Virus record (IMG/VR): IMGVR_UViG_3300023174_000120 | Span: 1 to 64,000 of that record | Length of the DNA stretch: 64,000 nucleotides | Reading direction: 5' to 3' (one strand) | Origin: a virus | Shown here: positions 1 to 64,000 of the stretch, piece after piece | How positions within the stretch are numbered: the first letter of the stretch is position 1 | Layout of the letters: every line of letters starts with the position of its first letter | Position numbers and translations under genes: made by a program | Notes under the pieces: generated by a model | The model's input: the letters and a program-made list of their open reading frames with translations, nothing else | Told to the model about the DNA's origin: nothing | Databases searched by the model: none

Positions 1-1
1 C

Positions 2-2005
2 CAGCAAGGTGTGGCGGAAGGCGGCCCATTTAGTTATGGTAAAAAAGCCCCACGCAAAGGCTCAGTGGCTGATTTGGCAGCACGGCGTCGTAAAGAACAG
101 GATAGAAAAACTCCCCCTATTGAACCACGAGACCAAATGGTTGGCACGGCTAAGGTCACGAAAGATGTGAAGGAAGGCTTGAAGCAGATACTACGTAAAG
201 TCGATCCTACTATCAAATCAAGATTGCGTAGTAAAGCCGATAGACTTGATGACGAGGGCGATGAAGTACATCAAGATTTAAAATCTATGGGCATGAAGCC
301 TCACAATGCTATGACTCGTAATATGGATCCTGAAAAATATTATAGAAATGCCGATCGCTATCGTAGATTGGCTGACAAAGATACAAAAGAATCTCAACTA
401 GCCGAACTAGATCGCCCAAGTGGTAAGTTATTCATTATTGTCAAAGCAGATAACGCAGGTGCTACTCATGTGTTTGGCGACTTTGGATCATTCCCACAGG
501 ATGTTATGCACAAGATCAGCAAGCGTGGCACTAGGGATAAATCTGGCGCCAAGACTAAACTAAAGATCGATTTCTTGTTCAACGACTTTAGATCCACAAT
601 CCAACAACTGAGAACCATTTTTAGAGATGTGGATTTTGTGGGTGCTGAAGCAGCAGAATTTATTATTCACAGTTCCGCACTAAAAAGCGATCAAGGCGAA
701 GATGTTAAACAACTAAGAGACTACATCGAAGCCGGTGACGATCGTCGTATGAAAATATATCAAGAACCAGAGGATGATGAAGAAGACGACGGCGAAACAA
801 CCGGCGGTAATATATTACGCATTGATCCCGAAACTGGAGCAGCACGTAAAGTAATGGGTGTAAAACCACAAACACAAATGGGTGGCAAATCCATAGAACA
901 GCCCGGTATGACCACTTATCGTTTTAAAGATCCAAGATTTGCTCAACAGCTACGTGGAATGAATTTAGGATTCAATATCAAAGGCGATAGTATCACTGTA
1001 GATCAAAAACAAAAAGCAAAACTGGTCAGTATGTTAGGCAATAAGTTCGGTGATATTTTTACCAGCCAAGAACGTTTTAAAGAAGAAGATGCGGTCGAGG
1101 CCATGTTACCAAAAAGTTCTTTTGCAGGCAGTAATAAAAACAAACTAGGGCCAGCAGCACATCTCAAAGGCAGTATGAAACGACCAGCGAGAGCCGGAGA
1201 TCTAGTTGGTGGTGATGCTCAAGAAAGTCGCGAACTAAGCGAAAAAGCAGTTAGTCAGCAACAGCAAAAGTTCTTTGGTATGGTTCATGCTATGCAGAAA
1301 GGTAAAAAGATTCCCGGTGCCAGTGCCGAACTAAAGAAAACTGCTAAGAGCATGAGCAAGGGAGATGTAAAAGATTTTGCCAAAACTAAACACGCCGGAC
1401 TACCTAAGAAGGTTAAGGAAGGTGGAATGTCTTTACCGCCCCCGGGAATGAGTCCGGAACAGGCCAGAGATTTTGCCAATGCGCAAATGGCCGGTCAACA
1501 GGCAATAAACCAACATGCTGCTCAACAATCAAATACACCACCTAGAGGTGTTAATTATGCTCCGGACTATTTAGAAAAGGCAGCAGATCCTAACAGATTT
1601 GGCAGGTATATGATATCAGTTGACGATGCTAAAATTGCGTTAGATTGGTTAGCTAAGAATCCAAACTACAAACCGCCAGTAGCACAACCAAGTACACCGG
1701 CTGCAGGATCAGGCTATAGCAGAGAATATTTAGAGAAGGCAGCAGATCCTAACAGATTTGGTAGGTATATGATCAGTGTAGAAAAAGCACAAGAACTATT
1801 AGGTCAAATGAAAGAAGATACTTACATGGAATCATTATCCGCTGCACTAGAACAAAAACTCAGCGTAAATGATACTCCCGAGGTATGGCGAGATGATTTT
1901 GTAAATGCAGATCCTGTCAAGTATAAACAGTTTAGAAACAAGACTGATGAGAAAAAACGTCATATGGCCGATGTGGCTCGCTATAGACAGATTCAGAAAA
2001 AATGA
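2..2005 (+). CDS. 5'-truncated modular head-associated/internal virion protein
   Basis: The frame is open from base 2 (QQGVAEGG...). Unrelated modules are separated by V/L/M-x-E motifs. It contains the 'KAVSQQQQKFFGMVHAMQKG...KDFAKTKHAGLPKKV' block that I recall from T4-like aquatic phage proteins. Confidence 0.6.
   Translation, partial: QQGVAEGGPFSYGKKAPRKGSVADLAARRRKEQDRKTPPIEPRDQMVGTAKVTKDVKEGLKQILRKVDPTIKSRLRSKADRLDDEGDEVHQDLKSMGMKPHNAMTRNMDPEKYYRNADRYRRLADKDTKESQLAELDRPSGKLFIIVKADNAGATHVFGDFGSFPQDVMHKISKRGTRDKSGAKTKLKIDFLFNDFRSTIQQLRTIFRDVDFVGAEAAEFIIHSSALKSDQGEDVKQLRDYIEAGDDRRMKIYQEPEDDEEDDGETTGGNILRIDPETGAARKVMGVKPQTQMGGKSIEQPGMTTYRFKDPRFAQQLRGMNLGFNIKGDSITVDQKQKAKLVSMLGNKFGDIFTSQERFKEEDAVEAMLPKSSFAGSNKNKLGPAAHLKGSMKRPARAGDLVGGDAQESRELSEKAVSQQQQKFFGMVHAMQKGKKIPGASAELKKTAKSMSKGDVKDFAKTKHAGLPKKVKEGGMSLPPPGMSPEQARDFANAQMAGQQAINQHAAQQSNTPPRGVNYAPDYLEKAADPNRFGRYMISVDDAKIALDWLAKNPNYKPPVAQPSTPAAGSGYSREYLEKAADPNRFGRYMISVEKAQELLGQMKEDTYMESLSAALEQKLSVNDTPEVWRDDFVNADPVKYKQFRNKTDEKKRHMADVARYRQIQKK
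1568..1773 (+). repeat. 47-nt intragenic direct repeat (1568-1614, 1727-1773) encoding YLEKAADPNRFGRYMI
   Basis: 45 of 47 nt are identical, with an in-frame offset of 159 nt. Confidence 0.9.
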
Positions 2006-2523
2006 AAATAATCGAAGTCTATGATCCAGATAGATATGAAATACATAATCTAAAAAAACTGGATCATATCCTAGTTGAACTGTGTGAAATGATTGTTCGC
2101 GGCCAACAAAAAGAAGCTGAACATTATGGCATGGTTGCTGCCTGTGTGTTGGATCCCGACAACCGTCCTGTATTTGGAATAAATCAACCTGCCGATGATG
2201 GGACACGGGTTCATGCCGAGCGTGTGGCTATAGACAAATACAACAGAGAATATGGTGAGATACCCGAAGGCAGTATTATCATTACCACACTGAGCCCGTG
2301 TAATGAATTACACGATGTAACAGCAGATGATCGCTACAAAGAAAGTTGTACCGATTTAATTAATCGCAGCCCAGTCCGTAAAGTCTATTGTGGCTATATG
2401 GATCCTACCCAGGGGGATGATCAACACGATGAACGTGAATTCACACTAGAAGAATCTGCTAATCCTGATATACGCAGACTTTGCGAAACATTTGCCAATA
2501 CATTCTTGACAACAACAAAGTAA
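2002..2523 (+). CDS. Zn-dependent cytidine/RibD-like deaminase
   Basis: HAE motif, TTLSPC-x15-C and KVYCGYMDP. ATGA overlap with the upstream gene. Confidence 0.8.
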   Translation: MKIIEVYDPDRYEIHNLKKLDHILVELCEMIVRGQQKEAEHYGMVAACVLDPDNRPVFGINQPADDGTRVHAERVAIDKYNREYGEIPEGSIIITTLSPCNELHDVTADDRYKESCTDLINRSPVRKVYCGYMDPTQGDDQHDEREFTLEESANPDIRRLCETFANTFLTTTK

Positions 2524-2534
2524 TCGCTTATACT
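2506..2534 (+). promoter_or_regulatory. sigma70-type early promoter
   Basis: TTGACA-17-TATACT. Confidence 0.75.
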
Positions 2535-2556
2535 AGTGTATAAGGAGAATTATTCT

Positions 2557-2832
2557 ATGAGTAAAGCATATGGTGCGCCCGAACAGGCCAAGATCAAACA
2601 GATCGTCGCCGAAGGGGTTACAGTCATGCAGGAAATCCAAGATCTTACCGAAGGTCTTAACGATACCATCAAAGCAGTTGCCGAAGAATTGGATGTTAAA
2701 CCTAGTGTCATTCGCAAGGCGATTCGTATTGCCCAGAAAGATACGTGGGACCAAGTATTCCGTGAATTTGACGATTTAGAATCCATTGTGGATATCAGTG
2801 GTCATGCCAATCGCCGCAAGGATGACGAATAA
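2557..2832 (+). CDS. dsbA: T4 DsbA-like dsDNA-binding protein
   Basis: About 91 aa, helical, with 'IKAVAEELDVKPSVIRKAIRIAQKD'. SD AGGAG precedes ATG 2557. Confidence 0.6.
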   Translation: MSKAYGAPEQAKIKQIVAEGVTVMQEIQDLTEGLNDTIKAVAEELDVKPSVIRKAIRIAQKDTWDQVFREFDDLESIVDISGHANRRKDDE

Positions 2833-2835
2833 ATA

Positions 2836-3135
2836 ATGATTAATACTCTGTTCAGGCCGACCCTGGAATGGATTAGGAATGATTATGAATCCAATCGTTT
2901 TAGGTTTATTATGGAGCTCATTGCTTGGGCTATTAGTATTGGGTGTGCTATTGCGATGGCTGGAACAGTACCATCGCCTCCCTTTATTTACATGTACCCT
3001 CTTTGGATTACTGGTTGTGCTATCTATGCCTGGGCTGCTTGGACTCGCCGTTCATTTGGTATGCTGGCTAACTACCTCCTGCTTGTCACCATTGATTCCA
3101 CAGGCCTGGTGAGACTGTTAATAAATACACATTGA
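2836..3135 (+). CDS. small membrane protein (~3 TM helices)
   Basis: Three hydrophobic segments. Confidence 0.65.
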   Translation: MINTLFRPTLEWIRNDYESNRFRFIMELIAWAISIGCAIAMAGTVPSPPFIYMYPLWITGCAIYAWAAWTRRSFGMLANYLLLVTIDSTGLVRLLINTH

Positions 3136-3144
3136 GTAAGGTTA

Positions 3145-3198
3145 GATCAGCCACAAATGATCATTGAGGTATTTGAGAGCCGCAAATCTCAAAAGGAG
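3145..3198 (+). promoter_or_regulatory. tandem hairpins with GCCRCAAA loops abutting the DNA polymerase SD (candidate translational operator)
   Basis: GATCA-gccacaaa-TGATC (3145-3162) and TTTGAGA-gccgcaaa-TCTCAAA (3172-3193), then AGGAG and ATG 3206. Confidence 0.7.
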
Positions 3199-3205
3199 AA
3201 AAATT

Positions 3206-5878
3206 ATGAGTTACGTTGATGCCCGCTGGGATCGTGACCGAGACATCGTCCAGGTTATTGAAAGAGATCCAAAAAAAGGTCGTATCTATCAAGAATACGC
3301 CGCCCGATACGTTTTCTATTATCCAGATGCTCGAGGAAAATATCGCAGCATTCATAACGAGCCGTTGAATCGTGTAACGGCTAAAAGTTTCAAAGAATTT
3401 ACCAAAGAACAAAAGATTCACAGCAATCATAAACTTTATGAAAGCGACATGAATCCTATATTTCGATGTCTAGAAGAAAACTACTTGGATAGAGATGCTC
3501 CAAAACTAAATGTAGCATTTTTTGATATCGAGGTAGACTTTGATCCAGAACGCGGATATGCATCGCCGGATGATGCATTTATGCCTATTACTGCCATTGC
3601 TGTACATCTACAATGGCTAGACACACTGGTATGCTTGGCTGTCCCACCTAAAACACTGACCATGGCACAGGCCACTGAACAGGTTAAAGAATTTCCTAAC
3701 ACTATCCTGTTTGAAACAGAATATGAAATGTTAGATACATTCCTTAATCTAATCGAAGATGCCGATGTGCTTAGTGGATGGAACAGCGAAGGATTTGATA
3801 TACCATATACGGTAAATAGAGTCACCAAAGTTTTAAGCAAAGAAGATACTCGCAGGTTTTGTCTGTGGGATCAAATGCCTAAAAAACGTGAATATGAAAA
3901 GTATGGAAAAACTGCTGTTACATATGACCTAGTTGGTCGTGTTCATTTAGATTCATTGGAACTTTACAGAAAATACACTTATGAAGAACGTCACACATAC
4001 CGGTTGGATGCCATCGGAGAAATGGAAATCGGCGAAAACAAAACAGTCTACGAAGGATCTCTGGACCAACTCTACAACAACGACTTCCGCAAATTTATCG
4101 AATACAATAGGCAAGACTGCGCCCTTCTGGACAAACTCGACAAAAAGCTCAAGTTCCTGGATCTAGCCAATACCATCGCACACGAAAATACTGTGCTATT
4201 GGCTACTACTATGGGTGCTGTGGCTGTAACAGAACAGGCCATTGTTAACGAAGCCCATCGTCGAGGAATGATTGTGCCTAGTAGACCCAAACGTAGCGAG
4301 GATGGAACCGATACACAGGCAGCCGGTGCATATGTAGCATATCCTAAAAAAGGGCTCCACGATTGGATTGGATCTATGGACATCAACAGTCTGTATCCAT
4401 CAGTAATTCGTGCGCTAAACATGGGCCCAGAGACTATTGTAGGCCAATTGCGTATGGATTATACCCGAGCAGATATTGACACTAAAATGGCCAAGGGTTC
4501 AAGTTTTGCCGCTTCCTGGGAAGGAAAATTTGGTACCAATGAATACGAATTTGTTATGGCACAAGATCGCAGTCATGACATTGTGGTCGATTGGGAAGAT
4601 GGCCGAACTGAGATTATGAGCGGTGCTCAAATCTACGAAATGATCTTCAATAGTGGTAAACCATGGATGCTCAGTGCCAATGGCACAATCTTTACACACG
4701 AATTTGAAGGTATTATTCCTGGACTGCTGAAACGTTGGTATGCCGAACGTAAAGAAATGCAGGCCAAACTACGAGACTCTATCAAAGCGGAGAATAAAAT
4801 TGAAGAAGAATACTGGGACAAACGACAACTGGTCAAGAAAATTAATCTTAACAGTCTATACGGTGCTATTCTTAATGCTGGTTGTAGGTTCTTTGATAAT
4901 CGTATTGGTCAATCTACCACCCTTACCGGCCGTGCAATTGCCCGACATATGGCTGGTAAGATCAACGAAGTTATAACTGGAGATTATAATCACGTAGGAA
5001 AAGCCGTTATCTATGGAGACACAGACAGTGCATACTTTACTGCATATACCGCACTGAAGAATGAAATTGCCAAGGGAGAAATTGCCTGGGACAAAGATAC
5101 TGTGGTCAAACTATATGATACCGTAGCAGATGAAGTGAATTCAACTTTTGCCCAATTTATGTTAGAAGCATTCCATTGCCCTAAATCACGTGGCGAGGTT
5201 ATTAAGGCCGGTAGAGAGATTGTTGCTATCAAAGGCCTGTTCATTACCAAAAAACGCTATGCTGTTCTTAACTATGACAAAGAAGGCAAACGACTTGATG
5301 TAGATGGCAAACCTGGCAAGATCAAGGCCATGGGGCTAGATCTCAAACGCAGTGATACCCCGGAATTTATGCAAAAGTTCTTAGAAGAAATTCTAACTCG
5401 GGTGTTGAACGGTGCCCAAGAAGAAGAAATATTGGAGAGAATCAGTGAATTTAGAACAGATTTTAAGACTCGTCCGGGTTGGGAAAAAGGCAGTCCCAAA
5501 AGGGCAAACAACATTACAGAATATGCCGATAAAGAGAAGAAGGCTGGCAAGGCAAATATGCCTGGTCATGTCAGAGCAAGTATTAATTGGAATACGCTCA
5601 AGCGAATGAACGGCGACAAATATTCTATGAATATTGTCGATGGTATGAAAGTGATTGTGTGTAAACTCAAAGATAATCCATTAGGATATACCAGCGTGGC
5701 ATATCCAGTAGACGAATTGCGTTTACCTAAATGGTTCCAGGAATTGCCATTCGATCACGGCGAGATGGAAGCCACTATCATTAATAACAAACTGGATAAT
5801 CTCATTGGGGTTTTGGAATGGGATTTAAACTCAACTACACAAAACAATACATTTGGTAATCTTTTTTCATTTGAATAA
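3206..5878 (+). CDS. gp43: family B DNA polymerase (gp43-like)
   Basis: Exonuclease motifs FFDIEV and GWNSEGFDIPY. Polymerase motifs DINSLYPS, KINLNSLYG and YGDTDS. The SD supports start 3206. Confidence 0.97.
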   Translation: MSYVDARWDRDRDIVQVIERDPKKGRIYQEYAARYVFYYPDARGKYRSIHNEPLNRVTAKSFKEFTKEQKIHSNHKLYESDMNPIFRCLEENYLDRDAPKLNVAFFDIEVDFDPERGYASPDDAFMPITAIAVHLQWLDTLVCLAVPPKTLTMAQATEQVKEFPNTILFETEYEMLDTFLNLIEDADVLSGWNSEGFDIPYTVNRVTKVLSKEDTRRFCLWDQMPKKREYEKYGKTAVTYDLVGRVHLDSLELYRKYTYEERHTYRLDAIGEMEIGENKTVYEGSLDQLYNNDFRKFIEYNRQDCALLDKLDKKLKFLDLANTIAHENTVLLATTMGAVAVTEQAIVNEAHRRGMIVPSRPKRSEDGTDTQAAGAYVAYPKKGLHDWIGSMDINSLYPSVIRALNMGPETIVGQLRMDYTRADIDTKMAKGSSFAASWEGKFGTNEYEFVMAQDRSHDIVVDWEDGRTEIMSGAQIYEMIFNSGKPWMLSANGTIFTHEFEGIIPGLLKRWYAERKEMQAKLRDSIKAENKIEEEYWDKRQLVKKINLNSLYGAILNAGCRFFDNRIGQSTTLTGRAIARHMAGKINEVITGDYNHVGKAVIYGDTDSAYFTAYTALKNEIAKGEIAWDKDTVVKLYDTVADEVNSTFAQFMLEAFHCPKSRGEVIKAGREIVAIKGLFITKKRYAVLNYDKEGKRLDVDGKPGKIKAMGLDLKRSDTPEFMQKFLEEILTRVLNGAQEEEILERISEFRTDFKTRPGWEKGSPKRANNITEYADKEKKAGKANMPGHVRASINWNTLKRMNGDKYSMNIVDGMKVIVCKLKDNPLGYTSVAYPVDELRLPKWFQELPFDHGEMEATIINNKLDNLIGVLEWDLNSTTQNNTFGNLFSFE

Positions 5879-5885
5879 ATTTTAC

Positions 5886-5914
5886 TTGACCTTTACAAAA
5901 AATCTAAATAAAAT
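5886..5914 (+). promoter_or_regulatory. sigma70-type promoter with embedded TAAATA late box
   Basis: TTGACC-17-TAAAAT, with CTAAATA at 5904-5910. Confidence 0.6.
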
Positions 5915-5933
5915 AACACAAAGGAAATAAAAC

Positions 5934-6668
5934 ATGAAAGATATTCTACAAGACATCGTTGCACATACTCAAAAACTCGGTATACTGAACATTGTTAAAG
6001 TTACCGGTACTGATAAACAAACACTGATCGACTCTATGGCTGAAGATCGCACTTTGATCATGTACGCCGAAACTGCCGATCCTCATCCAGAAATGATTGG
6101 CACATTTGGTATGCCTCAATTGGAAAAACTTCGTTACCTGGTTGATGGCAAAGAATATCAAGAAGATGCTACCATCGAAGTAGTTCGCGAAACTCGCAAT
6201 GGAGAATTGGTTCCAGTCGGTCTCCACTTTGAAAATGCGGATGGCGATTTTAAAAATGATTATCGTTTTATGAATCAAGATATCATCAACGAGAAACTCA
6301 AAACTGTTAAATTCCGCGGCGTCAAATGGGATGTAGAAGTTGAACCTACTGTTAGCGCTATTCAAAGATTTCAATTCCAGGCTGGCGCCAATACAGAACA
6401 TGTTACCTTTTTGGCAAAAACTGACGGAGACAAATTGAAATTTACGTTTGGTGATGTCAGCACTCACGGTGGAGAGTTTGTATTTGCTACTGGTATTACT
6501 GGTAAAATTAACAAAGCATGGACTTGGCCTGTGGCACCTGTGTTGGGCATTCTTAAAATTGCCGACGCTAACAATGCCAAAATCAGTTTTAGCAACGAAG
6601 GCGCTATGCAGATCACACTGGACAGCGGCCTGGCTACTTACAAATATATTATTCCAGCGCAAGCATGA
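5934..6668 (+). CDS. gp45: DNA polymerase sliding clamp (gp45/PCNA-like)
   Basis: 244 aa with a beta-rich two-domain pattern ending 'YKYIIPAQ'. Immediately follows the polymerase. Confidence 0.7.
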   Translation: MKDILQDIVAHTQKLGILNIVKVTGTDKQTLIDSMAEDRTLIMYAETADPHPEMIGTFGMPQLEKLRYLVDGKEYQEDATIEVVRETRNGELVPVGLHFENADGDFKNDYRFMNQDIINEKLKTVKFRGVKWDVEVEPTVSAIQRFQFQAGANTEHVTFLAKTDGDKLKFTFGDVSTHGGEFVFATGITGKINKAWTWPVAPVLGILKIADANNAKISFSNEGAMQITLDSGLATYKYIIPAQA

Positions 6669-7042
6669 TAAAAAGTATATTTCAGGGCGGTAAGTATCTT
6701 ATGGTATCCGGCGGACAGCCTGCTACCACCTATATCCACTCGTATAATAACACAAATAATCTAGTGGGTAATATGAGATACAATACTTCCACTAACAATA
6801 TAGAAGTATACGATGGTGTGAATTGGCAAACTTTACAAAGTTCTCATGCCAGTATACAATTAGATAACGAGGCAATCGGTATTTTAGACTGGGCCAGAGA
6901 TAAACGACGTGAAGAAATGGAATTAGAAAGTTTATCACATGATTATCCTGCTGTAAAGGCAGCATATGAAAATGTTAAACGAGCCAAAGATCAGTTAAAA
7001 GCAACAATTATATTGAGTAAAAATGCAGAGACCACCAATTAA
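6665..7042 (+). CDS. hypothetical protein
   Basis: Coupled ORF with a 'GNMRYNTSTNNIEVYDGVNW' fibre-like motif and a C-terminal coiled coil. Confidence 0.7.
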   Translation: MIKSIFQGGKYLMVSGGQPATTYIHSYNNTNNLVGNMRYNTSTNNIEVYDGVNWQTLQSSHASIQLDNEAIGILDWARDKRREEMELESLSHDYPAVKAAYENVKRAKDQLKATIILSKNAETTN

Positions 7043-8582
7043 CTTAACTCCGCTACAAAAGGACTATGCTGTTTTCCTTCCAGCAATCTCAAGTTTTTAT
7101 AGCACCTATGTAGCAAAACAACGGCTCAGCGAATATATACCTAAAGAGCGTATGCCTGCAGGGTTTGATCGCGGCATTGAAGGTATGAACTTTCTTAATG
7201 CTGAAGAAGGGTATTTTACCTACAAGTATTCTCTGTATTCTGCAGGTCATGCTCAACTGGATCTTAAAAAGGCTCTTACCGACGATTCAATGCTGCAACA
7301 ACGAGATCGTGCTAATACCATGGTTCTCGGAGACTCAGGAGGATACCAAATTGGTAAAGGTATTCTCAAATTTGACTGGAAAGACTTTGAAGGAGCATCA
7401 GCAAATAAAACACGCAGTGAAATTGTTAATTGGTTAGAAGCAACCGCAGATTGGTCAATGACATTAGATGTTCCTATCTGGGCCTGTGATAAAAATAACC
7501 AAGCCAGAACCGGGTTGACCAGTCCAGATGATTGCTTAACGAAAACCAGATTCAATAATGAATTCTTCCTAAAAAATCGTCAAGGCAAAACAAAATACCT
7601 AAATGTTCTGCAGGGCAGTGATTGGCTTAGTGCAGAAACATGGTATGAAGGTGTTAAAGAATACAGCGACAATAACATCTACGGTGATCAGGCTTTTGAA
7701 GGCTGGGCATTTGGTGGTGTTAATATGAGCAAGATGGACATGACACTGAAACGCTTAATGATCTTGCGTGAAGAAGGACTACTTAAAGGAAAAGATTGGA
7801 TACACTTTCTTGGAACTGCTCAACTGGACTGGGCTTGCTATTTAACTTCAATTCAACGACGAATCAGAGAACATATCAATGAAAACCTTACCATATCTTT
7901 TGACTGCGCCTCACCGTTTGTCGCAACTGCACACGGACTCACTTACACCAACGCGATCCACACGTCCAAAAAGTTCAGTGTTGTTATGGACAAGGCACCA
8001 GATAACAAAGCACTTGCAGAATCCACAATCCCATTCCCATTCGAATCGGAAATCGGCCGCAGGCTAGTAATGGGCGATATCTGCTGGTATGATCCTACTA
8101 TGAAAAACAAGATTGGAAAAATAGGTTCTACCAGTTGGGATAGTTTTGCCTACGCACTAATGATGGGACATAATGTCTATTGTCATATTGTAGCAGTTCA
8201 GCGAGCCAATCAATTGGCTGATATTGAATGTACCAAATATAAACCAGATTGGCGCGAATGGAATAAACTCAATGCTAAAAATCTCAACAGTAACCAATTT
8301 AGCGAATGGGTTCCGCGTAGCATTTTGTATTTTGATCGTTTTGTTGAGGAACTATTTGCAACTAAAAATCTCACAGAGGCAATGGATATGCTTGAACAAC
8401 CCAATGCCAAATCGTTTTTAACCAGTATTGCCGGTGCTAGAAATACCACTAATGGTCAGAGCGATAATCTGTTTGGTAGCCTTTTTTCAGTTGAAGAAGT
8501 TACACGAGCAGATGAAATTTGGTTAGAAAATCCCGAAGACGAAAAACTTCGGGCTCTTGAACAAGGACTATTAGGAGAATAA
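7023..8582 (+). CDS. dpdA: TGT-fold guanine transglycosylase, DpdA-like (7-deazaguanine insertion into DNA)
   Basis: GDSGGYQ, LDVP, VLQG, GWAFGG, IHFLG, SFDCASP and GHN occur in TGT order. QueE and a QueD-like gene are nearby. Confidence 0.85.
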   Translation: MQRPPINLTPLQKDYAVFLPAISSFYSTYVAKQRLSEYIPKERMPAGFDRGIEGMNFLNAEEGYFTYKYSLYSAGHAQLDLKKALTDDSMLQQRDRANTMVLGDSGGYQIGKGILKFDWKDFEGASANKTRSEIVNWLEATADWSMTLDVPIWACDKNNQARTGLTSPDDCLTKTRFNNEFFLKNRQGKTKYLNVLQGSDWLSAETWYEGVKEYSDNNIYGDQAFEGWAFGGVNMSKMDMTLKRLMILREEGLLKGKDWIHFLGTAQLDWACYLTSIQRRIREHINENLTISFDCASPFVATAHGLTYTNAIHTSKKFSVVMDKAPDNKALAESTIPFPFESEIGRRLVMGDICWYDPTMKNKIGKIGSTSWDSFAYALMMGHNVYCHIVAVQRANQLADIECTKYKPDWREWNKLNAKNLNSNQFSEWVPRSILYFDRFVEELFATKNLTEAMDMLEQPNAKSFLTSIAGARNTTNGQSDNLFGSLFSVEEVTRADEIWLENPEDEKLRALEQGLLGE

Positions 8583-8583
8583 A

Positions 8584-8973
8584 ATGTCAATCTGGCAATT
8601 ATCAACAGCATCAAAGAAAAATGCTGTAGAGAAACAATTTTGGTATAAAGAAAGTGTTACTATTACCAGAGAAGAAGGTTATCGTTGGGGAACCTTTTCA
8701 TGCGAAAGTGATGAACAACCCGATGTTGATCTTGACAATGAAGATGGATATCTTCTGACCAACTCAGAATATGACTGGGAGTTAGACATACTCGATGATG
8801 GTTGTTGGGTTGATTGGGACTTTCCAGAAGATATGAGTGAAGAGGAACAAGAAAGAATACAAGAATTATGCGAAGAGGATTTCATCGAAGGACTTGAAAA
8901 CGACGGGTGGGTTAACGACGATACCGAATATTGGTTCTATGGCCCATTAGAATTAAAAGAGATTGATGAATAA
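8584..8973 (+). CDS. highly acidic, Trp-rich hypothetical protein
   Basis: About 40 D/E in 129 aa and 8 Trp. SD AGGAG. Confidence 0.75.
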   Translation: MSIWQLSTASKKNAVEKQFWYKESVTITREEGYRWGTFSCESDEQPDVDLDNEDGYLLTNSEYDWELDILDDGCWVDWDFPEDMSEEEQERIQELCEEDFIEGLENDGWVNDDTEYWFYGPLELKEIDE

Positions 8974-8990
8974 ATTGGCAAAAATTACGA

Positions 8991-9019
8991 TTGATTAATT
9001 TTATCAATTACACTATAAT
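8991..9019 (+). promoter_or_regulatory. sigma70-type promoter
   Basis: TTGATT-17-TATAAT. Confidence 0.65.
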
Positions 9020-9025
9020 AGATAT

Positions 9026-9544
9026 ATGGAAAGAACATACGCGACCGAATCCACAGACAACGTAAACTTTTTTACCGGAATAGAGGTAGAACATACTCCT
9101 GCTTACGGTAAAAAAACACTTTTTGTTGTGGGTCTACAGAGGTTTCAAGATATTCAAACACATCTGATAGGGTGTGAACACATTTTCTTTGGCGCTAATC
9201 ACAGTTTCAACCCACCGGCAGACAATCCAGAATATTGGCGGGCTTGGGAAGAAATGATTGAGAATTTTCTCAGAAGAGATTATCTCTGTAGCTTGGATAT
9301 TCCTATCAGTGCAGTTGAAGAATTTCACGAAAATGGTCTTTGTGAATTCAACAATTTTATTCCACAGATTCGTATTAGTATTCCATATGTAAAATTATGG
9401 AATTATAACACAATGATTAAAATTGACGATCGAGATTTTAACGCAACCAATCCTGGAGTGTGGTGCCACAGCCTACACACTCTGATGGATCGTAGTAAAT
9501 TCACAGGCTGGGAACAATATAACAAGGACGAAATCCTAAAATGA
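9026..9544 (+). CDS. hypothetical alpha/beta protein in the deazaguanine cluster
   Basis: 172-aa ORF with FTGIEVEHTP and HIFFGANHSF motifs. Confidence 0.75.
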   Translation: MERTYATESTDNVNFFTGIEVEHTPAYGKKTLFVVGLQRFQDIQTHLIGCEHIFFGANHSFNPPADNPEYWRAWEEMIENFLRRDYLCSLDIPISAVEEFHENGLCEFNNFIPQIRISIPYVKLWNYNTMIKIDDRDFNATNPGVWCHSLHTLMDRSKFTGWEQYNKDEILK

Positions 9545-9726
9545 TCACTAGTAAAATTACCAAAGGTGTTCCAGAAGCCAGTTCAGACGAGCGTATGCTT
9601 AAACTGTTGGAAAGTATTGACTGGAAACTGTGGGAAATGTATAATATGATGAAAGACAATCTCCCAGAAAAACCCAAGGCCAAGACACCTAAAACAGCAA
9701 CTAAAAAAGAAGCAACACCAGAATGA
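9541..9726 (+). CDS. small hypothetical protein
   Basis: 4-nt start/stop overlaps on both sides. Confidence 0.65.
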   Translation: MITSKITKGVPEASSDERMLKLLESIDWKLWEMYNMMKDNLPEKPKAKTPKTATKKEATPE

Positions 9727-10100
9727 TTATTAAACAGGACGTTCGCCCAAATAAAATGACTTTTATCAAAGTTCGCACAGAATTTGAAGGGTTTCATTAT
9801 TATCCAAATGCTGGAACAATTGATCCTCGTATTCAGTTTCTCGAAAATGAACATCGTCATATGTTCAAAGTAGAAGTGAAAATTTCAGTCGAACATCTAG
9901 ATCGTGAATTGGAATTTTTCTTAGTCAAATGGGCATTACAAGAATTTATTAAATCTGGAAATCAAAATCACAAAAGTTGTGAGATGATTGCTACAGATAT
10001 TTTAGAAAATCATCTACTTCCTAAATACGGGCAACGGTATTATGAAATTGTGGTCTCCGAAGACGGAGAATCCGACGGAATTATTGAGTATAAACCTTAA
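9723..10100 (+). CDS. QueD-like T-fold protein (DpdL-like; candidate CDG decarboxylase)
   Basis: EGFH, LENEHRHMF (LxxxHRHxF), DRELEF, SCEMIA and VSEDGE. It lacks the canonical QueD CxxxHGH. Confidence 0.7.
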   Translation: MIIKQDVRPNKMTFIKVRTEFEGFHYYPNAGTIDPRIQFLENEHRHMFKVEVKISVEHLDRELEFFLVKWALQEFIKSGNQNHKSCEMIATDILENHLLPKYGQRYYEIVVSEDGESDGIIEYKP

Positions 10101-10136
10101 TAATATTTTTTAAACTTTTTTTATTTTTAAATCAAA

Positions 10137-10358
10137 ATGGCACAACCAGCTTATATCACTAAATCCTTTCGTATGAAACCCGAAGTCAGCAAGATCTTTG
10201 ATGATCTTGAAGAATGGCTCGACGTTTGTCGCTTTAACCTTATGCGCTATGACGAAAAGGATCTTTATCGTAGCCCGGAGTATAAGGAATTCAAACGCCG
10301 CAGTCGGTACGAAAATAATCGTCGCGGCAACAATCGTCAGCAGGCCGATCAAGCATGA
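10137..10358 (+). CDS. small hypothetical protein
   Basis: 73 aa, with an ATGA overlap into the glycosyltransferase. Confidence 0.65.
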   Translation: MAQPAYITKSFRMKPEVSKIFDDLEEWLDVCRFNLMRYDEKDLYRSPEYKEFKRRSRYENNRRGNNRQQADQA

Positions 10359-11554
10359 GAAAACTTTGGTATATGGGGCTTGAGCCATATAAGGCTCGTT
10401 ATACCCTACAACTACAAGATTGGAACGAGACTGTATTCAAACGACGCGGTATTGACTACCAAATCGTTCCCGGAGAAACACTCAGCAGTGATCAAGCAAT
10501 CGTTACTGGTCAAGTTCTCGATGCTCATGGTCGCACATATTTCGGTATGTCGCAACTAATGAATCTAGTTAAGTCAATGAAGGCCGGAGAATGCAGTAAT
10601 GAAGATGTTGTCTACTTTGAGGACATGTTTCAGCCGGGCATTGAAAGCCTACCTTATATTCTCAATCAAATCGGTAGTGAGCATCGCCCTCGCATTTTTG
10701 TTCGCTGTCTTGCTCAGTCTATTGATCCAGATGATTTTGTTCACGTCTGGGGTATGTCGAAGTGGATGGGGCATTATGAGAAAATGGTTGACTCGTTTGT
10801 AGACGGCGTGTTGGCCAGTAACGAAGAAATGGTCATGCACATGAAGATTGCTGGGTGGACTGCTCCAATCTACAATATCTCCGGTCTTGCTTTTGGAAAG
10901 CAAGAAGTGATGAGTCGTGTGAATGATGTAACACCATTTGAAAATCGCTCTCATCGTGTGGCATTTTCTGCTCGGTGGGACCAAGAAAAACAACCAGACT
11001 TTTATATGGACCTAATCAAAGAATGGGTCCGTCGCTATCCAAATGATATTGCCCGAGTACAAAATCGCAAACCTGTAGAATTCTGTATTCTTTCCGGAAG
11101 TCGACTCCGTTCAAATGGTGCTCGCTATGTAGAAAGGGCGCGAGAGTTAGAAGCAAAAGGTCTATTGACAATCTATGAGGATTTGGAAAAGAACGAATAC
11201 TATCGTATCCTAAACGATACTCGTGTATTGTTTAATTGTGCTTTACAAGATTGGACCAGTAACACAGTTAGTGAGGCCGACTCTCTTGGTTGTAATGTGT
11301 TGTTCCCAGCATATCGCAGTTTTCCAGAAACCTTTGCTAATGATCACGAACGACTGTATGTTCCTTGGAGTTTAGAAGATGCTATCCAGAAACTAGAAAA
11401 TCTTCTCAAACAAGAACATCCAAATCAGGGTAAGATCAGTGATTGGACTAATGGCTGTATTGATCGCACCCTGGATATTATTGAAGGCCGAGGGGAAGAA
11501 TGGCGTCGAGACAGTGTTGATTATAGACAACACTCGCGTCAATCCAAGTATTAA
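10355..11554 (+). CDS. GT-B (GT4-like) glycosyltransferase
   Basis: FSARWDQEKQP and 'QDWTSNTVSEADSLGCNVLFP...SFPE' form a nucleotide-sugar-binding signature. Confidence 0.8.
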   Translation: MRKLWYMGLEPYKARYTLQLQDWNETVFKRRGIDYQIVPGETLSSDQAIVTGQVLDAHGRTYFGMSQLMNLVKSMKAGECSNEDVVYFEDMFQPGIESLPYILNQIGSEHRPRIFVRCLAQSIDPDDFVHVWGMSKWMGHYEKMVDSFVDGVLASNEEMVMHMKIAGWTAPIYNISGLAFGKQEVMSRVNDVTPFENRSHRVAFSARWDQEKQPDFYMDLIKEWVRRYPNDIARVQNRKPVEFCILSGSRLRSNGARYVERARELEAKGLLTIYEDLEKNEYYRILNDTRVLFNCALQDWTSNTVSEADSLGCNVLFPAYRSFPETFANDHERLYVPWSLEDAIQKLENLLKQEHPNQGKISDWTNGCIDRTLDIIEGRGEEWRRDSVDYRQHSRQSKY

Positions 11555-11555
11555 C

Positions 11556-11584
11556 TTGACCTGTTTGTACATTTTTGCTACAAT
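11556..11584 (+). promoter_or_regulatory. sigma70-type promoter (extended -10)
   Basis: TTGACC-17-TACAAT with TG. Confidence 0.7.
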
Positions 11585-11633
11585 AGTCTTAACATTAACT
11601 CCGTTAAATAGTCTTACATAGTAAGGAAATCCA

Positions 11634-13661
11634 ATGAAACTTAAAAAATTAGCTGCTAGTATTGCCTTTTTACTTTCTACAGGGGCAGTTGCTCAAACTC
11701 AAACGTCAGTTTGGGAAACTAGCGAATACTACAAAAGTCGAACCCTACAATCCATTAACGCCAGCACCGCTTGGAGTCGTGGATTTACAGGCAAGGGCAG
11801 TGTAATTGCTATTTTAGATTCTGGTATTGACACTAAAAATACCGAATTTGCTAATCGCATTAAGTTGATTCAAGACTTTTCCAACAGTGGCAGCATTGTT
11901 GACAATCTTGGACACGGCACCCATGTGGCAGGTATTGCTGCCGCGGCACATAACGGAGTTGGTGTAGAAGGAGTAGCATTTGACGCTACTCTACTTATTG
12001 GCAAAGTTACTAATAACGGTTCGGCCACTACCACTACTCTCGGTAATGGTGTCCAATGGGCCAATAATAACAATGCCGATGTTGCCAATTTGAGCTTTAG
12101 TAACACTCTTTCGGCAACTGCTATTGGAGCAAAACTGATTGCTCCCGGTGTTTATTCTACTATCTATACAAATACTGGAAATTTGCCAGGCATGTCAAAT
12201 CCCCAACAATGGGTAGATGCCATGAAAGGTAATATGGTATTGGTGCTGGCTGCCGGTAATGATGCCACTGCTTGGGCAGGCGGATTAGCCCAAATTGCTA
12301 CTGCTACTGATAAGAGCGGAAACCTATTGTTAGGCGGCCGAGTCATTATTGCTGGAAACTGGAACGAGCAAAGTAATACTGGACTAGGACCGAATAGCAA
12401 TGCTGCTGCTACACTTTGCCAAGTAGTAGTTGCTAATGTGTGTCAAGACAAGTATCGTATGAGTCAATTTTATCTCCTGGCTCCAGGAACTGGCATTAGT
12501 TCAACTGTTCCAACCAGTCTAAACAGCACTGGATTGAGTAATATGACTGGTACTTCAATGGCTGCTCCAGCTATTAGCGGTGGTGTAGCCATTATCCACC
12601 AAATGTGGCCACAAATGACCGGTGCTAACATTGTTCAACTACTGTTCGTTACAGCCAATAAAAACCTGCCAGGATACAAACCAGAATTGTACGGACAAGG
12701 ACTAATGGACCTCGACAAGGCCACTCGTCCAATTGGTACGTTGGGTATTCCTACAACAGGTCGTCTTAGCGGTCCAACAACTACTGCCGTTCAACCTGTA
12801 TTGGTGACCAGTGGTAGTGCCAGCACAGGAAAAGTCAGCGGTCTTATGGTAGTTGACAGTTTCCAACGTGACTTTTATATTTCAGGTAAAACACTGACTG
12901 CCTACAATAATCAAAGTTATTTCAACGTAGCGCAGGCAGCAATGCCATATACTACCGGTAATAACTACAGCCAATTTAACAATTATACAGACTATGTTCA
13001 TAATCAGTCTGGCGATTTTGAAATTAATCTTTATCGCAACAACAATTTTAATCTGGTAGGAAATAACCCTGGCATGATTGAAATGAGTTATCGATCACGC
13101 AGTGAATATGCCGATGTTAAATTTACCTCTGGTATGTTTGTAGAGAATAATACTTGGCTAGGTAATGCTCTAAATAGTTTTAGTGGCGGTGGTGATAATA
13201 AGATGAGTTCTACTTACTTTACTGGTGTGGGTATTGATCGTACTGTTGGCAAGACCAATTTCTATGCCAATGTTACACACGGCGTAACACTAGCCGCTAG
13301 CTCAAGCGATACTGTTAAAAATCTTGGATCTGTTCTTAGCTATACTTGGACTGCGGGTGCTGAACATCGGCTCGATACTAAAAACTCACTGGGTCTAATG
13401 GTGTACCAACCTGTATCAGTATATCGTGCTATGGCAGATGTTAACGCACCTGTTGGATTAGATAGTAACTTCAATGTAATCCAAAATAGCCGTCAAAATC
13501 TTGCTGCTACTGTACACGAAACACGAGTAGGTCTTTACTACAAGTTTAAAGATGAGGATCGCTCAAATGTTCTGGCATTTGTAGAAAATCGTCAAAACTA
13601 TCGTGGCCAACTTGGTGCTAGTGACAATGTTGCCGGTGTTATGTTCAATCAACGTTTTTAA
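11634..13661 (+). CDS. secreted S8 subtilisin-like protease with C-terminal outer-membrane beta-barrel-like domain
   Basis: Signal peptide (AVA|Q). Catalytic motifs ILDSG, HGTHVAG, AAGN and GTSMAAP. Amphipathic beta C-terminus ending in Phe. Confidence 0.88.
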   Translation: MKLKKLAASIAFLLSTGAVAQTQTSVWETSEYYKSRTLQSINASTAWSRGFTGKGSVIAILDSGIDTKNTEFANRIKLIQDFSNSGSIVDNLGHGTHVAGIAAAAHNGVGVEGVAFDATLLIGKVTNNGSATTTTLGNGVQWANNNNADVANLSFSNTLSATAIGAKLIAPGVYSTIYTNTGNLPGMSNPQQWVDAMKGNMVLVLAAGNDATAWAGGLAQIATATDKSGNLLLGGRVIIAGNWNEQSNTGLGPNSNAAATLCQVVVANVCQDKYRMSQFYLLAPGTGISSTVPTSLNSTGLSNMTGTSMAAPAISGGVAIIHQMWPQMTGANIVQLLFVTANKNLPGYKPELYGQGLMDLDKATRPIGTLGIPTTGRLSGPTTTAVQPVLVTSGSASTGKVSGLMVVDSFQRDFYISGKTLTAYNNQSYFNVAQAAMPYTTGNNYSQFNNYTDYVHNQSGDFEINLYRNNNFNLVGNNPGMIEMSYRSRSEYADVKFTSGMFVENNTWLGNALNSFSGGGDNKMSSTYFTGVGIDRTVGKTNFYANVTHGVTLAASSSDTVKNLGSVLSYTWTAGAEHRLDTKNSLGLMVYQPVSVYRAMADVNAPVGLDSNFNVIQNSRQNLAATVHETRVGLYYKFKDEDRSNVLAFVENRQNYRGQLGASDNVAGVMFNQRF

Positions 13662-14523
13662 ATTTGGTAATTTGTTGATCGGCCTGTGATACGCAGGCCT
13701 GCATAGAACATATTTGGGGCTCCTTTGGCGGGCTCCACCATTCTGACCAAATATTTCCTAAAGGTTGATTATTACAATCACTACCTGCCACCCATCCATT
13801 GTAGTTTATTCTCAAACGTTCTATTCCCACATTACATAACATTCCGCTATAAATTGGATTGGTATTATATTTTTCTTCGTGTCGTTCTTGCCAGGTAGTC
13901 GATTCGAAATGTATTTTTTGTTCTACCGCTTTACGACCTTGTATTATATCTAATTGTTCATTGGTATAAGGGTACATTCCAGATTCGGCCATGGCATTTT
14001 TATACAAAACAGATTTACTTACTACAAATTTATATTCACGCTCTATTGCCAATGCTCGTTCAAGATCTTCATCAAAATAATCAGGACGAATAGGAACAAT
14101 AACATCAATAGGTTTTGATTTTGATAAAAACAATTCTATAATGTATTTTATCAAACTGGGATTTTGCCAATAGTGATAGCTCAATCTCAATCGATCAACT
14201 TGTGGTTCAACTGCCCACCAATCCATCCATAATTGCCCGCCGCCTGTATGGAGTTCAATGTGCCCATCGGCATCTTTACATAATTTTAAAATCCTTACTG
14301 TTCCATCCATATCCAAAGGTTCGCCACCATCGAATGTCCAATCTATTGTTCTACCAAGGCTGGCATAATGATTTATCAGTAGATTGGTTATACGAACATA
14401 CTCGACTGTATCTCTAGGCAACCCACCACCTCTTGAGGCAATGGGGCAATAACTACATTCCGCTTTACAGTAATCGTTAAGATGCCAGGTAATTTGAGTT
14501 TTTAATTGGTTCATTGTTGACAA
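13645..14523 (-). CDS. radical SAM protein with SPASM/twitch-like C-terminus
   Basis: CKAECSYC, GGEP and a C-terminal CNVG...SDC...C...C cluster. Confidence 0.85.
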   Translation of the reverse strand: MSTMNQLKTQITWHLNDYCKAECSYCPIASRGGGLPRDTVEYVRITNLLINHYASLGRTIDWTFDGGEPLDMDGTVRILKLCKDADGHIELHTGGGQLWMDWWAVEPQVDRLRLSYHYWQNPSLIKYIIELFLSKSKPIDVIVPIRPDYFDEDLERALAIEREYKFVVSKSVLYKNAMAESGMYPYTNEQLDIIQGRKAVEQKIHFESTTWQERHEEKYNTNPIYSGMLCNVGIERLRINYNGWVAGSDCNNQPLGNIWSEWWSPPKEPQICSMQACVSQADQQITKFKNVD

Positions 14524-14545
14524 GGCCTAAATAATAGCGTATACT
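14517..14545 (+). promoter_or_regulatory. sigma70-type promoter for mazG-queE
   Basis: TTGACA-17-TATACT. Confidence 0.75.
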
Positions 14546-14564
14546 ATTTACTCACAGACAACAC

Positions 14565-14861
14565 ATGGTATCTAATATGAATAAAATTGATGAAATCTTA
14601 CTGATCACTCAAGAGGAGTGCGCCGAAGTTACTCAGGCTATCAGCAAGTGTTTTAGGTTTGGGTTGGACAATATCAAGCCAGGCAAACCAAAAAGTAATA
14701 GAGAACATCTTGAAGAAGAACTAGGCGATCTAGTAGCAATGATTACTCTACTGGAAATGAATGGTGTAATTAGTCAACACAATATCGAAAAGGCCAAACT
14801 GGCCAAATTTGAAAAACTTAAACAATGGTCAAATATCTATGAGCAAATTAAAGATCAGTGA
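14565..14861 (+). CDS. MazG-like NTP pyrophosphohydrolase
   Basis: EECAEV...EEELGDL all-alpha motif. The start may be 14577. Confidence 0.8.
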   Translation: MVSNMNKIDEILLITQEECAEVTQAISKCFRFGLDNIKPGKPKSNREHLEEELGDLVAMITLLEMNGVISQHNIEKAKLAKFEKLKQWSNIYEQIKDQ

Positions 14862-15696
14862 ACTATTCTACTCCATTCAGGGAGAGGGGCGATATATGGG
14901 GGTTCCTAGTGTGTTCCTTCGCACCTTTGGCTGTAATTTTACCTGCGACTCATTTGGCATGCCGCGTGGAGGAAAAAGTGTAGAACGAGTAAACGTAGCA
15001 TTTGCTCACGGCAATACTCCGTTCAAAGACTATAAAGATCTGCCACTTGTGAGCACAGGCTGCGACAGCTATGCCAGTTGGGATCCAGCATTTAAAGATC
15101 TAAGCCCGCTACTGACCACAGATGCTATTGCCAATCGAATTATGGAGATTCTTCCACACGGTGAATGGCGTGACGAACATCTGGTTATTACAGGTGGTGA
15201 ACCATTGTTAGGATGGCAACGTCAATATCCAGACTTGTTAGATCATCCTAGAATGTCATGTCTTAAAGAAATTACATTTGAAACAAATGGCACTCAAAAG
15301 CTATCTAAAGAATTTAAAGAATATCTTGAAAGATGGCACGATCTTGGGTCAGGTGAAAGAGAGATTACTTTTAGTGTCAGTGCTAAATTACCTTGTAGCG
15401 GAGAGGCGTGGGAGGATGCTATCAAACCCAAAGTGGTCTGTGAATACGAACAGTATGGCACAACCTATCTGAAATTTGTTATTGCCACAGAACAAGACTT
15501 TGCCGATGCCCAACGAGCCATTGCTGAATATCGTGCGGCTGGATTTACTGGGCACGTTTATCTAATGCCAGTAGGTGGGGTAGAAAGTATCTATTCTATG
15601 AACAATAAAAATGTAGCTATGCTGGCTATGAAAAATGGTCTACGATATAGCGATAGACTTCAAATACCGCTCTTCCGCAACGCATGGGGTACGTAA
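14839..15696 (+). CDS. queE: 7-carboxy-7-deazaguanine synthase (radical SAM)
   Basis: ELFYSIQGEG, FLRTFGCNFTC...GCDS, ITGGEPLL, FETNGT, SVSAKL and RLQIPLF. Confidence 0.9.
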   Translation: MSKLKISELFYSIQGEGRYMGVPSVFLRTFGCNFTCDSFGMPRGGKSVERVNVAFAHGNTPFKDYKDLPLVSTGCDSYASWDPAFKDLSPLLTTDAIANRIMEILPHGEWRDEHLVITGGEPLLGWQRQYPDLLDHPRMSCLKEITFETNGTQKLSKEFKEYLERWHDLGSGEREITFSVSAKLPCSGEAWEDAIKPKVVCEYEQYGTTYLKFVIATEQDFADAQRAIAEYRAAGFTGHVYLMPVGGVESIYSMNNKNVAMLAMKNGLRYSDRLQIPLFRNAWGT

Positions 15697-16070
15697 TGGA
15701 ATGGTTTAAAAAACTCTTTTTTGAAAAGAAAGCCGAAGAAAAAACCGCGCCTGCTCCCGAACCCAAGGCCGCTCTAACCGAAAAAGAAATTGCCACTGCT
15801 AACAAGGAACCTTGGGTAGCTGTACTAACTACTCATGTCAATAAAGAAAACATTCGTAATGGATTTTTCGAACTTGACTGGAATGAATACTTTGTGCTAC
15901 AATTACGCAGTGCTGGATACACTGGAGAAACAGATGAGGCCATTGTTGATGCTTGGTTTACTGAACTGTGCCGTAATGTCGGAACTGAACAAGGTGTTGA
16001 TATGAGCCGCCGTGGGTCTGGATATGTTAACCGTGCCCTTCGTGATGATGGGCGAACTGAGATCAGTTAA
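15696..16070 (+). CDS. hypothetical protein
   Basis: TAATG-coupled on both sides, with an 'FFELDWNEYF' motif. Confidence 0.75.
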   Translation: MEWFKKLFFEKKAEEKTAPAPEPKAALTEKEIATANKEPWVAVLTTHVNKENIRNGFFELDWNEYFVLQLRSAGYTGETDEAIVDAWFTELCRNVGTEQGVDMSRRGSGYVNRALRDDGRTEIS

Positions 16071-17062
16071 TGAGCAAAACTTATATTTTAGTCGATACTG
16101 CAAATACTTTTTTCCGTGCTCGGCACGTGGTTCGAGGCGACCTCAATGACAAAATTGGTATGAGCATTCATACCGTATTGAGCAGTGTTCGCAAGGCCTG
16201 GAGAGACTTCAAAGGCAACCATGTCATCTTCTGCTTGGAGGGGCGTAGCTGGCGAAAGGATCATTATGCTCCTTACAAACGACAACGGGCAGAAGCTCGT
16301 GCCGCACACAGCCCACGAGAAGCAGAAGAAGAACGTGTATTTTGGGAAACATTTGATCAGTTTAAAGACTTTGTGCTGAACAAAACAAATACCAGTGTGC
16401 TACATAATCCACAACTGGAAGCTGATGATCTCATTGCCGGATGGATTCAAAGTCATCCCAACGATAATCATGTGATCATTAGTACAGACGGTGACTTTGC
16501 TCAACTTATTGCACCCAATGTTCGTCAGTATAACGGCATTATGGGTGTCACTACTACTCACGAAGGCTACTACGATGAGAAGGGTAAACCGGTAATTGAT
16601 AAAAAGACTAAAGCAGTAAAACCTGCTCCTGAGCCCGAATGGCTACTGTTTGAAAAGTGTATGCGTGGAGATACTAGCGATAACATCTTCAGTGCTTATC
16701 CTGGTGTGAGAGAAAAAGGAACTAAAAATAAAGTTGGTCTGCGTGAAGCATTTGCCGATAGAAAAACTCGTGGTTACAACTGGAATAACATGATGTTACA
16801 GAGATGGGTCGATCATGAAGGTGTTGAACATCGTGTGCTAGATGATTATCAACGCAATGTACAACTATGCGACCTTACTGCTCAACCACCCGAGATTAAA
16901 AAAATTATTCAAGAAACAATAGATCAAGAAATTGAAAAGGCAAAAAATATTCCACAGGTAGGAATAAGATTACTTAAATTCTGTGCGGCTTTTGACTTGC
17001 AAAAGATCAGTGAACAAGTAGAAAGTTATGCAGAACCACTTAACGCAAGGTATGCTCAATGA
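16070..17062 (+). CDS. rnh: T4 RNase H-like 5'-3' exonuclease/flap nuclease
   Basis: ILVD, SWRK...YK..R, LEADDLI, ISTDGDF.QL and GDTSDNI. Confidence 0.9.
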   Translation: MSKTYILVDTANTFFRARHVVRGDLNDKIGMSIHTVLSSVRKAWRDFKGNHVIFCLEGRSWRKDHYAPYKRQRAEARAAHSPREAEEERVFWETFDQFKDFVLNKTNTSVLHNPQLEADDLIAGWIQSHPNDNHVIISTDGDFAQLIAPNVRQYNGIMGVTTTHEGYYDEKGKPVIDKKTKAVKPAPEPEWLLFEKCMRGDTSDNIFSAYPGVREKGTKNKVGLREAFADRKTRGYNWNNMMLQRWVDHEGVEHRVLDDYQRNVQLCDLTAQPPEIKKIIQETIDQEIEKAKNIPQVGIRLLKFCAAFDLQKISEQVESYAEPLNARYAQ

Positions 17063-17541
17063 CATCATCGACAGCAAAAAATTTAATACCAAATAAAGAA
17101 TGGTTAATCAAATACGGCACTGAGAAAATTGGCAGTATTAGTAAAGAGAAAAAGGGCTATGCATTTTTGCGAAATGGACAAAAGATCTCTTTTAAAAATC
17201 TAGCCGAAGTTAAATCTCAATTAGGCATTGCACTGTTCGAAGACAATATTAAAAAAATAAAAACAGATAAAGAAGATAAAAATTACTCTATCTATGATTA
17301 CCCCTGCAAAACCAAACCCTATGATCCTGTATTCAATTTACGAAATAGACTACCACTATACGTTAAAAATCTCAAAAGTAAAAGCAGATATTGTGCCGGA
17401 TATTATCTAATTGAATTTCGCAAAGGATGGACCAAGGCCTATTGTCCTAAACTAATTACACTACAGAGATATCCGTTTCAAGGTCCATTTAAAACTGAAG
17501 AAGAAATGAAAATTCAGTTAAATATTGCAAATAAATCATGA
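17059..17541 (+). CDS. hypothetical protein
   Basis: Coupled, basic 160-aa ORF. Confidence 0.7.
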   Translation: MTSSTAKNLIPNKEWLIKYGTEKIGSISKEKKGYAFLRNGQKISFKNLAEVKSQLGIALFEDNIKKIKTDKEDKNYSIYDYPCKTKPYDPVFNLRNRLPLYVKNLKSKSRYCAGYYLIEFRKGWTKAYCPKLITLQRYPFQGPFKTEEEMKIQLNIANKS

Positions 17542-17759
17542 AAGAATTAAACACACTGCCCATTGAAGATTTTTTAAATCGTGCTCGTGTTGCTATTAAA
17601 AGCAATCAACGAGACCTAACACTTTCTATTAAAGAAGTAACTGATCTACAAAATAGTCTCAGTGTGGTAATGACAAGGCTGGCAGGTGAATTAGATCAAG
17701 TAATGACTAATTTACCATCCGGCGATATCGAAGTCAAAATGAATGGCGGGTTTTTTTAA
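17538..17759 (+). CDS. hypothetical protein
   Basis: Coupled 73-aa ORF. Confidence 0.65.
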   Translation: MKELNTLPIEDFLNRARVAIKSNQRDLTLSIKEVTDLQNSLSVVMTRLAGELDQVMTNLPSGDIEVKMNGGFF

Positions 17760-17806
17760 CTCACAAAGTATAATAAATACACATACCATTTTGGAGATAT
17801 GTGTAT

Positions 17807-18106
17807 ATGAGCCGTCCTAAACCTAATGTAATATTAGAAAATATTAGCAAAAAGACATTTAAGGTAGAACAAGTTCTTGAAGCAGAAGCAATCTGGGCAG
17901 TTTTTTATAAAGACAAACCTATCAACTTAAAAACCAGTAGTGTAGTAGCACAACACATAGGTCCTAAATATAAAAAAGTCAGCTTTTCCAATGCCGGTCA
18001 TGCACACAATCTTGCCGATAAAATGAATAAACTTTTTAACACAGAAGATTTTTCTGTATACAAACTAACCACCGGTGAAAGAGTCACCAATGAATCAAAA
18101 GATTGA
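17807..18106 (+). CDS. hypothetical protein
   Basis: TAAATA at 17774 and GGAG upstream. Confidence 0.7.
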   Translation: MSRPKPNVILENISKKTFKVEQVLEAEAIWAVFYKDKPINLKTSSVVAQHIGPKYKKVSFSNAGHAHNLADKMNKLFNTEDFSVYKLTTGERVTNESKD

Positions 18107-18479
18107 AATAACACGCTATGTGGCAGAACAGCTAGGACTGCCAACCGATGATAAAAGTCTAAGAAATTGTAAAAGACTTTGGTGGCAAAATTTAAGAGTT
18201 AAACCCAAAGGTGGACTGCGTCTTACCGAAGCCGGATACACAGCTCTTTGCCAGGCCAAAATTAGAGATCTCAAAGTCAAATATGACGCCAAATTTGAGT
18301 ACAAGAGTGAGTTTATTCTCCTGCTAGATAACTATATAGATGCACCTTGGTATATCACACCCAAAGCCATTCATGTGTTTAACGATCGTTTAGCTGTGCA
18401 ATTGGTGTTGTTTTCAGGCAACATTGAACGACTAATAAGGGCAAAAATTGCCAGTGACTTGACAGCAACCGCTGTCTAA
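18090..18479 (+). CDS. hypothetical protein
   Basis: ORF with a 'GGLRLTEAGY' motif. Confidence 0.7.
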   Translation: MNQKIEITRYVAEQLGLPTDDKSLRNCKRLWWQNLRVKPKGGLRLTEAGYTALCQAKIRDLKVKYDAKFEYKSEFILLLDNYIDAPWYITPKAIHVFNDRLAVQLVLFSGNIERLIRAKIASDLTATAV

Positions 18480-18487
18480 GGTATAAT
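18459..18487 (+). promoter_or_regulatory. consensus sigma70 promoter
   Basis: TTGACA-17-TATAAT. Confidence 0.85.
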
Positions 18488-18552
18488 AGATACACGTTGA
18501 AGCAATAAGCAATCAACAGTAAACATTACCAATTAACTTGAGAGTTTTTTAA

Positions 18553-19632
18553 ATGGCAGAGAAAATTTCCGCAAATCGCACTGTTAGCCCGAACGAAGCC
18601 AAACGTAGCATTCGTAAGTGCGTTAAAATCCAACGCCCTGTATTCATGTGGGGTCCTCCGGGCATTGGCAAATCAGATATCGTCAAACAGGTCGGCGACG
18701 AGTTTGATCGCGAGGTTATTGACGTTCGACTGAGCCTTTGGGAACCTACCGATATTAAAGGTATTCCTTATTACAATGCTCAGGCCAATACCATGAGCTG
18801 GGCACCTCCGGCAGAATTGCCCACTGATCCAGACAGCACCGCTATCCTGTTCTTGGATGAACTAAACTCGGCTGCTCCGGCTACGCAGGCTGCGGCATAT
18901 CAATTGATCCTTAATCGTCGTGTTGGCACCTACGTTCTTCCCAAAGGTGTTAGCATTGTGGCAGCAGGCAATCGCGAAACTGACAAGGGCGTTACTTATC
19001 GTATGCCGGCTCCGTTGGCAAATCGCTTCCTTCATATTGAACTGCGTACCGACTACGAAGATTGGCTCCAGTGGGCTACTTTGAATCGTGAACACGAGCA
19101 GGTTGTAGGTTACATTGGCTTTGCCAAACAGGATCTTTACGACTTTGATCCAAAATCTAGCTCACGTGCCTTTGCTACTCCACGTAGCTGGCATTTTGTT
19201 AGCGAACTGTTGGAAGATGACGACCTGCCAGAAAGCACACTGACCGATTTGATTGCCGGTGCAATTGGCGAGGGTCTTGCTGTTAAATTTATGGCACATC
19301 GTAAGGTTGCCAAGCAGATGCCCGATCCAAGCAATATCCTTGCCGGTAAGGTCAAAAACTGCGAAATTAAAGAAATTTCGGCAATGTACTCACTGACTGT
19401 GAGCATGTGCTACGAACTCCAAACGGCATACGAGAAGAAAGTCAAGGATTGGGATTCTATGGCAGACTGCTTCTTTGGGTTTATGATGGACAATTTCCCA
19501 ACTGAGTTGGTTGTGATGGGAGCCAAAACGGCCTTGACCACATACAAACTGCCTTTCGATGCCAGCAAGTTGAAACACTTCGACCGCTTCCACGAGAAGT
19601 ATGGCAAGTATATTATCACTGCAATGGAGTAA
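18553..19632 (+). CDS. MoxR-family AAA+ ATPase
   Basis: Walker A GPPGIGKS, Walker B LFLDE, plus AAGN, PLANRF and TPRSW. Confidence 0.9.
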   Translation: MAEKISANRTVSPNEAKRSIRKCVKIQRPVFMWGPPGIGKSDIVKQVGDEFDREVIDVRLSLWEPTDIKGIPYYNAQANTMSWAPPAELPTDPDSTAILFLDELNSAAPATQAAAYQLILNRRVGTYVLPKGVSIVAAGNRETDKGVTYRMPAPLANRFLHIELRTDYEDWLQWATLNREHEQVVGYIGFAKQDLYDFDPKSSSRAFATPRSWHFVSELLEDDDLPESTLTDLIAGAIGEGLAVKFMAHRKVAKQMPDPSNILAGKVKNCEIKEISAMYSLTVSMCYELQTAYEKKVKDWDSMADCFFGFMMDNFPTELVVMGAKTALTTYKLPFDASKLKHFDRFHEKYGKYIITAME

Positions 19633-19658
19633 AAATAGGGCCCGCAAGGGCCTTATTT
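19633..19658 (+). terminator. intrinsic terminator-like hairpin
   Basis: AAATAGGGCCC-GCAA-GGGCCTTATTT directly after the stop codon. Confidence 0.7.
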
Positions 19659-19663
19659 GTCTC

Positions 19664-19692
19664 TTGACACATTAAATAAGTGTGTGTATAAT
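19664..19692 (+). promoter_or_regulatory. consensus sigma70 promoter
   Basis: TTGACA-17-TATAAT with TG. Confidence 0.85.
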
Positions 19693-19724
19693 AACTCATA
19701 TACAGTTAAACAACGGAGAAAGCA

Positions 19725-20987
19725 ATGGCATCAGTAATGAAATCCGAAAAGACCAAGAAGATTGTTCCCAAGAACTTCACACAAGCAGAAAAGAATAAGA
19801 TTGTAGAAAAATTAGTAACTGCCCGTATCGGACTGTTGCTTCGCCATCCTTTCTTTGGTAATCTTGCTACTCGTATGCAACTTATTGATGCTACTGAATG
19901 GTGTTCAACCCTTGCTACAGACGGTCGCCGTTTCTATTACAATAACGACTTCGTTAATAAGTTGACTCCTAAACAGGCCGAGTTTGGCTTTGCTCACGAA
20001 GTGCTCCATAATGTGTTTGACCATATGGGTCGTCGAAATAATCGTCATCCTATGTTGAGCAATATTGCAGCCGACTATGCCGCTAATCAAATCCTCAAAG
20101 ATGAGCGTATTGGCGAAGTGCCAGATTGGATTAAAATCTATCAAGATAACAAATATCGTGGCTGGAGTTACGAGGAAATTTACGACGAACTGTACGATAA
20201 GGCCGAAAAGATCAAGATTGAGGATCTTGGCGAATTATTGGACGAGCACCTTGACGACAGCGACGATGATGAAGACGGTGACGGAGAGGAGGGCGAAGAC
20301 GGTCGCCCACGTCGTCCAAAGCTCACTGCCGAGGAACGGAAACAGATCCGCGACGAGATCAAAGAAGCTGTTGTAGCCGCAGCTCAGGCAGCAGGTGCAG
20401 GTAAAGTGCCGGCAGGTATTGCTCGTATGATCAAAGATTTTACCGAGCCCAAGATGGATTGGCGGCAGATGTTGCGTATGAATATTCAAAGTATTCTCAA
20501 AAGCAACTTCAGTTTTAATCGTCCAAATCGCAAAAGCCAACACTGCGGCGCTGTATTGCCTGGTATGATGAATGAAGAGACCATTGACATTGCCTGCAGT
20601 ATTGACATGAGCGGTAGTATTACTGACGAAATGGGCAAGGACATGATCAGTGAGATCAAAGGCATTATGGAAGAATACCAAGACTTTAAACTTAAACTTT
20701 GGTGTTTTGATACTGCTGTTTATAGCTATGCCGAATTTTCTGGGGATAATGCCGACGAAATTATGGAATACGAATGCAAAGGTGGAGGCGGCACTGACTT
20801 TGAAGCCAACTGGTCTTTTATGAAAGAAGAATGTATTGAGCCTAAGAAGTTCATTATGTTTACAGATGGACTACCTTGCGGTGGATGGGGTGATGAACAT
20901 TATTGCGATACGCTGTTTATTATCCACGGTAGCGAAACTATTGTTCCACCGTTTGGACAATATGCTTATTACAAAGATACTGCCTAA
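19725..20987 (+). CDS. metallopeptidase-like + VWA domain protein (DUF2201-like)
   Basis: TLATDG, AHEVLH, an acidic linker, MIDAS motif DMSGS, GGGGTDF and FTDG. Confidence 0.88.
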   Translation: MASVMKSEKTKKIVPKNFTQAEKNKIVEKLVTARIGLLLRHPFFGNLATRMQLIDATEWCSTLATDGRRFYYNNDFVNKLTPKQAEFGFAHEVLHNVFDHMGRRNNRHPMLSNIAADYAANQILKDERIGEVPDWIKIYQDNKYRGWSYEEIYDELYDKAEKIKIEDLGELLDEHLDDSDDDEDGDGEEGEDGRPRRPKLTAEERKQIRDEIKEAVVAAAQAAGAGKVPAGIARMIKDFTEPKMDWRQMLRMNIQSILKSNFSFNRPNRKSQHCGAVLPGMMNEETIDIACSIDMSGSITDEMGKDMISEIKGIMEEYQDFKLKLWCFDTAVYSYAEFSGDNADEIMEYECKGGGGTDFEANWSFMKEECIEPKKFIMFTDGLPCGGWGDEHYCDTLFIIHGSETIVPPFGQYAYYKDTA

Positions 20988-21277
20988 TGGCTCTCAGTAG
21001 AGGACAAGTAAATCCGTTAAGTGCCTTGGGGGTAAGAAAATTAACTTTTATCCCCAAGCATTTCAGTTCTATTACTGTATCCACTGCTGTAGATATCAAA
21101 TTATTAGACCATTGGATTAACTACCACTTAAATAGTAGGTATGCAATTAAACGAAGCCTAAGCGTTGATCAACTTAATAAAATGGTCGACGTAACGGTAA
21201 TTGGCATAGAAGATCCCAGGGAGATCACTATGCTGTCATTAGGATGTCCCTATTTACACAACAAGGAAGATTTTTAA
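20987..21277 (+). CDS. hypothetical protein
   Basis: TAATG-coupled ORF. Confidence 0.65.
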   Translation: MALSRGQVNPLSALGVRKLTFIPKHFSSITVSTAVDIKLLDHWINYHLNSRYAIKRSLSVDQLNKMVDVTVIGIEDPREITMLSLGCPYLHNKEDF

Positions 21278-21278
21278 A

Positions 21279-21533
21279 ATGGATGATCAAGCACAAGTAG
21301 CAACAGAAAACGGTATTGGTGGCGATGTTCCGGCCGCCGCTCCTGCACCTGAACTCAGTATCAGCGACCTTCAAAACCTACGTGCCATTGTAGATACAGC
21401 AGCACGCCGTGGTGCTTTCCAAGCAGCAGAAATGAGCGCAGTTGGTTCAGTTTTTGATCGTGTTAATGCATTTCTCAATGCTGTAGCACCACCAAAACCC
21501 GCCGAGGCACCTGCTGAAGCACCAGCAGCCTAA
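21279..21533 (+). CDS. hypothetical protein
   Basis: 84 aa with 'IVDTAARRGAFQAAEM'. Confidence 0.7.
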   Translation: MDDQAQVATENGIGGDVPAAAPAPELSISDLQNLRAIVDTAARRGAFQAAEMSAVGSVFDRVNAFLNAVAPPKPAEAPAEAPAA

Positions 21534-21545
21534 ATAGGAGTTCAC

Positions 21546-22118
21546 ATGAAACATGTGGGAAAAATGAAAAACAATGGCGCTAAGATCGTCATTGCCTATC
21601 GAACTTTACCGGGTGATCCTTACAGTGCCTTGGTGATTGGAACTAACGTGTTGGGTGATACTTATCACGATAGCCTTATGAATTTGATCCAGGGCAACGA
21701 AGCACAGGCAGCCAACGAATTGGCAGATATTCTCGCTGTTCGTAGGTTTCCAGATGGCAGTAATATGCTAGAGTGGTTTCACGTCAATAACCACCTTAAA
21801 AAGGTTCCCACAAACGGTGTTCTGGTAACTCCTACTCCTCAAAGCAGTGTTCCACTTGACGAACTCAATGTGATCATTGCCGAGCAAAAAGGTGTGGCAT
21901 TAGAGGATTTGGCAATTACAGATGGTAAGAATCCCAATCCTAAACCTGCTAAAACTCCAGCACCCGTAGTCGAACCTGTTGTCGAAGAAATGAGTGCTGG
22001 AGAACTGAGGTCTCGTGCCGATGCCCTGTTCAAACAGGCTCAACAACTTCGCAAGAAAGCTGACGAACTAGATCCGCCAAAAAGCAAGAGCAAGAAAGTC
22101 ACTGTAGCTGCTGAATGA
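21546..22118 (+). CDS. hypothetical protein
   Basis: SD AGGAG, 190 aa. Confidence 0.75.
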   Translation: MKHVGKMKNNGAKIVIAYRTLPGDPYSALVIGTNVLGDTYHDSLMNLIQGNEAQAANELADILAVRRFPDGSNMLEWFHVNNHLKKVPTNGVLVTPTPQSSVPLDELNVIIAEQKGVALEDLAITDGKNPNPKPAKTPAPVVEPVVEEMSAGELRSRADALFKQAQQLRKKADELDPPKSKSKKVTVAAE

Positions 22119-22981
22119 AACAGTACCTAGATGCCCTTAAAAATGTTCTAGAAAACGGTGACCTACGTCCTGATCGCACAGGCGTAGGTACCCGCAGTCT
22201 ATTTGGTCTTCAACTGCGTTTTGATTTAACAGCAGGTTTTCCAGCTGTTACTACTAAAAAACTTGCCTGGCGATCTGTAGTAAGCGAACTACTTTGGTTT
22301 ATTGAAGGCAGCGGGGATGAACGAAAACTGAAAGAACTACTTTACGGTGATCAAAATAGCGATAAGAAAACTATTTGGAGTGATAACGAAAGTGCCGATT
22401 ATTGGCAACGTAGAAAAAAGTTTAAAGGTGATTTAGGCAGAATTTACGGTGTTCAATGGCGCACTTGGAGAGCTCCGGTATTTGGTGCAAACCGTATGGG
22501 CATCAAACACATTGATCAATTGGTTGAGCTAATTAACGGTATCAAAGCAGATCCATATGGTAGGCGACATATTATTACAGCATGGAATCCGGGTGAACTG
22601 GATTTAATGGCATTACCACCTTGCCATATGATGGCTCAGTTCTATGTTAGTAATGGGCGTCTAAGTTGTCAGATGTATCAGCGTAGTGCAGATATGTTTT
22701 TGGGAGTGCCATTTAACATCGCTAGTTATGCACTGTTTACGCACATGATAGCCCAGGTCTGTAATTTAGCTGTAGGGGAGTTGATTATTACGTTAGGTGA
22801 TGCTCATATCTACAATACTCACATCGACCAGGTTAAAGAACAATTGTCCAGAGAGCCTATGACATTGCCTGTGTTAACATTGAATCCATCAATTGGTGTG
22901 ATTACCAATTTTGTTATGGATGATATTGAACTAATTGGATATACCAGCCACGGCGCTATAGCAGCACCAATGGCTGTTTAA
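22115..22981 (+). CDS. thyA: thymidylate synthase
   Basis: DRTGVGT, ELLWF, ALPPCH, YQRSADMFLGVPFNIASY and GDAHIY. Confidence 0.97.
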   Translation: MKQYLDALKNVLENGDLRPDRTGVGTRSLFGLQLRFDLTAGFPAVTTKKLAWRSVVSELLWFIEGSGDERKLKELLYGDQNSDKKTIWSDNESADYWQRRKKFKGDLGRIYGVQWRTWRAPVFGANRMGIKHIDQLVELINGIKADPYGRRHIITAWNPGELDLMALPPCHMMAQFYVSNGRLSCQMYQRSADMFLGVPFNIASYALFTHMIAQVCNLAVGELIITLGDAHIYNTHIDQVKEQLSREPMTLPVLTLNPSIGVITNFVMDDIELIGYTSHGAIAAPMAV

Positions 22982-24222
22982 ACTACTAAAACTTCTATAA
23001 CCCCAAAGCCCTCGGAGTGATTTCCTAGGGCTTTTCCTATTACAGCATTAGGACTATCACCATTACTCCAGGCTGCTGCATATCCCGGAACAGAGCTGGT
23101 TACTAGTAGATCACCTTTTTCTACGGTGCCACAAATTTTGCATAAAACTCGACCTTTTAAGGCAATAAAGGGGTGAGTTTCGTCATTTCCGGCGTCAGAA
23201 TTCATCATATATGCCGGATTTTTACTCACTATTCCAATCACTGCTGTATTGGCCTTAACGTCTGTAGTTGTGACCTCTTTTTCCCCGCCTATTACTAAAA
23301 CCGTACCTACCTCATATGGCTTGTCCGATTCATATCGTTCTGCTAGGTCCGCATAATAGGCAGAGGTGGCTGTAGCATTTAGCACGCCAGTTGCCGCATT
23401 GTAATTAAAAGAACTGGTAGATGCTATAACAGTAGCACCGCCACTGAAGGTATTCACAAAAGGAACAAAGAATGTTCCAGAAATTGTTGGAGTAACTGTG
23501 ATTCCGGTCGCGGTGACTGCTGTTAATGCTTCGGCTGCTGTTCCCCAAAAATAGTAATCATTGGCACGGCTAGACCCATTCACATCGCATCCGGCTAGTG
23601 TTACGCCTTTCTTAATACCATTACTGAAATCTGGCTTACCGGTTGAACTGATAAGATCAGAATTGGTTACTTTTATAGTAGATGTACTTATTAAATCTGA
23701 AAAGGATGTAATAGCAACAGCAGGTCTGCTGTTTAAATTGCCTTTAATAAATGGAATACTATATGAAGTGTTGGTATCATCTATATAGGTTTCTTCGGTA
23801 AATGTCCAAGATGATTTAGCAGAAGAAACTGTAGTAGGTCCAACTGTTAGATAGCTAGTACCATTAAATGCTTTTAGTTGATTACTGGCAGTATCCCACC
23901 ATAACTCACCTTGAATAGAAACAGTAGGAGTAGTAGATTGAACTCTTAGTGTTGCTAAACCTTTAAAGTTTTTTCCATCATAACATACATTTAATCGTCG
24001 CTGATCACTGTTACTATTAAACCAAAGTTGTCCCATTAGCGGGCGACTAGGCTGTGTGGTATTAGAAAAATTCTCTAATAATCTCAATAAGTTTTCATTG
24101 ATAATTTCGCCGTAGCCGGAATAATTCCTACCGACAAAACTTAAATTGGTAGTGAGATCTAAACTGGCATCTTCTAATACTGCTAATTTAGTTCCGTTAG
24201 TTTTATTTAAAATATAAGGCAT
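22978..24222 (-). CDS. tail fibre/baseplate-attached protein with C-terminal G2/IMC-like chaperone domain
   Basis: Shares an N-terminal domain with its neighbours. C-terminal 'YADLAERY...GTVLVIGG...ALKGRVLCK...GDLLVTS'. Confidence 0.7.
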   Translation of the reverse strand: MPYILNKTNGTKLAVLEDASLDLTTNLSFVGRNYSGYGEIINENLLRLLENFSNTTQPSRPLMGQLWFNSNSDQRRLNVCYDGKNFKGLATLRVQSTTPTVSIQGELWWDTASNQLKAFNGTSYLTVGPTTVSSAKSSWTFTEETYIDDTNTSYSIPFIKGNLNSRPAVAITSFSDLISTSTIKVTNSDLISSTGKPDFSNGIKKGVTLAGCDVNGSSRANDYYFWGTAAEALTAVTATGITVTPTISGTFFVPFVNTFSGGATVIASTSSFNYNAATGVLNATATSAYYADLAERYESDKPYEVGTVLVIGGEKEVTTTDVKANTAVIGIVSKNPAYMMNSDAGNDETHPFIALKGRVLCKICGTVEKGDLLVTSSVPGYAAAWSNGDSPNAVIGKALGNHSEGFGVIEVLVV

Positions 24223-24229
24223 AATTTAT

Positions 24230-24568
24230 TTATAAGACCCATACTGAGACTAAATCTCTACCCCAGTTACCTGAGCGAGAATTTTCTAAGGCAATAGCAA
24301 ATACTTCCGGATGCCCGGGTTGAGTGACTCTAGCCTTACCATTATCCGAAGCCACTAATCTATCTCCTTTTTTAACCAAAGAATCACACTTAATTTGAGT
24401 TCTACCTTTGATCACCACTGTTACATCATTTTGATCACTACTAGATACCACACCGACTACTCGATCTCCATTTGAACAGGAAACAATTTCTGCTGATCCA
24501 CCTATGGTAACTACGGTTCCGTCTGCAAGGGCAGTGTCTGATTTAAATACTTCAGTTATAACGGTCAT
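24230..24568 (-). CDS. stand-alone fibre C-terminal/chaperone-like domain
   Basis: Visibly paralogous to the C-terminus of 22978-24222. Confidence 0.65.
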   Translation of the reverse strand: MTVITEVFKSDTALADGTVVTIGGSAEIVSCSNGDRVVGVVSSSDQNDVTVVIKGRTQIKCDSLVKKGDRLVASDNGKARVTQPGHPEVFAIALENSRSGNWGRDLVSVWVL

Positions 24569-24573
24569 ATATT

Positions 24574-25557
24574 TTAAATCCTTGAAAATTCGCTTATAAC
24601 ATTAGTAGCTGTGTAAGCGGCTCCGGTAGTTTTTCCTACCCACACTCCAGTTTGATCTGCCTTAAAAAGTCTAATCTGATATACATAAGAACTAGCAGTT
24701 GAGCTTAATAAAACTCTAGCTTCGCTATTAACCGGAACCCCTGTTTCCGTTAACGTGGCTGCATAATAATTAGGGATCGGATCTATTCCAGTGTTGATCG
24801 GAAAAACTGATCTCAATACCGCTGCGATTCTAGAATTTTGAGTAGTTACATTTACGGCATTAGACTCATATAAATTGTCTAATGTAGTGATATTACTTAA
24901 ATTTAAATCTAGAGTCAAATATTTGTTTGAAATCTTTCCGCTATATTGAATATCACCAAGAACTGTTAATCCCTTAACTGTTGAAGTAGTTGTTCCAGAT
25001 GTTAGATATGAAAAGTTTGTTAAGGTATTAATAACAAAAGGTTCAGAGGATACATATCCTAGTGTAACACCATAGTTCTTTATTAATGTTAAATTTTTAG
25101 TATTATTATCAATATCTCTAACACTAACACTAGGTAAAACAAATCCGTTCTCGCCAACTAACTTAGGAAATGCAGGGCCTACTACTGTGGCTGTGCTACC
25201 AGTATAAACTTTTAATTGAGTATTAGCAGTGTCCCACCATAAATCTCCAGCAACTAATGTTGATGGTTGGGTAGATGCTATAATGGCTCCGCTAATAGAT
25301 TTAAAAGATCCATCAAACACTTTGACCCGTTTACCAGTAGTGTCATACCATAGCTGCCCTACTAAAGGACTGCGAGGAGGATTACCCGATGTATTAGCGG
25401 AGTTGGCCAATAACTTAACAAGATTGTTATTGTATTCTTGACCGAACCCTGTGTAATTTTTTCCAATTAAGGTCAGGCTGGTAGCAGATTGATCGATCGT
25501 GCCATCTGCCAAAGATAGTAATTTGGTTCCGTCTGTATTTGATATTGTATATGCCAT
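24574..25557 (-). CDS. tail fibre/baseplate-attached protein
   Basis: Shared N-terminal domain (GKNYTGFG...PLVGQLWYDT). Confidence 0.7.
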   Translation of the reverse strand: MAYTISNTDGTKLLSLADGTIDQSATSLTLIGKNYTGFGQEYNNNLVKLLANSANTSGNPPRSPLVGQLWYDTTGKRVKVFDGSFKSISGAIIASTQPSTLVAGDLWWDTANTQLKVYTGSTATVVGPAFPKLVGENGFVLPSVSVRDIDNNTKNLTLIKNYGVTLGYVSSEPFVINTLTNFSYLTSGTTTSTVKGLTVLGDIQYSGKISNKYLTLDLNLSNITTLDNLYESNAVNVTTQNSRIAAVLRSVFPINTGIDPIPNYYAATLTETGVPVNSEARVLLSSTASSYVYQIRLFKADQTGVWVGKTTGAAYTATNVISEFSRI

Positions 25558-25563
25558 TCGATT

Positions 25564-28071
25564 TTATCCTATTCTCCACTCAGATCCGGTATAATAAACA
25601 GGAACCACATATGATCCTCCACTGGCCGCAACACTATAAAATGTACTGGTATTGGCATCGCTTACCATTGCTCGCATTCCTTGAAGCCCGGATGGCAATG
25701 TTCCTACGGTATAAGTTGGTGTTATTAGAGGAGTAAATGCTTGTACATAGGTTTTAGCTATCTGAAGTGATCCTACCGAATCAATTGTAAAGTTTAATTG
25801 CTTATTAGTTCTATCATATGCCATAGTAGAGCTACTACTAAGTGCAATGAGAGGATTGCCACTGTTCATTGTAAGATAAAAATTATCATCATCCAATGTT
25901 AATCGTTCAAGCGTGGTCCAAACAGAACCGGTTGTTCTACCTAATGTATTGTTTGATAAATCGGTCGTTCCGTCAAAATATACAACACCGCCGGCATTTT
26001 CAATACCGTATCCTGTATTTCCAATAGACTTACCACCATTGATACGAACCTGATAACTGTTAATGCTAGATCCAATCTTAATTCCGCTTTTAGCAGAACC
26101 AGGGCCTACAGTATAACCAGCACCTAAAATATAAGGAATATTAAAATCGTAGTCTAGTCCAGCTGTAATTTCTATACCGTGACTTGTTGGATAATCAATT
26201 TCAATATGATTGAAACGACCGATAGCAGGGAAGGTAGTAGCACTCGGATGACTATCTTTATAGGTATTACGAATAATTGCTCCCTTAGTTCCCACCAATC
26301 CAAGATATCCAATTTCTAAACTATGGCAATTACCATCCCAATCAAGTCCATATTGGTCATCGGCACAATCTAACACAGCAAAATTAATTCTTAAAATATC
26401 AGATCTCAAACTATCTGATCCGTACCAAGTAATACCTTTACCACCTGTTACTGCCCACATCCAGTCAACTACACAGGTGTTACATTCTTGAACGTGTAAA
26501 ATAGAACTGGTTGTATTGTTAGTTCCAATACTAACTCCATGTAATTTCTTAATGGTTACACGATTGGCGGCATCGACTCTTACAGCACATCCAGCAAGAT
26601 CGGGAGCATTGAAAGTCAAATCAACTTCGACTCCTTCGTATCCAGTAATTGTAACACCGTTGATACTACCACTAGGTTTTAAAATTCCAGGACCGCCAAA
26701 TCGTTGATAACTATTATTTAGAACAATACCTGTTGTGTAATAATAGGTCTTACCATCTGACAAATATACAGATTTACCTGTGTTAATAGCAGCCTGTAAG
26801 GCACCATAATCATTTGTTGATCCATTACCTACCGCACCAAAATCTTCCGGATAAACTATGGCCGCAGTAGCGGTGGTTAAAATACGTGCCCCGGCAATGG
26901 TAGAAGTTGTTCCAATATTTAAACTACCTCCAATTCCAACTCCTCCAGCAACAGTTAGTGCGCCAGTTGTAGTTGAGGTTGATACTGCGGTATTTGATAA
27001 TGATAACGTAGCAGTGTTTAAATTAAACCCATTGACATATAGTTTCTTACCTACATAAAAATTACCGCCAACTGCTGCTCCACCTGTAATTACCAACGCA
27101 CCTGTTGTGGTACTGACCGCCTCTGTAGTAACATTAATTTTTACCAAGGATTTTTCTATATACATAGAATCCAATAGTCCAGGTGTAGCCCCTGTAGTTT
27201 TAAAAATTAATTTCCCACCTGGCGTATTATTAAGAATTACTGCGTCATTGGTATTTTTGTAAAATTGAATGTAGTTTGGATCACCAGATTTAAAAATTAC
27301 TACACCATCTCTGCCAAGAGCGGCTGCTTGATCAGCAGGAGTTACGTAAACAACTTTACCTGTGATTGTTTCTCCGCCCGAATTGTCTTTTCTTAAAAAT
27401 TTTGAAGATGAATAAAGAACTCCATTAATAGAAAAATTCGATGCGGATAATGCTGTCCCGTTAAGAATAGAACCAGTGGCTAAATTTGTTCCTGTAGTTA
27501 ACGAGGTAAATCCTTCTATTACTGGGTTTGGGGTAAAGGCATCTTTTGTAACAATAGATATAACCTTGCCATCAACTTTGTTTAATATAACATCATACGG
27601 CCCACCAGATAATGCCGGTAATGTAGCGACAATAGCCCCGGTGTCTGTGGAAGTAGATGGGCCTACTGTAGTCCAATTTCCAGAACTGTAAATTTTAAGT
27701 TGTGTCTTGCTAGTGTCAACCCAAATATCACCTTCTTTAAGACCTTGATTAGTTTCTAAGGTTGGGTCTGTAGATTGCTGATATATTCCACTTACTGTTG
27801 GCCAATTCGCTCCATCTAGTACCCGCAATACTTTATTATTAGGATCACTAGTGTCATACCACAATTGCCCTTCTATAGGATTTTCAGGAGGAATTTGATT
27901 GGCAAAATTTTCTAATAGATACAAGAAATTTTGTGCTATCTTTTCACCATAGTTAGGATATCCTCTACCTACTAGGTCTAGGCTTGTATCAACAGCATTG
28001 ATGCCGGGCGGCATGGCAGGAACTACAATAGTAGTCTTGGTGCTATCAGAAAATTTCAATGTATAGGACAT
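25564..28071 (-). CDS. tail fibre/tailspike with beta-helix (depolymerase-like) domain
   Basis: Shared N-terminal domain, TTGAL..GG repeats, and the pectate-lyase-3-type start 'PEDFGAVGNGSTNDYGALQAAINTG'. Confidence 0.75.
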   Translation of the reverse strand: MSYTLKFSDSTKTTIVVPAMPPGINAVDTSLDLVGRGYPNYGEKIAQNFLYLLENFANQIPPENPIEGQLWYDTSDPNNKVLRVLDGANWPTVSGIYQQSTDPTLETNQGLKEGDIWVDTSKTQLKIYSSGNWTTVGPSTSTDTGAIVATLPALSGGPYDVILNKVDGKVISIVTKDAFTPNPVIEGFTSLTTGTNLATGSILNGTALSASNFSINGVLYSSSKFLRKDNSGGETITGKVVYVTPADQAAALGRDGVVIFKSGDPNYIQFYKNTNDAVILNNTPGGKLIFKTTGATPGLLDSMYIEKSLVKINVTTEAVSTTTGALVITGGAAVGGNFYVGKKLYVNGFNLNTATLSLSNTAVSTSTTTGALTVAGGVGIGGSLNIGTTSTIAGARILTTATAAIVYPEDFGAVGNGSTNDYGALQAAINTGKSVYLSDGKTYYYTTGIVLNNSYQRFGGPGILKPSGSINGVTITGYEGVEVDLTFNAPDLAGCAVRVDAANRVTIKKLHGVSIGTNNTTSSILHVQECNTCVVDWMWAVTGGKGITWYGSDSLRSDILRINFAVLDCADDQYGLDWDGNCHSLEIGYLGLVGTKGAIIRNTYKDSHPSATTFPAIGRFNHIEIDYPTSHGIEITAGLDYDFNIPYILGAGYTVGPGSAKSGIKIGSSINSYQVRINGGKSIGNTGYGIENAGGVVYFDGTTDLSNNTLGRTTGSVWTTLERLTLDDDNFYLTMNSGNPLIALSSSSTMAYDRTNKQLNFTIDSVGSLQIAKTYVQAFTPLITPTYTVGTLPSGLQGMRAMVSDANTSTFYSVAASGGSYVVPVYYTGSEWRIG

Positions 28072-28073
28072 AC

Positions 28074-28703
28074 TTAAATTCCATTAGTAAGACTCTGGAC
28101 TCTTACCGTATAATCAATTTGTATCATTCTGTTTAATGATTTTTGAACAGGATGAAAAATAACGTGAGTTAATAAATCTCCCATACCCGGTCCTTCTGGG
28201 CTATAAGATTTAAGTCCTAACTCATCAAACACAAATGTACCATCGGTATTGGTAGCATTGTCAAATGCTGCCTGACCTGTAGGTTCACCAAAGTCCAGTA
28301 AACAACTGACTAAAATATCGCTGTAGGCAGTTCCTAACACATGACGGACTTCCATAAAGTTTCTAGCCGGGTCTAAACTATCTGTCGATCTGGCATCGAC
28401 AATTTTAGTATAGGTTTCGTTATATAATGCGCTATTGGTGCCTACAGTGTTAGGAGTTAGGTAAGTAATTATACCAGTTTCTCCTACTCTTGTTCCGCCA
28501 TTACCAAATGCCATTTCTGAAATAGTTCCAAATCCTTGACTGCTTAAACTTCTTGCTAATGCTAAAGAAAAATTCTCATAATGGATGGCATTACGCTTGT
28601 CAATAAAAACTTCTTTAGATACAGGATCAAAAATCTTGATGTGCCCTTGAATGCTGATAGAGCCTTGCTCGTCGGGTTTTCTTATGGTTGCTGTATTATT
28701 CAT
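28074..28703 (-). CDS. baseplate/tail structural protein
   Basis: Lies in the tail operon and contains 'FVFDELGL...LTHVIFHPVQKSLNR'. Confidence 0.65.
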   Translation of the reverse strand: MNNTATIRKPDEQGSISIQGHIKIFDPVSKEVFIDKRNAIHYENFSLALARSLSSQGFGTISEMAFGNGGTRVGETGIITYLTPNTVGTNSALYNETYTKIVDARSTDSLDPARNFMEVRHVLGTAYSDILVSCLLDFGEPTGQAAFDNATNTDGTFVFDELGLKSYSPEGPGMGDLLTHVIFHPVQKSLNRMIQIDYTVRVQSLTNGI

Positions 28704-28721
28704 AGTGGTATTTATGCTGTA

Positions 28722-29519
28722 TTAAAAGGTGGTGGCATAGAGTTTACGCCAGGTATTGGTGGCAACACATATATAGACAAAATCCCCAGAGTAGGCAATC
28801 TGCCCAACTGTTCCCGAACTGCTGCTATTAGCAGGAGCCGATACTATTGTAATAGCGTTTGCTCCACTGGGACCACTTGGCCCGCTGGGTCCACTAGATC
28901 CTTGCGGACCTGATGCTCCTTGTGGACCTTGTGGTCCTTGTGCTCCAGCCCCTTGAGGTCCGCTAGGTCCCTGTGGTCCTGCTACATTACTAACTCCACT
29001 GGGGCCGCTTGGGCCCTGAGGGCCAACAAACCCCCGGGGGCCTTGTGGTCCCGCTACATTACTAACTCCACTAGGTCCTTGTGTACCACTTGGTCCGCTT
29101 GGTCCTTGTGGCCCGGTAACTCCTTGCGGTCCTTGGGCACCTGCTCCACTTGGTCCGCTCGGCCCTTGTGGCCCTGCTATATTACTAACACCACTTGGGC
29201 CACTGGGCCCTTGTGGACCGGTCACTCCTTGTGGTCCTTGAGCACCGGTATATCCAGTATAACCAATAGGACCTTGTGGGCCTACTACACCTTGTGGTCC
29301 TTGTGGTCCAGTTACACCGTTTGTTCCTGCCGTTCCATTTGGGCCACTGGGACCTTGTGGTCCTGTGCCACTCGGGCCGCTTGGGCCGCTAGGACCTCTG
29401 GATACCTGATTTAAAATGTCTTGATAAGACGCACGTCTAGCCAGCCGATGATCCTCGACAATAAAATATGTTTCATCTGTTGCTGTTGTAATAACAGGTA
29501 ATTGCGAAATCTTTGGCAT
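28722..29519 (-). CDS. collagen-like (Gly-X-Y) fibre protein
   Basis: Long GPQ/GPS triplet run, 'KISQLP' N-terminus and 'YICVATNTW' C-terminus. Confidence 0.9.
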
Positions 29520-29520
29520 C

Positions 29521-32500
29521 TTAATTTCCTTCTAGCGGCTGGTCTTCGTCTGTAGTAATAGCGTATCCGTCATCTCCAACCAATCCCGGATCACCTCCAT
29601 AATAATACTTATCTGGTAATTCAGCAGGGCGCAACTGTAAGAACTTGGCCTGCGTTGTGCTGCTCACCATTAAAGATTTAGTTTCATCAGAACTTATTAT
29701 ATCATTCCATACTGTTGTTAAATCTTTCTTGGTCACTACTAATTTTATTCCCCCCTGAACTCCGTTATCAATATTTAATATTAAATCAAAACTATTTTTA
29801 ATTAGCAAACTGGCATTTGATTCTGTATTAACAGTGAATCCTAATTCTGTAAAATCATAACCTACAGCAAGTTTAACATATGATAAAGCATCTGTTAATG
29901 TAACTTGCCCGTCACCATTTAAATCATACAATAAGTCTTCCGGTAATACTCCAATGGCCATTTTAACAGCATCTATTCCGAAATTTAATGCCATTGTTTT
30001 ATCAATAATTTCAACAGTGAATTCTGGCGGTTGATAGTCTAATCCTCTGTAAACATAACCATTAACTGATGACGAATCTACTGAGTTTTCATATATCCAT
30101 ACCTGATTAGTATCTTCAACAATATATCCTTGGCCCATAACTGTAGTGGATGGCAATAAATCTACTGTAGAGGTGGTACCAATAGATGTATATCTAGGAC
30201 TATCATAAGATACTGTAATATCTTGATGGAATGTTCCTGTCTTGTTTAATTTTCGACCGCCATACCGAACATCTATTTGATTGCTAATAAATCCCTGTCC
30301 TTCTTGAAGTATTAAATTAGTACTAAATGTTATTCCATCATTGATATATTGATGATAGGTTCCTGTATTTGCAACATAATCAATAGAACTGATAGAATAT
30401 GTATTGGTTGATGTAGAAGTCAATAACACCTGTTTGTAAATATTTTCTTTGTAAGGAACAGTTTGATCTAACCCTTGATCAATAACTTTGGTATTTTCTT
30501 CGCTGTAAAAACTAGGTGCTGTTCCTAATGTTGATCTACGCAACTGTCCCAACACATTTCCTGTAACTGTAAAGAATTCTATACGCTCGCCGTCAATAAT
30601 TACAACACCGGGCATATTTTTAGCCACTAACGGTGGGGTCAATACCGACGCATCTGCTACATAAATCTCAGTATCGGTAAACGATAACGGCTGAGTTAAG
30701 TAGGTTGTATTTTGTTTGCTCAGTCTCTTAAAATGTGTTCTATTAAAGATGTCATTGAACACTCGATAACCTAACACAGTAGTAGCCAATGGCGAGTCAC
30801 TGATCGATATAATAGTAATTTTATCACTTGCTGTATGCTCAAATCTCGAACTTATTTGAACTGTAACTAGATCGTCTAAAATTTCATAATCTAGTTTATT
30901 AACCAGTGGTATACCATTGACAATAACCCAAACATAATTGTCATTGAGAGCCGGGCGACTGATTTGATATCTACGCCCAGCAAGTCCAATAAACTGCTCA
31001 GTTCTAATAAACATATTATCATGATTGTTATAGGTAATAACTTTGATCTGTTTACTAGTTGAGAATCCTGGCTCTAAAGATAATACATTACCAACAATAT
31101 CATAATCATAGTTAGGCGTAGCCGGTTTTGATAACACAGCCACTACATCATTAACCTGACAAATACCAAAATTAATAGAAACCTGTGTGCCACCAACTAC
31201 ACTGTATTCAAAACCTGGTTTAAGTTCAATACCATTAACATACACTCTTAAACTGCTGCCTAATGTATATGTACCTGTATTGTTGATTGGGAAAGTGGTA
31301 CTATAAAGGTTAACAACTTTATAATAATCAGTATGAGGAGGTCTGAGAATATTTCTTTGACCAGTAGCAGGATCATACAATTCCACAATGGCTTCTTCCG
31401 CTACAGGTTCTATATTTCCCGGAGGATACGATAAAGTATAATAGGTGCTGCCAGTGATAGTGAATGTTTCTTCCTTAACTTCATTAAAATACTTGTTGTA
31501 AGTACCAAAGAACCATGCAGTTACCGTATTGGTTTTATCGGTAGGTAATCTATGTACATTAACAGCAGCTCTACGATTAATAGAATTAGCATAGGTTAAT
31601 TCATAGTAAACACCGGTTCCTGTGGACTCAATTTTTTGACCATTCAGTGTTACATAAGCACTTTTTACAGACTGATAAGAAGATAGACTTTGCGCCTGAA
31701 CTGTTGATGTTCCTATTACAGAAACACTGGACGAATCTATCACTCCGGCTTCTTGATCTGGTCTCCCGCCACCAATGCTAACAATAGTATATCCTAAATT
31801 ACCACTTACTGCTTGTGGTGGTAAAACAATTTGATTGGCAGCCCAATCAATGGTATAAGTGCTGGCAGTAAAATTAGTTCCTGTAATATAAGTGAATATA
31901 TTATTGTTAAATGTTACTATGATGTTGTCGGCACTGGGTGGAACTATTCCCAATGTTTGAGTAGTAGTTGTGCCGGCAACAACATTAACATATGAACTTA
32001 ATACAATAGGACCACCTTGAGGATTTTTAGTATAAACATTTATACCTAGGCTTTCATTAACTTCTCCAGGTACTAATTCTTCAGGAGCATAACTGGTGTT
32101 GGCTGTAATAAACCCGTCGCCATCTATTGTAATATCCTCAGGATTAATACCTAATGCACCAACTCTGGTAGAAGTATTCCAGGTGCCGCCTTCGATAGCG
32201 CTATCTAAAATACTCATTTCAGAATCTAATGTCCAAAATTCTATGCTAGAACCTGTTGAAATTGTTGCAAAAGTTGTTGTATTAAATATAACAAGATTAG
32301 TTGATGTGTTTATATCAACTACTTGAACTGTAGCAGTTGTAAATGTTTGTGTTACTGTGCTGGATACATTAACATATTGCCCTATCGATACTCCTGCTAT
32401 ACTAGATAAGTGAATCGAAGTCCAAGTTCCCCCGACCGAAGATGAAGCAGAACTAGAAGTTGTGCTGGTATAGAATCCAACACTGTCTGCATACGAAGAT

Positions 32501-35500
32501 GAATCATAACCGGTATATACGTCCCAGTCTGTGGCATAGTCAAACATTAATCCTTCAACTCTAGTCTTAGGATAAACAATTCCAGTCATAAGTTGGCCAA
32601 GGTCTAATCCTGGCATGCCAGCTGTTGCTGTATAAAAATTTAAAACTCTATCGGCAGCATTTAATAAACTGGTTTTCTTATAATAGGATACCACCAATGT
32701 TTGACCGATTGGAGGGGTATAATTTAAAAATACAATTTTACTTCTATTTTTACGATATTCCCCAGTAAATTGTCCATAATCTTCATCGTAATAAGTTATA
32801 GAATAATCTAAACCTAATACCAGTGCGCCGCCTAATGTAACTGTAATTTTAGATTTATCGGGCTCTGCTTCCCAACTCAGCACAAATGAATTATCTGAAC
32901 CATTACAAATAAAGGTGTCAACTGTTTGAAGATTTTCAATTTCAATACCTCTACTAACCCTATCAAACTTCATTCCAATAAGATTTGTTCTAACAGTACC
33001 GCTGGTTAGATAATTGTCTGTCCACGATTTCCACGGATATACATTGGTTAATGTATTGGTAATTGTAAAGGTAGAAGAACTTTCACTAGCAAGAATTTCT
33101 ATGCTGGTAAATTGATTTGTATTTTTATCATAGTATGAAGGAAGATCAAAGTCAGTGTTGTACGATCCAGTGGGCTCTAATACACTGTACTTAGATGTGA
33201 AACTTCTAATGTTGGTATGATAAGGTTTAACTTCCTTGATATAATCTTCAAAGTATTCAGTATTTTGTAATTTATAAACTGTGCGTTGATCTAATGTTCC
33301 AGCATTGTTTACTACATTAATAAAGGATGTTTTAAATGCCCAATCTAATAATTTCTGTTCACTTAGTGCATATTTTACTGCTTTGAAAAATAAGTAATTC
33401 CAATTAACTTTTAAGTCATTGATAAACAAATCATCTCTTAATGCTATCAAAATATAATTTAATTCAGTGTCAGGTGTTTGATCATATAGTGTTTGATCAT
33501 AACTACTTACTTGATCAAAGTTAAGATTACTATTAGCAAAATCCCAAACAGTGTCTAATATTTGAATTGTACCATTTTCACTGTAGACAATATTAAACTG
33601 CTCACTAAAATCTCCTACCATACCATCAAGAACTCTTTCTACTATAATATAGTATCCTAAACCACCATTTTTAATTTTGACATAATCCCCGGCCTGTAGA
33701 TCTTCTAGTGATTCTAATTCATATATTTCGTCAACGGTATAAGCATAATCTACGAATGGGTTATAATCAGGGCTGATCCAATCACGATAGTCCCAATAGA
33801 TGGTAGTATTATACTGTTGTGTATGTATTCTTGACCAAGTACTAGTTGACACATCGTAAACAAACTCGCTCCACTTTCCATTATTTTCGGCATCTGCTAA
33901 AACAATTACAGTATAAGATCTAACTTGCAATACCGGCGCCGTTGTAAACTTAGATCCAGCATTTACTATTTCGGTATCAATTACACTGCCATATTGGTCA
34001 ATAATTGTTTTAATTTCGGCCAAAGAATCAGTGGGCAATTTAACCAATGGGCTTATCTTATATCCATATCCCGGATTGTCAATATTAACAGTGACTATTC
34101 TACCATTTTCTATTTCACAAGAAATTTCAGCCTTTACAAAATTTCTAGTATCAACTGTTAATAATCCTTCGTTGTCTTCAACTACTTCATCGTACCTATG
34201 ACTATCTTCATACGGCACGGTTTCTTGTTTGTTTAAATTAGCAAAACTATAATTGCCAGTAATACGATTCGTAATTAGCACACCGTTAGAAAATTCAACA
34301 ATATTTCTAATGGCCTCGGATCTATTTTTAAACAGAGTTTGGCGTGGTCTGATACTGATCCCGTACCTGGCTCTGGAGGACAAAGCAGGATCAGGAACTG
34401 GATTACCTAAACTATCGTGCCCTAATAAACTGTCAAATAGTTTCTTTTCTAACAGTGTATTTGGTCGGCTGGTTGCTAATCCTTCCTGTAGTAGTAACCA
34501 TTCAGTGTGCAATGGAATAGGATTATTAATAATATCGTAATTGATATTAATATGTATTCTGTCATCAACTAGTGTATCACCCAGATTAGATAACATCATA
34601 GAATCTTGATCAATAATCGCAGCATATTTTAACCCGTATAATGTTGGGTCAGCTATAATACTTGCTATTTGATTGGCAGTGATTCTTCTGTTTTTTGTAT
34701 TAGGTAATGTTACTTTATTTTTTACCCAGAAATAATATCTGTTTTCAAATGACAAAGTAGCAGAATTATAGACCTGTTTGATAGATACCACAGAATCATC
34801 AGGGTATTTAGGTTGTCCACTGATTCCCTGTGATAATCCTGCTACTGTATCAGCAATTTGAGACCATTCGCTAGGCAAGTATGGAGTTCCTACCCATTCG
34901 TATATGTCAATGCTGGAACCAGGAAACACTCGTCCCCAGTTGTTTTTTCTATAGGTTACATCTGCCTGTTCGTACCAAACATATTTTACTGTACTGAGAT
35001 CCCACCATAACTCGCCGACATGACTATCTAACCAGTTGATATCGGTATTATTAACGGTAGCACTAGTGCCGGTTGAATATATTGCAGGATCTGTAAGAGA
35101 TTTATATCTTACGTCTTGATCTGCTTGTCCGGCAATTTTACCTTTTACCGGATCAATGGTGTCGAGGTAATCAATTACTTCTTCATTAAAAGAATCAATT
35201 ATGGAAATTTTCTGTACGGTGTTTAAATCCACTAATTGATTTTGTTTTCTAATTGCTTGAAGACTGTCAGATTCTGTGTCTATTTTATAAAATTGATGAA
35301 CAGCACCCGGTGTATCGCTACTATAAGCAGGAGCACCAACATAGATGCTGTTGTCATTAACTGCTACGCTATATCCATAATTGGTTCCAGAACTGGCATT
35401 CACAGGAACAAGTTCGTAAGTTAATCTAAATTTATTTGTTTTTCTATTATAGATATAAACCGATCCCGAATCATTAGATGAATCGTAAAATACTGTAGAG

Positions 35501-38500
35501 TCAGCGTCAAATGTTGTGGATTCAGCAAGTGTAGCACTGTCTGGGTTTTTGGCATAGGGAGTGGTCGGATCAGGCTGATCAGCAGACGATAACAGATCTT
35601 TATAGGTATCAAATGTTGTAATGATATGTTTATTTTTACCTATAGCAGAAATAACTAATTCTGTATTATTATTGTTAATATCAATTGCTTGCCCAAACTT
35701 CATTCCGACTGTCGGTAGCGGATTCTCTAAAACACTATCTAATACAAATAAATGGTTAGTTAATGTATACACAGCAACCTTACCATAAGATTGATCAGTA
35801 CCCCTAGCATCTATTGCCGAAACAAACAAATATGATCCATCTGAAGAAACTTTAACAACTTCTCCAAATTTAGAATGGTCGCCGAATGGTGAGCTAATTG
35901 TTTGAATATAAGTTAATGATGTTCCTGTAAAGATTGAAACTATCCCAGCATTGTTTGAATGTCCGGGGGCGCCAATTGCTATTACACCAGCATCGTCAGA
36001 TCCACTGATTGAATATCCCCAACGATCCCCGGAAGCTAATGTTACACTGGAAGTCGTAACTGATTCAACGTAACTCAGATCAATTGTTCCGGTAGTAACA
36101 GTGCTGGTAGTTACAAGATAGGCATAAACATGACCGGTTCCTTGATTATAAATCTGGGGAGCGCCCACAAGAAGAAGTTTTCCATCATCGGTTTCTGTTT
36201 GTTGAACATAGAGACTATGTCCAAATCTTTCATAACTAGAAGGATTAGGACTTAACAAAACACGTTGGGTATATTCTTCGTTTGTAAGCGGATCAATTGA
36301 GCTGATTTTTACCAGCCCTTCTTGAGTAGAGGTGCTTACTGTTCCTGTATTATAAGCATATCTAATACTGCTAAAATCGTTAGATTTAGTTCCACTTGCA
36401 CCCGGTGCTCCGGCAAAAAATATCCCATAACCAGAAGACCCTGTAACACCAATAAAATCTCTATCATCGTATGCTAAAGAATATCCAAATTCAGCATTGC
36501 CGCCTGGCGCATGATAAGTTATTGAATTGGTATTAAGATTATATCGAATTTTAACTTCAACGCTACCTTTATTTTTTTCAACATCATATTTTTCAGCGTA
36601 TACAAATACTGTTCCTGTATTGTTGGTAGATTTATACCCAGTAGCGCCAACCATAAAGATATTTGAATTTTTGGCTTTAGTTAAACTCCATCCCAACTTT
36701 TCATTGGCTATTGAATTTGATCCAGCAATTGAATATCTATTGTAATTCTTTACCTTTTGATAAACTACCCAATTACCACTCCCATCATCGTCAACCCACA
36801 ATTTTGTTTTAACTGGGAATTGTAATAACGTGTTGTCAGAGGGTAATTCATCGTACAAACTATAGCGAGAATTAACAAATTTAAACAACAGACCAGTCGA
36901 TGCTAGTTCTGTAATAGCATTAGGGGTCGGATAATCAATGACAAACTCTGTAATTTTATTACTGACAGATTTTACTATATAAATTCCATCAATTCTGCTG
37001 TCGCACTCATATATAGCAATAATATCGCCTTTAGATAGGTAATGAGTCTTATCCGTTTTTAATGTAAGTTCGCCTGTAGTACCGTCCTCTACAGAAGCTC
37101 CTATTATTCTAGAACTGGATAATGTGTATCTAAACACACCCCAGTCATTATTTTTCTTGGCTGCTACCCAAACTGTATCTCCACGTTTTATAAGTGTACC
37201 AGAGTCTTGAATAGATAATACAGCAGTTTCATTATATGCCGTATAATTAACATCATCAAAATTCACATATCCAGCAATAGGCAATTGAAACATATCTGTG
37301 CTGGAAGTAGTAACAAATGTTGTAGTAGCAACATAATCAGTAGGAACAATAGACCAACTGGTTGACGTACTGTAATAAATTAAATCATTAGGAACGGACG
37401 GAACTGAATCGATAAATTTGATAATTTGTGGATTTTCAATGAACTTACCTTCCACAAGAGATACTTCTAATTCCTTAAATGTTTCGTAAGATCCATAATG
37501 TCCTACTCTAAATGCCCATTCTTCTGTATAATCTATATCGCCTTGAAGATTATGAATACTGGCCTTGGCCAATTTAGCAATTGAATTACGTGTTCCTTTT
37601 TCTTTAATATACCCCTGATAAAACTTGTACTGACTAATCGGATTAGTGAAGATATTGTTTAGATAAACCCTAGGAGTGTAACCTGTAAGATGCTGAGCCA
37701 TCTTTTGTTGAGCAGAATCAAAATTGTCAATATCTAAACTGTAAAAATCTTCAAACTGACTGATTTTATAATCAAAGTTAGGAATAAGATCTGCAGTAGG
37801 TTTTGATCTTAAAACAGTCCACTTGGTAAAGTCAAATTCAGAATCACCAGGTATGTTTTTATTAGCAGAATAATAATTTCCATTGAATCTAACAACATCG
37901 GCATATCTATAATCAGTATATGTTTTCCAATCGTCTACTACGGCAGTATCATAGATAAATCCTGGACTAAAATAATCTCCGTTCCATCCTGCTGTTCTAA
38001 ATCCAACCAGCTTCATTCTACGTTGACGATATCCAGTTTCTACATCGTATATGGTGTCATTGAACATTGTGGTATTGTTAAACACCATTGCATGTTCTTT
38101 TTGTACATTATTAAGAACAACAAAGTATATACCTTGTGGAGTATTGCTGGTGCGAATAGTACAGGTGCCATTATCTCTGTTCACGCTTAAATTACTATGT
38201 CTAATAGCTTTTCCATTGACCTGTAATACTGCACGATGATAAAAGTTATCAAATATATTATCGACCACACTATCTGCCGAATAAAACTTAACCTGATCAG
38301 CAAATGGACTTAATGTGATTACGCTATTGTCTGCCCAATTCTGTGTAGTCCAAAACAAAAACTCATTTCCTGAAAATTTCCAATCTAATATTGTTTGAAG
38401 ATCGTTATTAAATTGATCAAAAATAAATCCTTGATCTTCTAACCATGCTCCATACCCTACAATAAGATCATAAACTTCTTGAATTTTATCAAACTCAGTG

Positions 38501-41500
38501 CCGTATGGAATCTGAACTACTTTTTTATCATATCTAATAGCAGTCTGTACACTGACACCGCCGTTGATCGGTAATGATGGTAATAATTGGAAAAGATTAG
38601 CGTTAAAGGTATCTCCACTCTTATGATTAATTTTTACTCTGTAAAATCTATCACCATATGAAACTATCTGGCCTTGTTGATAAAATACTCCATATGTTGC
38701 CGATTGTGCTGTAGTAACGTCAACATCGGTCAATCCAGTGCTACCACCCGATGAACTAGACTTCCATAAAACATACGGTTGAGAAACTCCACCTACTGTA
38801 ATTGTCGGTGTGGTGGCATTACGAACTGCTGGATATACATTAAAATATGGTCTATAATTGTCATACCCCCTAACTATAAACTTTCCATTAGACTTTTGAA
38901 CAATAATACCAGAAATTGCTGTTACCTTAACTGGATTGCTGGTGTTTAAAATGAGATTATAATCTTCAGGGGGGAGTATTGCCCCCGAACTTGAACTGGT
39001 AGGATCAATTGCATCAATAATAATCTGCATTTTATTTTTGCTAATGAATCCTCCGACCTTATAGAACAAATTAAAATCAACATACGCAAGATCGCTCTTT
39101 AGCTCTTGTATATAATTTCCAGTTCTTTGTCTACCGGCCTCACTGACAAATACTGAATATCCAGTTGTTAAATCACTACCATTGCCGTGTATTTTAACCA
39201 CATCGGGACTTAAAAACTGATGATCATCGCCATATGTCCATTGATCAGCAATATTTTTTGTAAGTCTAATAGGATCATACAATAACGCAGCATAGTCAGC
39301 GGGTTTGGTTAATGCCAATAATTTCTGCAATACAAATGGCCAATAGCTACTACGACGCCATGCTGTTTCCGCAGGTCCTTGCTGATTAAACGTCCATAAA
39401 CTTCTAATTTTGCCAGGGGTTATGCTGTTGTCTTGAACAATTAATTCAGTAGGATCTAATAAATCGCCAAACTCATCAACTGGTATTACATCCAATAATC
39501 CTTCGCGCACATACAAAGGATTAACTACTCCATTGATTCTACCTGCTGATAAATCTTCCCAAAGCAAACTATTACCACTGGTGTATGGGGCAGGGCCATA
39601 GAGGGTGCTCCACCAATCAGGCTCAATTGTAAATCCTAGCATTTCCCAAGGAGCAGTGTGGGGGCGATCTGTATCGTAAAAATATTTGTAAATTGCTCTC
39701 CAACTACCTGTTAGATTGGTGTCTACAGTGGAATTGTAAGTGTTGGTATAATTCCATGTGTAAGGATTACCTTCGTCAAAAGACGAATTACTGGTAATTT
39801 CTATACCATAGATACCTGCCCAATTATTAAAATCGCCATTGATTATACCCTTTATTTCGTCTTGAGTGTATTGTGTAGCTCTAAATGCTCCAGGAATAAC
39901 AGTATTATAATCTAATAGTTCGTTACGATACGATGCCTTGATATTATTAAAAATACGTTTTTCAAATTCTAAAATAATATCATCTCTGTAATCATTATAG
40001 GCAATCATTAAACTACCGTCGTGACCTTGAATAACCATTGTATCTTGGTCTACGTAAGTTGTATCATTAAAAATCTTAGGAATATATTTTGGATATAATC
40101 CTAATTTTGTAGGAGTAGATGGAACAAAATTACCAACTGTATTGGTGTAATCATTTATAACAATGGTATCGCCTACTGCCAAATCAACTAGTATTTTAAC
40201 ACTGGAATCATTAACTTCAAATTGATATTCGATATCATGTATCAATTGTGATCCATTAAGATATACCAACACTGCTCTCATTGACAACACCAAAGGATCA
40301 TAGTCAGTAGTAATCGAATAAATCTTATTTCTGCTATTGGTAACCGTCCAAGTTCTTACAATCTTATCTGTACCATATGGAGTCATATCAGACAGATAAT
40401 ACGGACTTAATGTATCTTTGTCGGCATTTAATTCATTAAGAACCTGATCAACAGCCGCAACCGGATCAGTCTGATTATCAATCTTTGTTATTTTTCTTAA
40501 GAAAGCCAATTTATACTGATTGTACTGCTCTGCTGCCTTATCTATTGCGTCAATTAAATTGTGTTCTTTTTTACCAATGAATATTTGAGCAAAGGCCAAC
40601 GGATTTATATTTGAAATTAATCTACGTTGACTATTGTTAACATGATCTGCTATCTCACTTAATGTAAGACTAGAAATTGATCCATTTAACGGATTGTTAG
40701 TTAACCCTAACGGCGGTTCATAATAAGTATCACCTGTTTCCGGCGATACCAATGTTGGAATAGGATAAGTGTCGGTCCCTGACCAAACATTAACATACTC
40801 GTTATCTAATTTACAATAAGTAATACCGGTAGAAATTATTTTGGTAGTCTGACTATCAACCGAAATTGAAATCGTATCAGTCATGAAATAGTTTTTAAAC
40901 AGATAACTACCAGTTCCTACACTATTTCGATATTTTATTTTAAATTGTAAAATAGGATCGTAAATAGTTCCTATTTCATATCCAAATATTTTATTTCCAG
41001 CAAAATCACTTTTATAATAAGTGATGTCACTATAACTATTTCCTTGATTATCAAAAAGATCAAATAATGGTGCTTGATTTATAGTTGTATGTTGCTGAGC
41101 ATATATCCAAGTATCGCCATCATACCACCAACTGGTACCAGCATAATCGTTGCCAAGAATAGCACTGGTTACCGATCCTGCTGCCGGTACTGCTATTTCT
41201 TCAAGCGTTAATCTTGTTGTGTTTTGAATGACAACATAATTAACTTGATAAATTTTACTGCGCACTGTCGAATCAGTATCAGCAGTGAAAATAACTTTAT
41301 GACCCTGCTCTAATAACACTCCATCAACATAATATCCAGCCGACCCTTCTACTGTATTAAAAGCATCGGTGGTTGTGGTATCAATTAAATCAATATCCGG
41401 AATTCCTACACTGCCATAATTGTATAATTTTAAATCTGCTTTAAATTCAATGATAGGACGTCTTGCTCTTTTATCAGATGGATATACCGGCTGTTGATCA

Positions 41501-42342
41501 GATGCTGCTGCACTGATTTTAATAACATCTTTATGCACCCATCGATTATATCTAGACCAAGAATTTAGATCTTTACTGGCTCGATTAATGGTAACATATT
41601 CGATATTCTCTGGAAGATTTTTGTAACCATCAAAAGGATAATCATCAAAAGGATCGGCATCAAAATGATCGATATAAAGTGTTGTAATATCTTCTGAAGA
41701 ATTTAAATCATCGTATGGTACTAATTTAATTACAGATCCAACACCTTCGACAAAAAAGTCTCGCCCTTGATAAGATTCAGGAGAAACATTTCCTAAAAAT
41801 CTTAACTTCATTCCATTTAATAAATCAATTCCGTTATAGGTGTAACTGGAAGTTGTAAGAATATCAGTTTCAATGTTCAACACCTGTGTGCTGGTATTGT
41901 TGATGACTACATTATCAGGGCCGTTAACTAACCAATAGTAATTTTGATAATTTACAAATTTATCCCAATCAATATGAGGGTCGTATGAATAAAAACTACT
42001 TCTATATAACCTATCAAAATTATCAGGATACCCACCATTCAGCTGAATCTCGTTAGTAAGATCATCTATGCCTATTACATCTTGCACTGTTCCTAAACTG
42101 TCTTTAATAACACAGGCTGGTTCTAATTGATAGTTTCCACGAAGGGGTGATGATTCAGCAACATAGATATCGCTAGTGGAAACATAATTAGGCGTAATTG
42201 TAGATCCTATGTAACCATCTATTCTTTCTAGCTGGGCAGGATTAATTAATTGATCAAGTGTACTGGATAAGAATTTAGAATTTTTTTCAGTTCTTAAAAA
42301 TTCAGGTAGTAAATTAATTGATTTAATATCTTTAGCGGCCAT
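29521..42342 (-). CDS. giant (4,273 aa) baseplate/virion structural protein
   Basis: Uninterrupted ORF directly downstream of the gp6-like gene, with FG-GAP-like repeats and an EF-hand/dockerin-like motif. Confidence 0.8.
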   Translation of the reverse strand: MAAKDIKSINLLPEFLRTEKNSKFLSSTLDQLINPAQLERIDGYIGSTITPNYVSTSDIYVAESSPLRGNYQLEPACVIKDSLGTVQDVIGIDDLTNEIQLNGGYPDNFDRLYRSSFYSYDPHIDWDKFVNYQNYYWLVNGPDNVVINNTSTQVLNIETDILTTSSYTYNGIDLLNGMKLRFLGNVSPESYQGRDFFVEGVGSVIKLVPYDDLNSSEDITTLYIDHFDADPFDDYPFDGYKNLPENIEYVTINRASKDLNSWSRYNRWVHKDVIKISAAASDQQPVYPSDKRARRPIIEFKADLKLYNYGSVGIPDIDLIDTTTTDAFNTVEGSAGYYVDGVLLEQGHKVIFTADTDSTVRSKIYQVNYVVIQNTTRLTLEEIAVPAAGSVTSAILGNDYAGTSWWYDGDTWIYAQQHTTINQAPLFDLFDNQGNSYSDITYYKSDFAGNKIFGYEIGTIYDPILQFKIKYRNSVGTGSYLFKNYFMTDTISISVDSQTTKIISTGITYCKLDNEYVNVWSGTDTYPIPTLVSPETGDTYYEPPLGLTNNPLNGSISSLTLSEIADHVNNSQRRLISNINPLAFAQIFIGKKEHNLIDAIDKAAEQYNQYKLAFLRKITKIDNQTDPVAAVDQVLNELNADKDTLSPYYLSDMTPYGTDKIVRTWTVTNSRNKIYSITTDYDPLVLSMRAVLVYLNGSQLIHDIEYQFEVNDSSVKILVDLAVGDTIVINDYTNTVGNFVPSTPTKLGLYPKYIPKIFNDTTYVDQDTMVIQGHDGSLMIAYNDYRDDIILEFEKRIFNNIKASYRNELLDYNTVIPGAFRATQYTQDEIKGIINGDFNNWAGIYGIEITSNSSFDEGNPYTWNYTNTYNSTVDTNLTGSWRAIYKYFYDTDRPHTAPWEMLGFTIEPDWWSTLYGPAPYTSGNSLLWEDLSAGRINGVVNPLYVREGLLDVIPVDEFGDLLDPTELIVQDNSITPGKIRSLWTFNQQGPAETAWRRSSYWPFVLQKLLALTKPADYAALLYDPIRLTKNIADQWTYGDDHQFLSPDVVKIHGNGSDLTTGYSVFVSEAGRQRTGNYIQELKSDLAYVDFNLFYKVGGFISKNKMQIIIDAIDPTSSSSGAILPPEDYNLILNTSNPVKVTAISGIIVQKSNGKFIVRGYDNYRPYFNVYPAVRNATTPTITVGGVSQPYVLWKSSSSGGSTGLTDVDVTTAQSATYGVFYQQGQIVSYGDRFYRVKINHKSGDTFNANLFQLLPSLPINGGVSVQTAIRYDKKVVQIPYGTEFDKIQEVYDLIVGYGAWLEDQGFIFDQFNNDLQTILDWKFSGNEFLFWTTQNWADNSVITLSPFADQVKFYSADSVVDNIFDNFYHRAVLQVNGKAIRHSNLSVNRDNGTCTIRTSNTPQGIYFVVLNNVQKEHAMVFNNTTMFNDTIYDVETGYRQRRMKLVGFRTAGWNGDYFSPGFIYDTAVVDDWKTYTDYRYADVVRFNGNYYSANKNIPGDSEFDFTKWTVLRSKPTADLIPNFDYKISQFEDFYSLDIDNFDSAQQKMAQHLTGYTPRVYLNNIFTNPISQYKFYQGYIKEKGTRNSIAKLAKASIHNLQGDIDYTEEWAFRVGHYGSYETFKELEVSLVEGKFIENPQIIKFIDSVPSVPNDLIYYSTSTSWSIVPTDYVATTTFVTTSSTDMFQLPIAGYVNFDDVNYTAYNETAVLSIQDSGTLIKRGDTVWVAAKKNNDWGVFRYTLSSSRIIGASVEDGTTGELTLKTDKTHYLSKGDIIAIYECDSRIDGIYIVKSVSNKITEFVIDYPTPNAITELASTGLLFKFVNSRYSLYDELPSDNTLLQFPVKTKLWVDDDGSGNWVVYQKVKNYNRYSIAGSNSIANEKLGWSLTKAKNSNIFMVGATGYKSTNNTGTVFVYAEKYDVEKNKGSVEVKIRYNLNTNSITYHAPGGNAEFGYSLAYDDRDFIGVTGSSGYGIFFAGAPGASGTKSNDFSSIRYAYNTGTVSTSTQEGLVKISSIDPLTNEEYTQRVLLSPNPSSYERFGHSLYVQQTETDDGKLLLVGAPQIYNQGTGHVYAYLVTTSTVTTGTIDLSYVESVTTSSVTLASGDRWGYSISGSDDAGVIAIGAPGHSNNAGIVSIFTGTSLTYIQTISSPFGDHSKFGEVVKVSSDGSYLFVSAIDARGTDQSYGKVAVYTLTNHLFVLDSVLENPLPTVGMKFGQAIDINNNNTELVISAIGKNKHIITTFDTYKDLLSSADQPDPTTPYAKNPDSATLAESTTFDADSTVFYDSSNDSGSVYIYNRKTNKFRLTYELVPVNASSGTNYGYSVAVNDNSIYVGAPAYSSDTPGAVHQFYKIDTESDSLQAIRKQNQLVDLNTVQKISIIDSFNEEVIDYLDTIDPVKGKIAGQADQDVRYKSLTDPAIYSTGTSATVNNTDINWLDSHVGELWWDLSTVKYVWYEQADVTYRKNNWGRVFPGSSIDIYEWVGTPYLPSEWSQIADTVAGLSQGISGQPKYPDDSVVSIKQVYNSATLSFENRYYFWVKNKVTLPNTKNRRITANQIASIIADPTLYGLKYAAIIDQDSMMLSNLGDTLVDDRIHININYDIINNPIPLHTEWLLLQEGLATSRPNTLLEKKLFDSLLGHDSLGNPVPDPALSSRARYGISIRPRQTLFKNRSEAIRNIVEFSNGVLITNRITGNYSFANLNKQETVPYEDSHRYDEVVEDNEGLLTVDTRNFVKAEISCEIENGRIVTVNIDNPGYGYKISPLVKLPTDSLAEIKTIIDQYGSVIDTEIVNAGSKFTTAPVLQVRSYTVIVLADAENNGKWSEFVYDVSTSTWSRIHTQQYNTTIYWDYRDWISPDYNPFVDYAYTVDEIYELESLEDLQAGDYVKIKNGGLGYYIIVERVLDGMVGDFSEQFNIVYSENGTIQILDTVWDFANSNLNFDQVSSYDQTLYDQTPDTELNYILIALRDDLFINDLKVNWNYLFFKAVKYALSEQKLLDWAFKTSFINVVNNAGTLDQRTVYKLQNTEYFEDYIKEVKPYHTNIRSFTSKYSVLEPTGSYNTDFDLPSYYDKNTNQFTSIEILASESSSTFTITNTLTNVYPWKSWTDNYLTSGTVRTNLIGMKFDRVSRGIEIENLQTVDTFICNGSDNSFVLSWEAEPDKSKITVTLGGALVLGLDYSITYYDEDYGQFTGEYRKNRSKIVFLNYTPPIGQTLVVSYYKKTSLLNAADRVLNFYTATAGMPGLDLGQLMTGIVYPKTRVEGLMFDYATDWDVYTGYDSSSYADSVGFYTSTTSSSASSSVGGTWTSIHLSSIAGVSIGQYVNVSSTVTQTFTTATVQVVDINTSTNLVIFNTTTFATISTGSSIEFWTLDSEMSILDSAIEGGTWNTSTRVGALGINPEDITIDGDGFITANTSYAPEELVPGEVNESLGINVYTKNPQGGPIVLSSYVNVVAGTTTTQTLGIVPPSADNIIVTFNNNIFTYITGTNFTASTYTIDWAANQIVLPPQAVSGNLGYTIVSIGGGRPDQEAGVIDSSSVSVIGTSTVQAQSLSSYQSVKSAYVTLNGQKIESTGTGVYYELTYANSINRRAAVNVHRLPTDKTNTVTAWFFGTYNKYFNEVKEETFTITGSTYYTLSYPPGNIEPVAEEAIVELYDPATGQRNILRPPHTDYYKVVNLYSTTFPINNTGTYTLGSSLRVYVNGIELKPGFEYSVVGGTQVSINFGICQVNDVVAVLSKPATPNYDYDIVGNVLSLEPGFSTSKQIKVITYNNHDNMFIRTEQFIGLAGRRYQISRPALNDNYVWVIVNGIPLVNKLDYEILDDLVTVQISSRFEHTASDKITIISISDSPLATTVLGYRVFNDIFNRTHFKRLSKQNTTYLTQPLSFTDTEIYVADASVLTPPLVAKNMPGVVIIDGERIEFFTVTGNVLGQLRRSTLGTAPSFYSEENTKVIDQGLDQTVPYKENIYKQVLLTSTSTNTYSISSIDYVANTGTYHQYINDGITFSTNLILQEGQGFISNQIDVRYGGRKLNKTGTFHQDITVSYDSPRYTSIGTTSTVDLLPSTTVMGQGYIVEDTNQVWIYENSVDSSSVNGYVYRGLDYQPPEFTVEIIDKTMALNFGIDAVKMAIGVLPEDLLYDLNGDGQVTLTDALSYVKLAVGYDFTELGFTVNTESNASLLIKNSFDLILNIDNGVQGGIKLVVTKKDLTTVWNDIISSDETKSLMVSSTTQAKFLQLRPAELPDKYYYGGDPGLVGDDGYAITTDEDQPLEGN

Positions 42343-42344
42343 TA

Positions 42345-45300
42345 TTAATTTCCACTATTGGTTACAATTGAACTGGTTTTCAATTGATTAGCTGTAATTG
42401 CTGGAATTATTTCTATATCATTGGCTGTTGCGCCATTAATAAACAGTTCATTTGTCAAACAGGCCACTTCGTATAGGCTTCCAAAATTATTATTAGACTT
42501 AGGAACAATAACAAAGTTAGTAATATCTGGAGTCATTATATTCATAATATAAGTTGCCAATTCACTAAAATAAAAACTTTGGCCGAAATCCCAATTTTCT
42601 AAACTGAAGAAATTTTGTATAGCAGATAATATACGACTTTTTAATTCATTATCACTAACCGGTATTGCTGGATTTTTTACCGCTTTAAATTTTGCCTGGA
42701 GATTAATATCTGCTAAATCTCCAAACAATACTTTATATCGTACAGGTTGAAAAACAATTTCGTCGCTAATTGATTTAATTAAATCTAGTTTTCCACCATA
42801 ATTTTGTTCTAAACTTTGACTAGTAGGAGCCATCGGTTCTGTGCCTGTTTTTGTTATTAACCAGGATCTATAAGCAGTATCGTAAGAAGCTGTTAACAAA
42901 TATACATCTATAATATTACTCTTACTAGGATCAATTCTACGATCTTCTCCGCTATTATGAATGTAATGGAATTTCAAATTAGATCTACCAGGATATGCAA
43001 AATAATCCGGCTCATATACCCAAGGATCTAATGTTCCAGCAAGATCGGCCGAATAACTTTTTACAACATTATAGTCCGGGTCATAAAAATAATAAAGATC
43101 CCCGTCACTAGGAGTTCCTACAACACTGTCCGGATTAGGAAATGGTGTAAACAAATCACTGTCTTGTAGTTGATATCTCAATCCATCATCAGATAGTTTA
43201 AAGTAAACAAATTTATATAAATTGTCATATGAATTAGTCGATGCAGGATCTACAATATTATTAAATGAATCAGGATCTGTTATTTGTCCGGCGTTATCAT
43301 AATCATAAAAACTTACTCGAACTTTTTTAGGCTCAACATATCCATCCGGTTCAATAATAGATCCATCAATTTGCCACCGATAATCTTTATTTAGAGCGGT
43401 AGTGCCTGTACTAATTGTATTAACAGATAATACCGTGACCTGATCTTTTACAACAGTATTGCTAACAAAATCATAATTTATAGAATCATTATCTATAAAG
43501 AAAGCTGTTTCTTTTTCGCTTTCAAAAATATAATCTGTTATCCTATATCTAACTTTATAATTATTTCCAGTCCAAGTAAATGCTATTAACCAGCTGGCAT
43601 CCCTATTAGAATTTTCTGTATTTCCTTGATATACCAAACTAAATGGATTTACTAAATCTATATTAGTATCTACAACAATATTCCAAGTCCTTGTTAGCTT
43701 ATCAAAACTTAAACCAAAATTTCTTTTATTAATACAGAGATTTACCAATTCATTTTCAAAGGCAGTGCTTAATACATTGATAAAGTTAGGAATAATTTCA
43801 ACTGCCACGGCACCATTGTCGACATAATTGCTTAGAATAATAGGACCTGTTCCGTCATCTAATGCTCCCTGTCCGTCATTAGACCCGTTACCGATTACCT
43901 GTAGTACTTTAGCCCAGAGATAACTAGTAGTATTATTTCCAGCAGAAGAAACTAATTTACCAGTAGAAGAAAAGTATTTGTCAGTTGGTGCTGCAAATTT
44001 TACCAAAGCCCCTGTGGTGATGTAGGACAAATTATTTGAAGTAGACACCCCCACATTTAACGGTCCCGATAATTCTGTAGATTGTCCCAAGAAATACCCC
44101 CGTGGCTGTCCAATAACCGGTGCTTGCCATACACCATATCCACTTAAACTTGGTCTATCATATTGATCAAAATAAAATGAACGTAGAGCGGAAGATGCTA
44201 CAATAGGTTCTAATTTTTGTTTTAAAATTGCCAATATTTCATTTTTATTGGTAACATTGAATTCAAAAATTTGTTCATGATTATTTTTGTAAATCATGCC
44301 ATCTGCCGCAAAGATATTGGTCTTGCTGTATTTTCCACTGACATCGCTGAGGTCAAAATATTTGCTTAATCCACTACTGATTCTGTTAACACTTTTAACC
44401 TTTAATATATCGCTACCCAGTGTGAGGGGGGCAATGTTATAGTCCTCGGCGGTAACCATTCTGTTTTGTGTGTAGAAGGCCTGCGGCGCTTTATTTTGAA
44501 TACTGGTATTGGTTTCTGTAGCAGCACTATTGGTAACTGTGTAACGAAGACCCATATTCAATGTTAGTGAATGGCTCTGGCCTTGCTTATTGGTATAAGG
44601 AATCTCAACAACAATACCGCCCATTTGTTCCGGCTTAATAACATAGGTAAGACCGTTACTTTGACGATAATAAATTACAAATTGACCTTTTGGTAAATTA
44701 CCAAAACTGCCATCAGCAAAATTTAAATCAATTTGATCTTGATCTCTTGAGGTAACGCTGTATATGTTTCTTTCATTCTTATCAACACTGTTGTAGATAA
44801 TGTTGTTTCCGACAACATCAGGAACTCGTGTCCACAGAGTTGAATAGCCACCGTTACCATCCAACTGCCATAACCATACATCAGAGTTATTAATATTTGT
44901 AGAATTGATTCCAATAATTTCGTTGGCTACAGGACGATCTAAACCAAATGTTGATCTATTTAAACTGCCTTGACGGAAATGAACAAAAAAACCTGTATTA
45001 GCACTGTTGAATCCTTGGTTGTCGTTACGATACAAAAAACTAAACGTGTTGGCAGGGCGAGGAGTTTCTTCGTATATAGTGGTTGCTCCGGAAAAAGTTG
45101 CCGGAACAATTTCAAAATTCATAGCGGTTCCGTTAATGTTTTTAGTGAAACTGTAGATCGGAACATCACTATTGGTGCTGGATATTCTATACTGCTCGGT
45201 TAAAATCCCATCGATGGTAGCTCTATCATAAGGTTTTCCAAACACAAACGAACCAGGTATAGCAGAATTTATAACGCCAATAAACTGTTGATACCAATTT

Positions 45301-45746
45301 GAATTGGTAGAATCATTCCACAATATGGTAGTATTGGCTAAATTATTGCCGGATCCATCAAATACACTATCAGTTGTAGATATAGAATTTAATTTAAGGA
45401 ACCCCGAAGCAGGTGTATTACGGGTAGGAACATAACTAACCAATTGTGCTAGTCTTAATATGCTGTCTCGACGTTGAGCGGTTTCTAAGAAATTTTCACG
45501 AGCATTAAGGTCAATACGAAAACTTAAATTCTGCCCAAGATAAGCAATAACATCAATTAACGCAATGTATTCACTGCTTTCGATATAATCATTAAAATCT
45601 TCAGGATAATTTTCCTGAAGATAAGAAATCATTGTTCTTCGTAAGGTTTCAAAATCATAGCTTTTGAAATCAGCATTTCTGAAAGATTGATATATTTTTT
45701 TCCAATCTTCGCTTACTAGTAGTTTTGTGTTAGTTGATGGAATCAT
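42345..45746 (-). CDS. gp6: baseplate wedge protein (gp6-like)
   Basis: DFETLR...DFND, ENFLETAQRRDSILRLA, FADG.FGNLP and QNRMVTAEDY. Confidence 0.85.
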   Translation of the reverse strand: MIPSTNTKLLVSEDWKKIYQSFRNADFKSYDFETLRRTMISYLQENYPEDFNDYIESSEYIALIDVIAYLGQNLSFRIDLNARENFLETAQRRDSILRLAQLVSYVPTRNTPASGFLKLNSISTTDSVFDGSGNNLANTTILWNDSTNSNWYQQFIGVINSAIPGSFVFGKPYDRATIDGILTEQYRISSTNSDVPIYSFTKNINGTAMNFEIVPATFSGATTIYEETPRPANTFSFLYRNDNQGFNSANTGFFVHFRQGSLNRSTFGLDRPVANEIIGINSTNINNSDVWLWQLDGNGGYSTLWTRVPDVVGNNIIYNSVDKNERNIYSVTSRDQDQIDLNFADGSFGNLPKGQFVIYYRQSNGLTYVIKPEQMGGIVVEIPYTNKQGQSHSLTLNMGLRYTVTNSAATETNTSIQNKAPQAFYTQNRMVTAEDYNIAPLTLGSDILKVKSVNRISSGLSKYFDLSDVSGKYSKTNIFAADGMIYKNNHEQIFEFNVTNKNEILAILKQKLEPIVASSALRSFYFDQYDRPSLSGYGVWQAPVIGQPRGYFLGQSTELSGPLNVGVSTSNNLSYITTGALVKFAAPTDKYFSSTGKLVSSAGNNTTSYLWAKVLQVIGNGSNDGQGALDDGTGPIILSNYVDNGAVAVEIIPNFINVLSTAFENELVNLCINKRNFGLSFDKLTRTWNIVVDTNIDLVNPFSLVYQGNTENSNRDASWLIAFTWTGNNYKVRYRITDYIFESEKETAFFIDNDSINYDFVSNTVVKDQVTVLSVNTISTGTTALNKDYRWQIDGSIIEPDGYVEPKKVRVSFYDYDNAGQITDPDSFNNIVDPASTNSYDNLYKFVYFKLSDDGLRYQLQDSDLFTPFPNPDSVVGTPSDGDLYYFYDPDYNVVKSYSADLAGTLDPWVYEPDYFAYPGRSNLKFHYIHNSGEDRRIDPSKSNIIDVYLLTASYDTAYRSWLITKTGTEPMAPTSQSLEQNYGGKLDLIKSISDEIVFQPVRYKVLFGDLADINLQAKFKAVKNPAIPVSDNELKSRILSAIQNFFSLENWDFGQSFYFSELATYIMNIMTPDITNFVIVPKSNNNFGSLYEVACLTNELFINGATANDIEIIPAITANQLKTSSIVTNSGN

Positions 45747-45794
45747 AGTTTTAACAGTAGATATCGTATTTATTGACGTAATAAACTGGATATA

Positions 45795-46232
45795 TTATTG
45801 GATCGCCGTTCCGGTTTCTCGGTTGAACGATATCTTCATATTAGAGGATTGATCGGTACCGACTACCTGTAATGTTAGTTCTAATAGGTAACCATCTTGA
45901 TATTCAGTTAGATCCATTTGCGTAGGATTTACCCTAGGATCTGCTGTACATACTGTTTTAATATCATTTTTAAGAAGTTCAGTAGTATCATCGGTTAATG
46001 GTTCCATAATTAGGTCCCAAATAATACTGCCAAACTCTGGCTTCATAACACGCTCGCCGCGTTTAGTATTAAAATGATTTATGATATCTTGTTTGATTAA
46101 ATCAATATCAAAAAGATTATTACCTTCATTGGTGGTATCAACAGTACTGAATCCTTTATAGAAATGATCCTGTTTTGTAGGCTGTTGATATATGGATTCT
46201 TGGGTAGTAATTACTAATGTTTTGTAAGCCAT
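45795..46232 (-). CDS. gp25: baseplate wedge subunit (gp25-like)
   Basis: IKQDIINHFNTKRGERVMKPEFGS...DPRV. Confidence 0.85.
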   Translation of the reverse strand: MAYKTLVITTQESIYQQPTKQDHFYKGFSTVDTTNEGNNLFDIDLIKQDIINHFNTKRGERVMKPEFGSIIWDLIMEPLTDDTTELLKNDIKTVCTADPRVNPTQMDLTEYQDGYLLELTLQVVGTDQSSNMKISFNRETGTAIQ

Positions 46233-46240
46233 AATAATAT

Positions 46241-47794
46241 TTATTCAGCCTTTTTATTTGCTGTTCCTGTTAACACATCGGTAGCTGTTGAGCTGACCTT
46301 AACCCTGTTGGTGTTATTTTCGTGCTGTATCCAAGGCTCATGTACCGGAACACGCTGCATGATGCTTTGTAAATCATCTGTTTTGTATCTATCTGCATTG
46401 GTCCACGCATCTTCTACATATTTGGTATTAGGGAGAATAAACTTAGATAATGCATCAGGTATTGCGGCCGAATCAGCAGGAGTGGCTGTGGCCGCTGTAG
46501 GACCATTCATATGAATTGCCCTGGCAGATTCTAAATGCTGTCCCTGTGTAGAAATATTGGTATTACCATTGGCTGAAAAATTATTATTTGCTCCGGCAAC
46601 AATATTAAAATTACCAGAAGCAGTTTGTTTAACATCCCCTGTTACTTTAATATCAAACCCAGCATCTGATTTTAATTTTGTACTACCGGTTACAGATTGA
46701 TCTAAATTACCTTTGAATTGAATTTTGCCATCAACGCCAACTATAACATTATGATTTTGATCGGTGTTAATATTCAAATCTCCAACTGAATGTATATTAA
46801 CATTCCTACCTGCTTCTAAATTAATATCTCGATCGGCTCTGAAATTAAAATCTGTTTCAGAATGTATACTGATCGAATCTCGAGAATAGATATCAATCTT
46901 GCCATCACTGGTTAATTCGATCCAGGCTGTTCCTCGACTGTTGGCAATGTAAATTAAATCGTGAGTATTATGTAATAGTATTTGATGGCCGGTCCTAGTT
47001 CGAATCCTTACCAATTCGTTGTCGCCGTTTTTATCGCCATCGTCCATAACAAAAGTAGTTCCACCGAGCCGGCTAACTGGCTGAAGTTTACTGGCTCCGT
47101 CATAACCAACTTCGGCTTTTTTACCGTTAGGGTCAAGTGGGCCCGGGGTGCTTATACCAAATACTTTACTAGGTGCTTCGCGTCTTGCTGAACTAGATGT
47201 TATTCCTCTAATATTATCGGCTAATAATCCTTGATCTCTTAAACGTTTGGCAAATGGATGTAGTGGTTTCTTAAACTTACTAACATTTGGTCCGGCATTT
47301 TGAAACTTTGGAGATTTAAGAAATTCCCCAACTGGCAGCGGCCCATCTGTATATTGTCTTGTTTGTTCTTGAGATATATCCACTGTATCACTAGCGGCAA
47401 TACCTGGGACCATTTGATTTTGAAACTGGTCCATAATGCACCCGATCCAATATCCTTGGTTAGGATCCCCGTCAATGAATATGACTAATACTCTAGTTCC
47501 TATATCAGGAGGAACCATCCACATACCATAACTTTTCTGAACATCGTCAAAGTTATTACTGTTAGGACCTTGATATTTGTCCGAGGTTACTCCATAGAAC
47601 GGACTAAGATATTTTACAATATATGTGTTTGACTGATCGGTGGTATCAGGATATAAACCCTTGATTAATCCTACTTCCAGCCTGCCCATAAAAGTAGGAT
47701 CTAAATTGTTGGTTATTATTCCAATAAATGGACCGGGCGAACCTAATTTTGACCTAGTTCTGGTATCTACAAAATCCATAATTTTAAATTCCAA
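46241..47794 (-). CDS. gp5: baseplate hub/central spike (gp5/VgrG-like)
   Basis: OB-fold motifs DPTFMGRLEV and PPDIGTRVLV.F.DGD, RTRTGHQI, and beta-helix repeats. No lysozyme domain is evident. Confidence 0.8.
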   Translation of the reverse strand: MEFKIMDFVDTRTRSKLGSPGPFIGIITNNLDPTFMGRLEVGLIKGLYPDTTDQSNTYIVKYLSPFYGVTSDKYQGPNSNNFDDVQKSYGMWMVPPDIGTRVLVIFIDGDPNQGYWIGCIMDQFQNQMVPGIAASDTVDISQEQTRQYTDGPLPVGEFLKSPKFQNAGPNVSKFKKPLHPFAKRLRDQGLLADNIRGITSSSARREAPSKVFGISTPGPLDPNGKKAEVGYDGASKLQPVSRLGGTTFVMDDGDKNGDNELVRIRTRTGHQILLHNTHDLIYIANSRGTAWIELTSDGKIDIYSRDSISIHSETDFNFRADRDINLEAGRNVNIHSVGDLNINTDQNHNVIVGVDGKIQFKGNLDQSVTGSTKLKSDAGFDIKVTGDVKQTASGNFNIVAGANNNFSANGNTNISTQGQHLESARAIHMNGPTAATATPADSAAIPDALSKFILPNTKYVEDAWTNADRYKTDDLQSIMQRVPVHEPWIQHENNTNRVKVSSTATDVLTGTANKKAE

Positions 47795-49967
47795 GCGTTG
47801 TTACAGTAACATCTGTCTTGTATGGATCCTGAAAAGTTACATTATTATCTATCGGTTTAGTAACCTTAATATTATCGGGCAGTTGTCCAGGAACCCTAAC
47901 CAGCTTTAATCTCTGTTTAAATAATCCATCTTTAAAAGAACTGGCAACTTCCGTTACCATAAAAACTCCGCTGGCATCAGCAGAGCTGGATTTAAACTCA
48001 AGAGATCCGGTTTTTTCATTAATATCAACCGGGTTACTAAATGTTAAAGATATTAATACCTGTCCATAAAATCTATCGGCTTCGTTATCTTTGGTAACAC
48101 CTTGTTGATTTTCGCTTGGTGCAGGATTATAATTTCCGATTCCGCCTGTGACAAGATAAAACGGATCTCCAATTATATCTAAATCACCGGTTACCCTACT
48201 AACAGAATTTATTAATGCCAGGTGCATATTTTTTGCCATAGCAGTATAAGGATCGGAATTGGGTTGATTGGCATTCATTTCATTGCCTGGATGAACACTT
48301 GCTCGAGAAGATGCAGATTGAGTTTCTGCACGACCAATTATTGAATCAATAGGGTTCACTCCATGTAATTCTATAGCATTATCGCTATTAATTGTGTCGG
48401 CTACTCCTTTATCATTATTTCTACCCAATGCTCTAGGGATAGCTTCAAAATATAGATAATTATAATCTAATTTAAAAGCAGTGATATCCACATTCATTCC
48501 AGTATAGATATAATTGTAATCCCTTAATACTAGAGTTTTTAATTTAGTTTTATCAATTTTTTGACTATTCCCATATGTAGGAATAAAGGTATAATGAACA
48601 TAATGCTCAGTAACGATGTAAGTAAATATTTGATAAGGTCTGCCTTTGGGTGAATTAATTGTTTTTTTATTTTCAACGTGAAGACGAATAAGAAAATACT
48701 TAACTCGCCCAAAGGTATCAGGATTATCTCCTTTTCCTATATTTTCTAGTTTTGTTTTAACATAAGAACTGTCTCTTATGGTAGCAGTAATAATATCGTG
48801 AATATTATCACCTTCTTTAAATTGTATAGTTGGCGAAGCAGCAGATGTTCCTAGTGTTTCTGCCAACGATGTGGTAGTACTGGCAGCATCGTGGCGAATT
48901 AATCTAACCAAATCTCCGCCTGCATGACTATATGATATATCGGCATTGGCAATTTCGTTTTCTGTTTTACTTTCTAAATCCCATCCTTTACCATTAATCC
49001 ATACAGGGAATTTTATTTCATAGGTATCGCAATCTTTATCTTCAATATTGGTAGCATAGGTAGGATCTTTGATTTTTCCATTTAAATTCTCCATGAAATT
49101 TTTTAAAGTATCTCCTACCTTGGTACCCGACATCGATGTACCAGTTTGTAATTTTCCTTCTTCGCCGAACCCTTTATCAGCAAACGGCACAGCCGTGCAA
49201 GAATATTTGGTTCCGTTTTCAGTTAATTCGATGCTCATGCCTGTAAAACGTATTAAAAAATGACGTGATGTGTTGGGGATAGATTCAGGTCTAGGTAGAT
49301 CTTTATTGTCTTTATAACCTATAAAATCAATGGTCAATAAAAAGCTAGCATTAGAATAAACTTCATATCCAGCCGCCTGTGCTGTTACTTGTAATGCTTC
49401 AATAAAACCATTAATACTATATGGTTCAAATACGTCAAAAGACATATTAGTCGGTAATGTAAGCCCACCGGCTTTGCTAGGAGCCATAATAGTTCCTATT
49501 TCTACATTATCGATATACATGTCAAATCGTCCAGGGCTAAATTTGTTAAAATCATTAACTAATTGTTGAGCCGATTCTTTATCGTATCCAGTAAGAACTT
49601 TAAAGTCAACCTTTCTGGTTGTTACCGAAGAAACAATATCACTTTCGGAGGTAACAGTGCTTGTTACTTCCTTGGTGTCTGTTCGAAAAACTGGGGATCC
49701 GGTTACATTACCAGTTAAACCTTCAGGTCCTTTACCACCAGATCTTAAAATTACAAAATTTTTAGAACTATCTCTATAATTTTTAGGATCATTTGCCGAA
49801 TTAATACTAACAGCGGACAAGGTAAAGTTATAGGTGTAAGACCTATAACTGTTAAGAACATTGGACTTACCGGACGATTCTATATTGAGTGTGTTAGATT
49901 TATTAGTTTTTCTATCTATTCCTTTAGGAAGAACACTGGTAAAAGAAACTGGATTATAATCCGACAT
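47784..49967 (-). CDS. baseplate hub protein (gp27-like)
   Basis: Sits between the gp53-like and gp5-like genes. Contains IIGDP and 'SGVFMVTEVASSFKDGLFKQRL'. Confidence 0.6.
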   Translation of the reverse strand: MSDYNPVSFTSVLPKGIDRKTNKSNTLNIESSGKSNVLNSYRSYTYNFTLSAVSINSANDPKNYRDSSKNFVILRSGGKGPEGLTGNVTGSPVFRTDTKEVTSTVTSESDIVSSVTTRKVDFKVLTGYDKESAQQLVNDFNKFSPGRFDMYIDNVEIGTIMAPSKAGGLTLPTNMSFDVFEPYSINGFIEALQVTAQAAGYEVYSNASFLLTIDFIGYKDNKDLPRPESIPNTSRHFLIRFTGMSIELTENGTKYSCTAVPFADKGFGEEGKLQTGTSMSGTKVGDTLKNFMENLNGKIKDPTYATNIEDKDCDTYEIKFPVWINGKGWDLESKTENEIANADISYSHAGGDLVRLIRHDAASTTTSLAETLGTSAASPTIQFKEGDNIHDIITATIRDSSYVKTKLENIGKGDNPDTFGRVKYFLIRLHVENKKTINSPKGRPYQIFTYIVTEHYVHYTFIPTYGNSQKIDKTKLKTLVLRDYNYIYTGMNVDITAFKLDYNYLYFEAIPRALGRNNDKGVADTINSDNAIELHGVNPIDSIIGRAETQSASSRASVHPGNEMNANQPNSDPYTAMAKNMHLALINSVSRVTGDLDIIGDPFYLVTGGIGNYNPAPSENQQGVTKDNEADRFYGQVLISLTFSNPVDINEKTGSLEFKSSSADASGVFMVTEVASSFKDGLFKQRLKLVRVPGQLPDNIKVTKPIDNNVTFQDPYKTDVTVTTLGI

Positions 49968-49968
49968 A

Positions 49969-50268
49969 TTAATTCCCTAACGCCAGTCTTACAGTTTCTT
50001 GTGTAGGTACATAAATTTTTATTCCGGCTACCATGTCAAAAACTGGATCTCGAAGTATGTCTTTATTTCGCACACTGAATATCCACCATAGACCGGGTTC
50101 TTGATACAGATCATAGGCCAATAGATCCGGACGATTTTCATATTCTTTGCCTACTGTGAATAATACATCATTTACTGATTGAGGGATATCTCTAAATACC
50201 TGAACATCTAAATATCCCAATGAATAATCAGTGCTATAATACGGACTGTTGCTATCGTATAATGCCAT
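49969..50268 (-). CDS. gp53: LysM-like baseplate wedge subunit (gp53-like)
   Basis: RPDLLAYDLY...LWWIF..RN. Confidence 0.75.
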   Translation of the reverse strand: MALYDSNSPYYSTDYSLGYLDVQVFRDIPQSVNDVLFTVGKEYENRPDLLAYDLYQEPGLWWIFSVRNKDILRDPVFDMVAGIKIYVPTQETVRLALGN

Positions 50269-51032
50269 TATAGATATCCTCCAGTCCTACCATTTTTTAA
50301 CCAATTTTCAACTGTGAATTTTTGTATTTCATTTCTACTATATACTACCGAACAATTTACCGTGATGGTACAAAATGTAGGAACAGAAGATTGATCAGAA
50401 TTTGTATTTTTATTCAGAGTGAAATAATCTACCGCCTCCGGTAACTCCATTCTAAAAGATTTAATAACTATAGGAGCCTGATCTAAAATTTGTTGTCCAT
50501 AAGCATATAATCTACAAACAGGCGGTGGTGCTCCACTATTGGTTTCGTTGCCTGATCTCATTTTAGTTAATATTCTTAATAGATGTATGGTTGATAATAG
50601 TGTCCTAGCATCTGCTTCATTTTGAACTGTGAATTTTCCTATGATATTAATATCAGTTACAGAACTGTTTTTATAAAAATACTGCGTATAATTACTATGG
50701 GTAGGAGTTACCGCCGCATAATCTGCTTTGTTGTCATATGATATCGAAGGAGTATATGGAAAAATTATTCCTCCTGCATTATATAATGTATAATCTACAC
50801 CAGTATAGATATACTCATTAGGAACCTTAATTCTTACCCGCTTGTCTGCAGATAATGATTTTCCAGAAACACTTTTAATATTAACAGGAGCCTTTGGTAA
50901 ACTAATTCCTTTGACTTTATCAATGAGAGCCTGAGCACCGCGAGTAATGCTTTGAACATTTCTAGCAGCATTGCCTAACGCCTGTCCACCATATTTGTCA
51001 ACAACACCTACAATTTCATCACCGGTAGCCAT
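50268..51032 (-). CDS. tail tube initiator/baseplate protein (gp48/gp54-like)
   Basis: IIFPYTP and GAPPPVCRL.AYG. First gene of the baseplate operon. Confidence 0.6.
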   Translation of the reverse strand: MATGDEIVGVVDKYGGQALGNAARNVQSITRGAQALIDKVKGISLPKAPVNIKSVSGKSLSADKRVRIKVPNEYIYTGVDYTLYNAGGIIFPYTPSISYDNKADYAAVTPTHSNYTQYFYKNSSVTDINIIGKFTVQNEADARTLLSTIHLLRILTKMRSGNETNSGAPPPVCRLYAYGQQILDQAPIVIKSFRMELPEAVDYFTLNKNTNSDQSSVPTFCTITVNCSVVYSRNEIQKFTVENWLKNGRTGGYL

Positions 51033-51051
51033 AAACCACTCCTTTACTGTA

Positions 51052-51057
51052 TATTTA
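51052..51057 (-). promoter_or_regulatory. late promoter box (A)TAAATA
   Basis: The same box recurs upstream of genes at 14545(-), 17774(+), 28709(-), 45767(-), 46238(-), 57380(+), 57401(-), 61295(+) and 61676(+). It resembles T4 TATAAATA. Confidence 0.65.
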
Positions 51058-51093
51058 TTGTTAAATAAACTGCTAACTTAATAACCCGTGATA

Positions 51094-51122
51094 TTGACAT
51101 AAACATATTGTTGTGTTATTAT
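51094..51122 (+). promoter_or_regulatory. sigma70-type promoter
   Basis: TTGACA-17-TATTAT. Confidence 0.7.
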
Positions 51123-51147
51123 AAATCACAAGGAAAATATAAAAAAT

Positions 51148-52065
51148 ATGACGACCGATCTAGGAACAACTACCGGACGAAAAGTAAAATATCTAAATAA
51201 TCGAGACTTACTAACAGAAATTCACAAAAGTAAATGCTCATATTCCAGCTTTGTTAAACCAGAATATCATCAATACGATGTTATTATTTCTAACCTAAAC
51301 GACATTAACGACACAGTGTTAGAAGAAGCCAAAAAAAATCGTGCTAAAAGATTGGGATTAGAAGCATTTAACTTGGCTAGAGCCACCGGTGATAAAAAAA
51401 TTAAACTGGCAGAATGCGTAAAAGATCCTAATACCATTGATAAAATTGATCTTGTTATTCGTATAATGACGTTTGATCATATTCCTATGACTCCGGGCAG
51501 GAAAAAAACAACAAAAACCACTGCCGACGGGCACGAAAAAGTAAACTTCCCTCCATTTCAACATTGGAAATACAACGATCAAGACCAGCTGATCTGTGTT
51601 GGCAAGAGCCATTGGAAAGGTCCAGTTGATACTGGAAAGTTCGAAAAGGATCACGGACGTATTACAGAAGGTCTGGGACGTATGTATATCAAGCTCAGCG
51701 AACGCTATGCCCAACGTAGTAACTGGAGGGGATACACTTACATTGATGAGATGCGAGGACAAGCAATACTACAACTAAGCCAAATCGGTCTACAGTTTGA
51801 TGAAAGCAAAAGTGAAAATCCATTTGCTTACTATACTGCCGCTGTAACTAATTCTTTTACTCGTGTGCTGAATATTGAAAAAAAGAATCAAAATATTCGT
51901 GACGATATGTTGGAAGAACACGGATTAACTCCAAGTTCTACCAGACAACACGCTCACGAATACGCCGAAGAAACTGCTAGACAAGCCGAATTATATAAGA
52001 ATATTCGTATGCCCAAACGCGAGGACAGCATAGAGGAAGAAGAATCGCCAGAAGAGGAAGTATAA
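51148..52065 (+). CDS. gp55: late-transcription sigma factor (gp55-like)
   Basis: YLNNRDLL, NWRGYTYIDEM and FDESKSENPFAYYT. Upstream of gp47/gp46 as in T4. Confidence 0.8.
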   Translation: MTTDLGTTTGRKVKYLNNRDLLTEIHKSKCSYSSFVKPEYHQYDVIISNLNDINDTVLEEAKKNRAKRLGLEAFNLARATGDKKIKLAECVKDPNTIDKIDLVIRIMTFDHIPMTPGRKKTTKTTADGHEKVNFPPFQHWKYNDQDQLICVGKSHWKGPVDTGKFEKDHGRITEGLGRMYIKLSERYAQRSNWRGYTYIDEMRGQAILQLSQIGLQFDESKSENPFAYYTAAVTNSFTRVLNIEKKNQNIRDDMLEEHGLTPSSTRQHAHEYAEETARQAELYKNIRMPKREDSIEEEESPEEEV

Positions 52066-52067
52066 TA

Positions 52068-52097
52068 TTGACTATTAAACTATTACTCTGCTATAAT
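52068..52097 (+). promoter_or_regulatory. sigma70-type promoter
   Basis: TTGACT-18-TATAAT with TG. Confidence 0.65.
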
Positions 52098-52114
52098 AGC
52101 AAAGGAGAGATTTA

Positions 52115-53128
52115 ATGGCATTATTTAAAAAAGTCGCGTGTTTCACAGATCTTCATGTCGGTGCTAAATCAAACAGTGTTGTTCATTTGCAAGACTGCGA
52201 AGATTTTGTAGATTGGTTTATTGAACAAGCCCAAGCGGCAGGTTGTGAAACTGCTATCTTCTTGGGCGACTGGAGTCATAATAGAAACAGTATGAATCTA
52301 TATACTCTAGACACCAGTATTAGGTGTTTAGAGAAACTGGGCGCTGCTTTTGAACAGTTTTTCTGGTTTCCGGGCAATCACGACCTGTTTTATAAAGACA
52401 AACGAGACATTCACAGCAGCATATTTGGCAGACATATCCCCGGAGTAACCGTAGTCGACGGTGTTACAACATTAGACGATGTTACTCTAGTACCGTGGCT
52501 AGTAGGCGATGAATGGAAAACCATGCGGAATATTAAGAGCCGCTATGTGTTTGGGCACTTTGAACTGCCTAAATTCTTTATGAACGCTATGGTACAGATG
52601 CCAGACCACGGAGAATTGCGAGCAGAAGACTTTGTCGGACCTGAATATGTGTTCAGTGGCCACTTCCATAAACGACAAACCAACCAAAATGTTGTGTATA
52701 TTGGCAATGCCTTTCCACATAACTTCTCAGATGCATGGGATGACGAGCGCGGAATGATGACAATGGAGTGGGGTGGCCAACCTGAATATAAGACTTGGCC
52801 TGACGCTCCTAAGTTTAGAACTATCAAACTCAGCGAACTAATCGATCGCAAGGACGAAATCATGCTGAGTAAAATGTATCTGCGTGTTAATCTAGACATT
52901 GATATCAGTTTTGAAGAAGCCAACTACATCAAAGAAACCTTTATTAAAGATTATGACATCAGAGAAATTGGTCTAGTCCAAGATAAAAGCAATTTAGAAG
53001 GCAGTTACGAAGACACACCCGATACTAAATTTGAAAGTATTGACACTATTGTTGCTGAACAACTGGTCAATATTGACAGCGGCCAATTTGATAAAAAAAT
53101 CCTAATGGATATCTACAACGACCTATGA
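52115..53128 (+). CDS. gp47: recombination nuclease subunit (gp47/Mre11/SbcD-like)
   Basis: TDLH, LGD, GNHD, GHF and SGHFH metallophosphoesterase motifs. Confidence 0.93.
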   Translation: MALFKKVACFTDLHVGAKSNSVVHLQDCEDFVDWFIEQAQAAGCETAIFLGDWSHNRNSMNLYTLDTSIRCLEKLGAAFEQFFWFPGNHDLFYKDKRDIHSSIFGRHIPGVTVVDGVTTLDDVTLVPWLVGDEWKTMRNIKSRYVFGHFELPKFFMNAMVQMPDHGELRAEDFVGPEYVFSGHFHKRQTNQNVVYIGNAFPHNFSDAWDDERGMMTMEWGGQPEYKTWPDAPKFRTIKLSELIDRKDEIMLSKMYLRVNLDIDISFEEANYIKETFIKDYDIREIGLVQDKSNLEGSYEDTPDTKFESIDTIVAEQLVNIDSGQFDKKILMDIYNDL

Positions 53129-54915
53129 GCCAATTCCGCATTAAAAACTTAACCGTAAAGAATTTTATGAGCGTGGGTAATCAAACCCAGGCAGTAAACT
53201 TTGATCAAGAATCACTCACACTGGTGCTAGGCAGCAACTTAGACTTAGGTGGGGACGATACCGGATCACGCAACGGTACTGGTAAAACTACAATCATTAA
53301 CGCTCTCAGTTATGCCCTGTACGGACAAGCACTGACTAACATTCGTAAAGAAAACCTAATCAACAAGATCAACGGTAAGAACATGTTGGTTACTGTAGAA
53401 TTTGAAAAAAATGGACTAAACTATCGCATTGAACGAGGTCGTAAACCTAATTTGCTGAGATTATACGTAGATGACCGAGAGATCAGTATGGATAATCAAG
53501 GTGAAGATGAAAGCCAAGGCGACAGTAGAGAAACACAAAAGTCTATTGAACAGATGTTAGACATGACTCATACCATGTTCAAGCATCTGGTTGCGCTGAA
53601 TACCTATACAGAACCATTCTTGGCCATGCGAGCCGCTGACCAAAGAGAAGTAATTGAGCAGTTGTTGGGCATTACATTGCTCAGTGAAAAGGCAGAACTG
53701 CTAAAAACTCGTGTCAAAGAAACTAAAGATTTAATCAGTGCCGAACAATTTCGCATCGAAGCAATTAAATCTGCCAACGAGAATGTTCAGAAAAGCATTG
53801 ACAGTTTAGGAATTAAGAGTTCTGCGTGGGAAAAAAAGAAGAATGAAGAAATAGAAAGACTGGGTGCTGCCATTGTTAGTCTTGAATCGGTAGATATCGA
53901 TGCCGAATTACTGCTTCATGCTACATTAAAGCAGTGGTTAGAAAACTCTAACAGGATTAGAGACCTAAATAAACAAAAGGCTACCTACGAAACCGCAGTG
54001 ACACAGGCTGAAAAAGCAGTTGATAGGTATCGTAAGGCACTAGAATCATTGCTGGATAAAAAATGTCCTGCTTGCGAACAGAATATTCACGATCACAAGC
54101 ACGAAGAAATGACCACAACAGCAACTAAAAATTTAGAAGATGCTGTAGTATATCTTGACACTTGCCAAACCAACTATGATAATGTTCTGCAAGAGTTATC
54201 GGATATAGGCGAGCAAGGACGCAGACCTGAACCTTTCTATGACACCGAAGCAGAAGCACTAGGGCATAAGAACAATTTAGACCAATTGACCAAGTCCTTA
54301 GAGGGCAAGGTATTAGAAATTAATCCCTACGACGAGCAGATCGAAGAATTAAAGAACACCGCTATCCAAGAAATATCTTGGGATACCATTAACGAACTCA
54401 CTAGATTAAAGGATCACCAAGAGTTCCTGCATAAACTGTTAACCAATAAAGATAGCTTCATACGAAAACGTATTATTGATCAGAATTTGTCCTATCTCAA
54501 CAAGCGATTAAGTTATTATATTGATAAACTTGGTCTACCACATACAGTTATATTTCAAAATGACCTCACTGTGGAAATCACGCAGTTAGGACAGGACTTG
54601 GATTTTGATAATTTGTCGCGTGGAGAACGCAATAGATTGATTCTCAGCATGAGTTTTGCCTTCCGCGATGTGTGGGAAGGACTATATCAGCATATCAATC
54701 TGCTGTTTATCGACGAATTAGTTGATGCCGGTATGGACTCAGCAGGGGTAGAAAGTGCCCTGGCGGTTCTAAAAAAGATGGCCAGGGAACGAAATAAGAA
54801 TATATACTTGATCAGTCATAAGGATGAATTGATCGGACGTGTGAATAACGTGCTCAGAGTAATCAAAGAAAATGGATTTACTTCTTATTCCAACAGTTTA
54901 GATTATGTCAACTGA
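53125..54915 (+). CDS. gp46: recombination ATPase subunit (gp46/Rad50/SbcC-like)
   Basis: KNFMS, NGTGKTT, zinc hook CPAC, LSRGE, LFIDE and ISH. Confidence 0.95.
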   Translation: MSQFRIKNLTVKNFMSVGNQTQAVNFDQESLTLVLGSNLDLGGDDTGSRNGTGKTTIINALSYALYGQALTNIRKENLINKINGKNMLVTVEFEKNGLNYRIERGRKPNLLRLYVDDREISMDNQGEDESQGDSRETQKSIEQMLDMTHTMFKHLVALNTYTEPFLAMRAADQREVIEQLLGITLLSEKAELLKTRVKETKDLISAEQFRIEAIKSANENVQKSIDSLGIKSSAWEKKKNEEIERLGAAIVSLESVDIDAELLLHATLKQWLENSNRIRDLNKQKATYETAVTQAEKAVDRYRKALESLLDKKCPACEQNIHDHKHEEMTTTATKNLEDAVVYLDTCQTNYDNVLQELSDIGEQGRRPEPFYDTEAEALGHKNNLDQLTKSLEGKVLEINPYDEQIEELKNTAIQEISWDTINELTRLKDHQEFLHKLLTNKDSFIRKRIIDQNLSYLNKRLSYYIDKLGLPHTVIFQNDLTVEITQLGQDLDFDNLSRGERNRLILSMSFAFRDVWEGLYQHINLLFIDELVDAGMDSAGVESALAVLKKMARERNKNIYLISHKDELIGRVNNVLRVIKENGFTSYSNSLDYVN

Positions 54916-55219
54916 GAAAATTGATCGATATAGAGTTCTGTACTCAGAATATGTAAAGCACTTTGTAACTTTGCATAACTATCATAACGTGTTTATGGAG
55001 AATCGGGGTAAAGATTCTACTGCTCAAGTTAGAACCAGTTTGTATTCAATGATCAAACTTGAAAGAGAAATGGCTCAGTTGGCATTAGAGTGCTTTAAAG
55101 AAAATCAAGAAAACACTAAAGCTCAAAGACAACGTCTCAAAGAGATGAGAGCGAAAGCAAAACCCAGGATCAAACCTGGAGGAAGACCAAAAGGAAGAAA
55201 AAATGGAATCGACAGTTGA
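54905..55219 (+). CDS. hypothetical basic protein
   Basis: Helical, with a C-terminal GRPK (AT-hook-like) tail. Confidence 0.6.
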   Translation: MSTEKIDRYRVLYSEYVKHFVTLHNYHNVFMENRGKDSTAQVRTSLYSMIKLEREMAQLALECFKENQENTKAQRQRLKEMRAKAKPRIKPGGRPKGRKNGIDS

Positions 55220-55400
55220 AAATCTACAGACAGCATTTGATGAGTTTCTCAAAGAAGATGCTAAATTCGCCGGCGGTAACGCTGCTGCTGGCACCCGTGC
55301 TCGTAAGGCATTAGCAGAGATTGGCAAGTTGGTTAAGGCTCGCCGCAATGAGATCACTGCTGAAAAGAACGCTCGTAAAGAGGCCAAGGCAGCAGCATAA
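55203..55400 (+). CDS. histone H1-like Hc1 family DNA-binding protein
   Basis: GNAAAGTRARKAL...KARRNEI signature. Confidence 0.75.
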   Translation: MESTVENLQTAFDEFLKEDAKFAGGNAAAGTRARKALAEIGKLVKARRNEITAEKNARKEAKAAA

Positions 55401-55403
55401 TCA

Positions 55404-55829
55404 ATGACCTGGACCTATCAAGGTACAGTCGTTGAAGAACTTCCAGAAACCTGTGTAGGATTCGTATATCTAATTACGAATTCTATCACAGGCAGGAAAT
55501 ATATTGGCAAAAAATTAGCAAAGTTTAGCAAAACCACATACAAAACAGTAAAACTAAAGAACGGCAACAAAAAGCGAAAGCGTATTAAGGGCAAAATAGA
55601 ATCAGATTGGAAAACTTATTACGGAAGTAATACAGAATTAAATCAAGATGTGGCAAACTTAGGCATTGAAAACTTCACAAGAGAAATACTATACTATTGT
55701 AATAGCAAAGCAGAATGCAGTTACATTGAGGCACGAGAGCAGTTTGAACGTAAAGTTTTAGAAAGTAGAGATTTCTACAATGGTCAAATTGCTGTAAGAG
55801 TACATGGCTCCCACATACTAAAAAAATAG
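55404..55829 (+). CDS. small GIY-YIG nuclease
   Basis: GFVY-x10-YIGKK, YYGS, FTREIL, the conserved Glu and FYN. Catalytic domain only. Confidence 0.88.
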   Translation: MTWTYQGTVVEELPETCVGFVYLITNSITGRKYIGKKLAKFSKTTYKTVKLKNGNKKRKRIKGKIESDWKTYYGSNTELNQDVANLGIENFTREILYYCNSKAECSYIEAREQFERKVLESRDFYNGQIAVRVHGSHILKK

Positions 55830-55849
55830 GCATATCACGCGGTATTAAG

Positions 55850-56275
55850 GCTTGCACTGGCCAACTTCAAGTGCCCTAAACCTGGACAATCGTATCACAG
55901 GGATGGAAACCTCTTGCCGCTGAGAGTTCTCAATCACTACCCGCAAGGATGTAGACAGCCAAGACCTGCTGTTTGATTGTTAGAAAATATTAAAATAGGC
56001 CAAAAGAAGGGAGAAAAACCCTGGGCATACCAATATGTTAGTGTATATTGTTATGCTGCCGTCATATCGAAGACGGGGCTCGAGGTACCGGATGACCGCC
56101 TCTGCAACGCCCTAACACTAAGTGAACATAAGAACTCGGATAATGTTCAATATTCTTCGCCCTATGCGGGCGAAGTGTGACCAATGAATCTGGATAATAT
56201 TAAATCTTCTTCGAAGAAGACCATATGATATGAGCGCTGTGCGCGAAATATCAAGTGAACGCAGTTCACTTCTCA
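55850..56275 (+). ncRNA. candidate large structured non-coding RNA/DNA element
   Basis: At least 12 stems found by eye, a nested multibranch, a GCAA tetraloop and a 7-bp loop-distal pseudoknot. The strand is inferred. Confidence 0.6.
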
Positions 56276-56278
56276 GTA

Positions 56279-56515
56279 TTAAAAGAAAGGAAGACCTGAT
56301 TCTTTAGTTGTTTCTAAGTTCTCACCAATAATACGACTAATAATATCTCTATTTTCGTAATCTAATTGAAAGGCTTGCTCTATGGTTATAGAACCTCTCA
56401 TGTACCAACACAGTCTAAACAATTCTTTCTTTAATGCTTTTGATTCTTTTTCGTGGCTCTCAACTAGTTTGACAATGTCATCATTGGATAATGTTAAGAG
56501 CCTTGAACGAAAAAA
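56279..56515 (-). CDS. gp51-like chaperone extension reached by -1 frameshift (absent from ORF track)
   Basis: A 78-codon -1 frame opens exactly at T TTT TTC and ends ...LCWYMRGSITIEQAF...ENLETTKESGLPFF*. Confidence 0.75.
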   Translation of the reverse strand, partial: FFRSRLLTLSNDDIVKLVESHEKESKALKKELFRLCWYMRGSITIEQAFQLDYENRDIISRIIGENLETTKESGLPFF

Positions 56516-57366
56516 TTACTATTGTCCATGGTTATAGGTAGCTCATATACAGCAGGGGCACCAGCAAGGATCTGTTCTTCAGTTGAGTGAACTGTTAATG
56601 GTAAGATACCCACGGTCTTTTTATTTTTGTTGATAAGATCCTGAATCTTTTGTATAAGACCTGCGTCTGCATTTTGAATAAATTCTCTAATGAAGTTGCG
56701 ATCTTCTACAAAATTATCAGGTGTCTTTATATAGAATACGCTTTCTGCAATCATTTCTACTGTGAGATCGGTTAATTTAGAGATACCCTGATTGAAAAGT
56801 TCTAATTTTTGTTCATCTGTTAGATCAGAACTAGCAACAGACTGAATGGTTTTTTGTGATTCAAATGTTCTAATACTAACATCAGTCATGTGTCTATAGG
56901 ACAAAGGTTTTACACCACAGATAATATCCGGACTAATTTCCACACTGTCAATCCACTGTGTTGTGGATAAAATTTGATCCATTACGGCAGTTAAATCAAT
57001 TTGATGGTCAACCGTTTCATCCGTTCCTGGGACCTGATGAGAAATAGTCATTGTACCGCCATAGGTAGCAATTCTAATGGCAATTAGTATAAGGTCAACA
57101 TCTATTCCTGAACACCTCCACGCATTTTTAATATTGGGCATACAACTTTGAATAACATCGACAATTGCTTGCCCATTCATTAATGCGTCTGGAGTTTTAA
57201 AAGTTAACTCATCTTTGGCTGTCATAGAATATACTGGAAATTCATTGTTCTCCGGTATATCAATGCTGCCTTCCTCCCAAAAGAGACCATTACTTGGCAA
57301 TCTAATATAGATTTTTGGTTGCCTCATGTAGCCAAGTAAAGGGTTTACTTTTGATTGAATCGTCAT
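56494..57366 (-). CDS. baseplate hub/tail assembly chaperone (gp26-like)
   Basis: IRLPS.G, MTAKDEL, D.DLILIAIRIATYG and a C-terminal NFF. Confidence 0.75.
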   Translation of the reverse strand: MTIQSKVNPLLGYMRQPKIYIRLPSNGLFWEEGSIDIPENNEFPVYSMTAKDELTFKTPDALMNGQAIVDVIQSCMPNIKNAWRCSGIDVDLILIAIRIATYGGTMTISHQVPGTDETVDHQIDLTAVMDQILSTTQWIDSVEISPDIICGVKPLSYRHMTDVSIRTFESQKTIQSVASSDLTDEQKLELFNQGISKLTDLTVEMIAESVFYIKTPDNFVEDRNFIREFIQNADAGLIQKIQDLINKNKKTVGILPLTVHSTEEQILAGAPAVYELPITMDNSNFFVQGS

Positions 57367-57372
57367 GTTTTA

Positions 57373-57426
57373 TCTCCAATAAATACATATTAACTAGATA
57401 TATTTATATGAGCATTTTATTGGAGA
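57373..57426. promoter_or_regulatory. divergent late promoters inside an 11-bp inverted repeat carrying both SDs
   Basis: TCTCCAATAAA (57373-83) and TTTATTGGAGA (57416-26). TAAATA at 57380(+) and 57401(-). Confidence 0.6.
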
Positions 57427-57433
57427 AAACTAA

Positions 57434-59515
57434 ATGGTAGCACCATTGCTAGCAGGAGCAGCAGCAGCAGCAGGAACGGCGCTCGGTGGAGTGGCAAAAG
57501 GTGCCGAAGTTGCTGGCAAGGCGCTCGATAGGGCTGCAGGTATAGCTGAAACTTTCATATCTGCATCGTTCAGTATGTCTAAAGCCGCTACCACCGGGGC
57601 AGCCAGTCTCGGTGATATGGGAGCCGCAGTAGGTCAGGTAGCCAGTTTGATTCCAGTGGTAGGAGCAGCCTTTGCCTCGGTGTTGAACACTGCTATCGCA
57701 ACCTTAGAAAAAAATATAGAAACACAAAAAACTCTCAGTGATGTTGGAGCAACATTCGGGGGTGAGCTTAAAACTCTTCGTGCCTCTGCCAATAGCACGT
57801 ACCTCAGTATGGATCAATACGCAAAGGTAGTTAGTGCAAGTGGAGATGTATTGGCATCATTTAACGGCGGTGTACAAAACGGAACTAAAAACTTTACCAA
57901 TGTTTTAACAAGTCTACTAAAAAATGGATCAACTACCGGAGATATGTTGGCCAATCTTGGCATAGGGTTCGAAGAAGGCGCTCAACTAACAGCACAATTC
58001 ATGCGTGGGTTGGGTAATATGAATAGAACCGGTCAAATGAGTGCTGACCAATTGGCAAAGGCCAGTGCTGATTATGCTGTAGAATTAACTGGACTTAGTC
58101 AGTTAACTGGACAAAGCAGAAAAGCACTAGCTGAAAAAGTCAACGAGGAAATGGCCGAAGCACAATTTCAAAATTTTCTCAACACACTTGATCCCACAGA
58201 AGCTGCAAAACTACAAGAAGCTGTGGCTCAAGAATTTGCGGTATCGGGTAAAGCAGGAGCCGATGCGTTAAAAGCATCTGCTGCTGGCTTTCCACCAATG
58301 ACACAGGCTTCGAGATTGTTTACAGCTACACAAGAAGCCAGTGTAGGGAGACAACAAGAATTAATAAGCAAAATAAGAGACTCTAGTGTGGATCTTGATA
58401 CCTTTCGAGTTCAATCAAAAACAATATTAGCAAACTCTCTAGAAGGCATGAGAGAAGATCAAAAGAAAATTGCTACCGCGGCCATGGCAGGGGTTTTAGC
58501 CGGAGGATCAGAGCTTAGTAAATCTATTGAATCAATTACTAAATTGTTAAACGCTACATATGGAAAAGGTGCTGCTGAAATAGAAGGTTATTTTAAACAA
58601 CTTAGATTAACAGCCCCCGATGCAGGTACAGATGCCGCTATAGGTGTTAGACAAACAAAAGAAATAATAGCACAGTCAAATGCTACTTTATCAAAACTAC
58701 AGCCATTTCTTGACTCGGCCCTAGTAGCAGGAACCAAAATGTCTAGCATATTAAATGGAGTTGCTGGAGTGATAGCCGGTAAACTACCATTTATAACTAA
58801 TTTTGTTTTGGGAAAGATGGAGATACTGACCGACAAAGCAGAAAAGGCAATAGGTGCAGAACTAACTGAAGAAAATGCAATGGCAGCTTTTGACAAATTT
58901 TTGAATAAAACCGGAGAATTAGGAAAAACTGGAATTGATGCTCTATTTGGTGATAAAGATGCCCAAAGAAAATTCTTTGCAGATTTAAAATCTGGATGGG
59001 ATAGTGTAATGAAACATATTAAAGATTCAATTCCTAAACTTTCAGATTTTTTATTTGGAAATCGACCAGCACCGGGTGGTGAGGGTACACCTAGTGGAAC
59101 ACCCCCAAAACCGCCACAAACTCTGGCAGAAGAAATCGCAGATGCATTAAGAAAACAATTAGGATTAGGAGCTCCGAAAATTTCAGAAGGAGCCCCAACA
59201 GAATTGCCAAAGCCCCCTCCGGGATACAAATATCCGGGCATGGCTGACGGTGGCGAAACGACACCCGGAACTTATCTTGTCGGAGAAAGAGGACCCGAAT
59301 TAGTAAGCCTCGGTAATCGCGGTGATGTTATTAACAATGACAATCTCACTGCTTTGATATCTGCGTTGTCTAATCAGAACGGCATGGGAGAAAGTATAAA
59401 TCAGTTAAATAACACTAATGGTCAAATGCTAGCAGCAATTAAAGACTTGATAGATATTAGTAAACGAAATTTAACTGCTACTCGAGGCCTAAACGGAAAC
59501 CTATTCGCGGCTTAA
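57434..59515 (+). CDS. tail tape-measure-like protein
   Basis: Ala/Gly-rich helical 693 aa, with a 'MADGG...YLVGERGPELV' C-terminal motif. Confidence 0.7.
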   Translation: MVAPLLAGAAAAAGTALGGVAKGAEVAGKALDRAAGIAETFISASFSMSKAATTGAASLGDMGAAVGQVASLIPVVGAAFASVLNTAIATLEKNIETQKTLSDVGATFGGELKTLRASANSTYLSMDQYAKVVSASGDVLASFNGGVQNGTKNFTNVLTSLLKNGSTTGDMLANLGIGFEEGAQLTAQFMRGLGNMNRTGQMSADQLAKASADYAVELTGLSQLTGQSRKALAEKVNEEMAEAQFQNFLNTLDPTEAAKLQEAVAQEFAVSGKAGADALKASAAGFPPMTQASRLFTATQEASVGRQQELISKIRDSSVDLDTFRVQSKTILANSLEGMREDQKKIATAAMAGVLAGGSELSKSIESITKLLNATYGKGAAEIEGYFKQLRLTAPDAGTDAAIGVRQTKEIIAQSNATLSKLQPFLDSALVAGTKMSSILNGVAGVIAGKLPFITNFVLGKMEILTDKAEKAIGAELTEENAMAAFDKFLNKTGELGKTGIDALFGDKDAQRKFFADLKSGWDSVMKHIKDSIPKLSDFLFGNRPAPGGEGTPSGTPPKPPQTLAEEIADALRKQLGLGAPKISEGAPTELPKPPPGYKYPGMADGGETTPGTYLVGERGPELVSLGNRGDVINNDNLTALISALSNQNGMGESINQLNNTNGQMLAAIKDLIDISKRNLTATRGLNGNLFAA

Positions 59516-59552
59516 TTATGATAAAGAAACAGTCCAATAACGGGGAAATCTA

Positions 59553-61292
59553 ATGGCAGGATGGCGTAAGTATTTTACTCCCGTTAACACTGGTGGACGA
59601 CTAAGTCCAGTTAGCGGCTCAATGAGCTCAGGTGGTTCAACAAACCCTAGCAGGACCAACTATTCCAGCTACCTGCCCGACGTTTATTCAGGTCATCCTA
59701 ATCGTCTTGAACGCTATGGTCAATACGATACCATGGACTGGGACAGCGAAGTCAACGCTGCCCTGGATATCCTAGCAGAATTCTGCACACAGGCCAACGA
59801 AGAAAATGGTACACCGTTTCAAGTATTCTTTAAAGAATCTGCCACCGGCACTGAAATTAAAATCATTAAAAAGTATCTACAGCAGTGGACCAAACTCAAC
59901 AAGTTCCATACTAGAATTTTTAAAATTGTTCGCAATGCTTTTAAATACGGTGATACATTCTTTGTTAGAGATCCTGAAACACAAGCATGGATGTATGTAG
60001 ATCCTGCCAAAGTTGATAAAGTTATTGTAAATGAAAGTGAAGGTAAGAAACCGGAACAATATATCATCAGAGATTTTAACCCCAACTTAGAAACACTGGC
60101 CACTACTGCTATTAACCCTAGCAATGTACACGGTGGCGGCAATCAGTTTGGTGGCAGCTATGGCACAGGACAAGGCGGCGCCGGTGGATCGCGTGGTATG
60201 GTTGGAGCATTTCCTAGCAGCACCAACAGCAGCAGATTCCAACAGAATCAAAACCAGTATGCTATTGATGCCAAGCACGTAATACATATCAGTATGAGTG
60301 AAGGGTTAGATAACAACTATCCCTTTGGTAATAGCCTAATGGAAAGCATCTTCAAAGTGTTCAAACAAAAAGAATTACTTGAGGACAGTATTCTAATCTA
60401 TCGTATTCAACGTGCTCCGGAGCGACGTGTATTTTATATTGACGTGGGCAATATGCCCAGTCATTTGGCTATGAGTTTTGTTGAACGTGTTAAGAATGAA
60501 GTTAATCAACGTCGTATTCCTAGTACCACTGGCGGTAGTCAAACTGTAGTAGATGCTGGTTATAATCCTCTCAGCATCAACGAAGATTACTTCTTCCCAC
60601 AGACAGCAGAAGGTCGCGGTAGTAAAGTTGAAATCCTTCAAGGCGGTCAGAATCTAGGAGAAATTGATGATCTTAAATATTTTACCAATAAGCTATTTAG
60701 AGCTCTCCGTATACCTAGTAGTTATCTACCAACTGGTGCCGATGATGGCGGCAGCAACTTCAATGATGGCCGAGTCGGGACAGCATATATTCAAGAGTTG
60801 AGATTTAATGAATATTGTAAGCGTCTACAAAGCCTTATGCATGAAGCATTTGATACTGAATTCAAACGATATATAGCCAACAAAGGCATTAACATTGACA
60901 GTAATATTTTTGATGTTAAGTTCAATCCACCTCAAAACTTTGCCAGTTATCGTCAGGCAGAAATGGACACAGCCCGTGTTAATACATTTAATGTAATGGT
61001 AGCAGTTCCTTTCGTTAGCAAACGATTTGCTATGAAGCGTTTCTTGGGCATGACCGCAGAGGAAGTGGCAGAAAACGAGCGTATGTGGAAAGAAGAAAAC
61101 ATTGACGAAGATACTAAACTCAGTGCCAGTGCTGAAATGCGCAGCGCAGGAGTCACTGCCAATACCATGGCAGGGGATTTGAGTAATTTAAGTGCTAATA
61201 CAGCAGAGCCGATACCTCCAGGAACCGAAGGAGCACCTACTGCAAGTGGGCCAACTCCGCCCGCAGCCGCTGGGGCAACTACCCCTCCCTAA
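59553..61292 (+). CDS. gp20: portal protein (gp20-like)
   Basis: LEDSILIYRIQRAPERRVFYIDVGNMP, EDYFFP and GGQNLGEIDDLKYF. Confidence 0.96.
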   Translation: MAGWRKYFTPVNTGGRLSPVSGSMSSGGSTNPSRTNYSSYLPDVYSGHPNRLERYGQYDTMDWDSEVNAALDILAEFCTQANEENGTPFQVFFKESATGTEIKIIKKYLQQWTKLNKFHTRIFKIVRNAFKYGDTFFVRDPETQAWMYVDPAKVDKVIVNESEGKKPEQYIIRDFNPNLETLATTAINPSNVHGGGNQFGGSYGTGQGGAGGSRGMVGAFPSSTNSSRFQQNQNQYAIDAKHVIHISMSEGLDNNYPFGNSLMESIFKVFKQKELLEDSILIYRIQRAPERRVFYIDVGNMPSHLAMSFVERVKNEVNQRRIPSTTGGSQTVVDAGYNPLSINEDYFFPQTAEGRGSKVEILQGGQNLGEIDDLKYFTNKLFRALRIPSSYLPTGADDGGSNFNDGRVGTAYIQELRFNEYCKRLQSLMHEAFDTEFKRYIANKGINIDSNIFDVKFNPPQNFASYRQAEMDTARVNTFNVMVAVPFVSKRFAMKRFLGMTAEEVAENERMWKEENIDEDTKLSASAEMRSAGVTANTMAGDLSNLSANTAEPIPPGTEGAPTASGPTPPAAAGATTPP

Positions 61293-61305
61293 GATAAATA
61301 ACAGT

Positions 61306-61551
61306 ATGATACTGAGAGAATTCATTTATTTCAATAAAGATCATCCCGATCCACAAGATGATGGTAGTTATCTTAGTCAGAATGATACTACAGTGTTGCG
61401 GCAAGGCGACCTACGTAAAAGCAGATTGACACTGCGTATGATCAACGATATACGCAAAGCAGCCGAATCTCACAGTAAAGAAGTTAAAAAAGAGTTAGGG
61501 TTAGTTAGAAAGATGTATGCAGCTCCTCCAGCAGAAGCGATACCTAGATAA
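61306..61551 (+). CDS. small prohead-associated protein
   Basis: MILREF start after a TAAATA box, between the portal and core genes. Confidence 0.65.
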   Translation: MILREFIYFNKDHPDPQDDGSYLSQNDTTVLRQGDLRKSRLTLRMINDIRKAAESHSKEVKKELGLVRKMYAAPPAEAIPR

Positions 61552-61721
61552 CTACCAGTATAAATTTTTGTTGAATTTTTAACAAAAACTTGTCAAACCA
61601 GAGGTAAAACTCTGTCATAAAAGGTCAAAACGATTCGTTTTAGGCCTATTTCGTGTAGCATATTTGTAATGGTCTTAAATATAGAATAGCCTTGCCGCTA
61701 ACCTATAGGAGAATTTTTAAT

Positions 61722-62717
61722 ATGTCTACGAAATTTGAACAATTATTAGACTATCTAGTAAATGAAGAAATGGATAAGGCCAATGAGCTTTTCCATGAGA
61801 TCGTTGTAGAGAAGTCAAGAACAATTTATGAAAACCTCATTGCTGAAGAAGATGATGAGATGGATGAGTCTATGAACGACGAAGAAATGGACGAGTCTGC
61901 TGAAGAAGAAATGGACGAGTCTGCTGAAGAAGAAATGGACGAAGGTTCCGAGGAACTAGAAGACAGTTTTGTAATGGACGCCGACGATGACATGGGCGGT
62001 GAAGAAGGTGATGCTACTGATGATTTTGGTAGTGACATCGAAGCCGATATGGATCACGAAGAAGGTGGCGAAGATCAGGCCATGTTTGACATCAAGAACG
62101 CCATTGAAGAACTAGAAGCAGCCTTTGCTGAACTAGAAGCAGCCCAGGGCGGTGAAATGGGCGATGAGTTCGGTGATGAAGAAGGTGACGAAGAGTTTGG
62201 CGATGAAGAAGACGACGAAGAGCTCGAAATGGGCATGTTCGAAGGACGTCGCTTACGTGAATATCGTGAAGCCGTTAGTGATGGACACGGTGCCGAAAAG
62301 AAAGGTGCTGCCGAAGGCGGTATCGTAGGTGCTAACACAGGCGAGAAAATGCCCAGTGGTACTAATACCAAGAGCATTGTAAGCAGTGGTAAAGGCAAGC
62401 CCACAACTGGTGCTGATGCTAAAAACATTCTAGGCAAGAGTGCTACTGCTGCCGAAGATGGTACATCACCACATGGTAAAGTTGGCGGTTTAGTTAAGAG
62501 TGGTGGCCAGTTTACTAAAGGTGTTGAAAAGAACATCGCTAGCAGCTCTAAGGCCAGCATGAAAGACGGTGCTGCTCTAAACAAGCAGGGTTCCGGATAT
62601 CCTAGCAACAACAAGACCCCAGGTCCAGTTGGTAGTGGTACAGGCGACAAGGCTGGTCAGACCAGTGTTGGACAGGTTAAGAGCCCACTAAACGGCGCTC
62701 CTAATCGTAACGCCTAA
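61722..62717 (+). CDS. acidic prohead core/internal protein
   Basis: SD GGAG, a very acidic central region with MDE repeats, and a position before the protease. Confidence 0.7.
   Translation: MSTKFEQLLDYLVNEEMDKANELFHEIVVEKSRTIYENLIAEEDDEMDESMNDEEMDESAEEEMDESAEEEMDEGSEELEDSFVMDADDDMGGEEGDATDDFGSDIEADMDHEEGGEDQAMFDIKNAIEELEAAFAELEAAQGGEMGDEFGDEEGDEEFGDEEDDEELEMGMFEGRRLREYREAVSDGHGAEKKGAAEGGIVGANTGEKMPSGTNTKSIVSSGKGKPTTGADAKNILGKSATAAEDGTSPHGKVGGLVKSGGQFTKGVEKNIASSSKASMKDGAALNKQGSGYPSNNKTPGPVGSGTGDKAGQTSVGQVKSPLNGAPNRNA
61878..61945 (+). repeat. 24-nt coding tandem repeat (EEEMDESA)
   Basis: About 3 copies of gaagaagaaatggacgagtctgct. Confidence 0.85.
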
Positions 62718-62728
62718 TAGAGAAACAG

Positions 62729-63358
62729 ATGAAGTTGGCATATCTACGCGAGCATCTAAGTTTTGACCAGAGCGGTATTGTTCTGGAAAGCGATGACAAG
62801 GATGGTAAGAATCTTTATTTAAAAGGTATTACCATCCAAGGTGGTATTCGCAATGCCAACCAACGTGTTTATCCAGTGGATGAAATTGAACGTGCTGTAA
62901 AAACACTGAATGATCAAATTCAAAATGGTTATTCAGTGTTAGGCGAAGTTGATCATCCCGATGATTTAAAAGTAAATTTGGACCGTGTGTCTCATATGAT
63001 TACTCATATGTGGATGGAAGGTCCTAATGGATATGGAAAGATGAAAATCCTTCCTACGCCGATGGGTAATTTAATTCGTACTATGCTTGAAAGCGGTGTA
63101 AAACTTGGCGTAAGTTCTCGTGGTAGCGGCAATGTCAACGACATGAACGGCCATGTATCCGATTTTGAGATTATCACAGTAGATGTGGTTGCCCAACCCA
63201 GTGCCCCTGGTGCTTATCCTACTCCTGTTTACGAGCATCTAATGAATGCTCGTGGAGGAAACAAAGCATTTAAGGTTGCACAAGAAACGAAAGAAGATCC
63301 AAAGGCCCAGAAATATTTGAAGGAAAGTCTCCTTCAAATTATTAAAGGTCTAAAATAA
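62729..63358 (+). CDS. gp21: prohead protease (gp21-like)
   Basis: NANQRVYP, LGEVDHP, VSH, LGVSSRGSG and DVVAQPSAP. Confidence 0.95.
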   Translation: MKLAYLREHLSFDQSGIVLESDDKDGKNLYLKGITIQGGIRNANQRVYPVDEIERAVKTLNDQIQNGYSVLGEVDHPDDLKVNLDRVSHMITHMWMEGPNGYGKMKILPTPMGNLIRTMLESGVKLGVSSRGSGNVNDMNGHVSDFEIITVDVVAQPSAPGAYPTPVYEHLMNARGGNKAFKVAQETKEDPKAQKYLKESLLQIIKGLK

Positions 63359-63376
63359 GCCCGAGGAGAAAAGCAA

Positions 63377-64000
63377 ATGGACGCATTCAAGCAATTGGTC
63401 GAAAGTGGGTTAATTAATGAAGATGTAAGATCTGAGTTAGAAACCGCCTTCGCCCAAAAATTACAAGAGAATCGCGACCAAGTCACCGCTGAACTTCGTG
63501 AAGAATTCGCACAAAAATACAGCCACGATAAGTCTGTTATGGTTGAGGCGATCGACAAGATGTTAAGCGATAGATTGGCCGTAGAGATGTCCGAGTTGCA
63601 CGAAGATAGAACAGGTCTAGCAGAAGCTAAACAGGCATACAAACGAAAGATGACTGAAGATAGCCGTAAGCTAGAAGGTTTTGTAATCAACCAGCTTGGT
63701 AAAGAACTAGTAGAGTTCCAAAACGATCGTAAGAAAGTTAGCGAGAACTTTTCTAAATTAGAGCAATTCGTAGTACATGCTCTAGCCAGAGAAATCAAAG
63801 AGTTTGCCATTGACAAACGTGACCTAGCTGAAACCAAAGTCAAGCTAGTACGTGAGGCCAAAGACAAATTTGAGACTATCAAACAAAGTTTCATTAAACG
63901 ATCTGCCAAGGTCGTTGAAGCCACAGTTACACGTAAGTTAACATCTGAAATCAAGCAATTGAAAGAAGATATTGACAGCAGCCGTAACAACAGCTTCGGT
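63377..64000 (+). CDS. gp22: prohead scaffold/core protein (gp22-like), 3'-truncated
   Basis: GAGGAG SD, then an ATG-started frame MDAFKQLVESGLINEDVRSELETAF... that runs off the window as a coiled coil. Confidence 0.8.
   Translation, partial: MDAFKQLVESGLINEDVRSELETAFAQKLQENRDQVTAELREEFAQKYSHDKSVMVEAIDKMLSDRLAVEMSELHEDRTGLAEAKQAYKRKMTEDSRKLEGFVINQLGKELVEFQNDRKKVSENFSKLEQFVVHALAREIKEFAIDKRDLAETKVKLVREAKDKFETIKQSFIKRSAKVVEATVTRKLTSEIKQLKEDIDSSRNNSFG

What the first reader, a model, noticed from the sequence alone, without database searches (positions are those of the whole stretch)
55404..56275. Minimal GIY-YIG nuclease followed by a ~430-nt densely folded, pseudoknotted element
Seen: the largest non-coding gap in the window is almost fully paired. 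Stems: GCACT/AGTGC (55854/55870), CCTG/CAGG, CTCT/AGAG, a multibranch CAATCA/TGATTG (55931/55974) enclosing CTAC-CC-GCAA-GG-GTAG and ACAGC/GCTGT, and AGGG/CCCT. GCATA-CAATAT/ATATTG-TATGC has a loop TTAGTGT (56038-44) complementary to ACACTAA (56115-21). Further stems are CCGTC/GACGG, GAGG/CCTC, TGAACAT/ATGTTCA, CTTCGCCC/GGGCGAAG and AAGTGAAC/GTTCACTT. I saw no tRNA, tmRNA, RNase P or group I/II intron hallmark. The nuclease has only a catalytic domain plus a Lys/Arg-rich insert (KLKNGNKKRKRIKGK). Inference: an unrecognised large ncRNA, possibly forming a ribonucleoprotein with the nuclease, or else a ribozyme or a structured replication/packaging signal.
Basis: partly seen in the sequence, partly recalled or inferred. 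Interest (0 to 1): 0.85.

Follow-up and report, generated by a model that had tools for sequence, protein, structure and literature searches.

The report
Extended Polynucleobacter-1 twin-box phage RNA
The gene-free stretch behind a small nuclease gene of this uncultured giant T4-like lake phage encodes a real, doubly knotted RNA of about 430 bases; only its first third is catalogued (the orphan Polynucleobacter-1 motif), the rest shows one 7-letter word twice, and its job is still unknown.

Summary
Window 55839-56271 (+) is a conserved, structured non-coding RNA. On 46 distinct relatives, 102 proposed pairs are 91.3% paired and 62 show compensatory changes. Both pseudoknots covary. It is not wholly unrecognised: 55849-55982 matches Rfam RF01718 (Polynucleobacter-1) at 106 bits. 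The remaining ~290 nt match no Rfam family.

That 3' part carries two identical 7-nt words, GGATAAT at 56138 and 56192. They are identical in 46 of 46 relatives and changed together at least 11 times. I found no complementary partner.

Contigs from four metatranscriptome studies lie on the RNA.

The SegE-type GIY-YIG gene looks like a fixed neighbour, not a shown partner:
- 64 of 67 relatives' loci gave an nhmmer match to the RNA downstream of the gene; the other 3 hold a divergent twin-word form.
- The RNA also sits behind a PD-(D/E)XK gene, and in bacterial islands without any such nuclease.
- 0 of 5 cultured phages examined that have the nuclease carry the RNA.

Function is unknown. My best guess is a stand-alone trans-acting RNA that displays two identical specificity loops. 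This scan has already reported the same RNA family on other genomes.

The parts
55404..55829 (+). SegE-type GIY-YIG nuclease gene, 141 aa. A fixed neighbour of the RNA in this phage group, not a shown partner.
   Evidence: PF19835 E 3.1e-33, residues 3-129 against profile 1-123/123. phrog_447 E 1.9e-37. At least 597 viral contigs encode relatives.
55839..56271 (+). Full-length structured RNA, about 433 nt. The ends are inferred from the outermost covarying pairs.
   Evidence: RNA-library contigs begin at 55842 (X1, 0 differences) and 55844 (X2).
55849..55982 (+). 5' domain, matching Rfam RF01718 (Polynucleobacter-1 RNA).
   Evidence: 106.2 bits against a gathering score of 37, model positions 1-141 of 141.
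55839..55843 (+). 5' strand of pseudoknot A. It pairs with 55916-55920, the loop of the CUCU/AGAG hairpin, and lies upstream of the Rfam model's start.
   Evidence: 99.0% paired. AU:18 GC:9 UA:1 at one pair and GC:39 AU:6 at another. Island forms have UACCG/CGGUA and UACUG/CAGUA at the same places, read by eye.
55916..55920 (+). 3' strand of pseudoknot A.
   Evidence: helix 1.
55998..56113 (+). Central domain. GGC/GCC (invariant) encloses AGGG/CCCT and the long hairpin 56025-56056. Then comes GGGGC/GCCCU, which encloses the GAGGU..GG/CC..GCCUC hairpin.
   Evidence: helices 8-11 and 13-15. Helices 9, 10, 11, 13 and 14 have compensatory changes.
56038..56044 (+). Hairpin loop UUAGUGU, the 5' strand of pseudoknot B.
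   Evidence: Pairs with 56115-56121. 99.4% paired, 6 of 7 pairs change on both sides (helix 12).
56115..56121 (+). ACACUAA, the 3' strand of pseudoknot B.
   Evidence: helix 12.
56138..56144 (+). Twin box 1, GGAUAAU, following AACUC. It lies on the 3' side of the loop of a hairpin whose stem sequence changes between relatives.
56155..56175 (+). Hairpin CUUCGCCC/GGGCGAAG between the two boxes.
   Evidence: 95.4% paired, 3 pairs compensatory (helix 16).
56192..56198 (+). Twin box 2, GGAUAAU, following AAUCU.
   Evidence: Identical to box 1 in 46 of 46 distinct relatives. 7 words, at least 11 joint changes on the tree. Mean unpaired probability 0.58 against 0.41 for the whole RNA.
56206..56271 (+). 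Three 3' hairpins: 56206-56219 (variable, often with a UUCG loop in relatives), 56227-56252 (with the conserved GAGCG..GCGAA), and 56253-56271 (AAGUGAAC/GUUCACUU).
   Evidence: helices 17-21. Helices 18 and 19 are 91-94% paired with compensatory changes. Helices 17 and 21 score low in the MAFFT register because loop lengths shift, though compensatory variants are visible.

Best explanation
Window 55839-56271 (+) is a gene for a stand-alone, stable, highly structured non-coding RNA carried by mobile elements. The carriers are giant T4-like lake phages and, rarely, integrative islands of bacteria.

Shown:
- The fold has two pseudoknots.
- The sequence is present in RNA libraries.
- The architecture is modular. 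The 5' domain is exchangeable; here it is the catalogued Polynucleobacter-1 motif. The 3' core is conserved.
- The core holds two similar modules. Each presents the same 7-nt word (pattern R-S-A-Y-R-A-W, here GGAUAAU) just after a conserved ..CUC / ..UCU flank, on the 3' side of a hairpin loop.
- The two words stay identical while changing repeatedly between relatives.
- No complementary column exists in the RNA, its flanks or the phage genomes I could read.

Inferred:
- The RNA acts in trans, and the two words are twin specificity elements read by one and the same outside partner.
- That partner is most likely a nucleic acid bound by loop pairing at two equivalent sites, or a symmetric reader.
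- The RNA would thus work as a bivalent adaptor, decoy or sponge, not as a cis-regulator or a guide for the neighbouring nuclease.
- The GIY-YIG gene would be a neighbour that is co-transcribed or simply parked next to a conserved RNA gene. Homing-type nuclease genes and integrases often sit beside such genes (established knowledge, recalled).
For: Structure: 91.3% of cells paired versus 80.5% in shuffles; 62 of 102 pairs compensatory; 0 of 500 shuffles reach the score. RNAalifold found 37 of 92 pairs compensatory on a smaller set.

Strand: the Rfam match is on +. Invariant G-U pairs (UG:45, GU:46, UG:46) would be A-C mismatches on the other strand.

Expression hint: RNA-library contigs of 4 studies lie on the element. 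One is 165 nt with 0 differences, at 55842-56006. None of the listed pieces runs from the RNA into a flanking gene.

Twin words: identical in 46 of 46 relatives, 7 words, at least 11 joint changes on a tree built without the box columns. In a second set, 63 of 67 loci showed identical twin words by one regular expression, with further words ACATGAA and AGACGAA. Island forms carry ATCGAAAT twice and ATGAAAG twice. For every variable box position the twin column is the top mutual-information partner. The only equally scoring columns, at position 2, changed in one single clade and none is complementary.

Independence from the nuclease.

Not a leader of the next gene: the window and L019 keep the RNA but lack the downstream gene. 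In 36 of 44 relatives with enough tail, the word ATAAATA lies between the last hairpin and the next gene. That this word is T4's late-promoter core is recalled.
Against: - No partner was found, so 'trans-acting' and 'bivalent reader' remain inference.
- Contigs cannot show the strand, the ends or the level of an RNA, and DNA can be present in RNA libraries.
- Box 1 is not predicted to be exposed by single-sequence thermodynamics: mean unpaired probability is 0.34 against 0.41 for the whole RNA. In some clades it can pair with the spacer upstream of it.
- The 3' part folds even better on the minus strand (z -4.8).
- The very tight linkage to the nuclease gene within this phage group is also what a functional pair would show.
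Confidence: 0.55

Rival explanations
1. Nuclease-RNA system. The RNA is the targeting or scaffolding subunit of the minimal GIY-YIG enzyme, and the twin words read a DNA or RNA target for it.
For: The nuclease is a catalytic domain only. 64 of 67 loci with enough sequence have the RNA downstream by nhmmer, and the other 3 hold a divergent twin-word form. Among pattern-found loci, 57 of 69 have the gene directly upstream on the same strand. Where the GIY-YIG gene is missing, another small DNA enzyme lies beside the RNA: a PD-(D/E)XK gene of 171 aa in L012, and a 194-198 aa protein made only of the tyrosine-recombinase catalytic domain in the islands.
Against: The RNA occurs without any GIY-YIG gene in 7 loci that have at least 450 nt upstream. 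A 337-aa ORF separates gene and RNA in L101, and 7-8 loci have such a gap. The nuclease family is in 217 cultured-phage records, and 0 of 5 examined carry the RNA. There is no long variable guide segment, only 7 nt. No target-like complement of the word lies in +-4 kb or at a concordantly changing place in 8 phage records, 2 of them complete. All linked loci are syntenic relatives, so the linkage is not independent evidence.
Confidence: 0.06
2. Cis-acting element of the surrounding transcripts. It would be a 3' UTR stabiliser or processing platform of the gp47-gp46-nuclease operon, or a leader or riboswitch of the next gene. Weinberg et al. 2010 rated the Polynucleobacter-1 motif as probably cis-regulatory.
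For: The RNA starts about 10 nt after the stop codon of an upstream + strand gene in the phage loci. I found no convincing sigma-70-like promoter in front of it. Most relatives have a + strand gene downstream. The motif table of PMC2864571 marks the motif 'y' for cis-regulatory and '?' for switch (passages seen).
Against: The window and L019 keep the RNA at 95% identity to each other although no + strand gene follows. The word ATAAATA lies between the RNA and the next gene in 36 of 44 relatives. In the islands the upstream gene is on the other strand, so the RNA needs its own promoter there. The upstream gene is exchangeable: GIY-YIG, PD-(D/E)XK or the 337-aa ORF. 430 nt with two pseudoknots and co-changing twin words is far more than a stabiliser needs (inference).
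Confidence: 0.15
3. DNA-level signal: a replication origin, a packaging site or an ssDNA hairpin cluster, possibly with the transcript acting as an R-loop primer.
For: The 3' part folds at least as well on the minus strand (z -4.8 against -3.4). The 3' hairpins have GNA-type triloops and no U tract. The element lies between convergent gene blocks in the window.
Against: Invariant and frequent G-U pairs are strand-specific. The pseudoknots and long-range pairs covary as expected for a single-stranded + strand molecule. The covariance-model match is on +. Sequences of the element are in four RNA libraries. The same element lies in bacterial islands.
Confidence: 0.03
4. Decoy or antitoxin-like RNA. 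The two words would be recognition or cleavage sites for a sequence-specific host or element endoribonuclease. The roughly 54-nt unit between them would mimic a type III antitoxin repeat or a toxin substrate. This is a special case of the best explanation.
For: There are two identical short words at a fixed spacing of 47-57 nt with a hairpin between them. The words change fast, as expected in an arms race. Carriage by phages and by islands that also hold helicase and ATPase genes fits conflict systems. That phages carry antitoxin RNA mimics is recalled, not seen in any call.
Against: No toxin gene is identified. Only two units are present, and they differ outside the word. About 350 nt of further conserved structure would be unexplained. 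Nothing here tests cleavage.
Confidence: 0.1

Closest known systems
Polynucleobacter-1 RNA motif (Rfam RF01718; Weinberg et al. 2010, Genome Biol 11:R31, PMC2864571; I saw the search listing and the passages of its motif table)
   Same: Window 55849-55982 matches the whole 141-position model at 106.2 bits. The habitat also fits: the paper's table gives 'Burkholderiales, fresh water/estuary', and three of the four RNA runs are labelled lake water.
   Different: The catalogued motif is only the first third of the RNA. One helix (pseudoknot A) starts upstream of the model, and about 290 nt of covarying structure with the twin words follow it. By nhmmer, only 30 of 67 related phage RNAs showed this 5' domain. 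Six of them that I put to Rfam gave no match at all. The 3' core, not the Rfam motif, therefore defines the family. The paper's tentative cis-regulatory rating does not fit this locus.
Large ornate RNAs of phages and prophages (GOLLD, ROOL); comparison recalled, no paper read
   Same: Several hundred nucleotides, multiple pseudoknots, carried by phages and mobile elements, function unknown.
   Different: No Rfam family other than RF01718 matches, even at E<=10. GOLLD and ROOL have no described pair of co-changing identical words (recalled). Whether this RNA multimerises, as has been reported for those RNAs (recalled), is untested.
Antisense RNAs with short repeated specificity boxes (P1/P7 c4 RNA, P4 CI RNA); mechanism recalled, and c4 is listed in the table of PMC2864571
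   Same: Short words that occur more than once, must match each other, and differ between related elements.
   Different: In those systems the complementary boxes lie in the same operon. Here I found no complement in the RNA, in +-4 kb, or at concordant places in 8 phage records. The RNA is also 5-6 times larger.
Guide RNAs of mobile-element nucleases and recombinases (omega-RNA/HEARO with IscB, reRNA with TnpB, IS110 bridge RNA); I saw search listings only
   Same: A large structured RNA encoded directly beside a small DNA-cutting or DNA-joining enzyme gene in a mobile element. A bridge RNA also has two specificity loops.
   Different: The neighbouring enzymes are of other families (GIY-YIG, PD-(D/E)XK, tyrosine recombinase). 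Linkage is not obligatory. There is no long guide. The two words are identical to each other rather than addressing two different DNAs. No target was found.

Membership tests
Rfam RF01718 Polynucleobacter-1 RNA | Covariance-model score at or above the curated gathering score (37 bits) over the whole model | tested here: met
   106.2 bits, E 5.4e-22, model 1-141 of 141, + strand.
Rfam RF01718 Polynucleobacter-1 RNA | The model's helices are kept with compensatory changes in homologues | tested here: met
   Helices 2-7 are 95-100% paired. 15 of their 30 pairs change on both sides.
Rfam RF01718 Polynucleobacter-1 RNA | Proposed cis-regulatory position in the 5' UTR of a downstream gene (rated 'y' in PMC2864571) | tested here: not met
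   No + strand gene follows in the window or in L019. About 290 nt of further RNA, and in 36 of 44 relatives the word ATAAATA, lie before the next gene.
Twin-box RNA family (this scan's working name; not in print in the searches) | Two identical 7-nt words 47-57 nt apart, after ..CUC and ..UCU flanks, with a hairpin between them | tested here: met
   GGATAAT at 56138-56144 and 56192-56198. 46 of 46 relatives have identical words.
Twin-box RNA family | Central pseudoknot: a hairpin loop pairs with the strand just 5' of module 1 | tested here: met
   56038-56044 with 56115-56121, 99.4% paired, 6 of 7 pairs compensatory.
Group I / group II intron, RNase P RNA, tmRNA, known ribozymes | Match to the Rfam covariance model, or an ARAGORN call | tested here: not met
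   No such match at E<=10 in 55700-56500. 0 tRNA or tmRNA genes in the window.
RNA-guided nuclease or recombinase system (OMEGA, bridge-RNA type) | Obligatory co-occurrence of the RNA with one enzyme family | tested here: not met
   The RNA lacks a GIY-YIG gene in 7 loci with enough upstream sequence. The enzyme lacks the RNA in 5 of 5 cultured phages examined.
RNA-guided nuclease or recombinase system (OMEGA, bridge-RNA type) | A guide segment complementary to a target at the element's boundary or elsewhere | tested here: not met
   No consistently placed complement of the word within +-4 kb. No concordantly changing site in 8 phage records. The single hit is a synonymous codon change.
RNA-guided nuclease or recombinase system (OMEGA, bridge-RNA type) | Physical binding of the RNA and RNA-dependent activity | not testable with these tools
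   Needs biochemistry.
SegE-type GIY-YIG nuclease (Pfam PF19835) | Profile match above the curated cut-off | tested here: met
   115.1 bits against a cut-off of 25, E 3.1e-33.
Free-standing homing endonuclease | Sporadic presence or absence among close relatives | tested here: not met
   The gene is upstream in 57 of 69 pattern-found loci. Among the T4-like loci with at least 450 nt upstream, only L012 and L051 lack it. At least 597 viral contigs encode relatives (the best 80 are 68-83% identical).

The most novel reading that the evidence does not exclude
The RNA is a programmable specificity subunit shared by interchangeable minimal DNA enzymes: GIY-YIG, PD-(D/E)XK, or a tyrosine recombinase made of the catalytic domain only. 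Its two always-identical 7-nt words would read the same short word on two DNA partners or two strands, much as recombination partners must share an identical core. That would make this a new kind of RNA-guided DNA cutting or joining in phages and islands.
Probability: 0.04. Interest if true: 0.92.

Novelty: new variant of a known kind. Interest (0 to 1): 0.66.

Why it matters
Large, intricately folded bacterial and phage RNAs are rare, and most have turned out to do unusual biochemistry. This one is common. The neighbouring nuclease gene marks at least 597 viral contigs, and nearly every locus I could read beside it carries the RNA.

The public catalogue holds only its first third, and rates that part as a possible cis-regulator.

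The two words that stay identical through at least 11 changes give a sharp, testable handle on function: something reads both. It would also correct the Rfam family's boundaries and type.

Tried and rejected
1. Cultured relatives by DNA. blastn of 55830-56300 against 50,697 phage records found no match.

2. A cis partner for the words.
- Mutual information over the 46-row alignment: for every variable box position the twin column is the top partner. The only equally scoring columns, at position 2, changed in one single clade and none is complementary.
- Exact complements within +-4 kb of each locus: none at a consistent place.
- Word counts in the 86.7-kb record show no enrichment: 12 and 8 occurrences against medians of 8 and 7 for permuted words.

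3. A partner elsewhere in phage genomes. I looked at homologous places of every word or complement site across G000, G001, G002, G003 and G005, and then across G006 (complete, 346,856 bp), G007 (99% complete) and G008. Only the boxes themselves changed concordantly. The one other hit, G006:136390, is a synonymous CAA/CAG change inside an ORF. A partner that pairs through G-U wobble, or one that is host-encoded, would escape this test.

4. tRNA anticodon loops. The complete relatives have 27-28 tRNA genes. One tRNA-Asp loop in G006 complements its word over 7 nt, but the tRNA-Asp loops of G007 and G008 do not follow their own words. Rejected.

5. Reading the word as 'sense codon plus stop codon' (translational bypass) or as NAY codons. 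No conserved reading frame enters the boxes, and AGACGAA and the island words do not fit. Dropped as numerology.

6. Helices CCA/UGG (box 2), the long-range GAGU/ACUC proposed by RNAalifold, CTAC/GTAG and CCGTC/GACGG. Together with TGAACAT/ATGTTCA in its MAFFT register, they are 67.9% paired against 68.7% in shuffles.

7. Bacterial distribution. The genome contigs pattern scan gave 4 stretches, of which 1 is real (L027). The motif was found in 1 of 151 genomes sampled from that genome's order. I could not reach Polynucleobacter genomes.

8. Expression. All four runs hold only small shares of the sampled words and are kept as contigs, so the strand, the ends and the level are not shown. Parts of the stretch without cover say nothing.

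9. Literature. 'Polynucleobacter-1' is held by 1 paper. 'DUF6641' is held by 0 papers. 'GIY-YIG' with 'structured RNA', 'phage' and 'metagenom' is held by 3 papers, none about this RNA judging by title and abstract. The tyrosine recombinase / RNA-guided / structured RNA search listed nothing on such a system (listing only). The supplements of PMC2864571 were not requested and are closed. They hold that motif's alignment and gene contexts, which could bear on its 3' boundary.

10. I did not use complex prediction, structure prediction or the large protein searches. No claim here rests on them.
Full report
WHAT IS THERE

The window is part of an 86,662-bp IMG/VR virus record. The genes around the finding are T4-like:
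- a gp47/gp46-type nuclease pair at 52115-54915;
- a 65-aa Hc1-type histone-like protein at 55203-55400;
- a 141-aa SegE-type GIY-YIG protein at 55404-55829 (PF19835, E 3.1e-33, residues 3-129 against profile 1-123 of 123);
- on the other strand, a baseplate-hub-like gene at 56494-57366.

Two related records are essentially complete at about 346 kb. One has terminal repeats, and they carry 27-28 tRNA genes. The phage is therefore a giant T4-like phage.

The uncatalogued part, 55983-56290, folds far better than shuffles (z -3.4 on the + strand, 0 of 100 shuffles as good).

A pattern taken from the most conserved stretch found 23 viral and 46 metagenome loci. In the viral ones the nuclease gene and the whole gene-free stretch align as one block at about 70-82% identity. 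Over the gene-free stretch alone, L019 is 95% identical.

I aligned 46 distinct sequences (A2) and wrote a structure of 102 pairs with two pseudoknots. The result:
- 91.3% of cells pair, against 80.5% in shuffles.
- 62 pairs change on both sides.
- The covariation score is 0.328 against 0.140, with 0 of 500 shuffles as high.
- Sliding the partners by 1-3 columns drops the score to 0.056-0.098.

A second pseudoknot joins 55839-55843, just after the nuclease stop codon, to the loop of the CUCU/AGAG hairpin (55916-55920).

The TGAACAT/ATGTTCA stem fails in the alignment's register. However, a hairpin of changing sequence does form there when each sequence is folded on its own.

IT IS NOT WHOLLY UNRECOGNISED

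The only Rfam match in the 64-kb window is RF01718, Polynucleobacter-1 RNA, at 55849-55982 on the + strand. It scores 106.2 bits against a gathering score of 37 and covers the whole model.

The single paper that holds this name lists the motif as a likely RNA, likely cis-regulatory, from Burkholderiales and fresh water or estuary (passages seen).

The remaining ~290 nt match nothing, even at E<=10.

More importantly, the Rfam motif is not the core of the family. Among 67 loci of close nuclease relatives with enough downstream sequence:
- 30 show this 5' domain;
- 29 match only from the central domain onward;
- 5 match the 5' domain only in part;
- 3 escape nhmmer altogether, yet carry a recognisable divergent form.

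Six such loci gave no Rfam match at all.

THE TWIN WORDS

The 3' core holds two similar modules. Each has a conserved GUGA(C) stretch, a spacer, a ..CUC or ..UCU flank and then a 7-nt word. A hairpin lies between the two modules.

In the window both words are GGAUAAU (56138-56144 and 56192-56198). In all 46 distinct relatives the two words are identical to each other. Seven different words occur. On a tree built without the box columns the word changed at least 11 times, always in both copies.

Further words, ACATGAA and AGACGAA, appear in more distant forms. Island forms carry ATCGAAAT twice or ATGAAAG twice. The phage words fit the pattern R-S-A-Y-R-A-W.

For every variable box position the strongest mutual-information partner is its twin. 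The only columns that score as high, at position 2, changed in one single clade and none is complementary.

Each word lies on the 3' side of a hairpin loop. Its last two bases enter a stem and the first five lie in the loop. Thermodynamic folding predicts that box 2 is mostly unpaired (0.58) but box 1 is not (0.34, against 0.41 overall).

- I found no complement at a consistent place within +-4 kb.
- There is no enrichment of the word or its complement in the record.
- No homologous site changes in step with the word across eight phage records, two of them complete. The single exception is a synonymous codon change.
- The phages' own tRNAs do not explain the words.

A host-encoded partner, a partner that pairs through wobble, or a protein are all still possible.

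THE NUCLEASE

Within this phage group the linkage is nearly complete. Of the best 80 loci among at least 597 viral contigs that encode relatives, 67 have at least 450 nt downstream of the gene:
- 56 have the RNA directly behind the gene;
- 8 have it 300-980 nt further on, behind an inserted ORF (337 aa in L101);
- 3 have the divergent form.

But all these loci are syntenic relatives, so they are not independent evidence. The independent cases point the other way:
- In L012 and L051 no GIY-YIG gene lies upstream. In L012 the upstream gene, which I annotated, is a PD-(D/E)XK gene (PF24608).
- In bacterial island contexts there is no GIY-YIG gene. In the two I annotated (L027 and L055), the RNA lies between a DUF6641 gene on the other strand and a 194-198-aa protein made only of the tyrosine-recombinase catalytic domain.
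- The nuclease family is present in 217 cultured-phage records. Beside the five I examined (Melnitz, P-HM1, phiM12, ACP17, S-SRM01) there is no such RNA.
- In bacteria the motif is sporadic: 1 of 151 genomes sampled from one order.

I therefore read the nuclease as a fixed neighbour. Three different minimal DNA enzymes sit beside the same RNA, and that fact keeps the bolder reading alive at a few per cent.

EXPRESSION AND STRAND

Contigs from four metatranscriptome studies lie on the element:
- a 165-nt contig identical to 55842-56006;
- contigs of relatives over 55844-56094, 55875-56091 and 55997-56122.

Two contigs begin within three bases of each other, near the inferred 5' end. That is only a weak hint, because contigs show neither strand nor true ends, and DNA can contaminate RNA libraries.

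The + strand is supported by the covariance-model match and by invariant G-U pairs.

In 36 of 44 relatives with enough tail, the word ATAAATA lies within 60 nt of the start of the last hairpin's 3' strand, ahead of a low-complexity protein gene. This word is the core of T4's late promoter as I recall it. The window and L019 lack that gene but keep the RNA. That argues against a leader function.

VERDICT

This is a real, probably expressed, about 433-nt doubly pseudoknotted RNA. It is a full-length member of a family of which only the first third is catalogued.

Its function is unknown. The most likely mechanism is a stand-alone trans-acting RNA that offers two identical specificity loops to one outside reader.

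This scan has reported the same family many times on other genomes under the name 'twin-box' RNA. I saw the repeated word in the sequences before reading those notes. I have adopted their name and their 'neighbour, not partner' reading, and I tested both here.

Noticed in passing
L008:6429-7346 (-), L024:2690-3691 (+), L002:8713-9648 (-) and others; absent from the window: In most relatives the RNA is followed by a 189-334-aa Ala/Pro/Gly/Thr-rich low-complexity protein. In most of the 11 printed sequences the N-terminus reads like MKIxELxxE. In 6 of the 11 the C-terminus reads like S(R/N)FLG(M/R). It has no Pfam or PHROG match. The N-terminus resembles T4's capsid-targeting and prohead-protease cleavage motif (recalled), so it may be an internal head protein.
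   Followed up: partly
window 55203-55400 (+): A 65-aa protein matches the chlamydial histone H1-like Hc1 family (PF07432, E 2.5e-13). This is unusual for a T4-like phage. It is conserved at this place in many relatives as a 64-65-aa ORF.
   Followed up: no
window 55404-55829; RefSeq phage records: This minimal GIY-YIG family (phrog_447) carries the label 'NAD synthetase' in PHROGs and in many RefSeq phage annotations. Pfam and the conserved-domain note in phiM12 show a Seg-type GIY-YIG domain. The label looks like a propagated misannotation.
   Followed up: partly
L101:1940-2953 (+); a similar gap in L111, L113, L116, L132, L142, L168: In L101 a 337-aa ORF with no Pfam or PHROG match lies between the nuclease gene and the RNA. 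Six further loci have a gap of 780-980 nt at the same place. I read the ORF only in L101.
   Followed up: partly
G006 (L173-L190) 105915-105989: The phage tRNA-Asp(GTC) of this complete 346,856-bp relative has T at position 37 of its anticodon loop (TT[GTC]TA), where tRNAs normally carry a purine (the rule is recalled).
   Followed up: no
L055:81-14670; L039:52-124: The island that carries the RNA also holds a UvrD-type helicase (910 aa), a full-length integrase (423 aa), an AAA ATPase, and a katG-like peroxidase at its edge. A related island contig has a tRNA gene near one end.
   Followed up: no
window 56279-56422 (-) and the homologous tails of L019, L051, L053, L034, L069: Right after the RNA, in the loci that lack the downstream + strand gene, there is a conserved stretch of the form AAAAGAA(A/T)GG....CCTGA.TTCTT.G. 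It overlaps the end of a small minus-strand ORF ahead of the baseplate-hub gene. First-stage notes propose a frameshift there. I did not examine it.
   Followed up: no
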